From the NCBI GenBank assembly GCA_963769025.1, contig CAVYKI010000003.1:384001-448000 (forward strand): a stretch of DNA of 64,000 nucleotides, given 5' to 3'. The notes beneath the pieces were generated by a model that was not told where the DNA came from, did no database searches, and worked only from the letters and a program-made list of their open reading frames with translations. Source of the DNA: an uncultured Verrucomicrobiae bacterium (lineage in GTDB: Bacteria; Verrucomicrobiota; Verrucomicrobiia; Chthoniobacterales; Chthoniobacteraceae). Both the position numbers and the translations under genes were made by a program. The stretch's first letter is position 1. Each line of letters opens with the position of its first letter. Below are positions 1 to 64,000 of this stretch, one piece after another.

Positions 1-1
1 C

Positions 2-559
2 TGGCACGGCGCGATGGTTGCCTACGGCGTCACGGATTGGTTTGAGGTCGGAGCCCTTTTCAGCGCGTTCGATTTCGATCAGCGCAACTTCCGGATCAGC
101 GATGTCGCCGGTGCCGGTCCGCTGGCCCGCGTGCGTCTGCTCAAGCAGAATGGCCTCATCCCGCAGGTCAGCATCGGCGGCTATGCGCGCTTCGGCGGCA
201 TCGAAAACTACAGCGCCTTCATCGCCCTCTACGAACGTTTCGAGATCGACCCGAACGGCTTCCTCCGCTCCATCGGCCTGCACGCGGGGTTGCGTGAGAC
301 GTGGATCGAGAAGGGCCTCACCGAACGGAGCGATGCACCGGTGGGATATTTCGGGCTCGAGTTCCAACTGCCCTACCGCCTCTACCTCGTCGGCGAAATC
401 TCCACGCAGGACAAGGACTCCCTGGGAGACGAGATCCCGCACGCCTTCGGCATACAATGGCGGGCCGGCGGCGTGAATATCTCGGCGGCTTTCCTGAACA
501 CCGGCGCGTTCCAGGAGCCCAGCTTCTTCTTCGGGATCGGTTCCCAGCTCAAGTTCTGA
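2..559 (+). CDS. Outer-membrane beta-barrel protein, YjbH-like (5'-partial)
   Basis: Frame is open from the window edge; alternating aromatic/hydrophobic beta strands; terminal Phe (…GIGSQLKF). Confidence 0.55.
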   Translation, partial: WHGAMVAYGVTDWFEVGALFSAFDFDQRNFRISDVAGAGPLARVRLLKQNGLIPQVSIGGYARFGGIENYSAFIALYERFEIDPNGFLRSIGLHAGLRETWIEKGLTERSDAPVGYFGLEFQLPYRLYLVGEISTQDKDSLGDEIPHAFGIQWRAGGVNISAAFLNTGAFQEPSFFFGIGSQLKF

Positions 560-642
560 GCCACTGCGAGACGCACGCGTGACTCACCCGGCGTAAACGC
601 ACCGCAAACATTCGAATTTGCCGGCCGAAGAAAGCCGGCCAC

Positions 643-3519
643 CTATTGCGGGCTCTTGCGCAGCCACTCCTCCGCGGCCTTGCTCCCCAGCTTGGCTGCG
701 TCCTCGATGAGCGCCTTTCCGCGGGTCTGGTTGCGCTCGGCAGGCGGCTTCCCTTCATACATCGCCTTGCCGAGGACGTAGAGGCAGTTGACGTCCCGCA
801 TCTGCGCTCCGGTTTCCAACGCCTTCAGCGCCTGCTTGTCGTCGCGGTGGACCGGATTGTAGTTGGCGATGAACAGCAGATACGCAGCGCCCGGGAGATT
901 CTTCTCGACCGCCTTTTCCAAGCCCTTCACCGCCTCCGCGATCTTCGCGGGATCGCGGGAATCCTCCCCCTGTCGCAGCCGCGCTTTCGCCGCGAGGAAA
1001 AACGCCTCCGCATGGCCTTTTGATTCCGCACGGGCGGCAAGGTCGAGCGCCTCTGCGGCATTCTCCGCGACGCCCCGGCCGAATACCAGCGCCTCGCCCA
1101 GCAGGAGCATCGCCTCCGGTTCGCCCGCCTCCACTGCTTCGCGGAGTTTCGCGGTCCCCTTCGCGGCCAATGCCGCATCCGCAGTCTCAAAGCCACGATC
1201 CAGCATCATGCGGCCGACCAGGGCCCGCGCCCTCATGCTGCCGTAGCGATCCGCCAGCGTGTAATCATCGACGCGCGCCTTCTCGTCCGACTCGATGTCC
1301 GCCAGCGCAAGATACGCATCGGCGTTTTTCCATTTGTCCCCGACGTTCCGCAGCACGCCCGCGAGCGGCAGGATATCCGGCGCAGGCAATTTCGCCACTT
1401 GGGCGAGGATTTCGGCCACCTGCGGACGCAGCGCCTCCAGCCAGGCGGGGTTGAGTTCGAGCGTCTCGACCAAAAATTGAAGCGCTTCATCCAGGCGCCC
1501 CTTTCGCCGGGCCTCCTCCGCCAGCAGTTCTCCTTGGAAGCGGTTCGCCTCCAGGCTCCCGGTCCGGGACTCGACCCGCACCACGTCATCCACCAGCCGC
1601 ATGAACTCGATGCTGATCACCATCCGCCTGCCCAGCAATTGCTCGCGCAACCCTCGCAATGCGGCCACGAGTTCCTTTTCAAGCGCGCGGGCCGCCTCGG
1701 GAGTCGCGGTGGCCGCGGTGACATAGGCATCCAGCGCCTCCTCGCCATCGCCCCGCGCGACCGCCTCCGGCATCCGCATCTTGGCGATCAAAAGCAGCCG
1801 CTCGGGAGGCAGGTCCCATTGCGCGGTTTTTTTCTCCAGATTGAGGAGGAACTTCCTCCCCTCCTCCGTCGAGCCGTCCGGGATTGGCCCGTCGGCAAGA
1901 ATCCGGCGGATGGCCTCGGCTGCCAGTTCGGCCAGCTCCCGCTGATGTTTCCGCAGCGCCTCCCCAAATTCCGGCTGCGCCCGCAGGCTCTCGTCCGTCG
2001 TCACGCACCAGTTCAGCAGCGCCTGCCAGTTTTTCTCCGCCCTCGCGCTCCTGCTTTCATCCAGCGCCACCTGCCACTGCTTCTCCCCCGGCAGCGTCCG
2101 GATGTCCACAAACCGCACCTTGATCAAATACGCCGCGACGCCCGCGAGGAGGATCAGCAGCGGCACGCCGATGAACATCCCGAGCGTCCGCCGCTTCCGC
2201 CCGCGTTCCCAATCCGCCAAACGCGTTTCCAAATCATGCCGCAGCGCATCCAGCCGCTCCTCCTCGGCCGCCAGCGTGTCGCCGACCACGCTGCCCGCCG
2301 CCTTTTCCGCCTCGCTCCGCTGCGATTGCCGGAGCTCGGATTCCCGCAGGGCCCGCTCCTCGTCGTGCAGCCGCTTCTGAAGTTCCTCCGCCTCCTTCCG
2401 CAGTTCCTCCACGCGCGCCAGATTCCGCTCCTCTCGCGCCCGGAACTCCGCCTCGCGGGTGCGCAACTCCTCCTCGATTTTCGCATCCCGGCTCGCCAGC
2501 TCGCTGCGCAAAGTCTCCGCCTCGTGCTTTGTGCGCTCCGCTTCCGCCGCGGCCCACGCCTCGATCTCCTGCTCGAGCCGCTGCTGCTCCGCCAGCTTTT
2601 CCTCCAGCAACGCCTGCTGCCGGGCCAGCCCCTGCCGCATCGCCTCCGCCTCGCCCTTTTCCGCGGCAAGCTGTTCCCGGCGCTTGGCTTCCTGCTCTGC
2701 AAAATCCCGCTTCGCCGCATCCAGCACCGCCTTCTCGCGCGCGAGCCAATCCCTTTCCGCAGTCAGCCGCTCGTCCGACTTCAGGCGTTCCACCTCCGCC
2801 TCCAGCTTCGCCCGGCGGTTCTCCAGCTCCCGCATCCGCGAATCCTCCGCCGGGCTCTCCACCAACCCGCTGCTCCCCTGCACCCGCTTCGCCTTCTCCC
2901 CGTCCGGCGGCGTCACCAGCGGCGCCGCACCCGCCGCGCCCACCTCGAAAATTTCCACCGCCTCATCGCAGCCCTTGAAAAGGTACGGCCCGTGCGCCAG
3001 CCACGCCAGTTCCAGCGCCTCCCCGCTGTCCACCTGCGGATGCATCCGCACAAAATGCCGCGCCTCGTCGAACGGCCACCGCGTCAGCAAAATCTGCCCG
3101 CCCACCGCCAGCCCCATCACCCGCGCCACGAGATCCGCCGCCGGCGCGAGCACGTCCGCCTGCCCCAGCGTCGTGATGTCCGCCACTTCGCCCGCGTGGA
3201 TTCCCACCCGCGTCACGATCGGAAAGCCCGGCCAAGCCGCCGTCCGCATCGCATGCTGGAAGCGCAGCGCAAACCGCACCACCGCCGCCACGCTCAGGCT
3301 CCGCGCAAAATACCCGTCCCCCGTGTTCTTGATCAGCGTCAGCTTCTCCTCCGCCGCCAGCTCCTCAAACATCCGGTTGTGCATCTCCGCCACCCGCCGG
3401 TACTCCAGCGCCCCGTGCCGCGCCTTCAGCAACGTCGAATCGCAGATGTCCGTGAACAGCAGCACCGCAAACTGCGTAAGCTCGTCCGGCCTTCTCGGGA
3501 TCGGTGATTCACTGGCCAT
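643..3519 (-). CDS. Class III adenylate/guanylate cyclase domain + long coiled coil + single TM helix + C-terminal TPR/Sel1-like repeats
   Basis: FTDICDST, KNTGDG, RVGIHAGEV, ARVMGLAVGGQILL motifs; E/R/A-rich coiled coil; TM TLGMFIGVPLLILLAGVAAYLI; Sel1-like EAMLLLGEALVFGRGV. Confidence 0.85.
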   Translation of the reverse strand: MASESPIPRRPDELTQFAVLLFTDICDSTLLKARHGALEYRRVAEMHNRMFEELAAEEKLTLIKNTGDGYFARSLSVAAVVRFALRFQHAMRTAAWPGFPIVTRVGIHAGEVADITTLGQADVLAPAADLVARVMGLAVGGQILLTRWPFDEARHFVRMHPQVDSGEALELAWLAHGPYLFKGCDEAVEIFEVGAAGAAPLVTPPDGEKAKRVQGSSGLVESPAEDSRMRELENRRAKLEAEVERLKSDERLTAERDWLAREKAVLDAAKRDFAEQEAKRREQLAAEKGEAEAMRQGLARQQALLEEKLAEQQRLEQEIEAWAAAEAERTKHEAETLRSELASRDAKIEEELRTREAEFRAREERNLARVEELRKEAEELQKRLHDEERALRESELRQSQRSEAEKAAGSVVGDTLAAEEERLDALRHDLETRLADWERGRKRRTLGMFIGVPLLILLAGVAAYLIKVRFVDIRTLPGEKQWQVALDESRSARAEKNWQALLNWCVTTDESLRAQPEFGEALRKHQRELAELAAEAIRRILADGPIPDGSTEEGRKFLLNLEKKTAQWDLPPERLLLIAKMRMPEAVARGDGEEALDAYVTAATATPEAARALEKELVAALRGLREQLLGRRMVISIEFMRLVDDVVRVESRTGSLEANRFQGELLAEEARRKGRLDEALQFLVETLELNPAWLEALRPQVAEILAQVAKLPAPDILPLAGVLRNVGDKWKNADAYLALADIESDEKARVDDYTLADRYGSMRARALVGRMMLDRGFETADAALAAKGTAKLREAVEAGEPEAMLLLGEALVFGRGVAENAAEALDLAARAESKGHAEAFFLAAKARLRQGEDSRDPAKIAEAVKGLEKAVEKNLPGAAYLLFIANYNPVHRDDKQALKALETGAQMRDVNCLYVLGKAMYEGKPPAERNQTRGKALIEDAAKLGSKAAEEWLRKSPQ

Positions 3520-3655
3520 CGCCGCGACACTGAACAGGAATCATCCATCCTTGCAAGACACCCGCACCCCAGCCCTTACGCGCGCACCGCGCCAGCTCCG
3601 CATGGGTTTCACCAGACTTCCCTTCCCGCCCGCGCCCGGGCATCTTCGCCGCGCG

Positions 3656-4290
3656 ATGACCACCGCGAACAAGATCACCATCGGACGGATCCTGATGATC
3701 CCGCTCTTCGTGCTCATGGCGCTCTACTACGGCCGCAGCGTCGCACGCGGACATCCGCGAGGAATGGATGCGCCTCACCGCCATCGCCATTTTCGTCATC
3801 GCCGCGGCGAGCGACGGCATCGATGGCTACATCGCGCGCCGCTACAACCAGCGCAGCCGGCTCGGCACCATCCTCGATCCCATCGCCGACAAGGGCCTGC
3901 TCCTCGCAGGCATCATCACGCTCAGCTTCAGCAACTGGCAGTACGAATTCCCGCTCTGGTTCCCCGTGCTCGTCATCGCCCGCGACATCGCGATCGTCAC
4001 GGGCGTCCTCGCCGTCCATTTCATCAATGGCGACGCCCGCGTGCGGCCGAGCTGGATGGGAAAGACCGCCACCGTCACGCAGATGATCGCCATCGGCTGC
4101 GCGATGCTTTTTCCCGCCAGCGGATGGAAGGCCCCCATCGGCAGACCACGAAGTTGCCATCCTCGACATGCCCGTCTTCGTCGCCGGCTTCTTCACGCTC
4201 CTCTCCGGCCTCTTCTACCTGCGCGACGGCATCCGCCAGCTCCACGCCAAAGGCCACGGCGAACCGGAGCCGCCGGGAAAGGCCAGGTAG
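3656..4290 (+). CDS. pgsA: CDP-alcohol phosphatidyltransferase (PgsA-like), frameshifted in this sequence
   Basis: MTTANKITIGRI start; DGIDGYIARRYNQRSRLGTILDPIADK signature in a second frame; indels near 3760 and 4150. Confidence 0.8.
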
Positions 4291-4347
4291 GGACGGCTCG
4301 CCGAGCCGTCCCGCGCATCAGGGCGCGTTCGGCGAACACGCCCTGCC
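4286..4347. repeat. GTAG-type REP doublet (inverted pair)
   Basis: GGTAGGGACGGCTCGCCGAGCCGTCC (4286-4311); inverted copy at 4321-4347 whose reverse complement is GGCAGGGCGTGTTCGCCGAACGCGCCC; each unit is an internal palindrome around TCGCCGA. Confidence 0.7.
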
Positions 4348-4405
4348 AAAGTTTCCCCCGCCGCCGGAGTTGCCCGCCGCACACTTCACCGCTATCCCCG
4401 ACCCC

Positions 4406-7400
4406 ATGCGCACGTTCCTCCTCTCCCTCGCCCTCGCGCTCGCCGCGATTCTTTCCACGCACGCCGCCGAGCCCTTCGAGATCCGCGACGGCGACCGCGT
4501 CCTCTTCCTCGGCGACACGCTCCTCGAACGCGAGGGCACCTACGGCTACCTGGAGACGCGCATGGCCGAGCAGTTCCCCGACCGCAAGTTCACCGTGCGC
4601 AACCTCGCCTTCAGCGCCGACACGCCGCTCGGCTGGTCGCGCGCGTCGTTCGACCCGCCGGCGAAGGGCTTCGAGCGGCTGAAGGAACAGCTCGCGCTCG
4701 TGAAGCCCACGGTCGTCTTCCTCGGCTACGGCATGGCCGCGAGTTTGCAGGAAATGACGGACCGCTCGCAGGACTGGACGCTGAACCGCGACCCCGCCCG
4801 CTACGGCGCCGAGCCGATGAGCGCCGCGCGGTTCAAAAAGGAACTCGCGCAGTGCATGGATGCGATTGAGGAAGTCTCATCGGGCGCGCATCCGGATGGA
4901 ACCGTGGCGAACGCGGCGGACGCGGCGAAGGGAAAAGATGCCGCCAATCCTGCGTCTCCAAATTCTTCTTCCGCCGCGCCCGCCGCGTCCGCCGCGGTTA
5001 AAAAATCCCCCGTCCGCTTCGTCCTGCTCTCGCCGATCGACCATGATGATCTGCGCAAGACGCGTCCAGGAACACCGGACCCGACGGAGCACAACAAGCT
5101 GCTGGAGCAATACAGCAAGGCCATCGAGGAACTGGCGAAGGAACGCGGGGCGCGGTTCGTCTCCCTCGCTAACGACAACAAGGGAACGGGCATGGGATCG
5201 GGTAAGACTGTTTACCTGAATGGAAACCCGCGTCAGTTGCAGTTATTTGACGGACAACGGGATTCACTTGTCTCGCGCTGGCTACTCGCGATTCGGCATG
5301 GTGGTTGCATACCTACTTGGCTGGAACCTCGAAGAATCGCCAATCTCGCGAAGCCCTCCGCGCCGCCATCATCCGCAAGAACGCGCTCTTCTTCCACCGC
5401 TGGCGGCCGGCGAATGAGACCTACCTCTTCGGCTTCCGCAAACGCGAGCAGGGGCAGAACGCCGTCGAGATTCCGAAGTTCGACCCGCTCATCGAAGCCG
5501 CCGAGGCCGAGATCGAGCGGCTGAAGAAGGACCCGTCCGCAAAGCCCGCCGCGGTCGCCGCCGCACCGCAGCCTGCGCCTTTCGTCAGCCAGCCGCACCC
5601 GAGCTTCACCGCTCGCCGATGGACTCGAAATTTCCCTCTGGGCCGAGAACCCGCTCCTCGCGAAACCCACGCAGATGAACTGGGACGCGCAGGGCCGCCT
5701 GTGGGTCGCGAGCAGCGCGATGTATCCGCAGATCGCGCCCGGGCAGGACGCGTTCGACAAAATCCTCGTCCTCGAAGACACCGACCACGACGGCAAGGCC
5801 GAGAAGAGCACCGTCTTTGCCGACGGCCTGCTCATCCCCACCGGCGTCGCGCCCGTGCTCACGCCCGAGGGCCACTGGGCCTGCTACGTCGGCCAGTCCA
5901 CCGAGCTGCTCTACTTCGAGGACACCGATGGCGACGGCAAGGCCGACAAGAAGCGCATCGTCTTCAGCGGATTCGGCACCGAGGACACGCACCACATCGT
6001 CCACACCCTGCGCTGGGGGCCGGATGGACGGCTCTATTTTTCGCAGAGCGTGTACATCCACACGCACATGGAGACGCCGTGGGGCGTCGTGCGCGTGAAC
6101 AGCGGCGGCATCTTCGCCTACGACCCGCGCACCGAGCGGGTGGAGGTCGTTGCCGAAGGGCCTTTGGAACACCTGGGGCCACGCGTGGGACCAATGGGGC
6201 CAGAGCTTCCACACCGATGGCGCGGGCAGCAGCGGCATCTCGTGGGCGATTCCCCGGTGCGATGTTTGCGCCCAGCGAGGGCGCGCGCCGCACGATGCCG
6301 AGCATCAGCCCCGGCAGCTACCCGAAGTTCGCCGGCCTCGAGCTCATCTACAGCCCGCACTTCCCCGCCGACTGGCAGGGCAGCGCCGTCACCTGCGACT
6401 TCCGCGCGCACAAGATCGTGCATTTCAAAATCAACGATCTCGGCGGGGGCGGGCAGACTGGGAGACTGGGAGACAAGGAGACTGGGAGAAAGGCATCCGA
6501 CCCGACCGTCTCCTCTTCTCCCCCTCTCCAAGTCTCCCCGTCTTCCCCAAAGAGCGGCTACGTCACCGAGCAACTCCCCGTGCTCGTGCAGACCGCGACG
6601 CGACCTTCCGCCCCATCGACGTGAAGCTCGGCCCCGACGGCGCGCTCTACATCGCCGACTGGAGCAACCCGATCATCAACCACGGCGAAGTGGACTTCCG
6701 CGACCCGCGCCGCGACCACGAGCACGGCCGCATCTGGCGGCTGAGCAGGAAGGGCGGGGCGGCGGTGAAGTGGGAGCGATCTCAACAAGCTCAGTGGCAA
6801 GGAACTGATCGCAGCAGCTGGACAGCGGCAAAATCTTTGGGCAGAAGCGAAAGCGCGTCGGAAGCGTGTTGATTCAGAAGGCTAGGTGCCGAAGACCTGA
6901 GACGTTGGAGCGCCGTCGAGACTCGATCAGCAAAGGTCACGAGGCGCACGTGCCGCACTGATTTCGACATTGATGTCGAAGCATTTCTGTGATTAAACAT
7001 CGGCAGAGGCAGTCGCGCGCGATCGGTAAACTGCCGATGTCTTCGGTGCCAGTCCGCGCCGGGCGCGCTATTGCGGCACGCAACGTCGTCCAGACGCGCG
7101 GATTCGCGATGGCGAGATGCGCAACGTCGTGCCTCGACGAACTGGAGAACGGATCACCCGATCACGCGCAACAATTATGAAGCGACATGAGACAGTTGGC
7201 AGCATGCCGTCTTCCCGGACGATATCTCCATGAGCGGGTCATCGCCGACGCCACATCCGCGCGTTCGGGTCGAAGCAATGCGCGCGCTCGCCCGCATTCC
7301 CACTCTCGAAAGCGCCTCGCTCATCCTCGACGCCGCGATCAACGCGCCGAAGGACGATCCGCATTACGAGTTCGCCGCGTGGCTTTCCATCAATGACCTC

Positions 7401-9274
7401 GCGGAGGTCTGGACGAAGGCCGTGCTCGCGGGCGAATGCGAAGCCCGAGGGGCGCGAGAAGCAGTTCGAGTTTGCGCTGAATGCCATCGAGCCCGCGCTC
7501 GCCGGGCAGGTGCTCTCGCAGTTCGTGAGCACCGGCCGCGCGCCGCTCGACGGCTCCGGCCCGTGGATCGAACTCATCGGCAACACCGGCGGCCCCGGCG
7601 AACTCCGCCGCCTGCTCGACGGCCTGCTCGCCGCCACCACCCCCGACGGCGACAACATCGAAGCCGCTCGCCGACGCGAAGTACAAATTCAAGGTCGCCC
7701 GGCGCCAATCCCCGCGCCGCCGCCGCGCTCGTCGCCGCCGCCCGCCGCGGCGTAAAGCCCGCGGGCGAAATGCCGCCGGCGCAGCGTTTCTCACCGCACG
7801 CGCCGGACGACGCGCTCGCCCGACGTCGCTCCGCCTCGCCGGCCTGTGGAAGCAGAATGTCCCCGCCGCCATCATCGCCGACGCTCGACACCCGCGCCAG
7901 CGCGCCGGTGCTCGATGCCGCATTCGAGGCGCTGCGCACGCTCGCGCACCCCCGAGGCCGCGGAGCTCCTCGCCGCGTATTTCGACCGCGCACCTGCGGC
8001 GGAAAGCTCGACGACGGCGCTCGTCTGCGCACAGTGCTCCGCGACGCCGGACAACCACCATGCGCCGCCGCGCGCTCCTCGCCCTCGCGCCGCTGCGCCC
8101 CGCCGAGGCGGTGAAGCATCTCGCCCGCGTGCTCGCGCGAGACGCCCGAGCCGCGACCATCCGCAGCTCTGGCGCGACCTTTTCGCCAGCGCGCCATTCG
8201 TGCAGCAGCTTCACGCAGACGATCCCCGCGAACCTCCCGCCCGCATGCCTACGCCACCGCCCTCCGCGCCGCCCGCGAAATGGGCCGCAAGGCGCAGCCG
8301 CTCGCCACAAAGCTCGCGCCGCTCGCCGGCGAAAAGACCGCGCCGCGACCGCGCCCGCCGATTACGCCGACCTCGCCGCCCGCGCGAAAAAGGACGGCGA
8401 CCCCGTGGCCGGCGAAGCGCTCTACCGCCGCACGGCGAGCGCGTGCGTGGCCTGCCACGCCATCGGCGGAGCCGGCGGCAAGCTCGGCCCCGACATGACG
8501 AGCATCGGCGCGAGCGCGCCGGCGGACTACATCATCGAGAGCATCCTGAATCCCGCCGCGAAGGTGAAGGAAGGCTACCACGCGTTTTCCTTCACGATGA
8601 AGGACGGCAGCGAGGCCATCGGCATCCCGTCGCGCGAGACGCCGCAGGAGCAGTTCATCCGCACCCTCGCCGGCGAGCAGGGCCTGCCAAAGGCGAACAT
8701 CGTTTCCAAGAAAATCGCCGAGGGCGGCGCGAGCGGTAGTCTGATGCCCGCCGGCCTCACCGCCGCGTGGAGCGACCGCGAACGGCTGAACCTCTACGCC
8801 TTCCTGATGGAACTCGGCCGCCCCGGCCCCTTCGACGCGAGCAAGAACAACGTCGCCCGCGCATGGCAGCTCACCGACACCGCCCGCACACGCGACGGCG
8901 CATTGAAAGCCGAACGCCGCAGCGTCCATCCCATCCACGCGCGTCCACGCCCGTCCATCTACGCCCACACCCTCGTGGATGGCCGCCTCACGAAGGACCT
9001 CCTCGCCGAAAAACTCGCGATGCTCGCGCCCAAGAACGCCACCGTGCATCTCACCGCGCGCTTCCAAGCCGCATCCTCCGGCAAGGCGAAGCTGAACCTC
9101 ACCGGCATCCGCAAAGCCTGGCTCGACGGCCAGCCCCTCGCCATCGCCAGCGAGCCTTCGCCGACCGTGGACCTGACCGCAGGCGCGCACACCTTCACCG
9201 TGGAAGTGGACACCAAATCCCCGCCCGAAGTCCTGCGCCTCGAATCGCCCGCCGCGTCATTCCTCGGGGACTGA
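4406..9274 (+). CDS. Secreted SGNH/GDSL domain + PVC-type membrane-bound dehydrogenase (beta-propeller) + HEAT repeats + CxxCH cytochrome c; multiply frameshifted
   Basis: Signal peptide [24 protein letters not shown] and LTDNGIHL (SGNH); [53 protein letters not shown] and [11 protein letters not shown]; pieces lie in all three frames. Confidence 0.8.
4899..5005. repeat. Palindromic element (AACCGCGGCGGACGCGGCG family) inserted in frame in the CDS
   Basis: Arms AACCGTGGCGAACGCGGCGGACGCGGCGAAG and CTTCCGCCGCGCCCGCCGCGTCCGCCGCGGTT; related intergenic copy at 32871-32935. Confidence 0.75.
6451..6548. repeat. Palindromic element built of 8-bp GGGAGACT units, in frame in the CDS
   Basis: GGGCAGACTGGGAGACTGGGAGACAAGGAGACTGGGAGA … GTCTCCTCTTCTCCCCCTCTCCAAGTCTCCCCGTCTTCCCC. 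Confidence 0.7.
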
Positions 9275-9283
9275 CGAAACCAC

Positions 9284-9381
9284 TCCGTAGCCGCACGACG
9301 GCAGGAGGCGGGCTGAGATCTCGGTCCCACGTTCATCGTCGCCTATCCTCTTGCCCGCCTCCTGCCGTCGGCGGCCACGGA
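9284..9381. repeat. GTAG-type REP/REPIN inverted doublet
   Basis: TCCGTAGCCGCACGACGGCAGGAGGCGGGC … GCCCGCCTCCTGCCGTCGGCGGCCACGGA; same family at 48113-48197. Confidence 0.8.
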
Positions 9382-9548
9382 CGAAACACCCGACGGCGCC
9401 CGTCGCACAGCTGAGCCCTTCGCCCTCTGGCACGGGCCTCGCTTTAACAGCTGGATTCAGCCCGCATGAGCCACCGTGTCGCCAACCGCCTCGCCACGCA
9501 CGACCGTCGTGCGATGCCCGGTTGCGCCTTCGCGCCAGCCTTTCCGCC

Positions 9549-10443
9549 ATGAATGCCTCGCGCAAAGCCGGACCGCTCTTCGTCGTCAATGGCAAGGCCG
9601 GGCAACTCGGCAACCGATTGTTCTTCTTCGCCTACGTGATTTCGCTCGCCTCCAAACTCGGCGGGCGCGTCATCAATCCCGGCTTCAACGAATACGCCGC
9701 GGCCTTCACGGGAACCTGCGGAGGCTCGCTGAGCCGCTGGCCGGCGCGCAAACCGCTCCTCCGCGCCCGATGGCTCGGGACGTTGATCGGCTCCCTGCAG
9801 AATCTCGGCGTGCGCATCGCAAACCGCCTGCGCCTTTCCTGCCCCGGCGTGAAAATCCTGGGCCTCCACGAAAAGGAAACGGTCAAGTACCGCCTGGATA
9901 ACGAGCCATTCCTCGACTCGCTGCGGAACGCCCGCATTGTCTTCATCAGCGGCTGGCTCGACCTGCCGCACGTGCGCTTCGAGCAACCGGATGCCATCCG
10001 CGCGCACTTCACGCCGGTCGCCAGCCACCGCGACGCGATCACCGGCGTCATCTCGCGCGCCCGCGCGGGCTGCGACGTCCTCATCGGCGTCCACATCCGG
10101 CAGGGCGATTACGCAACATTCCTCGGCGGACGCTACTTTTACCCGACCGGGCGTGTACGTGCGCGCCATGAAGGCCGCGGCGGCGCTCTTCCCCGCGAAG
10201 CGCGTCGGCTTCCTCGTCTGCTCGAACCTGCCGCAGGACATCTCCGACCCCGCGCTGCCCTCCGTCACGAACGGGACCGGCAATGCGATCGAGGATCTGT
10301 ACTCGCTGGCGGAATGCGATTACCTGATCGGTCCCCCGAGCACGTTCTCGGTCTGGGCATCGTTTTTCGGAAAGACGCCGCTCTGGGAAATTCACGACGC
10401 GGCGGCGCTGCCGAAGCTGGAAGAGTTCTTGATCCGCTACTGA
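9549..10443 (+). CDS. Alpha-1,2-fucosyltransferase-like (GT11), one frameshift near 10145
   Basis: GQLGNRLF, GVHIRQGDY, DLYSLAECDYLIGPPSTFSVWASF motifs. Confidence 0.8.
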
Positions 10444-10531
10444 GCATGCCACACATCCCCATCGCCATGGCCGGCCTTGCCTCCTCTGATACGCTGCCCG
10501 CCGCGAACCGCTGAACTTCACATCGCCCACC

Positions 10532-11425
10532 GTGCCCGCCCTCGCATACAGCATCGTCATCGCCACGTTTGAGCGTCCGGCGGAGATGCGTGTCACGCTC
10601 GAGTCCATCGCCGCGCAGACGCGCCCGCCGGAGCGTGTCATCGTCGTGGATTCCTCGAAGGACGACGCGACACGCGCGGTCGCCGACAGCTTCGCCACGC
10701 GCCTCCCGCTGCATTACGAACGCGCGATCCGGCCCAGCTCCGCGGTGCAGCGCAACCAGGGCGCCGAGCACGTCGGGACGCCGCTCATCGCGTTTCTCGA
10801 TGACGATGTCCTCGTCCATCCCGGAACCTTCGCCACGATCGTCGGCGCCTTTGAGCGGGATTCATCCGAACGCATTGGAGGCATTGCCGCCCGCATCGAC
10901 GGCATGCAGCATCGCCCGCCGCGCGGCCTGCTGTGGTGGTATTACCGGCTGCAGGCGGGCTACGCGCATCCGACCTACGGTGCGAAGCTGTTTGGCGCGG
11001 CCATCAACTGCCTGCCGACCTACGGTGAAAGCGATCCCGACCTCATTCCTTCCGACTGGCTGAACTCGACCTGCGTCTTCTACCGCACGGCGCTTTTCCG
11101 CCGCGAAAAATTTCCCGAGTTCGACGGCTACAGCTTCATGGAAGACGTCCACCTCTCCGCGCGTATCGGCCGCACGCATGAACTCTTCTTCCACCGCACC
11201 GCCAGCTTCGAGCACCGTGACGCGACGAGCAGCTTCAAACGCAACGCCCGGCAGATGGCCCGCATGCGGGTGCGGCACCAGCGCGTCATCGCGCGCGACA
11301 TCGTCGGGCTGCGCGAGCCCGGGCTGACCCTGAAGCTTTTCCTCCACCGGCTCTTCACGAGCGCGTGCCTGCTCCGCAGCCGGCATCCGGCTTGGAAACA
11401 GGAACTCATCGGCATCTGGACATGA
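10532..11425 (+). CDS. Glycosyltransferase family 2
   Basis: SIVIATFER, VIVVDSS, IAFLDDD, MEDV. Confidence 0.85.
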   Translation: MPALAYSIVIATFERPAEMRVTLESIAAQTRPPERVIVVDSSKDDATRAVADSFATRLPLHYERAIRPSSAVQRNQGAEHVGTPLIAFLDDDVLVHPGTFATIVGAFERDSSERIGGIAARIDGMQHRPPRGLLWWYYRLQAGYAHPTYGAKLFGAAINCLPTYGESDPDLIPSDWLNSTCVFYRTALFRREKFPEFDGYSFMEDVHLSARIGRTHELFFHRTASFEHRDATSSFKRNARQMARMRVRHQRVIARDIVGLREPGLTLKLFLHRLFTSACLLRSRHPAWKQELIGIWT

Positions 11426-11952
11426 TCACCCGCATTCTCAAAGGTCTCGCCTCGCGCCTGCGGATCGCATGCCTCCGCCTGCGCGGCGTGCGCATCCCCG
11501 GCCACGTCTCGCTGCGCGCCGTGGAAATCCCGCGCCACCCGCGCTCCATCGCCCTCGAGGACGGCGTCGCGCTCGACCGCGGGGTCACGCTGCTTGCCAC
11601 TTGCGACGCCGCCCGCATCGTCATCGGCGCAGGCGTGTACGTGAACCGCCAGACGATGATCGACGCGAGCGAGCGGATCGAAATCGGCGCAGGCACGATG
11701 ATCGGCCCGTTCTGCTACATCACCGACCACGATCACACCATCGGCGCCGGCCTCGCGCCCGGCGCGGGACCGCTGCTCTCCCGGCCGACGCGCATCGGCG
11801 CGAACTGCTGGATCGGCGCGCATGTCACGGTCCTGAAAGGCGTGATCATCGGCAAAGGCACCGTCGTCGGCGCGGGCAGCGTGGTGACCAAGTCGCTGCC
11901 CGAGGGAGTCGTCGCAGCAGGCAACCCCGCGCGAGTCTTGCGCAACCTATGA
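11422..11952 (+). CDS. Hexapeptide-repeat sugar O-acetyltransferase
   Basis: ITDHDH; IGANCWIGAHVTVLKGVIIGKGTVVGAGSVVTK; GNPARV; ATGA overlap with the upstream gene. Confidence 0.9.
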   Translation: MITRILKGLASRLRIACLRLRGVRIPGHVSLRAVEIPRHPRSIALEDGVALDRGVTLLATCDAARIVIGAGVYVNRQTMIDASERIEIGAGTMIGPFCYITDHDHTIGAGLAPGAGPLLSRPTRIGANCWIGAHVTVLKGVIIGKGTVVGAGSVVTKSLPEGVVAAGNPARVLRNL

Positions 11953-12866
11953 GCGAAGCGCTGCGCTGTGCCGTGATGATCGCGACGCACAACCGCCGCG
12001 ACGATCTCGCCCGCACCTGCGCCGTGCTCCGGACGCTGGAGCCCGCGCCGGATGAAGTCTTGATCTGCGCGGATGGATGCACGGACGGCACGGAGGATTT
12101 CGTGCGCGGAAATTACCCGGAATTCCAACTCATCGTGAATGCGTCGAGCCTCGGCTCGACCCGCTCGCGCGATCACCTCATGCGCTCTGCGCAAAGCGAC
12201 ATCGTGCTGAGCCTCGATGATGACAGCCATCCGCTCGAACGGGACGCCATCGCGCGCATCCGCGATTTGTTTGCGAACCATCCGCGGGTCGCGGTCGCAT
12301 CCTTTCCGCAACGCACCGACGAGTCCCCGGAGTCGCTCCACGCCACGGATTTCGGCCCGGCCCACTTTGCCGGAACGTACATGAATTGCGCGTGCGCCTT
12401 CCGCCGCCGGGTGTTCTGCGAACTCGGCGGGCACTACGGTCCGTTTTGGAACGCCTACGACGAACCGGACTTCGCGCTGCGCTGCGCCGCTGCCGGCTGG
12501 CAGGTGCGCTTCGATCCCACGGTCACCATCCGGCACTATTTTTCCGGCGTGAATCGCAACCTCCTCGGCGCGCATCTGCTCAATGCGCGCAACGAGATCT
12601 GGAGCGTGCTCATGCGCTGCCCGATGCCGCAGATGTTCGCCGTCATGGCGTTTCGCATCGCGCGGCAGTTCGGCTACGCCATGCGGCAGGGCTGGCGATG
12701 GATTTTGAATGAGCCGCGGTGGTGGTTCGCGTGCCTCGCCGGTGCGCCCGCGGCGCTGGCAAATCGCCGCCCCCTGCCGTGGGCTCCCTATTTTGCGTGG
12801 ATGAAGCTGGTCCGCCATCCGATCCACGATGCGTCTGAATGGCAGGCGAAATTCGGCGAGCCATGA
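11949..12866 (+). CDS. Glycosyltransferase family 2
   Basis: VMIATHNR, CADGCTDGT, LSLDDDS, DEPDF. Confidence 0.85.
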   Translation: MSEALRCAVMIATHNRRDDLARTCAVLRTLEPAPDEVLICADGCTDGTEDFVRGNYPEFQLIVNASSLGSTRSRDHLMRSAQSDIVLSLDDDSHPLERDAIARIRDLFANHPRVAVASFPQRTDESPESLHATDFGPAHFAGTYMNCACAFRRRVFCELGGHYGPFWNAYDEPDFALRCAAAGWQVRFDPTVTIRHYFSGVNRNLLGAHLLNARNEIWSVLMRCPMPQMFAVMAFRIARQFGYAMRQGWRWILNEPRWWFACLAGAPAALANRRPLPWAPYFAWMKLVRHPIHDASEWQAKFGEP

Positions 12867-14002
12867 GGATTTCCTTCGCCGCCACGGACCCTTGCCACAT
12901 GTGGCCGACTGCCAGAGCCGTCGCACAGGAGGGCGCGCTGGGCGTGTATTATTCCGCCTATCCGGCCCGGAAAATCGCCGATGCGGGCGACGCCCGGCTC
13001 CGCTGCTCGAGCTTGCGGACGGCCGTGGCGGAAGGGTTCGAGAGTCTCCTTCCTGAAATGCTGCAACCCGTCTTGCGACCCCTCTTTCGCTGGCGGGATC
13101 GCGGGTTTGCCCGCTGGGTCAGCACCCGGCTTGAGGCCTGCGATTTCATCCATGCGATGCCGGGCCGGGCGGTGGAGACGTTCGGCGCGGCGAAGCAGCT
13201 CGGGATCCGCACGGTGCTCAACCACGCCGCCGGACCTGCACGCGAGTGGGTGCGCATCATGCGGCCGGAATACGAGCGCGCCGGCATCCACATCGAAAGG
13301 CATTGCCCGTATGACGAGGCTTACTTTGCCCGCGAGGAAGAGGAATATGCGCTGGCGGATTTTCACTGCGTGCCATCGACCTTGGTCCGCGATGAAATGG
13401 CGGCCATCGGAATCCCCGAGGAGCGCCTCTGGCTCGTCCCGTACGGCGGCGACACCCACGCGAGCGTCTTTCATCGCGCAGAACGTGCGTCCCCACCTCC
13501 GTTTTTCCGAATTCTCTTCGCCGGGCGGACCACGCTGGCCAAAGGAATCCACACCCTGCTCGGTGCGCTGACGCTGGCCAGGCACGCACACTGGAAAATG
13601 GATTTCGTCGGCTCGCGGGCGTCGGAAACCGCAAGGGAGTTCCGCGCGTATCGCGGCGCGACCCCGCTCACTTTCAACGGCACACCGCCGGAGGAGCTGA
13701 TGGCCCGCACCATCCGGGAAAGCAGCGTGCTCGTGCTGCCCGCGCTGGAGGAGGGCTTCGGAGCCGTCGTGCCACAGGCGCTGAACTGCGGCCTCCCATG
13801 CATCGTGAGCGACCGCACGGGTGCGCGCGACCTCGTGCGCCACCGCGAAAACGGCAGCATTTTCCCCGCGGGCGACCCTGCCGCGCTCGCCGCCGAGCTC
13901 GAATGGTGGGAACTGCACCCGGGGCGGGCGCTTGAGAACTTCACTTGGACCGATGCCGCTCGCACGCTTATTGCACACAGCGAGGCTGCACTGAGCTCAT
14001 GA
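12863..14002 (+). CDS. Glycosyltransferase family 4
   Basis: ILFAGR…KG; VLPALEEGFGAVVPQALNCGLP. Confidence 0.85.
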   Translation: MRISFAATDPCHMWPTARAVAQEGALGVYYSAYPARKIADAGDARLRCSSLRTAVAEGFESLLPEMLQPVLRPLFRWRDRGFARWVSTRLEACDFIHAMPGRAVETFGAAKQLGIRTVLNHAAGPAREWVRIMRPEYERAGIHIERHCPYDEAYFAREEEEYALADFHCVPSTLVRDEMAAIGIPEERLWLVPYGGDTHASVFHRAERASPPPFFRILFAGRTTLAKGIHTLLGALTLARHAHWKMDFVGSRASETAREFRAYRGATPLTFNGTPPEELMARTIRESSVLVLPALEEGFGAVVPQALNCGLPCIVSDRTGARDLVRHRENGSIFPAGDPAALAAELEWWELHPGRALENFTWTDAARTLIAHSEAALSS

Positions 14003-15558
14003 AAAATTTCTTCCACCACGCCCGCAAGGCGGCTCCGGCTTCCCCGCCGCCGGCGCGCGTTTCCGCCGCGGGCGCGCCGGCAGCGACGCCGGAATCGCAG
14101 CGCCCGTGGCCCCGGGTGGATGCGACGCTGGCCGCGCTCGTCGGCCTGATCGTCACGGCATTCGCGATGACCAGCGGGGCTGACCGCTATGGTTCCCAGA
14201 TCGCGCACACTGCGGCTGTCGGAGTGCTTGCGACGCTGCTCGTCAGCTTCGCATTCGAGGCGCGCGGAGGGCTGAAAAATCTCATCCGTCCGGACCTCGT
14301 CGCCATCATCGCGCTGTTCTACCTGACCCTCTACGAATTCCTCTTCCCGCAGCCATATTTCGACACGCAGATCAGCGACGTGCCTGCGGTGTTCCTCGCG
14401 CTTTGGGCGGTGATCATCGGCTTCATCGGACTTTTCATCGGCCGCCATCTCGTGCCGCGGGGAAAGCAGCCGTTTGAACAAATCATGACCAAGCCGCTCC
14501 CCGCGGGTTGGCTCCTCGCGATCCTGTGGGTGAGCTTCTTCATGGGATTCCTCCATGTGCTGCTCGCGGTGCAATTCGACGTTCCCAAGATGCTCGACGC
14601 GATGATGGGGCCGCGTTTCTCCCAACCCTGGGGACGCGGCCTGCTCGGAGGCTGGAAGGAGTTGCTCAATGAGTTCGCGCTGCTGCTGTACCTCATCCCG
14701 CCGATTGTCGGGCTGATGCTCGGGCGCCGGGAACGCTATTCGCTGCCGACCCTCGTGTTCGCGCTGCTCGCGTTTCTCTGGCTGCTGTTTTTTTCCTTCG
14801 CCAGCGGCACGCGCCACGTCTTCGCCGCGTATCTCATCACATTCCTCATCGCGTTTACATTTTCCTCGCCAGCGGAACGCCGCACGCAGGTCATCGTCGT
14901 CGCCGCGCTCTGCGGGGGCATGCTCATGATGGCGACGAAGGCGATGCTCGACCTGAGGACCGTCGGCATGACGCGATGGCTCGAAGAAGGCGCTCCCAAA
15001 CGGACCAGCCAGTTCAATTCGTCCGTATTCGTGGACTACAACCTCGTGGTGATCAGCAAACTCACGCGCTACTTTCCAAAGCAGAACTACGGCCGCTATC
15101 TCGGTTTTGAAATTCCCTACATCGCGCTCGTCCGGCCGATCCCGCGCGCGATCTGGCCGGGAAAGCCGAAAGGCCTGTCCGTTTCCATCGAGCAGGCCCT
15201 CGAGGCGAAGAACGTCATCCTGATGACGACCTTCGTCGGCGAGGCCTACATCTCGGGCGGCCTGCTCGCCGTCGCCCTCACGGGCATCGTCCTCGGCATG
15301 CTCGCCACGTTCTGGAATCGCCTCGCGTCGCCGAGAAACTCCGAGCTCGGCATCCTCATCTACTCTTCAGGTTTTTTCGCGATGATCATCACCATGCGAA
15401 CGTGCTTTTCGCTCACAACAGCCATCCTGCCGTCCCTTGCAGGGCTTGTTTTCGGAAAATTCGTGATTCCGAAAATTCGCGAAAAATTCAAACCCCGCGC
15501 CGTGCTCCCTCCGCGGCTTCGCAACCGGCCGCCGGCTCCACCGCCGGTCGACTCGTAG
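13999..15558 (+). CDS. Multi-pass membrane protein, Wzy-like polysaccharide polymerase
   Basis: About 11-12 TM segments; SGTR; RPIPRAIWPGKP loop; TFVGEAYISGG; lies inside the GT operon. Confidence 0.7.
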   Translation: MKNFFHHARKAAPASPPPARVSAAGAPAATPESQRPWPRVDATLAALVGLIVTAFAMTSGADRYGSQIAHTAAVGVLATLLVSFAFEARGGLKNLIRPDLVAIIALFYLTLYEFLFPQPYFDTQISDVPAVFLALWAVIIGFIGLFIGRHLVPRGKQPFEQIMTKPLPAGWLLAILWVSFFMGFLHVLLAVQFDVPKMLDAMMGPRFSQPWGRGLLGGWKELLNEFALLLYLIPPIVGLMLGRRERYSLPTLVFALLAFLWLLFFSFASGTRHVFAAYLITFLIAFTFSSPAERRTQVIVVAALCGGMLMMATKAMLDLRTVGMTRWLEEGAPKRTSQFNSSVFVDYNLVVISKLTRYFPKQNYGRYLGFEIPYIALVRPIPRAIWPGKPKGLSVSIEQALEAKNVILMTTFVGEAYISGGLLAVALTGIVLGMLATFWNRLASPRNSELGILIYSSGFFAMIITMRTCFSLTTAILPSLAGLVFGKFVIPKIREKFKPRAVLPPRLRNRPPAPPPVDS

Positions 15559-15650
15559 TCCATCGCATCGGAGTGCCAGCGTATCATCTTCATGGCTCGT
15601 GCATTTCCCGGTCGGGAGAACATTCGTAATTTGAAAACGGGGTCACCGGC

Positions 15651-16709
15651 ATGATTCGCGTCGCGTTCGTCACCATCGTGCCCTCGCCGTACCAGCGCGA
15701 CCTGTTTGCCGCGCTTGCATCGCGGAGTGATGTGGCCCCGCGCGTCTTTTACATGGAACGTGCCGCGCCGGATTCCCCGTGGCCGGAGCGCCCGCTTGCG
15801 CATTACGAGCGTTATCTTCCCGGATTCTGGTTCCCGCTCGGCACCGCGCGCGTGCACGTGAACTGGCGCCTTCCATCGCCGGATGACTTTGACGTGGTCG
15901 TTTGCAACACGCTGATGTCGCTCACCGCGCAGTGGCTGATGCGGCGCAGACTGCGCGGAAGGCGGTGGATGTTCTGGGGTGAAAAGCTCGGAGCACGAAG
16001 CAGGAGGCACGACTTTCTCAGCGCGCCGCTGCATCGCGCTTCGGGGATCGCGGCCATCGGAACATGGGCCGAGCGCGACTACGCCGCGCGCTTTCCAAGG
16101 ACACGGATCTTCAACATCCCCTACCACTGCGACCTCGCGCATTTCGCCGCCGAGCCGCGGCCACCGCGTGAACCGGGCACCGTGACGTATCTTTTCTGCG
16201 GACAGATGATCGCGCGGAAGGGCGTGGATCAACTGCTCGCCGCGTTCGCCACGCTGCCGGAAAATGCCCGCCTGCTGCTCGTCGGACGCGAAGCGGAACT
16301 GCCGCAACTGCTCGCACGGCTCCCGTCTCCAGTGCGCGGACGCGTGCAATATGCGGGCTTTCAGGCGCCCGAGGCGCTGCCGCGTTTTTTCGCGCAGGCG
16401 GATGTCTTCGTGCTCCCGAGCCGGCACGATGGATGGGGAGTCGTGGTGAATCAGGCGCTCGGCGCGGGCCTGCCGATCATCGCGAGCGATTGCGTCGGTG
16501 CTGCGCATGACCTCGTCCACACGGGCGTAAACGGCTTCACCTTTCCTGCCGGGGATGCGAATGCACTCGCCGCCTCAATGCTCCGATACGCCGGGAATCC
16601 CGCACTCACACTCGCGCACGGCGAAGCATCCCGCCGCGCGCACACCGCCTGGACTCCCGCGTGCGGCGCGGAGCGCTGGGCAAAGGCATTGCACGCAGTC
16701 TGCGCATGA
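15651..16709 (+). CDS. Glycosyltransferase family 4
   Basis: FCGQMIARKG; FVLPSRHDGWGVVVNQALGAGLP. Confidence 0.85.
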   Translation: MIRVAFVTIVPSPYQRDLFAALASRSDVAPRVFYMERAAPDSPWPERPLAHYERYLPGFWFPLGTARVHVNWRLPSPDDFDVVVCNTLMSLTAQWLMRRRLRGRRWMFWGEKLGARSRRHDFLSAPLHRASGIAAIGTWAERDYAARFPRTRIFNIPYHCDLAHFAAEPRPPREPGTVTYLFCGQMIARKGVDQLLAAFATLPENARLLLVGREAELPQLLARLPSPVRGRVQYAGFQAPEALPRFFAQADVFVLPSRHDGWGVVVNQALGAGLPIIASDCVGAAHDLVHTGVNGFTFPAGDANALAASMLRYAGNPALTLAHGEASRRAHTAWTPACGAERWAKALHAVCA

Positions 16710-17854
16710 AAATCCTGCTCGCCAGCAGCAGCAGCGGCTCCCGCGGTGGCGGCGAACTTTGCCTGCTTTACCTCGCGCGCGCCCTCACCGAGCGCGGCCA
16801 CGAAGTCTCGCTGTGGATCTCAACGCACCCACGCATGGACGAACTCGCCGGGATGTTCGCGCCTATCGGAAAAGTGATCCGCACCGAATACACGAACACG
16901 TACGACTACCGCGCGCGCTCGCTGGCGCACGTGTTTTCCGGCGGAGTGTCCCGCCGCGTCTCGGAGCAATGGCGGGCGATCGCGCCCGATGTCGTCCACA
17001 TCAACAAGCAGAACCTGGAGGACGGGCTCGACCTGCTCGATGCAGCCGGGAGGAGCGGGATCCCAAGCCTCGCGACGATCCACATCACGCAAAGCGCAGG
17101 CTACCTCCGCGCACGCCACGCCTCCGCGCGCGACTGGATCGCCCGGCGATCCCTGCGCCGCTTCCCCGGAATCCTCGTTCCCACGCTCGATCAGCGGGAG
17201 CGCGAACTGCGAAACTTTGCCGGCCCCGCCGCCCGCATCCATACCGTGCTGAATGGCGTGCCGATCCCCGATCTGTCGATGCGCCCGGAAGTCCGCGAAT
17301 CCATGCGCGCGCAACTCGGCGTGACCGCGGGCGAAACGCTGTTCGTCGGCGTCGCCCGCATGGTCGGGCAGAAGCGTCCGCTGCACTGGCTGGAATGGGC
17401 GGAGACGATTCGCAAAAGCGTGCCGGGCGCGCGCTTTGTCTGGGTCGGAGACGGGGCGCTTGCCGGCGACTTCGATCGCACGGTGAAGGAGCGCGGCCTC
17501 GCGGACTTCGTCAGCCGCGTCGCGTGGACGAAAGACGTGCTGCCCTACCTTCTCGCCGGCGATGCCTTTCTGCACACGGCTGGCTTCGAGGGTTTGTCTT
17601 TTGCGCTGCTCGAAGCGCTCGCCGCCGCCCTGCCCCTCGTCGTCTCGGAAAACCTCCTCGCGGAACTCCCCTTCCTCACCAGCGAAGTGTCCGTCCCCCT
17701 GCGGCGCGGCTGCGAAGCCGTCCTCGCCGATCGGGCCGCCCTCGACGCGCTCGGCACGAACGCGCGACGGCTGGCAGAGGACCGCTTTTCCTTCGGGACG
17801 ATGGCTGAAAACTACGAGCGGATGTACCGCCTGTGCCTCGAGCACCGAGCATGA
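16706..17854 (+). CDS. Glycosyltransferase family 4
   Basis: GGGE N-terminal motif; VARMVGQK; EGLSFALLEA. Confidence 0.85.
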   Translation: MKILLASSSSGSRGGGELCLLYLARALTERGHEVSLWISTHPRMDELAGMFAPIGKVIRTEYTNTYDYRARSLAHVFSGGVSRRVSEQWRAIAPDVVHINKQNLEDGLDLLDAAGRSGIPSLATIHITQSAGYLRARHASARDWIARRSLRRFPGILVPTLDQRERELRNFAGPAARIHTVLNGVPIPDLSMRPEVRESMRAQLGVTAGETLFVGVARMVGQKRPLHWLEWAETIRKSVPGARFVWVGDGALAGDFDRTVKERGLADFVSRVAWTKDVLPYLLAGDAFLHTAGFEGLSFALLEALAAALPLVVSENLLAELPFLTSEVSVPLRRGCEAVLADRAALDALGTNARRLAEDRFSFGTMAENYERMYRLCLEHRA

Positions 17855-17891
17855 GAATCTCCCTCGTCGCGTCCCTCAATCAAACCCGCCA

Positions 17892-18377
17892 GTGAAAACT
17901 CCTGTGCCAGCGGATGCCCCAGATCCGATTTCTCCCGAAGGAAAGCGCGCCGCGGGCAAGGTGCGCACCATTTTCGCGTGCATCGTCGCCGCGAATCTCG
18001 CGCTGATCGCGATCGTGATCTGGCAGGGATATTCCGGGAAACGCGGAGACTCCCGTCCGCCGGCACGTTCAGCGCAGGAAGAACTCACGGAGCGCTCCGT
18101 CGCCGCGTTCAATGCGGGCGACACGCGGGCCTTTTCCGCACTCTTCACCGCGGCCATGCATTCCGACCCGGCGATGCATCACGCGGAATATCAGCGGGAT
18201 TTCGGCCGGATACTTGCGTGGAAGCTCACCTCACAAGCGGAGTCAGCAGGCGGCGGCGAAAATGAAGTCGTCCACGAAATCTCCTGCGAAAAGGAGCCGC
18301 ACGCGCGTCTCGTGACGAAGTTCGTGCAGGAGAAAGACACGCTGAAGTTCGCGGAGTGGAGCATCAAGCGCCGGTAG
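17892..18377 (+). CDS. Hypothetical single-pass membrane protein (possibly NTF2-like periplasmic domain)
   Basis: TM IFACIVAANLALIAIVIW followed by a soluble domain; normal codon usage. Confidence 0.55.
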   Translation: MKTPVPADAPDPISPEGKRAAGKVRTIFACIVAANLALIAIVIWQGYSGKRGDSRPPARSAQEELTERSVAAFNAGDTRAFSALFTAAMHSDPAMHHAEYQRDFGRILAWKLTSQAESAGGGENEVVHEISCEKEPHARLVTKFVQEKDTLKFAEWSIKRR

Positions 18378-18415
18378 TAATCGCCGTCATCGCCGCTCCG
18401 GCGGCGGGCAATCCA

Positions 18416-19621
18416 TCACGAGGCGCCTTTGCCCCGAATGGCCTCTTCGTACATGTGCAAATATTTCGCGACAACGACGGACGGCTCGAGGTTTTCCAGA
18501 ACCCAGCGCCGCCCGCTCAATCCCATCTGCCTGAGCTGAGATCGATTGGCGATCAACGTTTCGATCGTCTCGGCCAACTCGCGCACATCTCCGCCGCCGA
18601 CCTCCCCGTCGCGCACCTCGCTCGGGATCATGTTCACGATGCGCCCGCCTCCGCTTTCCTCGAGTTCCTTCCAAGTGTCGGTGCCCCTGGTCGTGACGAG
18701 CGGGGTGGAACTGACGAGGGACTCGAAATAGACGAAACCGAAGTTCTCCATGCTCGTCGGGAGCACGAAAAGGTCGCATGCCTCGTAGAGCGAGGGTTTC
18801 AAGCCGGCCGGCACCGTCCCAAGGAAGGTCGTGATATGATCCACATGGATCGCGTTGGCGTACTCCCGCATTTGCCGGTCGTACGTTTCGTCGCACGGGC
18901 CGGCGATCACGATGTTGAACTTCACGCCCTTGTCGATGAGGACGCGGCCCGCAGCCAGCAGCAGATCGGGACGCTTCTTGTAGTGGAGCCGGCTGAGGTA
19001 GAGGAGCGACGGAACCTCCGGCGAAGGCAGCGGGAGGCTCTTTCGCGCCGGTTCAGGCGTCGAAAGTGTGCGGTAGGGATCGAGGTCGAACACCAGAGGG
19101 ATCACGGCGCCGGGCACCTTGGCGTGCCGCTTCCGGGACTGATCGAGTTCTGCCTGCGCCGTGAGGACGACGAAGGACGCTCCATCAATCACCCTGCGAC
19201 CGAACAGAGCCATGTAAACAGACTTGCGGAAGCGCTTCTGAAGCACCGACCAGTCAGCCAGCATTCCGTGCGGGCTGAGGACATACGCCTTGCCCAGTTC
19301 CCGGGCGACACGGGCAATCGGTTCCGTGGAGGGATCCCAGATCACGTGCAGGTGGATGACATCGCAGTTCTGCACCAGCGGACGGACGCGCGCGGCGAAG
19401 CTGGAATCCAGCATGGCGAGCCGCTTCGGGGGAGCAATGACGCTCACTTTCGGCAACCCGGACTCCTGCGAAAGCCACGACGGGGGCACGTCGGTGGCAT
19501 CGCACGTGAGGAGGGTGACGTCAGCACCCGCGCGCGCCTGATATTTCACCATGTCCAAAACAGCCCGGACCGTCCCACCGTCTTCGAGTCGGATTGCCTT
19601 GAGATAGTGGAGGATTCGCAT
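18416..19621 (-). CDS. Glycosyltransferase family 4
   Basis: MRILHY…DGG; LSPHGML; LYLSRLHYKK; FVLPTSMENFG. Confidence 0.85.
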   Translation of the reverse strand: MRILHYLKAIRLEDGGTVRAVLDMVKYQARAGADVTLLTCDATDVPPSWLSQESGLPKVSVIAPPKRLAMLDSSFAARVRPLVQNCDVIHLHVIWDPSTEPIARVARELGKAYVLSPHGMLADWSVLQKRFRKSVYMALFGRRVIDGASFVVLTAQAELDQSRKRHAKVPGAVIPLVFDLDPYRTLSTPEPARKSLPLPSPEVPSLLYLSRLHYKKRPDLLLAAGRVLIDKGVKFNIVIAGPCDETYDRQMREYANAIHVDHITTFLGTVPAGLKPSLYEACDLFVLPTSMENFGFVYFESLVSSTPLVTTRGTDTWKELEESGGGRIVNMIPSEVRDGEVGGGDVRELAETIETLIANRSQLRQMGLSGRRWVLENLEPSVVVAKYLHMYEEAIRGKGAS

Positions 19622-19863
19622 GACCAGTTCCTTCAGACAGATTTTCGCCGCGGAAACCGAGAGAAAACCTGTGGGAAAAGACGCACGACATCACTGCCGC
19701 CACGTGGAAATGATGCGTTGATATCGTGTGAACCATTTGGTTCAAGCTCCGGCCCTTTGCGGCCACACTCACCTACACTCGCGAGCGAAGATCAGCCATG
19801 CACCGGGCGGCGCGTGCGCGACATCGGCCGGGGTTTTAAGTTCCGATCCATCCAACAGCGAAA

Positions 19864-20856
19864 ATGAAATGCCGCGGCTTACGTTACCACGCAGTTCGCC
19901 TGTCGCTGACGTTCACGCTCTGGCGCTATCTCTCGGTTCTTAAGCACCGGCTATTTTCCAGGCTGCCACCCGTCGCCAGGCTCCTGGACCGCGGGCTCGC
20001 ATGGATCGAGCGCGAAGGCTTCGCGATGGCCCGAACTTTCAAGCCGATCGCCTGCGGCCCTGATGGCCATGCCGTCGAGATCCACTCGCTCCTTTGCCAC
20101 GCTCACGTGGACATGTACCTGTGGTCCGTTTTTACGTTTCAGCATTTCGTGGGAGTCGCGCTTCCCGTCGTGGTGCATGACGATGGCACCCTCACCGAGT
20201 CAGACTTGCGATTGCTGGAGAGCCGAGTTCACGGCATTCGCATCATCTCCCGGACCGAGGCGGATGCCCAGGCCTCGGAACTCCTGAAGGACAAGCCCCG
20301 CTGCCTCGAATACCGGAGCCAAACGCCCTTCGGCCCAAAACTTTTCGATTACAACCTGATGCACCGGGGACGGGCGACGATCCACTTGGATTCGGATGTC
20401 ATCTTCCTATCCGACGCCTCGAGGCTGCGTGAGATCATTCACGCCGTGCCCCACCGGTTCCATTACAACTCCGAAAAGCGGAATCCCTCCTACAATGATG
20501 AGGCGCTCGGACTCTCTCCCCGCTTCGGGCCATGCGCCGGGGACATCAACGCCGGCCTCATGTACCACCCGCGTGCATTCGCGACGCTCGACGAGCTGGA
20601 AACATGCGTCGGCTGGATTCTGGACAATTATCGGGGGCCGCTACGCAAAGACGATCAACTGGTTTATTCGGTGATGGCAGGGCGCATCGGCAGCGATGCC
20701 CTGCCGGGTCCGTATCGAGTCTCTCTCACCGAGGATGTGGGCGCGCCCCTTGTCAGCCAGCACTATCATTCGGTTTCCAAGTCTCACATGGCCTATCACG
20801 GCATTCGCGAGATTCTGCGACACCGGCCGGAGTTCACGGAAGCGTTCATCCCGTAG
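19864..20856 (+). CDS. Putative nucleotide-diphospho-sugar transferase (GT-A fold)
   Basis: VHDDGTL, KLFD, HLDSDVIF (DxD), INAGL, DQ. Confidence 0.65.
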   Translation: MKCRGLRYHAVRLSLTFTLWRYLSVLKHRLFSRLPPVARLLDRGLAWIEREGFAMARTFKPIACGPDGHAVEIHSLLCHAHVDMYLWSVFTFQHFVGVALPVVVHDDGTLTESDLRLLESRVHGIRIISRTEADAQASELLKDKPRCLEYRSQTPFGPKLFDYNLMHRGRATIHLDSDVIFLSDASRLREIIHAVPHRFHYNSEKRNPSYNDEALGLSPRFGPCAGDINAGLMYHPRAFATLDELETCVGWILDNYRGPLRKDDQLVYSVMAGRIGSDALPGPYRVSLTEDVGAPLVSQHYHSVSKSHMAYHGIREILRHRPEFTEAFIP

Positions 20857-20873
20857 AGGGTACGCGGCATTCC

Positions 20874-21938
20874 TCACATTTGCGCGAGAAGGTTCCGGCA
20901 AAAGTTGCGCGCGGCGACCTCAGGGAGAAGCCGCTCCTCGCGCAGACGCAGCACGCGCTCACGCATCCGCGCAATTTCAGCGGGGCTGCTGTCGAGACAG
21001 CGGCGGACGGCCCCGGCCCAATCCGCATTCGCAACGAGGATGCAATTCTCGCCGTCCACAAACGGAATCGCATAGCGATCGGGATCCTCGATCACGGGAA
21101 TTGCGCCCCGCATGCAGGCTTCGATCGTACGGTGCGTCCAGTTGCCCCCCCAGCCGGGAGGGCTGAGACAAAACTCCGATTCGCCGAGCGCCGTCGTGTA
21201 ATCGCCGGCTTTCAGGCCCACGGATCCGGCGACACCGCCGTATTCGATCCAAAGTGCTTCGGCGTCGCTCGCCCGTTCGCTTGGAAAGCGGGTGGTCAAT
21301 GAGATGCCTGCAACCGACTTCACGGTGTGCAGCACCGAGTCGAGACGCACGCCGCGTTCGGGGGGCTGACGGTTTCCGACGAATGCCACGCGGAAGCGGC
21401 GCGGACCCGCGGGCACAGGCGCGAGCATGGCGTTCCGCAAGTCCGGATCGGCCAGATACTGCGGATGTACCGACGGCGGGAAATAGAGACGACGGCGACA
21501 CCCGAAGCGAAAATCAAGCGGTTGGGGCGCCCTTTCGAAAATGGCGAAGCGTGCCCGCAAAAGATGCGAAAATCCGCGCGCCATTTCACGCAGCCAGTCA
21601 AACCGGCTGCCATAGTAGTTTGCCTCGGGGTAAATCGCCGACGCGCGGGTCAGCTTCAGCCAACCGGACAGCGAGCGTTCAAAGGGGGCATGTCGCACGA
21701 GGCCGAAAATCACCAACGATGAGGCTGCCGGCGGTTCCGCGAGGTCCGTGAGTTGGATTCGCGGGTGCTTGCGGAGGCGATCCAGAATCCACGGATGCTC
21801 GGTGTCTTCGGAACCCCGATCGAGGAACGTGACTATGCGCACGGTGAGCTGCTTTTCCGTCGCCGCAAAAACAGCCATCGTCTCGACAAAGTGCGAGAGG
21901 CGCGGCTTGAAGAATGTGATGTGCAGCGGGCTATCCAT
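20874..21938 (-). CDS. Exostosin-like (GT47) protein
   Basis: C-terminal Y…L..SEFCLSPPGWGGNWTHRTIEACMRGAIPVI. Confidence 0.7.
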   Translation of the reverse strand: MDSPLHITFFKPRLSHFVETMAVFAATEKQLTVRIVTFLDRGSEDTEHPWILDRLRKHPRIQLTDLAEPPAASSLVIFGLVRHAPFERSLSGWLKLTRASAIYPEANYYGSRFDWLREMARGFSHLLRARFAIFERAPQPLDFRFGCRRRLYFPPSVHPQYLADPDLRNAMLAPVPAGPRRFRVAFVGNRQPPERGVRLDSVLHTVKSVAGISLTTRFPSERASDAEALWIEYGGVAGSVGLKAGDYTTALGESEFCLSPPGWGGNWTHRTIEACMRGAIPVIEDPDRYAIPFVDGENCILVANADWAGAVRRCLDSSPAEIARMRERVLRLREERLLPEVAARNFCRNLLAQM

Positions 21939-21994
21939 GGAAACTGAAACCGATCAGGCTCAACCTTTCGGACCGCAAACGGCCGCGGCAGGCG

Positions 21995-23269
21995 CTACTT
22001 CAGCCACTTGTCGGCGTAGTCGAGCCACACTTTCCAGTCGGGAGTGGTCATCGCGTGTTTCCCCTCGCGGATGAAGTAGCCAAGCCGAGAATCGAGGAGC
22101 TTGCCGACCTCCGGCATTTTTTCCGAAGCAAGATTGTCGCTCGCAAAAAGCCGGTAAACGGGTTCCGCGGCGCGCAGCATCTCGAACTGTCCCGCCGGAT
22201 TCGCCCACTTGTCGTCGGTGGCATTCGAGAGCAGGACAGGGCGCGGCGCGCAGAGCGCGATGAGCGCGTGTTGATCGAATGGGAGGCGTTCGGGCGCGTC
22301 GTTGAACGCCTTGAAATTGCCGCTGAACCAGTGCGGGAACGATTTGTTGATCACCGCAAGCGTCTCGACCGTCGGGCGTCCGTTTGCCTGCGGCGCTGCG
22401 AGATCGGGGGAAACGCGATCCGGCGCGGTGCCGCCGCAGCCTGCCTGGCTGGGGATGGCGAGCGCGACCCGTTCGTCGAACGCGGCGGCGACGAGCGCGG
22501 TCTTGCCGTTGCGTGAATGGCCGACGATGGCGATGCGCTTTCCGTCGATTTCCGGGACGGTGAGCAGGTAGTCGAGCATCCGGGAAAAGCCCCACGACCA
22601 CGCCATGATCGTCGCGGTGTCCGCCAGGCCGCGCTCTTCGCCGGCGCGGAAGGTTTTCAGCGCAGCTTCCGCGAGCGCCTTGTCATCCGGCACCACGTCG
22701 CCGCTGTAGAAGCTCGCGACGGCGTACCCGCGATCAATGGACTGCTCGATCGCCCAGGTTTCTTTCTGCTTCCCGCGCCCGGCGTCCGCTGCGCGATTGG
22801 GTTCGGCGCCGGGGAAACTTTCCCGCGTCCAGCCTTGCAGCAATTGGATCTTCGGATCGTCGAGGACCTGGTAGTTGCCGTTGAAATTCATCCCGAGAAA
22901 GCACGCCGCCGGTTTCGTGCGCCGGTTCGGCACGACGACGAGCAGATGCACGGGCGCAGCGAGACCGCAATCCACGAGGACCTCCCGCAACGTCGCCTTG
23001 CCGCCGAGTGCGCCCTTGTCTTCGCGGATGATTTTCCCGCTCACCGGGCGCGGCTGCGGGCGGGCGCCGTACATGTAGTGCTGGAAAAGCGCCCGCAATT
23101 CCGGCGCGCGCTTCGTGAGCCATTCCTCCTTCGTCGTGACGCGCGTGCCGTCACGCATGACCAAAGGATCTGGCAGCGCGGCGACGGCGGGCAATTGATC
23201 CGGTGCTGGAAAGTCGGCGGCGATGGCGGTCACGGCGAGCAGAGGGGAGAGAAGGGAGGCGAGTTTCAT
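21995..23269 (-). CDS. Secreted CE15 glucuronoyl-esterase-like protein
   Basis: Signal peptide; LPDPL; AWSWG; GHSRNGK nucleophile motif; LPFDQH; APRP; D.WANP. Confidence 0.85.
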   Translation of the reverse strand: MKLASLLSPLLAVTAIAADFPAPDQLPAVAALPDPLVMRDGTRVTTKEEWLTKRAPELRALFQHYMYGARPQPRPVSGKIIREDKGALGGKATLREVLVDCGLAAPVHLLVVVPNRRTKPAACFLGMNFNGNYQVLDDPKIQLLQGWTRESFPGAEPNRAADAGRGKQKETWAIEQSIDRGYAVASFYSGDVVPDDKALAEAALKTFRAGEERGLADTATIMAWSWGFSRMLDYLLTVPEIDGKRIAIVGHSRNGKTALVAAAFDERVALAIPSQAGCGGTAPDRVSPDLAAPQANGRPTVETLAVINKSFPHWFSGNFKAFNDAPERLPFDQHALIALCAPRPVLLSNATDDKWANPAGQFEMLRAAEPVYRLFASDNLASEKMPEVGKLLDSRLGYFIREGKHAMTTPDWKVWLDYADKWLK

Positions 23270-23304
23270 CGGGAGAAAACCGGAGTGGAAATGGAACCGC
23301 CGCG

Positions 23305-24561
23305 CTATTTCCGCAGCGAGTAGCACAGCAGGACGTCCTGATCCCGCACGTAGAGCTTCCCGTCATGGATGGCGGGATGCGGCCAACTCGGGCCGTTCAC
23401 GGTCGCGAGTTTGAATGTCCCCTTTTCGCTGTAGCCCGCGGGCGAGGCCTCGATCAGCGCCATGATGCCGTCCTGGTAGCGGAAGTAGAGATTGCCATCC
23501 GCGGCGATGACCGCGGCGCTTTCCTTGCCCGGGCCGCGCTCCTGCTGCCACACGACCTTGCCGGTCTTCCATTCGAGGCAGATGGGGAATCCATTGTTGT
23601 GGCCCTTGCCGGCGTAGATGTGGTCGCCGATGCGCACCATGCCGCCGTGGTGGTTTTGGAATGTGGATGCGTTCAGGAAATACTGCTCCTCCGCGGTGAC
23701 CGGCGATCCGTCGGTACCAGCACCTTTCGCGATTTTCAGCAGCGCCGAGCCCGTGCCGTAGCCGCTTGAGACGAACACGTAGTCCTCCCACACGAGCGGT
23801 GTGGGGATGACGGCGGTGCCGTTTGCGACGCGGTTGTATTGCCAGAGCAGCTTCCCGCTTTGCGCGTCCACGCCGATGGCGCCCTTGCCGACGAGTGTCA
23901 CGTACTGGCGGATGCCAGCGGCGTTCGACACCACCACGCCGGTGTAGCCCGCGCCGTTGTGTCCTTTTCCCTCCAGCGTGGCGGCGGTCTTCCAAAGAAT
24001 CTCGCCGGTCTTTTTGTTCAACGCAGCAACGACCGCCTCGGCACTGCCGGGCACGACGATGAGCTTGTCGCCATCCACGAAAGGCGACTCGCTGAACTGC
24101 CACGTAGGCTTCGGCGCATTGCCAAAATCAGCCGTGAAACTCTTGCGCCACACTTCGCTGCCGTCGGTCGCGGAGACGCACACGAGGTCGCCTTCCGAGC
24201 TGAGCGCATAGACGAGGGCGCCATCCACGGTCGGCGTGCAGCGCGGCTCGCCGCCCTTGTCGCACAATTTCGCGGCCCACACTTCCTTCTGCGTCGCGGC
24301 GTCCAGTGCGACGATGAACTGGCCGCCCTTGCGCCCGCCCATCGTGTAAATCTTTCCGCCCGCCACGGAGACGGAGGCCATGCCGCGTCCGAGCCCGGTT
24401 GCCTTCCATGCGAGCGCCGGGCCTTCCTGCGGCCACTGCTTGAGCAGGCCGGTCGCGGGGAAAATGCCGTCACGATTGGGCCCGCGCCATTGCTGGATAT
24501 CGGCGGGGGCGGAGATGGCCGCAGATGCGGCGGCGAACAAAGCGAAGGGGAGGAATTTCAT
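23305..24561 (-). CDS. PQQ-binding-like beta-propeller repeat protein (secreted)
   Basis: QWRGPNRDG; WPHPAIHDGKLYVRDQD. Confidence 0.85.
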   Translation of the reverse strand: MKFLPFALFAAASAAISAPADIQQWRGPNRDGIFPATGLLKQWPQEGPALAWKATGLGRGMASVSVAGGKIYTMGGRKGGQFIVALDAATQKEVWAAKLCDKGGEPRCTPTVDGALVYALSSEGDLVCVSATDGSEVWRKSFTADFGNAPKPTWQFSESPFVDGDKLIVVPGSAEAVVAALNKKTGEILWKTAATLEGKGHNGAGYTGVVVSNAAGIRQYVTLVGKGAIGVDAQSGKLLWQYNRVANGTAVIPTPLVWEDYVFVSSGYGTGSALLKIAKGAGTDGSPVTAEEQYFLNASTFQNHHGGMVRIGDHIYAGKGHNNGFPICLEWKTGKVVWQQERGPGKESAAVIAADGNLYFRYQDGIMALIEASPAGYSEKGTFKLATVNGPSWPHPAIHDGKLYVRDQDVLLCYSLRK

Positions 24562-24633
24562 ACCCTCCACGTGTGCCAGCCGCATTCTTGCGCGGCAATC
24601 CGCATTTCCCGCGCAGGCGGATTCGGGGACGGG

Positions 24634-25791
24634 CTACGAACTCGCTGGCAGAGTGAGCGCGCCCGAGTTCCAGAAATCCACGATCTCAAGTGATTGGAAA
24701 CGGAACACCACGAGCAGTGCGTCGCTCAGCGGGATGCCGAGCTTGTGCGCGATGACCTGCAGCGACTCGGAGCCGTTGATCGCGGACGCGAAACGCGCCT
24801 CGACGTCGTTGAGCTTGAGCTTCTGGATGAGGTCGTAGCCGCGCCGCGTGTAGGCGGGCGAGCCGTTCGGATCGGGCCGCTGATTGGGCGCGATCTGGTC
24901 GAACTTCACGTGGCGCAACGAGCCGAGGATCCAGTTGTCGGCGTCGTCACCGCTCTCGGGGAAATTCGCGACGTAATCCGGAAAATTCTCCGTCTCCTCG
25001 AACTCGAACGTGATGCGCCCCGCCGTGTGGAGATGGCTGAAGAGCCGCTGGCCGTGGTCGCGCGTGATTTGCACCACGTCGTCGTGCGGGAATCCATTGC
25101 GCACACTGAGAAAAAGAAATATCGGGCAAGCGGTCATCTGCTGGTTGACCTGCGATTCGACGATGAGGCCAAGATTCGTCGCCGAGAGAATCACGGGGCT
25201 GCCCCCGCAATAGAGCTGAAAGTTGTGCGTGGTCGCGAAGAGGAAGCGTCCCGCATTCATCCACAGATCAACCGGGTGGCGTCCAAGCTGGAACCGCAGC
25301 ACGCCGGTGAGGCGGTCCCCCTGCGCCATGTGCAGGGCCTGGCGGAGCGAGATGACTCCCGTGTGGCCGCTGAAGGCCACGCCGCCGGAACGCGTCGCAA
25401 GCATCCTGCGGCTGCCGGCCTTGCCACCGAGGATTTCTCCGACAGCCGCGGCGAGGGCGTCGATCGTCGCAGGCTTGGTGAGCGTGCGCGCGATGTTCGG
25501 ATATTTGCCGTTGTATTCGTGCGTCCGCGAAGCGTCCGCGAGCAGCAGCACAGGAGTGTTGGCCGAAAACGGATCCACGGCGAGGCGGGCGAGCACGGTG
25601 CCGGCGTCGGCATCAGGCAGCGCGTCATTCAGCAGCACCAGGTCGGGGCTCGCGGCGTTCAGCCGTTCAAAGACATCGCTGCCGCGCGATGCGACGAGCA
25701 CGTCGCAGCCGGGGAAATGCCGGGCAAAGACATTCTCCGCGATGTCGGCGGCGGTCTGTGGGTCGTCAATGACGAGGATTTTCTGGGCCAT
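24634..25791 (-). CDS. Response regulator receiver + DUF4388/PatA-N-like domain
   Basis: KILVIDD…PDLVLLND…TLTKP; FSGHTGVISLRQAL…LTGVL. Confidence 0.7.
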   Translation of the reverse strand: MAQKILVIDDPQTAADIAENVFARHFPGCDVLVASRGSDVFERLNAASPDLVLLNDALPDADAGTVLARLAVDPFSANTPVLLLADASRTHEYNGKYPNIARTLTKPATIDALAAAVGEILGGKAGSRRMLATRSGGVAFSGHTGVISLRQALHMAQGDRLTGVLRFQLGRHPVDLWMNAGRFLFATTHNFQLYCGGSPVILSATNLGLIVESQVNQQMTACPIFLFLSVRNGFPHDDVVQITRDHGQRLFSHLHTAGRITFEFEETENFPDYVANFPESGDDADNWILGSLRHVKFDQIAPNQRPDPNGSPAYTRRGYDLIQKLKLNDVEARFASAINGSESLQVIAHKLGIPLSDALLVVFRFQSLEIVDFWNSGALTLPASS

Positions 25792-25859
25792 GCTGGATTC
25801 TGGACGGTCGAGGGCAGCGTGCAGGCAGGAGCGCAGGGAAGTCAACCCAGCAGTCCCGC

Positions 25860-26882
25860 CTAGCGGAAGGACTGGAGGGCGCGCAGTTTCGCGAGCGCGC
25901 CGCCGCCATCGAGCGCCTTACGCGCAAGGTCCAGGCCGCCACCGATGTCGTTCGCGAGTCCGGCGACGACCAGTGCGGCGGCGGAATTGAGCAGCACCAT
26001 GTCGCGTTTCGGCCCGCGCTCCGAGCCGTCGAGGATGCTCACGAGAATGGCTGCGTTCTCGGTGCGCTCGCCGCCGCGCAGTGCTTCCGGCGCGCAGCGG
26101 GCGAGGCCGAATTCCTCTGGAGTGAGCGTGAATGCACTCACCGTCCCGCCCTGCACCGAGCGGACTTCGCCCGGCCCGGTGAGCGACAGTTCATCCGTGC
26201 CGTCGCCATGGACCACCCACGCACAGCGGCGTCCGAGGATGCGCAGGGCCTCCGCGTACTTCGGCAGCAGCGCGGCGCTGAAAAGCCCGATGAGCTGGTG
26301 CTCCGGCCTCCCGGGATTCAGCAGCGGGCCGAGGAGATTGAAAATCGTCGGAGAGCCCTCGGCGGCGAGTTCCTTGCGCACCGGGCCGATGGCCTTGAAC
26401 GCCGGATGCCACGCGGGCGCAAACAGGAACGCCACCCCGTGCTGTTCGAGGCACTGGCGCAGTCGGGCGGGCGTGAGCTCGAGCTTCACTCCCAGTTCCT
26501 CGAGGACATCCGCGGCGCCGGTCTTCGAGGTGATGGAACGGTTGCCGTGCTTCATCACGCACGCGCCCGCCGCCGCGGCGACGAACATCACCGCCGTCGA
26601 GACATTGAAATACCCGCGCTGATCTCCGCCGGTGCCGCAAACATCCAGCGTCGGTCCCCGCATGCGCGCCAGATCGAGTTCCGGATTCACCGCGTGCGCG
26701 AGCAGGGCGTGGGAAAATGCCGCGATCTCCGCCGCAGTCTCACCTTTCGCGCGCAGCGCCTTCAGGAATTCCTTCTTCTCGACGCCCGGCGCTTCCGCGG
26801 AGACGAGCGCGCCGACCGCCTCGCGGACCTCAGCAGCGCCGAGGTCGCAACCGTTGCGCAGCAGTTGTGTCAATGTCTCCAT
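25860..26882 (-). CDS. trpD: Anthranilate phosphoribosyltransferase
   Basis: DVCGTGGD, FNVST, KHGNRS, TIFNLLGPLLNP. Confidence 0.95.
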   Translation of the reverse strand: METLTQLLRNGCDLGAAEVREAVGALVSAEAPGVEKKEFLKALRAKGETAAEIAAFSHALLAHAVNPELDLARMRGPTLDVCGTGGDQRGYFNVSTAVMFVAAAAGACVMKHGNRSITSKTGAADVLEELGVKLELTPARLRQCLEQHGVAFLFAPAWHPAFKAIGPVRKELAAEGSPTIFNLLGPLLNPGRPEHQLIGLFSAALLPKYAEALRILGRRCAWVVHGDGTDELSLTGPGEVRSVQGGTVSAFTLTPEEFGLARCAPEALRGGERTENAAILVSILDGSERGPKRDMVLLNSAAALVVAGLANDIGGGLDLARKALDGGGALAKLRALQSFR

Positions 26883-26921
26883 GGTCAAAATACGGACGCC
26901 GGTGATGGCGTCCGCGACGGC

Positions 26922-28028
26922 TCATGCAGGACGGTTGCACCAGGAAAATGATGCCTCCGATGATCGCGAGGATGAGCAGCACGAGCAGGATGATTTTGAT
27001 CGGACTCTTCGGATACCGGCCCGCTGATGGCGCCGGTGTAGCCGTTGATCACCACCTGGAAGTTTTTGCTGCCATACGTGTAGGCCAGCAGCCACACGGG
27101 GACGAGGATGTGCTTGAAGGTCTGCCCGGAAAAATCGGCGTCCACATTCAGGTCGCGGTGCGTGTCGCCCGGCACCTGCTTCGCGCAGAGCTGCCGCGTC
27201 TTTTCCTCCATGACTTTCTGTGCGTGCTCGCGCCGCCGCGACCAGATCGATCTGGTATTGCTCCACCACCCAGCCGCTGAGGAAACCCGGGTCGTACGGC
27301 TTCAGGTCGCTGGTGGTGGGGAATGGTTCGACGCCCCGGAGCAGCTTCGTCTCGACACCCTTCGTCGCCGGCACGAGTTCATCGTCGAAGAAATGATCGA
27401 GGTGGCCGCTCGACGGATACCAGCGCGTCTTGCGCACCTGCCGGGTCTGCCGCTTGCCCTGCGAGTCGGTGTAGGATTCCGTCTCGTAGTAGTAGTTGCC
27501 AGACATCGCCGTCCAGTCCGCGCTCACCTGCGCGTCGAAGGTCCAGTACGGGATGTAAATGCCATGCACCGTGTCGGTGAGCGCGCGGGTCCCGAGCTTG
27601 TTCGGGGCGAACCATCGCGAGCCGTACCACTTGCGGATCGCCTCGCGCACCTGCGTCTCGGGGAGCTTGAATTCCAGCAGGCTGTCCGGACGGATGGGCC
27701 GCGCCTGCTGGTCCACCGGGATGATCGCCGCCGACCCGCAGAAGTCGCACCGCTGCGCCGCGCGGCTTGGATCGAAGACGGTGATCGCCTGGCAGCTCTG
27801 GCACTTCACGGATTTTTTCTCCGTCGCCCACCCGCGATCCTCCGGCCCGATCGCGCGCAGCGCCGTGGCCAGATCGTGCTCCGCGATGTTGCCCGCCGCG
27901 TCCATCGTCGCCGGCGACACCGTCCCGCAATACGGGCACACGAGCGCCTGCTTCGCGGCATTCCACTGCGCCTCGGCACCGCAGGCCGGGCAGTTGTATT
28001 TCTGGCGTGCTTGGACTTCGTCACTCAT
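26922..28028 (-). CDS. Zinc-ribbon membrane protein (YdjG-like), frameshifted near the 3' end
   Basis: CPACG, CPYCG, CQSC, CDFCG; YIPYWTFD; KHILVPVW and C-terminal TM in alternative frames. Confidence 0.75.
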   Translation of the reverse strand: MSDEVQARQKYNCPACGAEAQWNAAKQALVCPYCGTVSPATMDAAGNIAEHDLATALRAIGPEDRGWATEKKSVKCQSCQAITVFDPSRAAQRCDFCGSAAIIPVDQQARPIRPDSLLEFKLPETQVREAIRKWYGSRWFAPNKLGTRALTDTVHGIYIPYWTFDAQVSADWTAMSGNYYYETESYTDSQGKRQTRQVRKTRWYPSSGHLDHFFDDELVPATKGVETKLLRGVEPFPTTSDLKPYDPGFLSGWVVEQYQIDLVAAARARTESHGGKDAAALREAGAGRHAPRPECGRRFFRADLQAHPRPRVAAGLHVWQQKLPGGDQRLHRRHQRAGIRRVRSKSSCSCCSSSRSSEASFSWCNRPA

Positions 28029-28933
28029 ACGCGGGGAAATCGAAAGCTGGTTTTCCTGATTTCGTCCACCACTCGTTTGCGCGCCGTTTCGAGAAACGCC
28101 GCATCCATTTCGATGCCGACAAATCTGCGCCCGAGCCGGGCTGCGGCGACTCCCGTGGTGCCGCTGCCGAGGAACGGATCGAATACGAGATCACCCGGTT
28201 GCGTGGACGCGAGCAGGCAGCGCTCGACCAGTTCGATCGGCTTCTGCGTCGGGTGGCGGCCGTGAGTTTTCTCCGCGCCGGCCGGAGCCTTCATCCGCCA
28301 GACGGATTTCATCTGCCGCCCCGCATTGGCCTCGCGCATCGCGGCGTAGTCGAACGTGTGCCTGCTGCGCTCATTCTTCGCGGCCCAGAGGATCGTCTCG
28401 GTGGAGTGCGTGAAGTAGCGGCACGAAAGGTTCGGCGGCGGATTCGGTTTTTCCCACGTGATGTGGTTGAGCAGCTTGAAGCCGAGTTGCTGCAGCGCGA
28501 AGCCGACGCTGAAAATCATGTGCTGCGTGCCGCTCACCCAGATCGTGCCGTCGGGCTTCAGCGCCTGCTGGCAGCGGCGCAGCCATTCGCGGTTGTACTC
28601 GTGGTTTCCCTCCGCGCCGCGCGACTCGTCCCATGCCCCCTTGTCCACCTTCGCCCTGCGCCCGGATTTGCAGGTGCTGCCGCCGTTGCTCAGAAAATAC
28701 GGCGGGTCGGCAAAAATCGCGTCGAACACTCCCTCCGGGTGCCGCCCGATGATCCCATCCAGCACCGCGAGACAATCGCCCTCGCAGAGCAAAATTCCCA
28801 CGCGCCTGTCGTGGAGCGCCGTCGCTCCGTGCGTCGCGAGCCCGGCGGGATCGAACGCTCGATCCCGTGCGGATGCCTTCCGTTTTTTTGCTGCGATGGG
28901 CACGGGTGATGAGCCGGGCAGCGTCGCCGCCAC
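28025..28933 (-). CDS. Beta-class N6/N4 DNA methyltransferase (DpnA/M2.DpnII-like), orphan
   Basis: IFADPPYFLSNGG, DKGAWD, HPTQKP, DPFLGSGTT; DPPY precedes FxGxG. Confidence 0.9.
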   Translation of the reverse strand: MAATLPGSSPVPIAAKKRKASARDRAFDPAGLATHGATALHDRRVGILLCEGDCLAVLDGIIGRHPEGVFDAIFADPPYFLSNGGSTCKSGRRAKVDKGAWDESRGAEGNHEYNREWLRRCQQALKPDGTIWVSGTQHMIFSVGFALQQLGFKLLNHITWEKPNPPPNLSCRYFTHSTETILWAAKNERSRHTFDYAAMREANAGRQMKSVWRMKAPAGAEKTHGRHPTQKPIELVERCLLASTQPGDLVFDPFLGSGTTGVAAARLGRRFVGIEMDAAFLETARKRVVDEIRKTSFRFPRV

Positions 28934-29739
28934 TACGGCAGCGGGATGTCCTTCAGCGCGATTGGAACGGTGACGACCGACTTGTCCGTCACCACGTAGA
29001 TTTTCGCGACCGCATCCGCGGGAGGCTTCGCATTGAAGGTGATCGTCACGGTCTTCGATCCGGCGAAGCCGCTCGACATGCGTCCATTCGACTCGAGCTT
29101 TTTGCCTGCAGCGTCGCAGAACTCCACGGATGCCACCTTGCCCTTCGCATCCTTGATGACATAGCCGAGATCGTTCTCTCCAAGGCTCCCGCCAAAGCCG
29201 AAGCCCGCGTCCTTCTTCTCCTCCTTGCCGGGCTTGCGCAGCGTGATCTCCACGCCCGCCGCCTTCAGCACCGCGTTCTCCAGCGGCTTGTCAGCGTCCT
29301 TCGCCACGCTCGCCGTGATGACCGCCGCCGGATCCTTCGCCGGGATGAGCAGTTCGATGCTGCCGTTCAGCGCCTTGATCGCCTTCGCGGCGCGCGGCGG
29401 GTTTGCAAACTCCAGCTTCACCTGAAACTCGTCCGCCTTTTTGTCATCGCTGAATCCGCCGCCGAACGCCTTCTGCAATTCCTCAAAGCCGTCGCCGCCG
29501 AAACGGTTTTCCGCCTTTGCAAGCGGCTTGCCCGTGTCGTCCGCTGCATCCTTCACCGTCGTGCGAATGCCTTTCGCTTCGGCGAGTTCGGGGCCGCTGA
29601 GCTTCAGTTCGATTTCCAGCCCGGCGAAAAACTTGCCGGTCGTGCGCTTGTCATTGATGTCGCCGACCGTGACTTTCACCTCGGCGAACGCCGAATGCGC
29701 AAGGACGGCCGCCGACGCCGCAAGGAAGAGCGTTTTCAT
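28933..29739 (-). CDS. Secreted hypothetical protein
   Basis: Signal peptide MKTLFLAASAAVLAHSAFA; beta-rich; ends in KDIPLP. Confidence 0.7.
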   Translation of the reverse strand: MKTLFLAASAAVLAHSAFAEVKVTVGDINDKRTTGKFFAGLEIELKLSGPELAEAKGIRTTVKDAADDTGKPLAKAENRFGGDGFEELQKAFGGGFSDDKKADEFQVKLEFANPPRAAKAIKALNGSIELLIPAKDPAAVITASVAKDADKPLENAVLKAAGVEITLRKPGKEEKKDAGFGFGGSLGENDLGYVIKDAKGKVASVEFCDAAGKKLESNGRMSSGFAGSKTVTITFNAKPPADAVAKIYVVTDKSVVTVPIALKDIPLP

Positions 29740-29744
29740 GATGG

Positions 29745-30847
29745 TTACTTGCTGAGGAATTCGTTTAGCGCCGACTTCGTGACGCGCCATGCGCTGCCGA
29801 TTTTCTTGCCCTTGATGTCGCCGCTTTCGAGTGACGCCGTCACGTCCGCCTCCGTCACGCCGAGCTGCTGCGCGACCTCCGCGGGGGTGAGGAGTTCCGG
29901 CAGTGCCGTTCCGGGGACCGCAGGCGGACCTCCGACGGGCGCGCCGGCAGGCGGCGGACCGGCGATGCCGGGCGTGGCCTGGCCTCCCGTGATTCCGCCG
30001 GGCTGGTTCATCATCTGCTGCGCCATCGCGAAGCCCATCGCCATCTCGGCGGCCATCCCGCCGGCGCCGCCCTGGCCGGTGGCCATGCCCTGCGCCATCT
30101 GGAATTTCACGTAGTCGTTCAGGTTCCCGACCGCGGCCATCGACGACTGCGCTTGTCGATCGCCTGCTCGACTTCCGGCGGCACGCTCACGTTCTCGAGG
30201 ATGAAGCGTGGAGAACTCGATGCCGTATTTCGGAATGGTCGCCGGGATTGATCAGCGGCAGGAGCGCGTCGCCGACTTCGCTGTAGCGCGCGGCCACGTC
30301 GAGCACGGGGATCTTCGCCTGGCGAGCGCTTCGCTGAAAAGCGAGACGATCCGCGAGCGCATGGTGTCGGCGAATTCATCGAGCCGGAAATGGTGGTCGC
30401 TGCCCGCGACTTCCTTGAGGAAAATCTTCGGCTCCACGATGCGGAAATCGAACGTGCCGAACGCGCGGATGCGGACGATGCCGAAGTCGGCGTCGCGCAT
30501 CATGACCGGGTTGCTCGTGCCCCACTTGTTGCCGGTGAAGAGGCGCGTGTTGACGTAATAGACGTCGGCCTTGAACGGCGAATTGAACCCGTATTTCCAG
30601 CCCTGCGAGCGTCGTGAGCACCGGGATGTTGTCCGTCGTCAGCGTGTGTTTGCCCGGGCCGAAAGTGTCGCCAAATTGCCCGAGATACACGAACTGCACC
30701 ATCTGCGACTCGCGCACGATGAGCTGCGCGCCGTTCTTGATTTCCTTGTCGTCGTCCGGCCAGCGGTAGCTGAGCGTGTCGCGCGAATCGTCGGTCCACT
30801 CGATGATTTCGAGCAGCTCGACCCTTGATGAAGTCCATGAGGCCCAT
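29745..30847 (-). CDS. SPFH (YdjI/band-7-like) domain fused to a C-terminal excisionase-like HTH; frameshifted
   Basis: MGLMDFIKG; VRESQ..FV; KWGTSNP…MRDADFGIVRIRAFG; ENVSVPPEVEQAID; LLTPAEVAQQLGV…GKKIGSAWRV. Confidence 0.8.
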
Positions 30848-31015
30848 GTGATGTGCGTGTCCTTTCGGGAATTGTTGGTTTGGAGGAAGAGCTAGGGCGG
30901 CGAGAGTAGGACACGCCGCGGTCGGTTCAAATGGAAAGTTCCGGTCGCGGCAGACCTGCGAAACTGGCTCGCCACGGATTCCGTGTTCCGATAAGGCGGG
31001 CGCGACTTCCAATCC

Positions 31016-31390
31016 GTGAAACGTCTCCTGCTCCCCTTCGTGCTCGCCCTCTCGCCCTTGTGCATTTTCGCGCAATCCACACCGCCGCCGGCCTCCGCTC
31101 TGCCGGCGAAGGTGACGACGACCTGGGAGTTCCGGCAGCTCCTGCTCGCGACGAAATGGTCCTGGCGGAACGTGAGCGCGAACATCCCGGATCGCGAATG
31201 CGTGTTCATGGACGACGGGACGTTCCGCCATCCGAATTTCGTGGCGCGATTCACCATCAAGGACGTCGGCCTGGTGGAGCTGGTGATGAAAGGCGGGAAG
31301 ACCGCGGTGATGAAGTTCGACAAGACGTTCACGACGTTCGAGGCGCTGGACTTTGGCGGCAAGCGGCGCATCACGGGCAAGCGTCTGTAG
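31016..31390 (+). CDS. Small secreted hypothetical protein
   Basis: Signal-peptide-like N-terminus; typical codon usage. Confidence 0.6.
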   Translation: MKRLLLPFVLALSPLCIFAQSTPPPASALPAKVTTTWEFRQLLLATKWSWRNVSANIPDRECVFMDDGTFRHPNFVARFTIKDVGLVELVMKGGKTAVMKFDKTFTTFEALDFGGKRRITGKRL

Positions 31391-31420
31391 ATGCGGCGGC
31401 TCGCGCGGGTGCCCGAGCGT

Positions 31421-32782
31421 TCACCGCGCGGCGCGGATGTCGAAGCACGCGAGCGTCCCGTGGTAGCGGAGGTAGAGGCGGCCCGCGTGGATGACGGGAT
31501 GCGCCCACGCGTCGCGTCGCGCGGCTTCGGCAAAGCGGAAACGGCCGTGCACGGTGAACGCCGTGTCGCCGGCTTCGAGCAGCGCCATCCAGCCGTCTTC
31601 GCAAAAGGCGTAGATTCGTCCGTCGGCGAAGAGCGGCGCGCCTTTGGCAAACTCGGAACTTTCGTAACGGACTTCGCCGGTCGCGGCGTCGAGCGCGGCC
31701 CATGCGGTGCGGCCACGGTAAAAACATCCGATGAGCTTGCCGCCGGCCGGCACGACGCAGCCCTGGAGGGTGTCGAGCTTTGTGCTCCAGCCGTCCGTCA
31801 CGCCGACCGGGCCGCCGGGAGTCGCGGGTGCTTGGAGTTGGAAAAAGCGGCCGCCCTTGCCGAGCGGTGCAGTCATGAAAATCCCGCCGCCGGTGAGCAC
31901 GGGCATCATCGAGAGGACGTGATAGGTGGTGGGGAAACGGCGCGTCCACTGGAGCGCGCCGGTGTCGGCATCGACGCAATAGAGATGGCGCACGGAGGCG
32001 CCGATGAGGAGCCGGCGTTCGCCGAAGCGGACGAGGATCGGGGAAACGTAGCCCGCGGTGTCGGGCGAGCCGTCGCCCTCCGTGTCCGGCAGCGGCGCGC
32101 TTTTCCAAAGCACCGCACCAGTGTCCCGGTCGAGCGCGACGACGAGGGCATCGCGACCGCCGGCGGTGACGAAGACGCTGCGTCCCTCCACGAGCACGTT
32201 TTCGCTGATGCCCCAGGTGATGTTTTTCCCGCCGAAGCGCGCGAGCACATCCACGGCCCACCGCTCGCTCCCGCTCGCCGCGTCGAAGCATGCGAGACGG
32301 CCATGGGCATTCATATGGAAAATGTGGCCCGCGGCGTACGTGACCGAGGCGCGCGCGCCGGGATGATCGTCCTTCCATGACGCGCCGTTTTTCGCCGTCC
32401 AGAGCGGGCGTCCGTCGAGGTCGAGCGCGAAGATGTGGAGCTCGTCGCCGACATCGCCGGTGAGGTAGATGCGGTCCTGCGCGATGATGGGCGATGAATA
32501 GCCGCGGCCGGGATTTTCCACGGACCACAGGCGCTTCGGCCCGCCCTCGGGCCAGGTCTGGAGCAGCCCGCGCTGGTCGCTCACGCCGTCTCGTCGAGGC
32601 CCGCGGAATTGCGGCCAACCCGGCTCCGGCGAGGCGATGAGTTGCGCGACTGAAGCAGGGGCCGCGGCGTTGGCCGGGGCATTCGCGCGACCGAGGCCGG
32701 GGAAAGACAGGGCGATGACGAGGAGCAATCGCGCGAGCGGAAGCGACGCGCGGAGCGGGATGGATGTGGATGGGGCAACCAT
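31421..32782 (-). CDS. PQQ-binding-like beta-propeller repeat protein
   Basis: WPQFRGPRRDG; WAHPVIHAGRLYLR. Confidence 0.85.
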   Translation of the reverse strand: MVAPSTSIPLRASLPLARLLLVIALSFPGLGRANAPANAAAPASVAQLIASPEPGWPQFRGPRRDGVSDQRGLLQTWPEGGPKRLWSVENPGRGYSSPIIAQDRIYLTGDVGDELHIFALDLDGRPLWTAKNGASWKDDHPGARASVTYAAGHIFHMNAHGRLACFDAASGSERWAVDVLARFGGKNITWGISENVLVEGRSVFVTAGGRDALVVALDRDTGAVLWKSAPLPDTEGDGSPDTAGYVSPILVRFGERRLLIGASVRHLYCVDADTGALQWTRRFPTTYHVLSMMPVLTGGGIFMTAPLGKGGRFFQLQAPATPGGPVGVTDGWSTKLDTLQGCVVPAGGKLIGCFYRGRTAWAALDAATGEVRYESSEFAKGAPLFADGRIYAFCEDGWMALLEAGDTAFTVHGRFRFAEAARRDAWAHPVIHAGRLYLRYHGTLACFDIRAAR

Positions 32783-32870
32783 GGCTCAGGAAGCTATGCC
32801 GAGGGGCGCATCGGTAAAGGAAGAGTGTTCGGCGATCGGGACGGTGCCGGGGCGGGAGTTGTCCTGTTTT

Positions 32871-32935
32871 GAACCGCGGCGGGCGCGGCGGCTTGACGAG
32901 GCCGTGCATGTTTTTCGCCGCGACCGCCGCGGTTC
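32871..32935. repeat. Intergenic palindromic element, same family as 4899-5005
   Basis: GAACCGCGGCGGGCGCGGCG … CGCCGCGACCGCCGCGGTTC (20-bp arms, 1 mismatch). Confidence 0.8.
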
Positions 32936-33083
32936 CATCCGCGGCCCCCGCTCAGATCGGAACCCGACCCGCCGGGTGTGCCGCCTTGATTCGGAGACAG
33001 CAACCCGCTTCCATCCACGCGTTCTGCCAGTTCATCGCGAGGGCGGTGTGCGGCGGGAATTCCCATCTCCAGCCGCGCCCATC

Positions 33084-33737
33084 ATGCCCGAACCTCAAAA
33101 TCCACAGCAGCCGCAGAACCCGCAGCCAAGAGGCAGGCAACAGCAGCCGCGAAGCGCTCAGGGAAGATCAAGGCCGCAGCCAGATGCAGCGCCGAAGCCT
33201 CCTCCCCAGCCGCAGCAGCGATCCCAAACGGAGCCGCAAAGGCCGCCGGGGCCGCGTCCGCAACGCGGGAATGCGCGGCAACAGCGACCGCAGCGGCAGC
33301 CGCAACAGAGGCCGCAACCGCAGCCTGCGCCGCAACATCCACCCCAAGTCGCCCCACGGCAAAACGCGCAGCCGAAGCCCGGCGTCCAGTCGCACACAAA
33401 GTCGAAGTTTCTCCTCATCTTCGAGCGGGACCAGGGCCGGTGCGTTTACTGCGGGCTGGATCTCAAGGCGGACTTTGACCGCTTTATGATGGCGACCGAG
33501 GACCATCTGTTCCCCGGCTCGCAGGGGAGCTACGCGAGGGAGTTGGACAACTTGGTCCTGAGCTGCCGGACGTGCAACAACCTCAAGGGAAACTTCGTGC
33601 CGGTGCCACCCATCGATCCCATCGCGCAGCGGCGGCAATACATCACGGCGATGCGCGCCTACATCATGAGCCGGCGCGCCGAACGCGTGAAGGAGTTCCT
33701 CAAGGTGACGCACCCCGGCATGCCGGACTATCAGTGA
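33084..33737 (+). CDS. HNH endonuclease with a Q/P/R-rich low-complexity N-terminus
   Basis: IFERDQGRCVYCG…TEDHLFP…NLVLSCRTCNNLKG. Confidence 0.8.
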   Translation: MPEPQNPQQPQNPQPRGRQQQPRSAQGRSRPQPDAAPKPPPQPQQRSQTEPQRPPGPRPQRGNARQQRPQRQPQQRPQPQPAPQHPPQVAPRQNAQPKPGVQSHTKSKFLLIFERDQGRCVYCGLDLKADFDRFMMATEDHLFPGSQGSYARELDNLVLSCRTCNNLKGNFVPVPPIDPIAQRRQYITAMRAYIMSRRAERVKEFLKVTHPGMPDYQ

Positions 33738-33758
33738 CCGCGGCTTTCGCCCGGGCGC

Positions 33759-35098
33759 TCAGCCGAGCCGGGCGTGCAGCTTTTCCCGGAGCAGTTCGCG
33801 GAGCGGCCCGTCGGGCAGGCGCTCGGTGACCTCATTCAGGAAGCCGAAGACGACGAGGCGCTGCGCCTCGCGCATCGGGATGCCCCGCGAGAGGAGATAG
33901 AAAAGCTCCTCGGTATCCACTTGGCCGCTCGTCGCGCCGTGCGTGCATCGGACATCGTCGGCCTCGATCTCGAGGCCGGGCGCGCTGTTGGCCTCGGCTT
34001 CGTCGGTGAGGAGAAGGTTGCGCACCTTCTGATACGCATCCGTCTTGTGCGCGCCGGGCTCCACGCGGATGAGGCCGGTGAAGATGGTGCGCGACGTGAT
34101 CGTTCAGCGAGTTCTTGTAGAGCAGATCGCTCGCGGTGTTCGGAGCCTCGTGGATCTGCAGCGTGCGCTGGTCGATGACCTGCGAGCCTTCCGCGGTGGA
34201 GATGCTGAGCATGTCGCTGCGTCCGCCGGGGCCGCGCAGGTGGCTGAGCGATTCGCTGCGCACCAGCCGGCCGCCGAGATTCAGCGAGAGCGCGAGCGCG
34301 CTGGCGTCGCGGGCGACGATGGTGTTGTTCAGGCGAAAGGCGAGCGTCTGCCGGCTCCAGTTCTGGACGGCGATGTAGGTGACGCTTCGCGCCGTTGCCG
34401 ACGACGATGTCATTCACCCCGCATGCGAGGCCGGGCTCTTCGCCGGCGGACTGGAAATGATCCACCATCGTCACCTTGCTCGTTCTCATCGGCGATGATG
34501 AGCGTGTGAGGAAAGACGCTCGCGCCGCCGCCCTGCAGCCAATGGAAGGACTCGATGGGCAGGGCGATTTCGACGCCCCGCGGGACGTAGAGGAAGGTGC
34601 CGTTGCGCACCTGCGACTCGTGCAGCGCGGCGAATTTCTGCGAGCCGAGCGATCGCATCCTCGCTCAGGAAATGTTTTTCGATCAGCTCGCGGTGCTCGG
34701 CGATGGCCTGCTCCAGCGGAAGCCACAGCACGCCCTTCGCGCGCAGGCTGTCGCCGTGGAGTTGCCGTTCGACGAGGCGGTCGTTTGCGAAGACCATCCG
34801 GCCCGAGGTCTCGGCGAGCCCCGTCGAGCGGGCGACGCAGCGCGGCGCACTCCGCATCGCTGAGCGTCGGCGCGCGCGCTGGAACGGCGAAAGGTCGAGC
34901 GCCTTCACGTCGGCAAAGCGCCACGTTCGTCCGTGCGCACTGGCATCGGCAGTTTTCTCGAATTGCTCCCACGCCGCCTGCTGGCGCTCGCGGAAGTAGT
35001 CGGGATGAGTGCTGAAATTCGGGCCGCGCTTCGGTGACGGAAGATTCGTCACTCACGGCGAGGTTTGCGGGTACAGGTAGGTCCACGGTTGCGTTCAT
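33759..35098 (-). CDS. sufD: Fe-S cluster assembly protein SufD (frameshifted)
   Basis: [48 protein letters not shown]. Confidence 0.9.
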
Positions 35099-35131
35099 GA
35101 AAATTTGCCAAGGGCGATGCTTGCGCAGGCG

Positions 35132-36570
35132 TCAGCCGACGCTGCCTTCCATTTCGAGATCGATGAGGCGCTTCAGTTCGACGCTGTATTCCATCGGGAA
35201 CTGGCGGACGAGGTCGTTGACGAAGCCGTTCACGGAGAGGCTCATCGCCTGCGCCTTCGGTGAGGCCGCGCTGCTGCATGTAGAAGATCTGCTCGGCGGA
35301 AATCTGCGAGACGCTCGCCTCGTGCTGCGTGGCGTTGCCGGTGCCACGCACGGTGATGGCGGGATACGTGTCGGTGCGGCGACGTGGAATTGATGAGCAG
35401 CGCGTCGCACTCGGTGTTGTTCTTGCAGCCCTTGAGGTGCTTCGGAATGTGGACGAGGCCGCGGTAGGTCGAGCGTCCCTTGCCGAGGCGAGATGATCTT
35501 GCTGAACGATGTTCGAGGTCGTCTCGTCGGCGGCGTGGATCATCTTCGCGCCGGTGTCCTGGTGCTGGCCGTCGCCGGCGAGCGCGATGGAGATGACTTC
35601 GCCGCGCGCCTTGCGGCCCTTCAGCACGACGCCGGGATACTTCATCGTGAGGCGCGAGCCGATGTTGCAATCGATCCACTTCACCTCCGCCTCCTCGTGC
35701 GCGATGGCGCGCTTGGTCACGAGGTTGAAGACGTTCGCGGACCAGTTCTGCACGGTGATGTACTGGAGCTTCGCGCCCTTCATCGCGACGAGTTCGACGA
35801 CCGCGGAGTGCAGCGTCGCCGTCTCGAATTTCGGCGCGGTGCAGCCTTCCATGTACATCACCTCGGCAGCCTTCGTCGGCGATGATGAGCGTGCGCTCGA
35901 ACTGGCCGAAGTTCTCCGCGTTGATGCGGAAATACGCCTGGAGCGGATGCTTCACCTTCACGCCCTTCGGCACGTAGATGAACGAGCCGCCGCTGAACAC
36001 CGCGCTGTTCAGCGCGCTGAATTTGTTGTCGCCGGTCGGGATGACCTTGCCGAACCACTTCCGGAAAATCTCCGGGTGCTCCTTCAGCCCCTCGGTGCTG
36101 CTGACGAAGATCGACGCCCTGCGTCGCCGAGCGCCTTCTTCATGTTCGAGTAGACCGCCTCGGAGTCGAACTGCGCCTCGACGCCGGCGAGGAACTTGCG
36201 CTCCTGCTCCGGGATGCCGAGCCGCTCGAAGGTGCGCTTCACATCGTCCGGCACATCGTCCCACGAGCGCTTCGGCTTCTGGCCGTTCGCGAGGTAGTAG
36301 CGGATTTTTTCGAAGATGATGTTGTTCGAGATCCTTCGAGGCCCAGTGCGTCGGCATGGGCTTGGAAAGGAATACGTCGAGCGCCTTGTGGCGAAACTCA
36401 CGGATCCAGTCCGGCTCGCTCTTCACGTCGGAGATGTAGTCAATCGTCGCGTGCGACAAGCCCGTGCCCGCGCCGAACGCGTGCTCCTCGGGATAGGCAA
36501 AGTCTCCGCGCGTGCGATCGATGTCGAGTTTCGCGGCCTGGTCGGTTGGTTCGAGTAGTTCTGTGCTCAT
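35132..36570 (-). CDS. sufB: Fe-S cluster assembly protein SufB (frameshifted)
   Basis: [58 protein letters not shown]. Confidence 0.95.
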
Positions 36571-36593
36571 GATGACCTCCTTTGTTTTTAAAA

Positions 36594-37362
36594 TCATGCG
36601 TTCGCGGATGCCGCGATCTCGTCCTTGATCCAGTCGTAGCCCTTCGCCTCAAGTTCGAGCGCGAGTTCCTTGCCGCCGGTGTGGACGATGCGTCCGCCCA
36701 CGAGCACATGCACGATGTCGGGCACGATGTAGTCGAGCAGCCGCTGGTAGTGGGTGATGACGAGAATGCCCGCATCCGCGCTGCGCATGGCGTTCACGCC
36801 GTTCGAGACGATCTTCAGCGCGTCGATGTCGAGGCCGCTGTCCGTCTCGTCGAGCACGGCGTACTTCGGCTTGAGCATGAGCATCTGGAGGATTTCGTTC
36901 CGCTTCTTCTCGCCGCCGGAGAAGCCTTCGTTCACCGAGCGCGCGGTGAATTTCCGGTCCATCTCCAGCATGTCCATCTTCTCGTAGAGCTGGTCGTAAT
37001 AGTCCGTCGCCTCGAGTTCCTCGCCTTCGGGCAGCCGCGCCTGCAGCGCCGCACGGAGGAAGTTCGCATTCGAGACGCCGGGGATTTCCATCGGATACTG
37101 GAACGCGAGGAAAAGACCCGCCCGCGAGCGCACATCGGGCTCCATGCCGAGCAGGTTCACGCCGTCGAGCAGCACTTCGCCCTCGGTCACTTCATAGTCG
37201 GGATGGCCGCCGAGCACCTTGCTCAGCGTGCTCTTTGCCGGAGCCGTTCGGGCCCATGATGGCGTGGACTTTCCCTTTCTCGACCGTGAGGTCCAGGCCG
37301 CGGAGGATTTCGATGCCGGTCGTAGCGACGCGGGCGTGCAGGTTTTTGATTTCGAGGCTCAT
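36594..37362 (-). CDS. sufC: Fe-S cluster assembly ATPase SufC (one frameshift near 37230)
   Basis: [33 protein letters not shown]. Confidence 0.95.
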
Positions 37363-37379
37363 GTTTGTAAAAATGTTCT

Positions 37380-37847
37380 TCAGTTGCGCTTCGGCGTTCT
37401 TGCCTTGGCGGATGCGGCCACCGTGCATTTCGGGCAGGTGCCGCGAAACGCGACTTCGTGCTCGGCGATGACGAGGCTCTCGGGAAACTCCCACACGTCC
37501 TCGGGACGCCTGCGGCTGCGCAGCGGGATGTCGGAAACGCCCCCACACGATTCGCAGAAAAAGTGCGCGTGCTCCTGGAGATTCGGGCAGTAGCGCGCAG
37601 GGCCGCGCTCGTCGGTCACGGTTTTCGCGAGCCCGCAGTCGGTCAGCGTTTCGAGGCAATTGTAAACCGTCGCGAGAGAGATTGAAGGGATGCGTTCGCG
37701 CACCCGCGTGAAAACCTCAACCGCCGTGGGATGGTCGCGTTTGCCAGTCAGAATATCGTACACGGCGCGCCGCTGATCCGTCATCCGCAGGCCGTGGCCG
37801 TGGATCTTTGCATCTGGCGAAATGGGCTGGGAGGTTGGCTTGTTCAT
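37380..37847 (-). CDS. Fur-family transcriptional regulator (PerR/Irr-like)
   Basis: [46 protein letters not shown]. Confidence 0.9.
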
Positions 37848-37878
37848 CTCCTTCCAAAGGAGCATCCGCCCTTCTCCA

Positions 37879-37900
37879 TATCAAGAACAATTCTTATTTA
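37879..37900. promoter_or_regulatory. Putative Fur-family operator (AAGAA-N3-TTCTT palindrome)
   Basis: TATCAAGAACAATTCTTATTTA, an AT-rich palindrome ~35 bp upstream of the regulator/suf operon. Confidence 0.55.
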
Positions 37901-38006
37901 GGTTAGCCGCGGAGCGCGACGAACACCGCGTCACGGAATTGCGAACACCTGGGTTTATCGCTTTGCAGCGCTTGGATGTCCGGTATGCTTATACGTACTT
38001 TTTAAC

Positions 38007-39311
38007 ATGAAGAAACTCCTTGTTCTGCTGCTCCTGCTCGTCGCCAGCTTCTTCGCTCTGAAAAAATGGAGTCCCGATACACTGAAAAGGATCACGGGCG
38101 TCCTTTCCAATCCAGGCCGGGCAACCGAGGTCCAGGAGCCCCTGCCGGCGATTCCCCTGCCCGAGCCGGCACCGGCGCCGAAGGCAACGGATCCCGAGCC
38201 GATGCCCGCGCCCGCCGTCGCGCAGAATGTGGTGTCAGTGGACAGGTCCGCGCAGGTGGTCGTCCTGGGCTACCACCGCATGGAGGGTCCATCAGGCGGC
38301 GCGCTGAGCATCTCACCGGAACTGTTCGAGCAGCACATGCAGCGGCTGAAGGACAGCGGGATTCAGGTGATTTCGATGAAGGATTTCCTCGCATGGCGGC
38401 GCAATGAAAAGACCATCCCGCCGAAGAGCGCGATCATCACGATCGACGACGGTTACGCTTCGGCATTCGATGTCGCCCGGCCGATCCTGAAGAAATTCAA
38501 CTACCCGTGGACGTACTTCATTTACACCAAATACGTGGCAAGCGGCGGCAAGAGCATCACGTGGGAGCAGCTCGCAGAGCTGCGCGATGAAGGCGTGGAA
38601 ATCGGCTGCCACACCGCCTCCCACATCAATCTCCGCGAGACGCGCGGCAGGTCCCCGGAGGCTTACGACGCCTGGCTCCGCGACGAAATCATCGGCTCGA
38701 AACAGCTCATCGAGCAAAAGCTGGGCATCCGTTGCGCGGTGTTCGCCTACCCCGAGGGCCGCTACAACACCAAGGTGCTCGATGTCGTGAAGACCGGGGG
38801 CTACGACGCCGCGTTCACGACCTACGGCCAGCGCGTCACGCACGGCGCGCCTGCGGATAAGATCGGCCGCTACGCTTGGTACACCAAACGTCCGCAGGAC
38901 ATGGAAATGGCCCTCAATTTCAGCGGCCCGCTCAGCTCCTCGGAGGAGGAGGATCCCGGATCGACCGACCTCGCGGCGGCGATGCTCCTCACCCAGCCGG
39001 TGAATGGCGAAATCATCTCCGATCCCGAGCCGTTGCTGAAGGCGAACCTCAGCACCCTCGGCGCATTCGACGAGAGCAGCCTTGTGCTGCGCCTGAGCGG
39101 CATCGGGCGGATTCCGGCGAAATTCGATCGCGCCAACAAAATCATCGAGGCCAGGCCGCCGCAACCGCTCAAGCCCGGCGAATACACCGTCGTTGTCTCG
39201 GGAAGAAACGGCGCGAAACGAATCGAGACGCAGTGGTCATTCAAGATCGACCCGCACGGCGGACTCGCCGCGCCGCTCGATTCATTTTCGTCGAATCCGC
39301 TGCTCAAGTAA
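38007..39311 (+). CDS. Polysaccharide deacetylase (CE4) with N-terminal anchor and C-terminal Ig-like region
   Basis: VLGYH, ITIDDG, GCHTASH, FAYPEG. Confidence 0.85.
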   Translation: MKKLLVLLLLLVASFFALKKWSPDTLKRITGVLSNPGRATEVQEPLPAIPLPEPAPAPKATDPEPMPAPAVAQNVVSVDRSAQVVVLGYHRMEGPSGGALSISPELFEQHMQRLKDSGIQVISMKDFLAWRRNEKTIPPKSAIITIDDGYASAFDVARPILKKFNYPWTYFIYTKYVASGGKSITWEQLAELRDEGVEIGCHTASHINLRETRGRSPEAYDAWLRDEIIGSKQLIEQKLGIRCAVFAYPEGRYNTKVLDVVKTGGYDAAFTTYGQRVTHGAPADKIGRYAWYTKRPQDMEMALNFSGPLSSSEEEDPGSTDLAAAMLLTQPVNGEIISDPEPLLKANLSTLGAFDESSLVLRLSGIGRIPAKFDRANKIIEARPPQPLKPGEYTVVVSGRNGAKRIETQWSFKIDPHGGLAAPLDSFSSNPLLK

Positions 39312-39320
39312 CTCCGCGCG

Positions 39321-39968
39321 TCACGGCGCGAGACGCTCGATTTTCCACGCGCCGTCAGCGACCCGCGTGTAGCGCAGCCGGTCATGCAGCCTGCTCTGGC
39401 GGCCCTGCCAGAACTCCACCGTCGCCGGCCGAACCACATAACCGCCCCAGTGCTCCGGCGCCGGCGGATTGTCGCCGAAGCGCGCCTTCGCCTCCTCGAA
39501 CGCCTTCTCCAGCGCGGCGCGATCCGCGAGCACATCGCTCTGACGCGACGCCCAGGCACCGAGCCGGCTCGCGTGCGGGCGCTTCGGGAAATACGCCTCC
39601 GTCTCCTCGCGCGGCACCTTCTCCACGCGCCCCGTCACATTCACCTGCCGCTCCAGCGCGGCCCAGAGGAAGGTGAGCGCACACCGCGGTTCGTGCGCGA
39701 GATGCCGGCCCTTCGCACTCTCGTAGTTGGTGAAAAATGAAAAGCCGCGCGCGTCGCAACCCTTCAGCAACACCGTGCGCGACCACGGCTGGCCGCCGGC
39801 GTCCACGGTCGCGAGCGTCATCGCATTCGGCTCGAGCAATTGCTGCGCGGCTGCTTCCTCCAGCCATCGCTGAAACTGCCGGAGCGGATCGGGATCCAGC
39901 TCGTTTTCGAGGAGGCCTCGCAGCCCGTATTCCTGGCGGAGGTTTGCGATGTCAAAGTTGCTGGGCAT
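39321..39968 (-). CDS. pdxH: Pyridoxamine 5'-phosphate oxidase
   Basis: EPNAMTLAT, RTVLLK, FFTNYES, EFWQGRQSRLHDR. Confidence 0.95.
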   Translation of the reverse strand: MPSNFDIANLRQEYGLRGLLENELDPDPLRQFQRWLEEAAAQQLLEPNAMTLATVDAGGQPWSRTVLLKGCDARGFSFFTNYESAKGRHLAHEPRCALTFLWAALERQVNVTGRVEKVPREETEAYFPKRPHASRLGAWASRQSDVLADRAALEKAFEEAKARFGDNPPAPEHWGGYVVRPATVEFWQGRQSRLHDRLRYTRVADGAWKIERLAP

Positions 39969-40018
39969 CCACGGAGCTTCACCATTTGCGCGGCGCCGCG
40001 CAACACGCCGGTGCGTGC

Positions 40019-40624
40019 TCAGCGCGGCTTTGGCAGCGTGATGTGCGGCTCGCGCAGGTAGAGCGGTTCCAGATCGCCTTCGGCGCAAATGCCGCGCCCT
40101 CCCGCCGCCAGCCGCGCGAGCGTGAGGGCACGCGGACGCGAAACCACCGCCTGCGGCACCAACGCGAGCGGCTCCGCGGAAAGCACCGGCCAATCCGGCA
40201 ACGAGGCCAGGCGCGCGAGCAAGCCCGCCGCATCGACCAGCATCGGCCCATCGGTGCAGGTGCCACCTTCGACTTTCGTGAAGTAGAACGTATCCCGCCG
40301 CGCATCTCCGATCGCGAGGTGCCGCTCCGCGTCGCACTCCCACGCCGCGACGCTCGGGAGTCCGACCAGCTTCGCGCCCATCGCCATGCCGATGCCCATC
40401 GCCGTCGCGATCGCGATGCGCACACCCGCGTAGCTGCCGGGACCGAGGCCGACGGCGATCAAATCGAACCGTCCTGCAAGTTCGCCCGCGCGCTGCAACA
40501 GCGGGACGAGCGCACAGCCGTGGTTGCGGTCCGAAATGCACGACTCGTCGAGCAACAGGCGCCCGTCATCGAGCAGCGCGACGCTCCCGTGCGAAGTCGA
40601 GGTGTCTATCGCGAGCACTTTCAT
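40019..40624 (-). CDS. tsaB: tRNA t6A biosynthesis protein TsaB
   Basis: LAIDTST, GPGSYAGVRI, DARR, PLYLR. Confidence 0.9.
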   Translation of the reverse strand: MKVLAIDTSTSHGSVALLDDGRLLLDESCISDRNHGCALVPLLQRAGELAGRFDLIAVGLGPGSYAGVRIAIATAMGIGMAMGAKLVGLPSVAAWECDAERHLAIGDARRDTFYFTKVEGGTCTDGPMLVDAAGLLARLASLPDWPVLSAEPLALVPQAVVSRPRALTLARLAAGGRGICAEGDLEPLYLREPHITLPKPR

Positions 40625-41061
40625 GCGCGCGGCGCCTCCCCGCTCTCGTCGCTTTCGTCGATATGCCGCACGTCGCCTTCGCCCGCGCGCATCCGGAACC
40701 AGCGCGTGCCCGCGGGCAGCAGCGCGGGAAATTTTCCGGCCCACTCGATCACGACCACGCCGCCCTCGCCGAGATAATCGTCGAGCCCGATCCGCAGCGT
40801 CTCGTCCTCGCTTTCGAGCCGGTAAAAATCGAAATGGAACAGCGGCAGCCGCCCGCCCGCGTATTCGTGGACGAGCGTGAAGGTCGGGCTCGTCACGTCG
40901 CCAGCGCAGCCGAGGCCGGCGGCGATTCCTTTCACAAAATGCGTCTTGCCCGCGCCGAGTTCGCCATCGAGCGCCACGACATCGCCGGCGCGAAGGGTCT
41001 CACCGAGCGAACGGCCGTACGCGAAGGTCTCCGCCGGACTATGCGAAATGATCGAAGCCAC
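40621..41061 (-). CDS. tsaE: tRNA t6A biosynthesis ATPase TsaE
   Basis: GELGAGKT, VTSPTF, HFDFYRL, IEW. Confidence 0.95.
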   Translation of the reverse strand: MASIISHSPAETFAYGRSLGETLRAGDVVALDGELGAGKTHFVKGIAAGLGCAGDVTSPTFTLVHEYAGGRLPLFHFDFYRLESEDETLRIGLDDYLGEGGVVVIEWAGKFPALLPAGTRWFRMRAGEGDVRHIDESDESGEAPRA

Positions 41062-41932
41062 GGGTTGTTGGTTTTCGTTTTTTGCCCGTCGTCCCGCGCG
41101 TGAGCGAACCGATCCGGGTGAGCGGAAGTTTTGGAAATTTCGCGTGCCACTTCGCCTCGAGCCGCGCCGCGTCACTCGGCTGCACGGCGAAGAGCAGCTC
41201 GAAATCCTCCCCGTCGCCGAGCGCCTGCGCGACGGTACAGCCAGGATTGCGCGGGATCCGCTCCCCGGAAATTTCAAACCCGCACCCGCTCGCCTTCGCG
41301 AGCCGCGGAAGGTCGGCGGCGAGGCCGTCGCTGAGATCCATCATCGCGCGGATGCGGAACTGCTCCGTGAGCCAGCGCGCCTCGGCGAGCCGCGGGATGA
41401 AATCGAGATGCTTCGCCGCGAGCGAACCGCCAAGCTTGCCGGTCACGTACAGGATGTCCCCCGCCCTGCCGCCGCTGCGCGTCACGCACCGCGCGCGCTC
41501 GACCTCGCCGGTGAGCGCCACGCTGATGAACGCCGGCCCCGGCGAACGCGACGTCTCCCCGCCGACGATGCTCACGCCGAACCGCCGCGCCGCTTTTCTC
41601 AGCCCCGCGTAAAGTCCGCGCAGCCACGCCAGCTTCACGTCCCTCGCGACTGCGATTGTGATCATCGCGTGGCGTGGCAGTCCGCCCATCGCGGCGATGT
41701 CGCTCACCGCGCGGCACAGCGCCTTCCAGCCGACGCGCGCCGGTTTTTCCTTTGCAAGAAAGTGGACACCCTCGACCACGCAGTCCGCCTTCAGCAGTGA
41801 CCACACGCGATCGCGCGGGCCGCCGATGACGGCGCAATCATCCCCCGCGCCGCGCCGCACATCGCCGCCAAGCGGCAAACCACGCGTGATCGCCGCCACC
41901 ACGGCATCCTCGCCGAGCGCAGCGATTTTCAT
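41039..41932 (-). CDS. thiL: Thiamine-monophosphate kinase
   Basis: GDDCA, EGVHF, SDIAAMGG, DLSDGL, GEDFELLF. Confidence 0.95.
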   Translation of the reverse strand: MKIAALGEDAVVAAITRGLPLGGDVRRGAGDDCAVIGGPRDRVWSLLKADCVVEGVHFLAKEKPARVGWKALCRAVSDIAAMGGLPRHAMITIAVARDVKLAWLRGLYAGLRKAARRFGVSIVGGETSRSPGPAFISVALTGEVERARCVTRSGGRAGDILYVTGKLGGSLAAKHLDFIPRLAEARWLTEQFRIRAMMDLSDGLAADLPRLAKASGCGFEISGERIPRNPGCTVAQALGDGEDFELLFAVQPSDAARLEAKWHAKFPKLPLTRIGSLTRGTTGKKRKPTTRGFDHFA

Positions 41933-42810
41933 TTCATGAGCCCGTGGCTGGTGGCCCACCACATGACGAAGAGCGAGGTCGCATTGAACCACGCGTGCAT
42001 GAAAATCGAGACGGCGATCGAGCCGGACCATTCGTACGCGAGCGTAAGCGCGAGCGCGAGGACCGTGAGGCCGGGGAACCCGAGTGCGTTGTTGTGGATC
42101 GCACCGAAGAGCATCGACATGCCAAGCGCGGCAGGGATGGGCCCCGCGATGCGTTTCAGGACCGGATAAAAGTAGCCGCGGAAGAGAAGCTCCTCGGTGA
42201 TCGGCGCGATGACGACCGCCGCGACGAAGACCTGCCAGAGGATGTCGCTCTTCCCGCTCTTCGCCGCGCGCTGGTAAACCTTCACCAGCTCCTGCTGCTC
42301 CGCGTGCCCGTCGAGGAACTGATACGCGATGCTCGTCACGAGCATGAACAGCGGCAGCATGAGCACGATGAGGCCCGCCGCCGTGGCGATGGCGCGCACG
42401 AGGCCGACGCGTTTCAGGCCGAAAATCGCCGGAAGGCTGATCCCGCGGGCGATGAGCAGTGCGATGATCGCAGCCACAGGCAGCGCGAACTGGAGCGCGC
42501 CATAGATGATCTGAAGCCCCGTGACTCCCCCGGCCGGCGAGCCCGGGGCATCCGGCGGTTTCGGCACGGCCGGCAGCACCCACTGCATCACCACGAGCAG
42601 GAGCAGCAGCACGACGAGCGCACCCGTCACGAGCACATCCGGCAGCCCGAACAAGTCGGTGCGGACGAGCCCGCCGCGGATGCCCACGCGCCGGATCATC
42701 TTCCGGTAAACGTGGATGCCGGCAAAGAGCAGCCCGAACGCGATGACGTTCAGCAGGATCAGTTGATCCATCGGCAGCTCGATTTCCGTCGTGAGTGAGG
42801 CGACCAGCAC
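41929..42810 (-). CDS. CPBP (CAAX/Abi) intramembrane metalloprotease
   Basis: APITEELLFRG, FGAIH, MHAWFN. Confidence 0.9.
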   Translation of the reverse strand: MLVASLTTEIELPMDQLILLNVIAFGLLFAGIHVYRKMIRRVGIRGGLVRTDLFGLPDVLVTGALVVLLLLLVVMQWVLPAVPKPPDAPGSPAGGVTGLQIIYGALQFALPVAAIIALLIARGISLPAIFGLKRVGLVRAIATAAGLIVLMLPLFMLVTSIAYQFLDGHAEQQELVKVYQRAAKSGKSDILWQVFVAAVVIAPITEELLFRGYFYPVLKRIAGPIPAALGMSMLFGAIHNNALGFPGLTVLALALTLAYEWSGSIAVSIFMHAWFNATSLFVMWWATSHGLMK

Positions 42811-42824
42811 GGCTCTGAAAAGCG

Positions 42825-43826
42825 CTACGGCGCGAGGATTTCCGGCAGCAGGTAAAGCCGTCCCGGCTGGAGCTGCAGCGCCGACTGCGGCCCGAGGTTG
42901 ATCTCCACGCGCTTCGAGCTGTCCGCCTTGCCGAAAAGGCGAAGGTATTTGCTGAGCGGCTCGACGATGCGGTACTCCACGACCGTGGCTCCCGGCGCCA
43001 CGCCGAGTTCCATCGCCTTGCTCACCGCCGCGTCGAAATCGCCGAGGCCATCGATCAGCTTCGCCTCCAGCGCATCCTTGCCGGAAAGGATGCGGCCGTC
43101 GGCGACGCCGTTGCGCAGCGCGTCCTCCGGCAGCTTGCGCTCGGCGGCGACGATGCCGACGAATTTTCCGTACGTCTGCATCACGAGGGCCTGCACATAC
43201 ACGCTTTCTTCCGGCGTGATCGGACGCGAACCGCTGAGCATGTCCTTCATCTTGCCGCTCTTGAACGTCACCATTTGCAGCCCGATTTTCCCGAAAAGCT
43301 CGCCGTAGTTCAGCGTCTGCATGATCACGCCGATGCTGCCGGTGAAGGTCGTGTCGTGCGCGATGATGTAGCTGCCGCCGAGCGCCGCATAGTAGCCGCC
43401 GCTCGCCGCCATCGCACCCATGCTCACGATGACTTTCTTCCGGTCACGCGCCTTGCGGATGATGTTGTAGAGGTCGTCGCTCGCGGTGACTTCGCCGCCG
43501 GGCGAGTCGATCGCCAGCACGATCGCGCGCACGTCCTTGTCGTCGAGCGCCTGCTTGAACGCCTGCCTGATGTCTTCCGGCGTCGCGCCAATGCCGAATG
43601 CCGTTTCGTCGCTGGAAATGACGCCGCCGAGACGGATGACGGCGATCTTTGCCTTCACGGTGGGTGTGCCTTCGGTGAGCACCGTCTCGCGGAATTTGCG
43701 GGAGCCACCCGGCAGGCTGCCCGCCACCTCGCCGACGAGAAAGAGGAGATTGAAAAGCAGACTGAGGCACAGCAGCACCACGATGAATACACCGAGGCAG
43801 CCGAAGCGTTTTTCCGAGGAAGGCAT
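42825..43826 (-). CDS. sppA: Signal peptide peptidase SppA (36K type)
   Basis: IDSPGG, AASGGYY, TGSIGV, KSGKMKD. Confidence 0.9.
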   Translation of the reverse strand: MPSSEKRFGCLGVFIVVLLCLSLLFNLLFLVGEVAGSLPGGSRKFRETVLTEGTPTVKAKIAVIRLGGVISSDETAFGIGATPEDIRQAFKQALDDKDVRAIVLAIDSPGGEVTASDDLYNIIRKARDRKKVIVSMGAMAASGGYYAALGGSYIIAHDTTFTGSIGVIMQTLNYGELFGKIGLQMVTFKSGKMKDMLSGSRPITPEESVYVQALVMQTYGKFVGIVAAERKLPEDALRNGVADGRILSGKDALEAKLIDGLGDFDAAVSKAMELGVAPGATVVEYRIVEPLSKYLRLFGKADSSKRVEINLGPQSALQLQPGRLYLLPEILAP

Positions 43827-43936
43827 CCGGCGACAGTGGTTATGAGTGCCGGATTACGCAAGCCCCACGGATTTGCCGCCAGGATTTAACCGCGCTCGAC
43901 TTTTGCCGCCGCAAAACGCCACAACCCCCGTGACGT

Positions 43937-45162
43937 ATGAAGGCGCTTTTTCTCACCAACGAATTTCCACCCACCATCTACGGCGGCGCTGGCGTGCATG
44001 TGGAATATCTCTCGCGCGAACTCGCGAAGCTCATCTCGCTCGAAGTCCGCTGCTACGGCAAGGAAGCGCGCGAGCATCGCATCGACACGCCGACGCTGAA
44101 GGCCACCGGCTATGGCTGCGACACCTCGGCCTACACCGCGCCGAAGCCGCTGCACTCCGTCTTCGCCGCCGTGCAGCGCGGCGTGGACTGGAACACCACG
44201 GCCATCGACGCCGACCTCGTCCACCTGCACACGTGGTACACGCACTTCGGCGGCATCCTCGCGAAGCTCAACTACGGCATCCCGCTCGTGCTCACCGTCC
44301 ACTCGCTCGAGCCGCTGCGCCCGTGGAAGCGCGAGCAGCTCGCCGGCGGCTACGATTTCTCCTGCTGGGTGGAAAAGACCGCGATGGAAATGGCCGACGC
44401 CGTCATCGCCGTTTCGCGCGAGACGCGCGACGACATCCTGCGCCTTTTCGACGTGAAGCCGCGAGCGCGTGCCGGTCATCCACAACGGCATCGACCTCGA
44501 CGAATACCGCCGCGTGAAGACCACCGCCGCGCTGGAAAAATACGGCGTGAATCCGCGCGAGCCCTACGTGCTCTTCGTCGGCCGCATCACGCGGCAAAAG
44601 GGAATCATCCACCTCGTCCGCGCCATCGAGCACATGACTCCGGGCATCCAGGTCGTCCTGTGCGCGGGCGCGCCGGACACGCCGGAGATCGCCGCCGAGA
44701 TGAAGGCCGCCGTCGGCGCCGCGCAGGCGAAGCACGGCAACGTCGTCTGGATCGATCAGATGGTGAGCAACACCGAGAAGATCGAGCTCTACAGCCACGC
44801 CGCCGTCTTCTGCTGCCCGTCGATTTACGAGCCGTTTGGCATCATCAATCTCGAGGCGATGGCCTGCGAGACCGCCGTCGTCGCGAGCGCCGTCGGCGGG
44901 ATCAAGGAAGTCGTCGTCGAGGGCGAGACCGGCTTCCTCGTTCCGCTCGAGCAGATGACCGAGAGCCCGTTTGAAGCCGCTCGACCCCGAGCGGTTCGCG
45001 CGCGACCTCGCCTCGCGCGTCAACCAGCTCATGGCCGACCCCGCCATGCGCGCCCGCATGGCCGCCGCCGGACGCAAGCGCGCCGAGGAGCACTTCGCCT
45101 GGGGCGCGATCGCAAAGCGTACCGTGGAGTTGTACGAGACCCTCGTGAAACGGCCGCACTGA
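43937..45162 (+). CDS. glgA: GT4-type glycogen synthase / maltose-1-phosphate synthase (actinobacterial GlgA/GlgM type), frameshifted
   Basis: EFPPTIYGGAGVHV, HSLEPLRPWKREQL, VGRITRQKG, YEPFGIINLEA. Confidence 0.85.
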
Positions 45163-45248
45163 CCGCGACGCGTGCGGAGTCCCATCGCCGGAAAACTTTT
45201 TGAAGCCAGGACGTGATTCTTTCACCGCGAACTCACAATGTCGGCGTC

Positions 45249-45905
45249 ATGCTGATTCGTTTCCTCCTGCTGCTCACAATGCTCCCGCTTTCAACGCGCG
45301 CCGGTGTCCCGGCGAAACCGGCAACGGCGGTGGTGTTTGGCGATTCAATCACCGAAGGCGGCGCGCTGCCGAAGGAACAGCGGGACCGCGCGTGGGTGCG
45401 CGTGGTGGAACGCGAGGCAAAAGGCGCGCTGACGGTGATCAACGAGGGCAAGGGCGGCCGGCCCACGCAGTCGGTGCCTGAATTTGAGACAATGCTGACA
45501 CGGCAGCCGCGCGCGGATTTCCTCGTGCTCGCGCTCGGCACGAACGACTCGCGGGACATCACGAAGGACTGCGTGCCAAAGGCGGTCGCGAACCTGCGCA
45601 AAATGATCGAGCGCGCACGTCTGACCTACGGCCCGAAGACAGCGGTGCTGCTCGTCGGCCCGCCGAACATCAACAAGTCCGCGCTCGTCGCGACGAAGCC
45701 CATCGCCAATGAACGCGAGGCCAAGCTGCGCGAACTCGGCGACGCCTTTGCCGCCCTCGCAAAGGAAACCGGCTGCGACTTCGTCAGCCTTTTCGGCGCA
45801 GTTCCCGAGGGCAGCATGACGAAGGACGGCGTGCATCCCGATCCCGCCGGCAATGAAGCCATCGCACGCGTGATTTTGCCGAAGCTGACAGCGAAGCAGC
45901 GATGA
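45249..45905 (+). CDS. SGNH/GDSL hydrolase
   Basis: FGDSIT, NEGKGG, LGTND, DGVHP. Confidence 0.85.
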   Translation: MLIRFLLLLTMLPLSTRAGVPAKPATAVVFGDSITEGGALPKEQRDRAWVRVVEREAKGALTVINEGKGGRPTQSVPEFETMLTRQPRADFLVLALGTNDSRDITKDCVPKAVANLRKMIERARLTYGPKTAVLLVGPPNINKSALVATKPIANEREAKLRELGDAFAALAKETGCDFVSLFGAVPEGSMTKDGVHPDPAGNEAIARVILPKLTAKQR

Positions 45906-46141
45906 GGGTGCGCAGTTGGCAAGCGCCGGACCTGTGCTAGGAACTGCCGCCCATGTTTCGCATCACCATCCTGCTTTTCGCCCTCGGCTCCGCTCGCGCC
46001 GCGCGCGAGTTCGATCGGCGGCGCGCTGCGTTCGCCTTTTCCGATGACACGGTGCCGAACTGGGAGGTGACCCGCGACGGCGGCGCTTCTACTGACCCGG
46101 CGGCGAACGCATTCCCCGTTTACGACCGGCCACTCCACTAA

Positions 46142-47434
46142 ATGATCCTCGCCTCCGCCTCCGTCACGCCCACGCCCGTCTGGCTCATCGCGCCGTTTGC
46201 GCTGCTGCTGCTCTGCATTGCGGTCGGGCCGCTCGCGTTTCCGCATTTCTGGCACAAGCGCTACCCTCTCATCGCCGCGGGACTCGCCCTGATCAGCGCG
46301 GTCTTCCAGGTCGCGCTTTCCGGCAGCTTTTCGCCGTTGCTGCACGCGCTGGAGGAATACGCGGGGTTCATCGCGCTCATCGCGTCGCTTTACATCGTGT
46401 CGGGCGGCATCCACATCCGCGTGAAGGGCGAGGCAACGCCCTTCGCGAACTGCGTGTTCCTCGCCATCGGCGCGGTGCTCGCGAACATCATCGGCACGAC
46501 GGGCGCCTCGATGCTGCTCATCCGCCCGTGGATCCGGATGAACAAATACCGCATCACGGCGTTCCACATCGTCTTCTTCATCTTCATCGTCAGCAACGTC
46601 GGCGGCTGCCTCACGCCCATCGGCGACCCGCCGCTCTACATGGGCTATTTGAAAGGCGTGCCGTTTTTCTGGGTGCTCACCCACTGCTGGCAGGGCTGGC
46701 TCGTCGCCGTCGCGGGGCTCATCGCGATCTTCGCCGTCTTCGACCGGAAAAACTTCCTCCGCGCGCCGCGAGACATCCGCGAGATGGAGACCGCGCATGA
46801 GACGTGGACATTCCGCGGGCTGCCGAACCTGCTTTTCCTCGGCGTGATCCTCTTCGCCGTGCTGGTGCTGCCGATCGGATGGCGCGAAGGCGCGATGGTC
46901 GCCGCGGCGCTCGGCTCGTGGTTCACGACGAATCGCGAAATTCACCAACTGAACGACTTTGCATGGGAGCCGGTGAAGGAGGTCGCGTGGCTCTTCATCG
47001 GCATCTTCATCACGATGACCCCGGCGCTCAGCTATCTGCAGGTGAACCCGCCGCCGCTCAGCAGCGCGCACGAGTATTACTGGGCGACCGGAGTGCTTTC
47101 GGCGTGCCTCGACAACGCGCCCACGTACCTGGCCTTCCTCGCGACCGCGCTCGGGCAGGTGCAGCTTTCCATGGATCGCGTCGCGGACATCCAGCAATTC
47201 GCCAGCATGCACGCGGGAAAACTCGAGGCCATATCACTCGGCGCGGTGTTCTTCGGCGCGATGACCTACATCGGCAACGGGCCGAATTTCATGGTGAAGG
47301 CGATCGCCGAGCACGCAAAGGTCCGCACGCCGACCTTCCTCGGATACATCGTGCGATACGCGATCCCGATCCTGCTGCCGTTCCTCGCGCTCATCGGCAT
47401 CCTGTTCTTCTCGCGCTGGCACATCTTCGGGTAA
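46142..47434 (+). CDS. IT-superfamily sodium:proton antiporter
   Basis: GTTGAS, SNVGGCLTPIGDPP, LDNAPTY, TYIGNGPN. Confidence 0.8.
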   Translation: MILASASVTPTPVWLIAPFALLLLCIAVGPLAFPHFWHKRYPLIAAGLALISAVFQVALSGSFSPLLHALEEYAGFIALIASLYIVSGGIHIRVKGEATPFANCVFLAIGAVLANIIGTTGASMLLIRPWIRMNKYRITAFHIVFFIFIVSNVGGCLTPIGDPPLYMGYLKGVPFFWVLTHCWQGWLVAVAGLIAIFAVFDRKNFLRAPRDIREMETAHETWTFRGLPNLLFLGVILFAVLVLPIGWREGAMVAAALGSWFTTNREIHQLNDFAWEPVKEVAWLFIGIFITMTPALSYLQVNPPPLSSAHEYYWATGVLSACLDNAPTYLAFLATALGQVQLSMDRVADIQQFASMHAGKLEAISLGAVFFGAMTYIGNGPNFMVKAIAEHAKVRTPTFLGYIVRYAIPILLPFLALIGILFFSRWHIFG

Positions 47435-47443
47435 GGTCACGGC

Positions 47444-48050
47444 ATGTTCACCGGACTGGTCCTCGAAACCGGCGAGATTCTCTCGCTCGAGCGCACGGGA
47501 GAAAGTGCGCGCCTCACGCTGCGCGCACCCGTCGCCGGGCCTACCGCGCAAATCGGCGACAGCATCGCGGTGAATGGCTGCTGCCTCACTGTCACCGAAC
47601 GCGACGGCGAGCGGCTCACCTTTGATCTCCTCGCGGAAACACTGCGCCTCACGAATCTCGGCGAGCCTCGCGGACGGCGCGCGCGTGAACCTCGAACCCG
47701 CGCTCGGCGCTGGCGCGAAGCTCGGCGGGCATTTCGTGCAGGGCCATGTGGACACGACGGCGGAGGTGCTGGACTTCTCGCCGCACGCGCAGGACTTCCG
47801 GCTCGAGATCGCGCTGCCTTCGGACTTCGCGCAGTATGTCGCATTCAAGGGCAGCATCGCCGTGGACGGCATCAGCCTCACGGTCGCGGAAGTGCGCGAC
47901 GGAAATGCGGCGAGCTTCGTGTGCTGGATCATCCCGCACACGCGCGAAGTCACGAATCTCGCCGTGCGGCGCAAGGGCGGGCGCGTGAATCTCGAATTCG
48001 ACCTGCTCGCGAAATACGTCGAGCGCATCGTCGCGCGACAGCGGGAATGA
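47444..48050 (+). CDS. ribE: Riboflavin synthase (alpha), one frameshift near 47665
   Basis: MFTGLV, GDSIAVNGCCLTV, GGHFVQGHVD, KGSIAVDGISLT, VNLEFDLLAKY. Confidence 0.95.
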
Positions 48051-48112
48051 ACTGGATGGACCCGATGGACTCGCGCAAAGGCGCAAAGGCGCAAGGCAAA
48101 GGGGTGCCCGTC

Positions 48113-48197
48113 CCCGTAGCCGCCGAGGGAACGAGGCGGGCTGATTTTTCTTCCGCGTTGCAGAAAGTGCCCGCCTCCTTCCGTCGGCGGCTACGGG
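48113..48197. repeat. GTAG-type REP/REPIN inverted doublet
   Basis: CCCGTAGCCGCCGAGGGAACGAGGCGGGC … GCCCGCCTCCTTCCGTCGGCGGCTACGGG. Confidence 0.8.
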
Positions 48198-48198
48198 A

Positions 48199-48637
48199 AT
48201 GATCCGCCCCATCGCCGCCGCTGAGACAATCGCCGTGCGCTGGCCCGTGCTGCGTCCGGGCTTTCCGCGCGAGACGGCGATCTTCGATGGCGACGACGCG
48301 CCGGCCACGCTGCACTTCGGCGCGTTCGACGGCGAACGGCTCGTCGGCGTCGCATCCATCTACGCTCGCGCCCTGCCCGGAAATGCCGGACGTGTCGCCC
48401 GCATGGCAGCTCCGCGGAATGGCTACGCTGCCCGAAGTGCAAGGCGCCGGATTCGGCAAGGCGCTGCTCGATGCGTGCGTGACGGCGGCGCGGAAAAATG
48501 GCGCGGCGCTCCTCTGGTGCAACGCACGGACCTCCGCCGCCGCATTTTACTCAAAGAACGGCTGGGAAATCGTCGGCGGGGAATTCGACATCCCGACCGT
48601 CGGCCCGCACTTCCGGATGCTGCTCGCGCTGCGGTGA
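48199..48637 (+). CDS. GNAT N-acetyltransferase (frameshift near 48365)
   Basis: VRWPVLRPG; WQLRGMAT..QGAGFG; LWCNAR..A..FY. Confidence 0.8.
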
Positions 48638-48640
48638 GCG

Positions 48641-51130
48641 CTACTGCCGCTCGACCTCGTACCAGAGCGTCTTGAATCGCGGGCCGATTTCCAAGGTGGC
48701 GCCCGCGACAGGAATCTCCTCACGCCGCTGCCCGCATTCGTCGAGTGCCCACGCCTTGAATTTCCCGCCGCCGGGAAGCTCGATCTTCGCCGCCGGGCCT
48801 TCGACGAGGACGGGCGCCTTCCCCCAATCGCGCCCCACGCTCGTCTTCTCCGCATTCTTCCAGCCCATGCCGGTGTTCTCGATGTCGCCGGTGGCGGTGA
48901 TGAGAGCACGCTTCGCGTTGTCTGATTTAGTGCTCTCGATCACCGTCCATTGGATGCACATCCATTTTTGGCGTCTGCTCTTGGGCTCCACGAAAAGGGA
49001 TCCAATCTTTTGCTTTTCACCCGTCGTGCGCCCCACCCAGGACTTCGAGTAGATTCTATCCACACTGGCGAATCGCGATGCAGAATCCCAGCGCGCGCGG
49101 TGATCAGTCGCATTCTTCATCGTCCACGTCTCCTCTTCGCCTCCGGATCCGAGCTTGTGAGAAAGAAAATGCTTGAAAAGATCCCCCGGCGCTTCGATTC
49201 CGCCGCGCACAAGTGACGGCCCTCGTCTCAGAGCCAGCTCCACGATCTTGTCCTTTCCGATCACGGCAGTCTTGGGTGACGACGACGGCTCAATATCCCC
49301 CCGCCGAAAACTGATCACCGCCCCCGGCAGCGTCGCCATTTTCACGGTGTGGCGGTCGATGTCGAAGAAGTTGTTGAAGTAATCCTGCGCCCATTCGCCT
49401 GCGCCGCGGTGGCTGTAGCTGAAGGCGAAGACGCCGTCCCAATCCTGCAGCGCGGCGAAGGCGCACAGCAGCGGGAAGGTCTCGGCGGAATACGTGTTCG
49501 GCGCGGGGTGATTGTATTCGGTGCAGATGAAGGGCTTGCCCGCCACGCGCTGCGCGGCGAGGCCGGGGAGCGTGCCGCCGTCGGGCGCGCCGGCCATGGG
49601 CTCGTTCTTCACGTCCCACACGTCGGCGTTCCAGCCGCGGCCGTGGAAGTCGGGGTGATGCCAGTAGGCGTGCGAATCAATGACATCCATGCCCGCCTGC
49701 ACGTGGCCGGGGCTCCAGAATCCCTGCGTGCCGACGATGGGCGCCTTCACGCCGAGATCCTTTTTCAAAAAGTCGCGCATGCCGTTCCAGTAGGCGGTCT
49801 CGGTGTCCCAGATGAATTCCTGCCAGTCGCGCTGCTTGGCAAAGGTGGTGCGGGCGAGGTCGCGCTTGCGGAGCATCGGCACGCTGCCTTTCTCACCTCG
49901 CACAAACGAACCGTCCACCGCCGCGGTGCGCAGCGAGAAGCCGGTGAACTCGAACGCGCCGGCGGCCATGCCCATGCCGCCGATGGTGAGGCGGGCGTTG
50001 TCATCGGCGGCGGTGACTTTGATCGTCGCGGAGACTTCGCGAAAGTCGGCGCCGGCCTTCACGTTCGCGGAGCCGAGGACTTTCCACGGCTCGTGCGACT
50101 GCATGAGGGAGACGGAGAGGCTTGTGCCCTGCGCAGCTTTCACACGGAAGCGCACTTCGTAGCTCTCCGCCTTCACTGCGAGCGGGGCGGCGGAGAACTG
50201 GACGTGCCACGGCTCGGTGCCGGGCTTGGTGACGTGCACGGTGATGACGCCGTCCTTCTCCGAATGCGTCTGCTCCGCGCCGGCGTGCTGCTCGAAGTTC
50301 CACTTCGGCCCGGAAAGAATCTCCGGGCCGGCTTCGCGTGCGCCTTCGCGCCACACCTCGCGCTTGGCGTCCGCCCAGTATTTTTTCGTGATCCACGCGC
50401 CATACAGTGACTCCAGCTCCTCGCGATACGGCGCGGGGAGGTCGTCCATCTCCCCGGCCCACCACTGGAAGCCGAGGGCGTTCTCGTTGTTGATTTCCAC
50501 GAGCGCGACGGCGGGTTCGTCGGCGTAGCGGTTGCCGGTGTAGGCGTTCACGTGCGTGAGCAGGTCGCGCGCGTAGTCCTTCTGCAGCGCGATCATCGCG
50601 GCGCAGAAATTGTCCACGCCCTTGTCGAATTCGGGATTCCCCTTTTTCTCCTCGCGCGGGCGGTCGGGGTAGGTGCGCGAGACGTGCAGGTTCAGGTCGG
50701 CGTAGATGCCGTTCTTCTTCAGCTCGGCGATGAAGAAATCGAGCCGGTCGAGCTGGCCGGGGTCGAGCGTGCGTCCGTCCTTGGCGAAGATTCCGGCAGG
50801 CGCGCTGAACATGTCCATGTGGTGGAAGCGCACGCAATTGATGCCGAACTTCGCCATACGCGCGGCGACCTTCGGCGCCATGTCCTTGTCCGGGAAATTT
50901 GCGGCGAAGCACGTGTTCACGCCGAAGATGCGCAGGCGCTTTTCGCCGGCAAATAGATGGCCGTCCTTCACGTGGACGAAGCCGTCGCGGCCCGCAGGCT
51001 TGTCGTTGAGCCACGCGATGTTCGTGGCCGATTCGCTCGCGTCGTCCCACGGCAAGACGAACGGAAAAAGATCGGCCGCGTTGGCCGCGGCGGCGAGGGC
51101 GAGAACGGCGAGGAGGGGCGCGAGATGCAC
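48641..51130 (-). CDS. Secreted clan GH-A glycoside hydrolase (GH5-like) with inserted CBM4/9-like domain
   Basis: GINCVRFHHMD, EINNEN, DSHAYW, FICTEYNHP, AALQDWD; signal peptide. Confidence 0.8.
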   Translation of the reverse strand: MHLAPLLAVLALAAAANAADLFPFVLPWDDASESATNIAWLNDKPAGRDGFVHVKDGHLFAGEKRLRIFGVNTCFAANFPDKDMAPKVAARMAKFGINCVRFHHMDMFSAPAGIFAKDGRTLDPGQLDRLDFFIAELKKNGIYADLNLHVSRTYPDRPREEKKGNPEFDKGVDNFCAAMIALQKDYARDLLTHVNAYTGNRYADEPAVALVEINNENALGFQWWAGEMDDLPAPYREELESLYGAWITKKYWADAKREVWREGAREAGPEILSGPKWNFEQHAGAEQTHSEKDGVITVHVTKPGTEPWHVQFSAAPLAVKAESYEVRFRVKAAQGTSLSVSLMQSHEPWKVLGSANVKAGADFREVSATIKVTAADDNARLTIGGMGMAAGAFEFTGFSLRTAAVDGSFVRGEKGSVPMLRKRDLARTTFAKQRDWQEFIWDTETAYWNGMRDFLKKDLGVKAPIVGTQGFWSPGHVQAGMDVIDSHAYWHHPDFHGRGWNADVWDVKNEPMAGAPDGGTLPGLAAQRVAGKPFICTEYNHPAPNTYSAETFPLLCAFAALQDWDGVFAFSYSHRGAGEWAQDYFNNFFDIDRHTVKMATLPGAVISFRRGDIEPSSSPKTAVIGKDKIVELALRRGPSLVRGGIEAPGDLFKHFLSHKLGSGGEEETWTMKNATDHRARWDSASRFASVDRIYSKSWVGRTTGEKQKIGSLFVEPKSRRQKWMCIQWTVIESTKSDNAKRALITATGDIENTGMGWKNAEKTSVGRDWGKAPVLVEGPAAKIELPGGGKFKAWALDECGQRREEIPVAGATLEIGPRFKTLWYEVERQ

Positions 51131-51255
51131 GGGATGAGTCTGGGCAGAGGATCTCCGGGACACAAGCCGGGCCGCTCCCTTGCGCTGACGGCGCTTCGGG
51201 ATTAAAATAAACAAATATCCCGGTCAGTGACGCCTCTCTTTCACAACCTCTCTGC

Positions 51256-52281
51256 ATGAACACGCTGCTCCGCCACCTCGGTGCCCTCCTCGCTTTCGTT
51301 TTCGTCGCAGCCGCGCCCGTCCAGGCTTTCACCGTCGCGCAGATGAAGGAGATGGAGGTGAAAGTGAAGAAGCTCGTCGCGACAAACATGCCGGCGGTCG
51401 TTTCGCTCATTGGCGAAAAGGTGGCCGGCGCGGGCTCGGGAGTCGTCGTTTCGGCGGATGGATTGATCCTCACGGCGGGGCACGTCACGGTCGGCAATGA
51501 CACGATGATCGTCGTTTTCCCCGACGGGAGACAGGCGAAGTGCAAGGTGCTCGGCGCGGATTACACTCGCGATGTGGGGCTCGCGAAAATCATCGAACCG
51601 GGAAAATATGCGTTCGCGGAACTGGGCGACTCGGACAAGTTGGAGACGACCAGCATCGTCATCGCGCTCGGGCATCCCGGTGGCTACGACGTGCGGCGCA
51701 CGCCGCCGGCGCGCATCGGGCGCATCAGCAGCAAGAATGCGGGCGGATTCCTCATGAGCGACTGCACGCTGATCGGCGGCGACTCCGGCGGCCCGCTCTT
51801 CGATCTCGATGGCAAGGTCGTCGGCATCCACTCATCCATTTCGGAAAGCCTGAGCTATAACCGCGATGCGCCCGTCAACGCGGCGAAGGTCTCGTGGGAA
51901 AAGATGCTCAAGGGCGAGCGGTGGGGAAAAATCCCCGGGCAGCGTCCGTCTCCCTTCAGCAGGCGGCAGACGGGTGGCAAGGCCGTGCTCGGAGCGGTCT
52001 TCGACACCTCGGGCTCCGGCGGCACGGTGCTGAAGGAAGTGATGCCAAAGTCCCCGCTCGAAGCCGCGGGAGCCCGGCCGGGCGACGTGATCCTCCGCAT
52101 TGGCGGCGAGGAAATGACGACCAGCGAGGCGGTGGCCGCGAAAATCGGCAAGGCGAGGCCCGGCGACCGGCTTGCGCTCGTTTACCGCCGTGGCGACGAG
52201 GAGAAGCGGACCGAAGTCGCATTGATTTCCGAGGCCGAAATGCTCAAGCGCATGGAATCCGCCGCACCGCAAAAACCGTAA
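51256..52281 (+). CDS. Trypsin-like serine protease + PDZ (intact catalytic triad)
   Basis: GSGVVV, LTAGHV, DVGL, GGDSGGP; C-terminal PDZ. Confidence 0.9.
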   Translation: MNTLLRHLGALLAFVFVAAAPVQAFTVAQMKEMEVKVKKLVATNMPAVVSLIGEKVAGAGSGVVVSADGLILTAGHVTVGNDTMIVVFPDGRQAKCKVLGADYTRDVGLAKIIEPGKYAFAELGDSDKLETTSIVIALGHPGGYDVRRTPPARIGRISSKNAGGFLMSDCTLIGGDSGGPLFDLDGKVVGIHSSISESLSYNRDAPVNAAKVSWEKMLKGERWGKIPGQRPSPFSRRQTGGKAVLGAVFDTSGSGGTVLKEVMPKSPLEAAGARPGDVILRIGGEEMTTSEAVAAKIGKARPGDRLALVYRRGDEEKRTEVALISEAEMLKRMESAAPQKP

Positions 52282-52300
52282 CCCTTCCCAACACCTGCCC

Positions 52301-53658
52301 ATGACCCGCAAACTGATCCTCGCAGCGCTGCTCACCGCGGGCACGCTCCACGGCGCAATCAAGAAAGCCGCCCAGCAAAAGCCCGCCGCCGCCGCCGGCT
52401 GCAGCGGAATCGCAGGCCGCAGACGAAGCTGACCGGCTCCTCGGTGAACTGCGGAATCGCGCGCAGAAAAACGGCGGGAAACTGAAGATCGAGCAAAAGG
52501 AACTCATGGACCTCCTGCGCGGAGTCCTGGAAAAACAAGGCGTGTCCGCGGACGAACTCCGCAAGGCCGGATTCACCGAGCTGATGCGGATGATGCAGGA
52601 AAGAAATCCCGATGCCCTCAAGGGTCTCGGATTCGGCACGGCGCCGGGATTTTCCAAGGATATCGAGAAACGGCTGAACGAGCACTTCTACGAACTCCTC
52701 GACGGGCACCGCCCGGGAACCCTCGGCGCGGCTCATGCGACCTTTGCGTTGCGCGACAAAAAGAAGCCGGCCGACCCGCTGGCCTTCGCGACCGCGGTGC
52801 GGGCCGACGGCTGGCTCGTCACCAAGGCGAGCGAGGTGGGCAGCGGCGATATCCAGTGCGAGATCAAAGGCTCGTGGGTCGCGGCGAAAGTCGTGCGCAC
52901 TTGGCCGGAGCACGATCTCGCGCTTTTGAAAACCGCCGCGAAAGAAATCCCCGTGGTGAAATGGTCCGAGCGCGGCGCGCTGGAGGTCGGCACATTCATC
53001 AGCGCCGTGGCTCCCGATGGCCGCGAGCCGGTGGCCATCGGCATCGTGAGCGTCCCGGTCCGCAACGAGCAGACGAAAGGGCGCGGCTTCCTCGGCGTCT
53101 CGCTGACGAGCGACGAGCGCGGGCTGAAGATCCGCGAGATCGTCCCCGGCGGCCCGGCGAAAGCATCCGGACTGCTGGCGGAGGATCGCATCCTCGAACT
53201 CGACGGGAAAAAGCCGGACTCGGTCTTCAATTTCACCAAGCTCGTCTCCGACCGGAAAGCCGGCGACAAGGTGCGCCTGAAGCTCCAGCGCGGCGAGGCG
53301 GTCATGGAAAAGGAGATCGCCCTCGGCGACCGCGGATCGCTCCCCGGCGCGGGAAGGCCCGGCCTCGACCGGATGAACAATATGGGCAGCACGATCAGCA
53401 AACGGCGGACGGATTTTGCGTCGGTCATGCAGACGGATCTTCCGCTGCAGGCGACGCAGTGCGGCGGCCCGGTGACGGACCTCGATGGCGATGTGATCGG
53501 CGTCGTCATCGCGCGTTCCGGCCGCGTCGATACGATGGTGCCTCCCGAGTGAAACGATCCGGCAGTTGCTCGCAGACGTCGATTTTTCCAAGGAGGAAAA
53601 ACCCACGGCGCCCACACCGGCAGCCCCCAAGGCCGCGGAACCCGCGGCCGCGAAGTAG
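52301..53658 (+). CDS. Degenerate trypsin-like protein with an internal PDZ (frameshifts near 52360 and 53548)
   Basis: GWLVTKASE, HDLALL; GFLGV-PDZ; TDLPL..TQCGGPV. Confidence 0.7.
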
Positions 53659-53717
53659 CACGGCATCCCGCCCATCGCCGCCTTGCGTGAGCCGAGGCGC
53701 TGGCACACGCTGCCGAC

Positions 53718-54476
53718 ATGTCTTGGAAAACACTCCGCCCGGAATGGGGACTCGTGCTGGGCTCGGGGCTGGGAGGGTTTGTCGAAAGGATCGCGGTTTC
53801 GGAAACCGTGCCGTTCTCGGAAATCGCCGGGCTTCCGCAATCCCGCGTGGCAGGACATGCGGGCGAATTTGTGTTCGGCACACTCGGCGGCGTGCCAGTG
53901 GTCGCCGCACGTGGGCGCGTGCATCTTTACGAGGGCCGGAGCGCCGCGGAGGTGACGGCGCACGTGCGCTGGATGGCCGAGCGTGGCATCCGGCGGCTCG
54001 TGCTCACGAACGCAGCAGGAACGTGCAACGCGGCGTTTGCGCCCGGCGGATGGATGATGCTCTCCGATCACCTCAACCTCACCGGGACTTCGCCGCTGCT
54101 CGGCGGGCCGAATTTTTTCGACATGAGCGAAGTGTACTCCAAGCGACTCCGAGCACATTTTGCCGGAACCGCGAAAGCGGCTGACATCACGTTGCACGAG
54201 GGCGTTTATGCCGGCCTGCTCGGCCCGCAATACGAGACTCCCGCGGAGGTCCGCATGTTGCAAAAACTCGGCGCAGACGCCGTCGGCATGAGCACGGTGC
54301 TCGAAGCGATCCAGGCGCGCGCACTCGGACTCGAGGTCACGGGATTTTCATGTCTGACCAACTGGGCCGCCGGCCTGCACGCTGCACCGCTCGCGCACGC
54401 CGAGGTCATCGAGACCGGCGGGCGCGCCGCATCGAGCCTCGCGGACCTGCTGGCGCGGGCGATTCCTGCGCTGTAA
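53718..54476 (+). CDS. Purine-nucleoside phosphorylase (trimeric type)
   Basis: VLGSGLG, GHAG, GRVHLYEG, TNAAG, GPQYETPAE, VGMST. Confidence 0.92.
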   Translation: MSWKTLRPEWGLVLGSGLGGFVERIAVSETVPFSEIAGLPQSRVAGHAGEFVFGTLGGVPVVAARGRVHLYEGRSAAEVTAHVRWMAERGIRRLVLTNAAGTCNAAFAPGGWMMLSDHLNLTGTSPLLGGPNFFDMSEVYSKRLRAHFAGTAKAADITLHEGVYAGLLGPQYETPAEVRMLQKLGADAVGMSTVLEAIQARALGLEVTGFSCLTNWAAGLHAAPLAHAEVIETGGRAASSLADLLARAIPAL

Positions 54477-54539
54477 GGCGCGCCCCGAGACATTCCAGTT
54501 GCGCCGTGAGGATCGTTTGCCGAAGATGCGCGCCGATTC

Positions 54540-54627
54540 GGAGGGGTGGCAGAGTGGTCGATTGCATCGGTCTTGAAAACCGACAGGCCGCAAGGTCTCG
54601 CGGGTTCGAATCCCGCCCCCTCCGCCA
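54540..54627 (+). tRNA. tRNA-Ser (anticodon UGA)
   Basis: GGAGGGG/CCCCTCC acceptor stem; TCGGT-CTTGAAA-ACCGA anticodon arm; long variable arm; GGTTCGAATC; encoded CCA. Confidence 0.97.
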
Positions 54628-54831
54628 TCAGGCGCGGATAATCGAGGCGGGGCGATATCAGGGACGTTCGACAGTCCCGTGAACAAGGATACGACCGCAC
54701 GGCGAGGACGTGGCGATGAATGCATAGAAAGTCATCTTCCATGAATTCGATTCTTCACGATGTCTCCCCTGCCACCGCACGGCACGCGCAGAAATGGATT
54801 CCGTCACCCATTTTAAACCAACCCTGACCCT

Positions 54832-55371
54832 ATGGATCCACTGCGCATGAAATCCTGGTCGCCCTATGTGGTGGGCGTGGGAATCGGTGTGCTGAGCTGG
54901 TTCGCCTTCGCGTCGGCGGATCATCCCATCGGTATCACCACGGCTTTCGAAAACACTGCGGCGCTTTCCGAAAACGCCATGGCCCCGAGCGTCGCGGCGC
55001 CATTGATGGAGAAGAAGGCAGCGGAGGGTAAGTCTCCGAAGATCGACTGGGAATGGATGCTCGTGATCGGCGTCTTCATCGGCGCCTGGCTCAGCGCGAC
55101 CATGGGGAATGATCGCGAGCCGCGGAAAGTGCCGCCCCTCTGGAACTGGCGATTCGGGCCAAACGTGGCGAAGCGTTTTGCCGCCGCGTTTTTCGGCGGC
55201 GCGCTGATGATGTTCGGAGCCCGGTTGGGGCAAGGTTGCACGAGCGGCCATGGGATCAGCGGCGCGCTGCAACTGGCCCTTTCAAGCTGGATCTTCGCAG
55301 CGCTCATCTTTGCCGGGGGAGTTGCCACTGCCTTCGCGCTCTATGGAAAGGAGGGTCGCAGCCATGTTTGA
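54832..55371 (+). CDS. YeeE/YedE-family sulfur transporter half (GCTSGH type)
   Basis: WSPYVVG; FGARLGQGCTSGHGISG. Confidence 0.88.
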   Translation: MDPLRMKSWSPYVVGVGIGVLSWFAFASADHPIGITTAFENTAALSENAMAPSVAAPLMEKKAAEGKSPKIDWEWMLVIGVFIGAWLSATMGNDREPRKVPPLWNWRFGPNVAKRFAAAFFGGALMMFGARLGQGCTSGHGISGALQLALSSWIFAALIFAGGVATAFALYGKEGRSHV

Positions 55372-55924
55372 AGAACCACTCAAACTCGTGCTCGGTCTCA
55401 TCACCGGCATTCTTTTCGGCTTCCTCCTGCAGAAGGGGCGCGTCGCGAAATTCCGCGTCATCATCGGCCAGTTCCTCCTCAAGGATTGGACCGTGGTGAA
55501 GATCATGCTCACGGCAGTGGCGGTCGGCGCGGTGGGTGTATGGGCGATGGTGCAAATGGGCTGGACCACTCTGCACATCAAGCCGGCGGCGTTCGCTCCG
55601 GTGATCATCGGCGGGGTGCTTTTCGGCATCGGGATGGCGCTCTTTGGCTATTGTCCCGGCACCAGCGTCGCAGCCTGTGGGGAAGGGCGTCGCGATGCGA
55701 TGGTCGGTGTCCTTGGGATGGTCGCGGGAGCATTCGCCTACGTCGCGGCATTTCCGGCGCTGCAAACGCTGACGAAGGCGTGGGGCGATTGGGGCAAGGT
55801 CACGCTGCCGCAGGTCACCGGCATTTCTCCGTGGATCTACGTGGGCGCGATCGTCCTCGCCACCGTCCTCACGCGCCTCTTCTCCCGCCGCTCACATCCG
55901 CAATCCCCATCCATTCACCCCTGA
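55364..55924 (+). CDS. YeeE/YedE-family sulfur transporter half (CPGT type)
   Basis: GILFGFLLQKG; GYCPGT. Confidence 0.88.
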   Translation: MFEEPLKLVLGLITGILFGFLLQKGRVAKFRVIIGQFLLKDWTVVKIMLTAVAVGAVGVWAMVQMGWTTLHIKPAAFAPVIIGGVLFGIGMALFGYCPGTSVAACGEGRRDAMVGVLGMVAGAFAYVAAFPALQTLTKAWGDWGKVTLPQVTGISPWIYVGAIVLATVLTRLFSRRSHPQSPSIHP

Positions 55925-55936
55925 CCCAGACCTCCC

Positions 55937-57340
55937 ATGGCTCTCATCTTTGAAACCATCCAAACCGAAGGCATCGCTGAACTTTCCTACCTGCTCGGCG
56001 ACGACAGCAGCGGCGTCGCAGCGGTTTTCGACCCGACGCCGGACGTGGAGAAGTACGTCGAACTGGCGCGTGAAAAGAAGGTCTCGATCACGCACATTTT
56101 CGAGACGCACATCCACGCCGATCTGGTCAGCGGGTCGCGCGAACTGTGTGACCGGGTGCAATCCGCGAAGGTGTTTGTCAGCCATGAGGAGGATGCGAAG
56201 TATGGATTCGATCACGAGAAGCTGAAGGACGGCGATCAGTTCACTTTTGGAGAGACACTTGTGACCGTGCGCCACACGCCGGGTCACACGCCGGAGCACG
56301 TGAGCTACGTCCTCGCGGAAAAGAAACACGCCGACACGCCGTGGGGCGTGCTCACGGGCGACTCGCTTTTCGTGAACTCCGCCGGCCGGCCCGATCTGCT
56401 CGGCTCGGGCGAAACCGACGAGCTGACGAAGAAGCTCTTTCACACGCTCCGTGACTATTTTCTGACGCTGCCGGACAGCGTGATGATCTTTCCCGCGCAC
56501 GGTCACGGTTCCCCGTGCGGGGCAGATATTGGCGACCGCCTGCAAAGCACGATCGGCTACGAACGGAAGTTCAATCCGTATCTCCAGATTCCGGATTTCG
56601 AGGCGTTCAAAAAGCACGCGCTCGATAGCGCGCCGCCGGTGCCGACCTACTACCCGCGGATGAAAAAAATCAACGCCAAAGGACCGGAAATCCTTGGCAA
56701 TCTGCCGCGCGTCCCCGCCCTTCCGCCGAAGACCTTCAAGGAAGCGATCGAGAAAAAGGAAGGCGTGCTGGTCGATACGCGGATGATGCTCGCCTTCGGC
56801 GGCGGCCACATCAAAGGCGCACTCAGCATCGGCGGGACACCGATGGCGTCGATCTGGGCGGGTTGGCTGCTGGAGCCCGACGAGCCCATCCTCCTCGTCA
56901 TCGATCACGACAGCGAGATCGACGACATCGTGAAGCTGTTCCTACGCACGGGTTACACGCAGTTCGCAGGCTATCTCGCGGGCGGGATGAAGGCTTGGGA
57001 CAATGCGGGATTCGAGCTGGAGGAGGTCGGCCAAATGACGGTGCACGAGGTAAAGGACGCCGGCTCGCGGTTGCAGATCGTCGACGTGCGGTCGCCATCC
57101 GAATGGGAGAGCGGGCACATCCCGGGCGCGCACTACCTGTTTCTTCCCGAGCTTCGCAAAAAAATCGGGAAACTGGATCCGAGCAGACCGACCGCCGTCT
57201 ATTGCGACAGCGGCTACCGCGCGAGCATCGGGACGAGCATCCTCAAGCAGGAAGGCTTCCAGTGCGTCTGCAACATCCCCGGGAGTTGGCAGGCATGGAA
57301 GAAGGCGAAGTATCCCATCGAAGGAGGGAACGGGAAATGA
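55937..57340 (+). CDS. MBL-fold persulfide dioxygenase fused to two rhodanese domains
   Basis: ETHIHADLVSG, TPGHTPEH, GRPDL, PAHGHGSPCG, DVRSPSEWESGHIPG, YCDSGYRA. Confidence 0.88.
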   Translation: MALIFETIQTEGIAELSYLLGDDSSGVAAVFDPTPDVEKYVELAREKKVSITHIFETHIHADLVSGSRELCDRVQSAKVFVSHEEDAKYGFDHEKLKDGDQFTFGETLVTVRHTPGHTPEHVSYVLAEKKHADTPWGVLTGDSLFVNSAGRPDLLGSGETDELTKKLFHTLRDYFLTLPDSVMIFPAHGHGSPCGADIGDRLQSTIGYERKFNPYLQIPDFEAFKKHALDSAPPVPTYYPRMKKINAKGPEILGNLPRVPALPPKTFKEAIEKKEGVLVDTRMMLAFGGGHIKGALSIGGTPMASIWAGWLLEPDEPILLVIDHDSEIDDIVKLFLRTGYTQFAGYLAGGMKAWDNAGFELEEVGQMTVHEVKDAGSRLQIVDVRSPSEWESGHIPGAHYLFLPELRKKIGKLDPSRPTAVYCDSGYRASIGTSILKQEGFQCVCNIPGSWQAWKKAKYPIEGGNGK

Positions 57341-57927
57341 ACCGACTCGTTCCCGCCGCGCTTCTTGTGCTGCCGTCGTTGGCCGGAGCCGCCGACTTTG
57401 GAGTCGATGCCACGAATTACGACGGCCCGGCCTGGTCGCCCTACATCGTCGGCGCCGCCATCGGCGTCCTGTCGTGGCTCACGTTTTATTTTGCGGACAA
57501 AACCATCGGTGCTTCGTCGTTCTACGCCACGCTGGCTGGGTTCATCGGCAAAGCAGTCGCGCCGAAGCACACGAAGTCGCTGAATTACTACAAAGACAAC
57601 CCGCCTGTCATGGATTGGGGCTTCATCTTTGTGGTCTTCACCATCGTCGGCGCACTTGTCGCCGCGTGGACCGGGGGCGAGATCCGCAATGAATGGCTGC
57701 ACCCGATGTGGGTCGATAAGTTCGGCGAAAACAGCATGGTGCTGCGCGGCATCATCGGATTCGCGGGCGGGGTGCTGATGGCGTTCGGCGCGCGGCTCGC
57801 GGGCGGGTGCACGAGCGGTCACGGCATCTCCGGGACGCTCCAACTCAACGTCGGCTCCTGGCTCACAGTCGTCTGCATGTTCATCGCCGGCATTGCCACC
57901 GCGATGCTCCTTTATACTGCCCTATGA
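57337..57927 (+). CDS. YeeE/YedE-family sulfur transporter half (GCTSGH type), second copy
   Basis: WSPYIVG; FGARLAGGCTSGHGISG. Confidence 0.88.
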   Translation: MNRLVPAALLVLPSLAGAADFGVDATNYDGPAWSPYIVGAAIGVLSWLTFYFADKTIGASSFYATLAGFIGKAVAPKHTKSLNYYKDNPPVMDWGFIFVVFTIVGALVAAWTGGEIRNEWLHPMWVDKFGENSMVLRGIIGFAGGVLMAFGARLAGGCTSGHGISGTLQLNVGSWLTVVCMFIAGIATAMLLYTAL

Positions 57928-58514
57928 TCGATCCCGGCAAAGTCGTGAAGGAATCCACCGAGCCGTCCGAGGAGGGACCGGGCGGCAAAAAGATCCTCAC
58001 TGCTGTTCTCTTCGGGCTCGCGTTTGGCTTCCTCCTACAGAAAGGCGGCGTGGCGAAATTCAATGTTCTGATCGGGCAACTGCTGCTGCAGGACTTCACC
58101 GTTGTGAAGATCATGGTGAGCGCTATCGTCGTCGGCATGGTCGGCATCTTCACGCTGAATCACTTTGCGAAAGTGAACCTGCACATCAAACCGACGCGCA
58201 TTGGCGCACAGATCATCGGCGGGCTGCTTTTCGGGGCCGGCTTCGCGCTGCTCGCGTACTGCCCCGGTACCGGCGCCGCCGCGCTCGGTCAGGGGAGCTG
58301 GGACGTGCTCTTTGGCTTCGCCGGCCTCATGGCGGGGTCCTACGTCTTCGCGGAAATGTCCGGCTGGCTGAAAAAGACCGTCGAGACATGGGGCGAAAAG
58401 GGAAAGGTCACGCTCCCCGACATCTTCCACTTGCCGCGCCTGCCGTTCGCCTGCGCGCTCGCCGTCCTGCTCAGCGTCGGCCTGTTTTTCCTCCAGCGCG
58501 TGTACCCGCGGTAA
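57924..58514 (+). CDS. YeeE/YedE-family sulfur transporter half (CPGT type), second copy
   Basis: FGFLLQKGGV; AYCPGTG. Confidence 0.88.
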   Translation: MIDPGKVVKESTEPSEEGPGGKKILTAVLFGLAFGFLLQKGGVAKFNVLIGQLLLQDFTVVKIMVSAIVVGMVGIFTLNHFAKVNLHIKPTRIGAQIIGGLLFGAGFALLAYCPGTGAAALGQGSWDVLFGFAGLMAGSYVFAEMSGWLKKTVETWGEKGKVTLPDIFHLPRLPFACALAVLLSVGLFFLQRVYPR

Positions 58515-58626
58515 CCTGATTGCTCCCCATGCCCGGATTTCGATCCAAACAGCCAGTCTCGGAAACGACGGCCGCTCGGGGGATCGCGCGCGTCGAAGCT
58601 GTCGCCGGGGAACTGGAGGCCTTCCT

Positions 58627-59724
58627 GTGAATGCGGCGGAGGACGGCGGTGGGACGTGTCGTGAATTTGGCGGGATGATCGTTCGGGAAAAGAACCCGGT
58701 GAATCTCGAAATGCCGTTCGGGTTCCTCGATTCGTTCATCACGCCGGTGGATCGGTTTTATGTGCGCTGCCATTTTCCAATCCCGACGATCGATGCGCAG
58801 CTCTGGCGACTGAGGATCGAAGGAGAGGTAGACAAGGCGTTGGAACTGACTCTCGAGGACCTCCGCGCCATGGAAGCACGGACTATCACGACCTTCATGG
58901 AGTGCGCGGGCAATGGTCGCGCCTTCCTCGAACCGCAGCGAGCCGGCGCCCAGTGGGAAGGCGGAGCGGTGGGAAACGCCCGCTGGACCGGCGTGCCGCT
59001 CGCGGCCGTCCTGGACCGCGCGGGGCTGAAGAATTCGGCCTGCGAGATCATTCTGGAAGGCGCAGATGAGGGCCGGATAAAGGAGCCGCCGCGGCCTGCG
59101 GGAAAGATCCACTATTCGCGCAGCCTCCCGATCGCGAAGGCGAATGAGGACGTGCTGCTCGCTTATGAGATGAATGGCGAAGCGTTGACCGCGGCGCATG
59201 GCTTTCCGCTGCGCGCAATCGTGCCGGGCTGGTATGGCATGGCGGCGGTGAAGTGGCTCACACAGATCGTCGTCACGAACCAGTGCTACAACGGCTACTT
59301 TCAATCGATCGACTACGCCTACTGGGAACGGGGCTCGAGCGCGCCGTCGCTCGTGCCGATCACAAGCGCGAGGGTGAAGTCGCAGATCGCCCGGCCCGAA
59401 TTTGCGGAGACGGTGCCTGCGGGCAAAACGTATCGCGTGCACGGCGCGGCGTGGACGAGCGATGCGGAGATCGTGCGTGTGGAAGTCAGCACCGACAAAG
59501 GAGAGAGCTGGAGCGATGCCCGCCTGCTGGGTGGCTCGGTGCGGAATGCTTGGCGGCTTTGGGATTACGAATGGGCCGTGCCTGCGATTCCTGGTCGGAC
59601 CGTGCTGCTGTCCCGCGCCACGGATTCCGAGGGCCGCACCCAACCCCCGGAACATCACGACGACCGCGGCAGCTACATCATTCATCACTGGCTGCCGATC
59701 GATGTCACCATCCGGTCGACCTGA
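58627..59724 (+). CDS. Sulfite oxidase family molybdoenzyme
   Basis: FYVRCH, MECAGNGR, HGFPLR, PGWYG, VKWL, SRATD. Confidence 0.9.
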   Translation: MNAAEDGGGTCREFGGMIVREKNPVNLEMPFGFLDSFITPVDRFYVRCHFPIPTIDAQLWRLRIEGEVDKALELTLEDLRAMEARTITTFMECAGNGRAFLEPQRAGAQWEGGAVGNARWTGVPLAAVLDRAGLKNSACEIILEGADEGRIKEPPRPAGKIHYSRSLPIAKANEDVLLAYEMNGEALTAAHGFPLRAIVPGWYGMAAVKWLTQIVVTNQCYNGYFQSIDYAYWERGSSAPSLVPITSARVKSQIARPEFAETVPAGKTYRVHGAAWTSDAEIVRVEVSTDKGESWSDARLLGGSVRNAWRLWDYEWAVPAIPGRTVLLSRATDSEGRTQPPEHHDDRGSYIIHHWLPIDVTIRST

Positions 59725-59894
59725 AATGCCGTCTCCAGCGGTTGGCTGCCGCCATTCTACCCGAACCGGTGCGGGCTCGGGGCCTTGAATTTGGATATCG
59801 CCATCGGGCTCGGTTTGAATGTAATGTGCATGTTCATTTCAATTCCAAAGATGTTCATCGCGCTCCCGAACATGCCGTCATTGCGATCCAAACT

Positions 59895-60350
59895 ATGAAT
59901 CCGCCGCTGAAGCCCATCACGATCCTCATGGCCGACGACGATCCGGGCGACCGGGTTCTGACTGCAGAGGCTCTCAAGGATGCGAGGCTCATCAACGACC
60001 TCCGGTTCGTCGAGAACGGAGAGGAGCTGATGGATTACCTGCGTGCGCGCGGAAAATTCGCGCCGCCCGCACAGGCTCCGCGCCCCGGCCTCATTCTTCT
60101 CGACCTGAATATGCCGCGCAAAGATGGCCGGACCGTGCTGAAGGAATTGAAAGACGATCCCGACCTTCGCAACATCCCGGTGGCCGTGCTGACGACGTCC
60201 GAGGACGATGCGGATGTTTACCGGAGCTACGACCTCGGCGTGAACAGCTACATCGTGAAGCCCGTCACCTTTGGCGCGCTCGTGGATACGCTCCAGACTC
60301 TGGAAAAGCACTGCTTCCAGATTGTCGAATTGCCAGCCGGAACCTCGTAA
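59895..60350 (+). CDS. Single-domain response regulator (Rcp1-like)
   Basis: ILMADDD, LILLDLNMP, VLTTS, SYIVKP. Confidence 0.9.
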   Translation: MNPPLKPITILMADDDPGDRVLTAEALKDARLINDLRFVENGEELMDYLRARGKFAPPAQAPRPGLILLDLNMPRKDGRTVLKELKDDPDLRNIPVAVLTTSEDDADVYRSYDLGVNSYIVKPVTFGALVDTLQTLEKHCFQIVELPAGTS

Positions 60351-60411
60351 CCGCGGGCGCTCGGAATCGCCCGGACGGATGCGCGAGAATCGTCACGGGC
60401 CTGCAAAAACG

Positions 60412-60435
60412 ACTTTGTGAAAAATTTCACAAAGT
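60412..60435. promoter_or_regulatory. Palindromic operator matching both Rex (TTGTGAA-N4-TTCACAA) and CRP (TGTGA-N6-TCACA) consensus
   Basis: ACTTTGTGAA-AAAT-TTCACAAAGT upstream of atpB. Confidence 0.7.
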
Positions 60436-60570
60436 ACTTGCCTCCCCTCAACCAACCGCGTTTTCTCCCGGCAACATTCGCCCTGTCTGCGGCTCGCCAC
60501 CGCGCCCGTTTGCGTCTCCCCGACTTGCAAATTGCGGCGCTGGAACGACCCGGCACGGGAGCCATTGCCA

Positions 60571-61599
60571 ATGAACTCATCAGCTTTCAGCACATTTGGA
60601 AAATCCGGCCGCCGACATGCCGCATGGCTCATCTTGACGCTGTGTGCGCTTCTGGCATTCGCGACCGCTCCAGCGCAAGGTGAGGAAAAGCACGCCGCAC
60701 CCGCCGGCACGATCAGCCATGCTGCGGAGCACGGAGGCGGACACCACGGCCTTCCGTCCGCGGCACCCACCTTCGGCGACCGCGCGAAGGGTGCCTGGGT
60801 GAACAACTCGATGATCGCGACGTGGATCGTCGCGGGACTCGTCATCCTTTTTGCGCAGATCGCCACGCGGCGGGTCCGCTCCGCAAAAGACGCCGCGAAC
60901 CACGTGCCGAACGGCGCGGAGAATGTGTGGGAGTTCCTCGTCGAGTCACTGCACAACTTCCTCACCGAAATCATCGGGCCGGCCTTGGCGAAAAAGACGT
61001 TCTGGTTCTTCGCCACGATTTTCATCCTCATCCTCGCGGTAAACTGGTTCGGTCTCGTGCCCGGCGTCGGCACGATCGGATGGGGAGTGCCGCCGGATCC
61101 CGCGGCGCCGCACTCCTTGCAACACGTCACCACTCCCCTACTGCGCGGCGGCATGGCGGACCTGAACATGACGGCCGCGATGGCGCTGGTGTTCTTCGCG
61201 TGCTGGGTCGTATGGGCGCTTCAGTTCAATGGCGTCGTCGGTTTCTTCAAGCATCTCTTCGGCGCCAAGGGCGGCACGAAGGGCCTCATGCTGGCCTTCC
61301 TCACGGTCATCTTCGTCATCGTCGGCCTCCTGGAAGTCATCTCGATTCTCTTCCGCCCGGTGTCGCTCAGCTTCCGTCTCTACGGGAATATTTTCGCCGG
61401 TGAGAATCTCCTCGAGTCCATGCAGCAGGTCGTCCCCGCGCTCGGCTGGCTGGTGCCGATTCCGTTCTATTTCATGGAACTGCTCGTCGGCCTCGTGCAG
61501 GCGCTCGTCTTCATGCTGCTCACGGCGGTCTTCACGCTGCTCATCTGCTCGCACGACGAGGAGCACGAACACGCCCACGGAGAAGCCGCGCACCACTGA
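60571..61599 (+). CDS. atpB: F0F1 ATP synthase subunit a
   Basis: NWFGLVPG, RPVSLSFRLYGNIFAGE, VQALVF. Confidence 0.95.
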   Translation: MNSSAFSTFGKSGRRHAAWLILTLCALLAFATAPAQGEEKHAAPAGTISHAAEHGGGHHGLPSAAPTFGDRAKGAWVNNSMIATWIVAGLVILFAQIATRRVRSAKDAANHVPNGAENVWEFLVESLHNFLTEIIGPALAKKTFWFFATIFILILAVNWFGLVPGVGTIGWGVPPDPAAPHSLQHVTTPLLRGGMADLNMTAAMALVFFACWVVWALQFNGVVGFFKHLFGAKGGTKGLMLAFLTVIFVIVGLLEVISILFRPVSLSFRLYGNIFAGENLLESMQQVVPALGWLVPIPFYFMELLVGLVQALVFMLLTAVFTLLICSHDEEHEHAHGEAAHH

Positions 61600-61683
61600 C
61601 ACTTTCAACACTTTCGCCGATCGGACCGTCCATAGTGAGCGGGGGTCGGCGGGAAAACCAAAACCAAACAAGGAAAACCACAA

Positions 61684-61902
61684 ATGAGCATGTTCACCAT
61701 CCTCGCTGACCTCGGCAACGGCCTCCAAGGAGGCCTCGGAGCCCTCGGCGCCGCAATCGGCGTCGGACTCATCGGCATGAAGGCTTCGGAAGCAGTCGGG
61801 CGCAATCCCGGCGCGTCCACGAAGATCCTCGTGCAGTCGATCCTCAGCACCGCCTTCGCAGAAGGCATTGTGTTCTTCGCTCTCTTCCTCGGAAAGAGCT
61901 AG
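61684..61902 (+). CDS. atpE: F0F1 ATP synthase subunit c
   Basis: GxGxGxG helix, GRNP loop, FAEG. Confidence 0.95.
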   Translation: MSMFTILADLGNGLQGGLGALGAAIGVGLIGMKASEAVGRNPGASTKILVQSILSTAFAEGIVFFALFLGKS

Positions 61903-61910
61903 TTCACCGC

Positions 61911-61952
61911 GGCGCGGGGCCGGTTCGCCGGTCCCGCGCCCGTTTTCCTTTT
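61911..61952 (+). terminator. Stem-loop with T-tract between atpE and atpF
   Basis: GGCGCGGGGCCGG-TTCG-CCGGTCCCGCGCC followed by CGTTTTCCTTTT. Confidence 0.6.
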
Positions 61953-61967
61953 CCTGCAAAAGTCGCC

Positions 61968-62522
61968 ATGAATTTCCCAGTCATCCTCGCCCAAGCCTCA
62001 CAGAATCCCGTCGTGAAGACGGTGTCCGACATCGCGCAGCAGTTCGGAGCCAACTGGTGGGGCCTGCTCTGCCAGATCATCAGCTTCTGCATCGTCGCAT
62101 TCCTGCTCGCGAAGTTTGCCTACAATCCCGTCCTCGCCGTGCTCGAAGCGCGCCGGCAGAAAATCGAGGAGAGCCTCGCCAACGCGAAGAAAATCCAGGA
62201 GCAGCTCTCCGAGGCGCAGAAGACCTCGGAGCAGATCCTCGCCAAGGCCAACGCCGATGCGACAAAGATGATCGAGGAGACGCGCGCCGCAGCGAAGCAG
62301 GTTTCCGAAAAGGAAAACCAGCGCGCCGTGCAGCAGGCCGCCGAGATCATCCAGAAGGCCCGCGAAGCCGGTGAAGCCGAGCAGAAGCGCCTCATGGCCG
62401 AGCTGAAGAAGGAACTTTCCCGCCTCGTGGTGGACACCACGGCGAAAGTCACCGGCAAGGTGCTCACTTCCGCCGACCAGCAGAAGATCACCTCCGAGGC
62501 GAACAAGGAACTCGCCGCTTAA
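61968..62522 (+). CDS. atpF: F0F1 ATP synthase subunit b
   Basis: QIISFCIV…KFAYNPV..LEARRQKI, then coiled coil. Confidence 0.95.
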   Translation: MNFPVILAQASQNPVVKTVSDIAQQFGANWWGLLCQIISFCIVAFLLAKFAYNPVLAVLEARRQKIEESLANAKKIQEQLSEAQKTSEQILAKANADATKMIEETRAAAKQVSEKENQRAVQQAAEIIQKAREAGEAEQKRLMAELKKELSRLVVDTTAKVTGKVLTSADQQKITSEANKELAA

Positions 62523-62531
62523 ACACCGGAA

Positions 62532-62931
62532 ATGAAACTTTCCAAAGAGGCCCGCAAACTTTCCAAGCAGCTTTTCCGTGAGAGCTTCACGGGCGGAGCG
62601 CTGGACGCAGCGAAGGTGGGCAGTGTCACGGACACGGTCATCCGCGCGAAGCCCCGCCAGTACATCGGCGTGCTCAAGGAATTTGCCCGCCTCATCCGCC
62701 TCGAAACCGCCCGCCGTCACGCGATCATCGAGAGCGCTGCGGAATTGGAACCGGCCGAGAAGGGCGCGATCACCCGCACCATCCACGAAAAGTACGGCGC
62801 GGATGTGACCACCGAATACACGACGAATCCCGCGCTCATCGGCGGGCTCCGCATCCAGGTCGGCAGCGATGTCGTGGACGCCAGCGTCCGCATCGCGGCT
62901 CGACCGCCTCGCGAACGATCTCGCAGCCTAG
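62532..62931 (+). CDS. atpH: F0F1 ATP synthase subunit delta (frameshift near 62890)
   Basis: NPALIGGLRIQVGSDVVDASV; RLDRLANDLAA* in the shifted frame. Confidence 0.88.
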
Positions 62932-62976
62932 TTTTCCCCAACACTCAACTCTCAACTTTCAACACGCACCTTCGCC

Positions 62977-64000
<1,024 letters not shown>

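Follow-up and report, generated by a model that had tools for sequence, protein, structure and literature searches.

A sharp-edged, AT-shifted hypervariable cassette within a GH5-like glycosidase gene of free-living Verrucomicrobiota

Why does one internal stretch of an intact gene in a GC-rich environmental bacterium depart in base composition from the codons on either side of it, and how has it come to vary among relatives? The question was raised by a preliminary description of the window, that is, the whole stretch of 64,000 nucleotides analyzed here (contig CAVYKI010000003.1 of an uncultured Verrucomicrobiae bacterium), in which an AT-shifted, in-frame segment of a secreted glycoside hydrolase gene was proposed to be a localized hypervariable region, generated by targeted mutagenesis or by segment replacement acting on exported proteins. 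The gene occupies positions 48641–51214 on the minus strand, which is also the strand of every part of it described below unless stated otherwise. The ORF listing gives an 857-aa ORF that runs from the first TTG to the stop codon at 48641–48643 and contains zero internal stops.

The product is a secreted enzyme in which a CBM4_9 module is inserted into a GH5-like barrel, followed by a C-terminal beta-sandwich. Searches against Pfam identified a Cellulase (GH5) domain at aa 92–247 (27.2 bits, cut-off 23.5) and CBM_4_9 at aa 305–411 (27.8 bits, cut-off 25.9), and an AF2 model (mean pLDDT 88.7) returned GH5 mannanases and CBM4 modules in Foldseek. The true start is probably the GTG at codon 29, where the database copy of the protein (P0001, 829 aa) begins. 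It opens a putative Sec-type signal peptide (aa 29–46, 51077–51130) that ends A-N-A before A47-D48, its hydrophobic stretch and AXA site having been recognized by visual inspection of the translated ORF. Part 1 of the (beta/alpha)8 barrel (aa 50–290, 50345–51067) carries the acid/base motif N243-E244; E244 (50483–50485), which we take to be catalytic from what is known of GH5, is invariant across 74 sequences together with E240, N242, N243, and N245. The CBM4_9 module (aa 305–430, 49925–50302) matched the CBM4 structure 1gui in a PDB profile search (E = 6.7e-19). Part 2 of the barrel (aa 443–640, 49295–49888; mean pairwise identity 0.81 in nine orthologues) contains the putative nucleophile E566 (49517–49519), and both E566 and Y567 are invariant in the 74 sequences.

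Judged from sequence and predicted structure, the enzyme belongs to GH5 (clan GH-A), given its profile, its fold, and its NE/E pair. It resembles GH5 glycosidases that carry CBM4/9 and a C-terminal sandwich in having both Pfam domains above cut-off, the invariant NE...E catalytic pattern, and the Foldseek matches, and differs from them in that the CBM sits inside the barrel sequence rather than being appended. For the C-terminal domain, the similarity is to accessory sandwiches found in GH35 and PL8 enzymes, with a best Z of 8.0 (rmsd 3.0, 118 aligned) that lies in the range rated by the tool as possibly a common arrangement. No NCBIfam model naming this protein and no solved close relative were found, the best barrel matches in the PDB profile search reaching E ~1e-4, and open-access literature yielded no paper dealing with this family or with comparable cassettes in glycosidases.

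Within this gene, codons 641–766 (48917–49294) form a hypervariable, AT-shifted cassette, delimited by GC3, by identity, and by failure to align. GC3 is 83/126 in the cassette and 601/686 in codons 46–640 and 767–857 (Fisher p = 1.6e-8), as the preliminary description would lead one to expect; its counts by hand of 41/60 GC at 49501–49560, 31/60 at 48901–48960, and 28/60 at 48961–49020 were exact, and the codon strings that it quoted are present. Windows of 30 codons starting at codons 641–741 have a GC3 of 0.53–0.70, against 0.80–1.00 for nearly all windows elsewhere. Total GC of 48921–49293 is 0.558, compared with 0.645 for the genome and 0.629 for 636 pooled intergenic-like gaps, and GC1 is also lower in the cassette, with a flattened codon-position profile. 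The dip is regional and does not follow individual sites: inside the cassette GC3 stays at 0.61–0.71 regardless of column conservation, outside it GC3 drops merely from 0.85 to 0.76 as conservation falls, and lineage-specific insertions elsewhere in the gene have a GC3 of 0.58.

The GC3 dip is statistically solid and is uncommon, although not unique, in the genome. Among the 1865 genes with 300 codons or more, this one is 263rd by its lowest 100-codon window (GC3 0.64, rest 0.86), and many of those ranked above it look like frame errors or over-extended ORFs. When a filter for internal, in-frame, flattened dips was applied, 24 genes out of the 1509 with 350 or more codons passed, this gene among them. 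A comparable dip over a poorly conserved stretch was found in methionyl-tRNA synthetase, a cytoplasmic enzyme, which speaks against the proposed link to exported proteins. The same architecture had also been said to recur twice in a dehydrogenase gene, at 5.2 and 6.8 kb of the window. Both of those stretches are indeed AT-shifted and unalignable in congeners, but the GC3 phase changes frame across both in this assembly, so the architecture is not the same in-frame one.

The cassette is bordered by distinctive codons on both sides. In the entry flank (aa 621–640, 49295–49354) the protein is conserved and G-ending or atypical codons (AAA, AGT, TTT, CGG, GGG) replace C-ending ones: 12 codons end in G and 4 in C, compared with 244 and 357 in the rest of the gene (p = 0.008). 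The excess of 19 G over 7 C reported for the coding strand at 49291–49330 was reproduced exactly. This G-rich flank is common to the close clade, most of whose sequences carry the same entry-flank codons, with a G3/(G3+C3) of 0.75 in the flank versus 0.41 in the core; the distant clade has 0.47 versus 0.41. The abrupt return of C-ending codons after the cassette likewise holds, in the form of a nucleotide run (ATC CTC ATC ACC GCC ACC GGC) common to the close clade, and leads into the remaining, conserved half of the C-terminal domain (aa 767–857, 48644–48916; mean pairwise identity 0.80, GC3 0.85). As to synonymous conservation, codon identity of the flanks (0.63–0.82) is at the upper end of the range of the gene (0.45–0.82) and is no outlier.

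The dip proved to be a property of a clade. In all 14 close-clade genes the GC3 of the cassette is below that of the core, by 0.07–0.36, whereas 54 distant-clade genes show no dip (cassette–core difference −0.11 to +0.06). Ortholog alignment, which had been proposed as a check, showed the cassette to be far more variable than its surroundings in the close clade, with a mean pairwise identity of 0.22 versus about 0.8 in the flanks. At a core identity of 0.8–0.9, cassette identity is 0.25 in the close clade versus 0.81 in the distant clade. Close-clade cassettes (identity 0.22–0.25) differ at least as much as distant-clade segments do between phyla (0.29), and an explanation by old alleles alone would therefore need some extra acceleration. 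The cassette was unalignable in all eight congeners compared, 48921–49293 being the core that blastn could not align, and its edges fall at the same codons in all lineages. It is nevertheless predicted to be folded (pLDDT mostly 66–95 in the AF2 model) as the first half of the C-terminal beta-sandwich, and is still collinear with the distant-clade profile, with scattered anchor residues kept. That profile matched frame 0 only, other frames scoring below 0 bits in nine orthologues, and a compensated frameshift was rejected. An intein or intein-like insertion was also rejected, as the cassette alone had no Pfam match at E up to 1 and every family member has it in collinear position.

Variability was most clearly confined to the cassette when near-identical genes were compared. 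Two proteins identical at 680 of 684 positions outside the cassette share only 42 of 159 inside it (P0009/P0015), and a second pair shares 693 of 704 outside and 42 of 162 inside (P0039/P0040). Metagenome assemblies are the source of many of these proteins, and strain mixing could blur the flanks there; two metagenome loci that are independent records (L094 and L098) gave the same picture at the nucleotide level. Over 4880 nt, of which 3 kb belongs to upstream genes, their identity is 97.5%, and downstream it is 95.6%; the ~393–415 nt between these flanks fail to align. Identity per 60 nt passes from 0.98 to 0.25–0.48 and back to 0.93–1.00, so that the edges are sharper than 60 nt. Breakpoints and cassette edges are no more than tens of bases apart, and flank divergence shows no clear peak, a pattern that a process targeted to the cassette would also produce.

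The identity of cassettes between near-identical genes is bimodal, either at least 0.88 or below 0.4. Among 89 close-clade protein pairs with a core identity of at least 0.975, cassette identity was <0.4 in 47%, >0.8 in 53%, and between these values in none. A core group of 20 proteins, with identities of 96% or more, contained seven cassette types and two CBM types, and 30 cassette types were counted among 44 proteins, so that a finite allele pool is at most presumed. No cassette type was common to any two of the 14 close-clade genomes, and no sharing between clearly different species was seen. The allele of the present gene has distant relatives only, at 35% identity in P0002 and at 34% and 31% in two of the 29 further genomes compared from the genus. 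Between two further loci (L003/L010), dS is 0.11–0.15 and dN 0.02–0.05 in the flanks, compared with 1.7 and 0.51 in the cassette; dN/dS is ~0.3 in both, although saturation of synonymous sites in the cassette makes this ratio uninformative between alleles. On these substitution patterns, the alleles appear to be old or separately evolving, beyond what relaxed protein constraint would give.

Over short time scales, the alleles are stable. Across the 45 pairs formed by ten strain-level proteins, 30 of 7155 site-pairs differ in the cassette versus 229 of 10,989 in the N-terminal core. In two pairs the cassette is better conserved than its flanks, which indicates stable, moving alleles and not ongoing mutation: P0008/P0011 share 149/149 cassette positions versus 228/238 in the flank, with 56/183 in the CBM, and P0046/P0049 share 137/142 versus 223/241 and 172/192 in the two flanks, with 72/242 in the CBM. 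One allele type was somewhat faster in the cassette than in the flank (119/136 versus 234/238 in P0006/P0009). The downstream flank of one locus (L099) is just 83% identical where the upstream flank is 97–99% identical, which looks like a recombination tract. The CBM is only ~31% identical between genes that are 96–98% identical elsewhere and is a second swappable module in the genes of relatives. Mosaics in which cassette, CBM, and flanks have different histories exist, as seen in a few cases. The cassette, of ~375 bp or ~125 codons, is therefore a discrete, sharp-edged unit of bimodal identity that is stable among strain-level relatives. What would be expected of a cassette shuffled by recombination was found: an unrelated center between near-identical flanks, the same allele in differing backgrounds, and stable, discrete alleles. 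Of the two mechanisms originally offered, segment replacement is supported (680/684 versus 42/159), whereas targeted mutagenesis is not (30/7155 versus 229/10,989, and stable alleles), nor is its tie to exported proteins.

We consider it reasonably probable that homologous recombination in conserved flanks reassorts deeply diverged alleles of half a beta-sandwich, that diversifying selection probably acts on them, and that the AT shift is a regional by-product. In this reading, the close clade carries many such alleles, at ~20–35% amino acid identity, with saturated synonymous sites, and all collinear with the ancestral domain; they remain stable in the short term, while their combination with the CBM and with the remainder of the gene changes. 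Homologous recombination within the strongly conserved flanks would be the route, so that the cassette would be to a single gene what a replacement island is to a genome, and would parallel the variable middle of flagellin. Diversity may be kept by diversifying (frequency-dependent) selection on an exposed surface, e.g. through phage or partner recognition or ligand specificity. Having no alignable partner in other lineages, the cassette would escape the GC-raising process of the recombining flanks, for which GC-biased gene conversion is the candidate, and AT-biased mutation would prevail. A point against old resident alleles is that, if the high GC3 of the genome arose from codon selection instead of gene conversion, they should have regained it, and they have not.

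Other explanations account for part of these observations. Localized, episodic hypermutation of the 375-bp cassette, independent of reverse transcriptase, AT-biased, and perhaps guided by the flanks or an inverted repeat, would explain why dS is raised >10-fold along with dN, why sharp edges fall at the same codons in all lineages, why cassette GC is below even that of intergenic DNA, and why nearly each lineage has its own allele. It could also give a role to the near-clade-specific G-rich flank, part of which (49311–49335, unstranded) pairs as an imperfect inverted repeat with the exit flank (48880–48904, unstranded); the two 25-nt arms are 80% complementary, with 406 nt between them, and bracket the cassette. 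Their score was above all 1051 control windows in two loci (L001 and L007). Across the 14 close-clade sequences, it fell within the top 3% of control scores in seven and at control level in the other seven, which are equally hypervariable. The repeat is a candidate element only, of unproven function. No long-range RNA stem between the flanks was predicted in the 476-nt fold (z = −1.30), in which the arms do not pair mutually. Hypermutation is further opposed by the lack of excess variation among the ten strain-level proteins, by the two pairs with cassettes better conserved than flanks, by bimodal identity with no graded intermediates among near-identical genes, and by the search of the gene's own genome (83% complete), in which no PF00078 (RVT_1) match was found, with no mutator candidate identified either; we regard it as unlikely. 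Somewhat less likely still is an undescribed mechanism, free of reverse transcriptase, that episodically rewrites a 375-bp segment bounded by conserved flanks, among them the clade-specific G-rich entry flank with its imperfect inverted match to the exit flank. What it produced would be AT-shifted and saturated at synonymous and non-synonymous sites, with the frame open, and the mechanism is compatible with the data in that nearly all lineages carry an allele of their own and the edges do not vary by more than tens of bases. A similarly low probability is given to gradual divergence in place, by point mutations and indels without exchange, after loss of constraint or onset of positive selection in the close-clade ancestor. 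Collinearity with the distant-clade profile, the anchors kept, the one allele type that outpaces its flanks, and the clade-specific acceleration are what it would predict; however, it cannot yield 26% identity beside 680/684 or 400 unalignable nt in 97.5%-identical DNA, and leaves both the 10-fold dS and the better-conserved cassettes unexplained. As the sole process it is contradicted, and it may add to divergence between allele lineages.

Selection might act on the AT shift itself, if a conserved run of rare codons ending in A or T delays translation where the last domain begins and so assists folding or export. A dip at the same place in 14/14 close-clade genes despite differing amino acids would fit. 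Since the dip is absent in the 54 distant-clade genes with the same domain, is ~125 codons long, extends to GC1 with a flattened codon-position profile, and has the same composition as lineage-specific insertions elsewhere in the gene, this seems very improbable. Atypical composition and abrupt edges might also mark a single foreign patch, acquired horizontally or by recombination in this genome only. That account is contradicted by the same dip and edges in all 14 close-clade genes and has very little to commend it, the cassette being tied by homology and collinearity to the domain that the family itself carries. Nor was a donor found, which would have counted against hypervariability in the preliminary description: at E ≤ 0.01 in a word-prefiltered search of 5.8 billion proteins the cassette alone matched only itself, and its uniqueness is to be read loosely because the prefilter missed P0002 (35% identical). 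Hardly any weight is given to a classical diversity-generating retroelement (DGR), or to silent cassettes with site-specific inversion, although variation over a few hundred bases toward the 3′ end of an exported-protein gene, bracketed by an inverted repeat, would suit either. The statement that reverse transcriptase and template repeat are absent was borne out for the gene's own genome (83% complete): it has 0 RVT_1 matches, in a search whose control was positive in 3 of 14 named genomes, and neither a second cassette copy, a template repeat, nor silent cassettes, with DNA of 48880–49360 matching only itself and the gene being single-copy. The alleles are moreover unalignable, with indels (25–48% identity per 60 nt), and do not differ at adenine sites only. 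The opposite strand of the cassette has two or three stops in every frame, which makes an inverted cassette unreadable; an invertible cassette or shufflon was rejected on this ground and for want of a second copy in that genome despite the inverted-repeat arms. Outside the gene, a hairpin at 48113–48197 gave sub-threshold matches to miRNA models in Rfam.

Reassortment of old alleles has counterparts in other systems. Flagellin (fliC) has conserved ends and a hypervariable center, and Wolbachia wsp has hypervariable regions; in both, the center is unalignable between close strains, discrete alleles are shuffled by recombination, and the variable part is of atypical composition. The cassette has in common with them conserved flanks, an unalignable center, and many discrete alleles that appear to be shuffled by recombination. 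In contrast to these structural surface antigens of host-associated bacteria, the present gene encodes an enzyme of free-living Verrucomicrobiota, its variable part is half of an accessory beta-sandwich domain, and the CBM in the same gene provides another, independently swappable module. DGRs, too, typically have a short variable region toward the 3′ end of an exported-protein gene, with constant scaffold on both sides. The cassette differs from them in having variation beyond adenine-templated sites, including indels, no reverse transcriptase or template repeat in its own genome (83% complete), and no within-population hypervariation in the sole strain-level group (ten proteins). Replacement flexible genomic islands of aquatic prokaryotes, as reported in PMC4033161, are unrelated sequences of equivalent role at the same locus in very similar genomes, with sharp boundaries and exchange proposed via homologous recombination in conserved flanks. 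The cassette shares these features, exchange being the probable route here too. That source also describes a flank tract of higher divergence, such as L099 shows here, although L094/L098 are without a clear peak of synonymous change at the boundaries. The islands are usually tied to exposed structures, a connection that is putative for the cassette, as is phage recognition, and they are multi-gene clusters, whereas the cassette is 375 bp in one frame and must stay in-frame and foldable.

A compositional dip in an intact gene of a GC-rich environmental bacterium can thus flag a sub-gene unit that is exchanged or diversified independently, and the present case concerns half of one domain in a carbohydrate-active enzyme of free-living Verrucomicrobiota, not a pathogen antigen. 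The variable face could recognize phage, a partner protein, or a glycan, and there are natural chimeras that differ in the cassette alone. The gene also offers a natural experiment on base composition, with GC3 near 0.88 in the recombining flanks and near 0.6 in the cassette and the lineage-specific insertions. Such a contrast is predicted if GC-biased gene conversion, not codon selection, sustains GC3 (PMC4450053).

Such cassettes break read mapping and SNV calling and can pass for assembly errors. No public read run contained half of the words of the gene, the best reaching 0.16. Contigs of four runs (X1–X4, at 85% likeness) covered the flanks and had zero depth at 48985–49242 in 4 of 4, zero cover in itself proving nothing. 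Loose ends of four X4 contigs began at 49295, with a consensus agreement of 0.62, one X3 and two X4 contigs stopped matching at 48904, and a third X4 contig stopped at 48893; these contig break points are the edges of the cassette.

The cassette, an AT-shifted segment of codons 641-766 (window 48917-49294, minus strand), lies in an 857-aa open reading frame (window 48641-51214, minus strand) that is single-copy in its genome (83% complete). Pfam matches above cut-off placed a GH5 'Cellulase' domain at aa 92-247 and a CBM_4_9 module at aa 305-411, and N243-E244 and E566 were invariant in an alignment of 74 sequences. The database copy starts at codon 29, and the hydrophobic stretch that follows, ending in A-N-A, reads by eye as a putative signal peptide. 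An AlphaFold2 model of the full protein (mean pLDDT 88.7) predicts a barrel interrupted by the CBM, the remaining barrel, and a C-terminal beta-rich domain (aa 641-857), and Foldseek matches for the protein were GH5 mannanases and CBM4 modules. Modelled separately (pLDDT 80.3), the C-terminal domain was closest to the accessory beta-sandwiches of GH35 galactosidase and PL8 lyases, with a best Z of 8.0 that possibly reflects a mere common arrangement. No Pfam domain was found with the segment alone. Because profile alignment placed the cassette collinear with the profile of the remoter family members (the distant clade), in frame 0 only, and because it is predicted to be folded, it still belongs to the family's own domain.

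GC3 was 83/126 in the cassette vs 601/686 elsewhere in the gene (p = 1.6e-8), falling to 0.53-0.70 in thirty-codon windows, and every hand count in the preliminary description proved exact on recount. Total GC across window 48921-49293 was 0.558, the genome standing at 0.645 and 636 intergenic-like gaps at 0.629. On a crude ranking, which picks up frame errors too, the dip came 263rd of 1865, and 24 of 1509 genes, including this one, passed a screen for dips that were internal, in frame and flattened; such a dip is uncommon in this genome, not unique. Cassette GC3 was 0.61-0.71 regardless of column conservation, so the dip is regional; outside the cassette GC3 dropped merely from 0.85 to 0.76 as conservation decreased. 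Lineage-specific insertions elsewhere in the gene were equally flat (pooled GC1/2/3 of 0.56/0.55/0.58). Three orthologous loci (L008, L009 and L010) carry long insertions of this kind between barrel and CBM, in alignment columns after aa 300, one of them reaching ~80 aa with many N, T, S, A and E residues.

Orthologues were found in 12 of 24 other sampled genomes of the genus. Across nine that were aligned, mean pairwise identity was 0.22 in aa 641-766 vs 0.80-0.82 in the flanks, which bears out the localized hypervariable region proposed earlier, and all nine had depressed GC3 in this block (0.56-0.74 vs 0.75-0.96). Against eight congeners, the unalignable part of the gene was window 48921-49293, and neighbouring genes were 78-87% identical. 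For a DNA comparison, 75 family members were reduced by 7 rows representing the same genome via two collections, leaving 14 genes of the close clade, which includes the gene examined here, and 54 of the distant clade, with records from Chthoniobacter, Isosphaeraceae, Armatimonadota, Uliginosibacterium and others. Segment minus core GC3 was -0.07 to -0.36 in the close clade and -0.11 to +0.06 in the distant clade; at core identity of 0.8-0.9, segment identity was 0.25 and 0.81, respectively. As the close clade alone combined the GC3 drop with low segment identity, AT shift and hypervariability are coupled and lineage-specific, a property of the clade and not of this genome alone.

Comparison of near-identical genes showed the segment behaving like a cassette. 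When delimited at 60% identity, the segments of the 44 close-clade database proteins fell into 30 types, and the CBMs into 14; within a group of 20 whose cores were at least 96% identical, the segment came in 7 types and the CBM in 2. In the 89 pairs whose core identity reached 0.975 or more, many of the proteins deriving from metagenome assemblies, segment identity was either <0.4 (47%) or >0.8 (53%). Proteins P0009 and P0015 matched at 238/238, 162/163, 191/194 and 89/89 positions outside the segment and at 42/159 within it, the sole strong difference; P0039 and P0040 followed the same pattern (42/162 within, comparable outside). The DNA of two independent loci from metagenomes, L094 and L098, agreed at 97.5% of positions across 4880 nt that took in the upstream genes, and at 95.6% downstream, with ~400 nt unalignable between the matching flanks; identity per 60 nt ran from 0.98 through 0.25-0.48 to 0.93-1.00. 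These pairs support the segment replacement suggested in the preliminary description. The CBM4_9 module (window 49925-50302, minus strand) showed ~31% identity between genes 96-98% identical elsewhere, and P0015 and P0032 differed essentially by an exchanged CBM; it forms a second swappable cassette, varying independently of the first. A third metagenome locus, L099, carried a further, different cassette allele with a 35-aa insertion containing a stop codon; its downstream flank was just 83% identical to close relatives and its CBM region was deleted, and L099:3000-5490 is a decayed gene copy on a metagenome contig.

Between orthologous loci L003 and L010, dS was 1.7 in the cassette vs 0.11-0.15 in the flanks, with dN/dS of ~0.3 in both, so selection on the protein, whether relaxed or positive, does not suffice by itself. 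Either the alleles would be far older than the flanks or the cassette would mutate far faster; dS between cassette alleles is saturated. Targeted mutagenesis, the other process suggested earlier, was not supported: across ten strain-level proteins the cassette showed no surplus of changes (30/7155 site-pairs differing vs 229/10989 in the N-terminal core). An allele also recurred in a few pairs, P0008 and P0011 having an identical segment (149/149) with differing CBMs (56/183; N-core 228/238), and P0046 and P0049 a segment (137/142) more conserved than its flanks (223/241 and 172/192). Since strain-level excess was lacking and in these two pairs the flanks were less conserved than the cassette, the evidence favours stable alleles moved by recombination over ongoing hypermutation. 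A genome-wide search for a second segment copy or a reverse transcriptase, as recommended earlier, found neither such a copy nor an RVT_1 gene, nor any machinery for templated or site-specific variation, in this genome (83% complete). The cassette's opposite strand was closed in every frame, and the gene was not found in any public sequencing run searched.

Taken together, the high dS, the stability and movement of alleles and the missing machinery lead us to read the region as a putative intragenic replacement cassette. Its deeply diverged alleles would be reassorted through homologous recombination in the strongly conserved flanks, and a putatively exposed face of the domain may be under diversifying selection. 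Divergence was probably accelerated, because close-clade alleles are further apart from one another than are versions of the segment from different phyla. The exchange logic resembles, within one gene, that of replacement genomic islands, for which PMC4033161 proposes homologous recombination in conserved flanks.

The entry flank (codons 621-640) had 12 G-ending vs 4 C-ending codons (p = 0.008), confirming the G skew noted earlier. These G-ending codons are common to most close-clade genes and not to distant ones (G3/(G3+C3) of 0.75 and 0.47; core 0.41 in both). On either side of the cassette lie the arms of an imperfect inverted repeat (window 48880-48904 and 49311-49335; 25 nt each, 20/25 or 80% complementary, 406 nt apart), which pairs the G-rich entry flank with the C-rich exit flank; the skew is attributed to the entry flank being a repeat arm. 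Set against 1051 control windows, the repeat outscored every one in two genes and ranked within the top 3% for 7 of the 14 close-clade genes; in the other 7, hypervariable to an equal degree, it was at control level. No long-range RNA stem was predicted between the arms. The repeat is treated as a candidate lead and not as part of the mechanism.

Two other GC3 dips in this genome also fall on non-conserved sequence. A 512-aa ORF (L174, G000:C3:615097-616635) has a low-GC3 middle at aa ~280-453, and this 175-aa stretch is missing from the orthologue in 8 congeners. Numerous dispersed loci are similar to the middle part (25-39% identity), with stop codons in several of the matches, and a Pfam search returned no family. 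In a methionyl-tRNA synthetase gene (L175, G000:C3:992391-994388), a dip at codons 502-582 overlaps ~aa 493-537, a stretch unalignable in more distant congeners; the link to exported proteins proposed earlier is therefore not upheld. The preliminary description also saw the same architecture twice in a dehydrogenase gene: both stretches (window 5166-5350 and 6776-7257) are indeed AT-shifted, unalignable in five congeners and of differing length there, and frame jumps across the surrounding region count against the comparison. The cassette, the insertions, both loci and these two stretches all fit a genus-wide pattern in which sequence that cannot be aligned to relatives is AT-shifted, in exported proteins or not. 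This pattern would fit the exclusion of such sequence from a recombination-linked force that raises GC (PMC4450053). Alternatively, the AT shift may be a rare-codon pause or the product of an AT-biased mutator.

Along one apparent long gene at window 3700-9300 (plus strand), with SGNH hydrolase, dehydrogenase-like beta-propeller and haem-binding parts, the high-GC codon position switches frame at least 5 times. The riboflavin synthase gene (window 47444-48050, plus strand) is apparently split by a frameshift: ribE models match the first 74 aa of ORF 47444-48202, and the remainder is encoded in a different frame, by ORF 47574-48050. This split and the frame jumps at 3.7-8 kb suggest assembly indel errors or real pseudogenes. 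Between convergent genes, a strong hairpin at window 48113-48197 matched two miRNA models, one per strand and well under gathering scores; it probably represents a palindromic terminator or repeat element.
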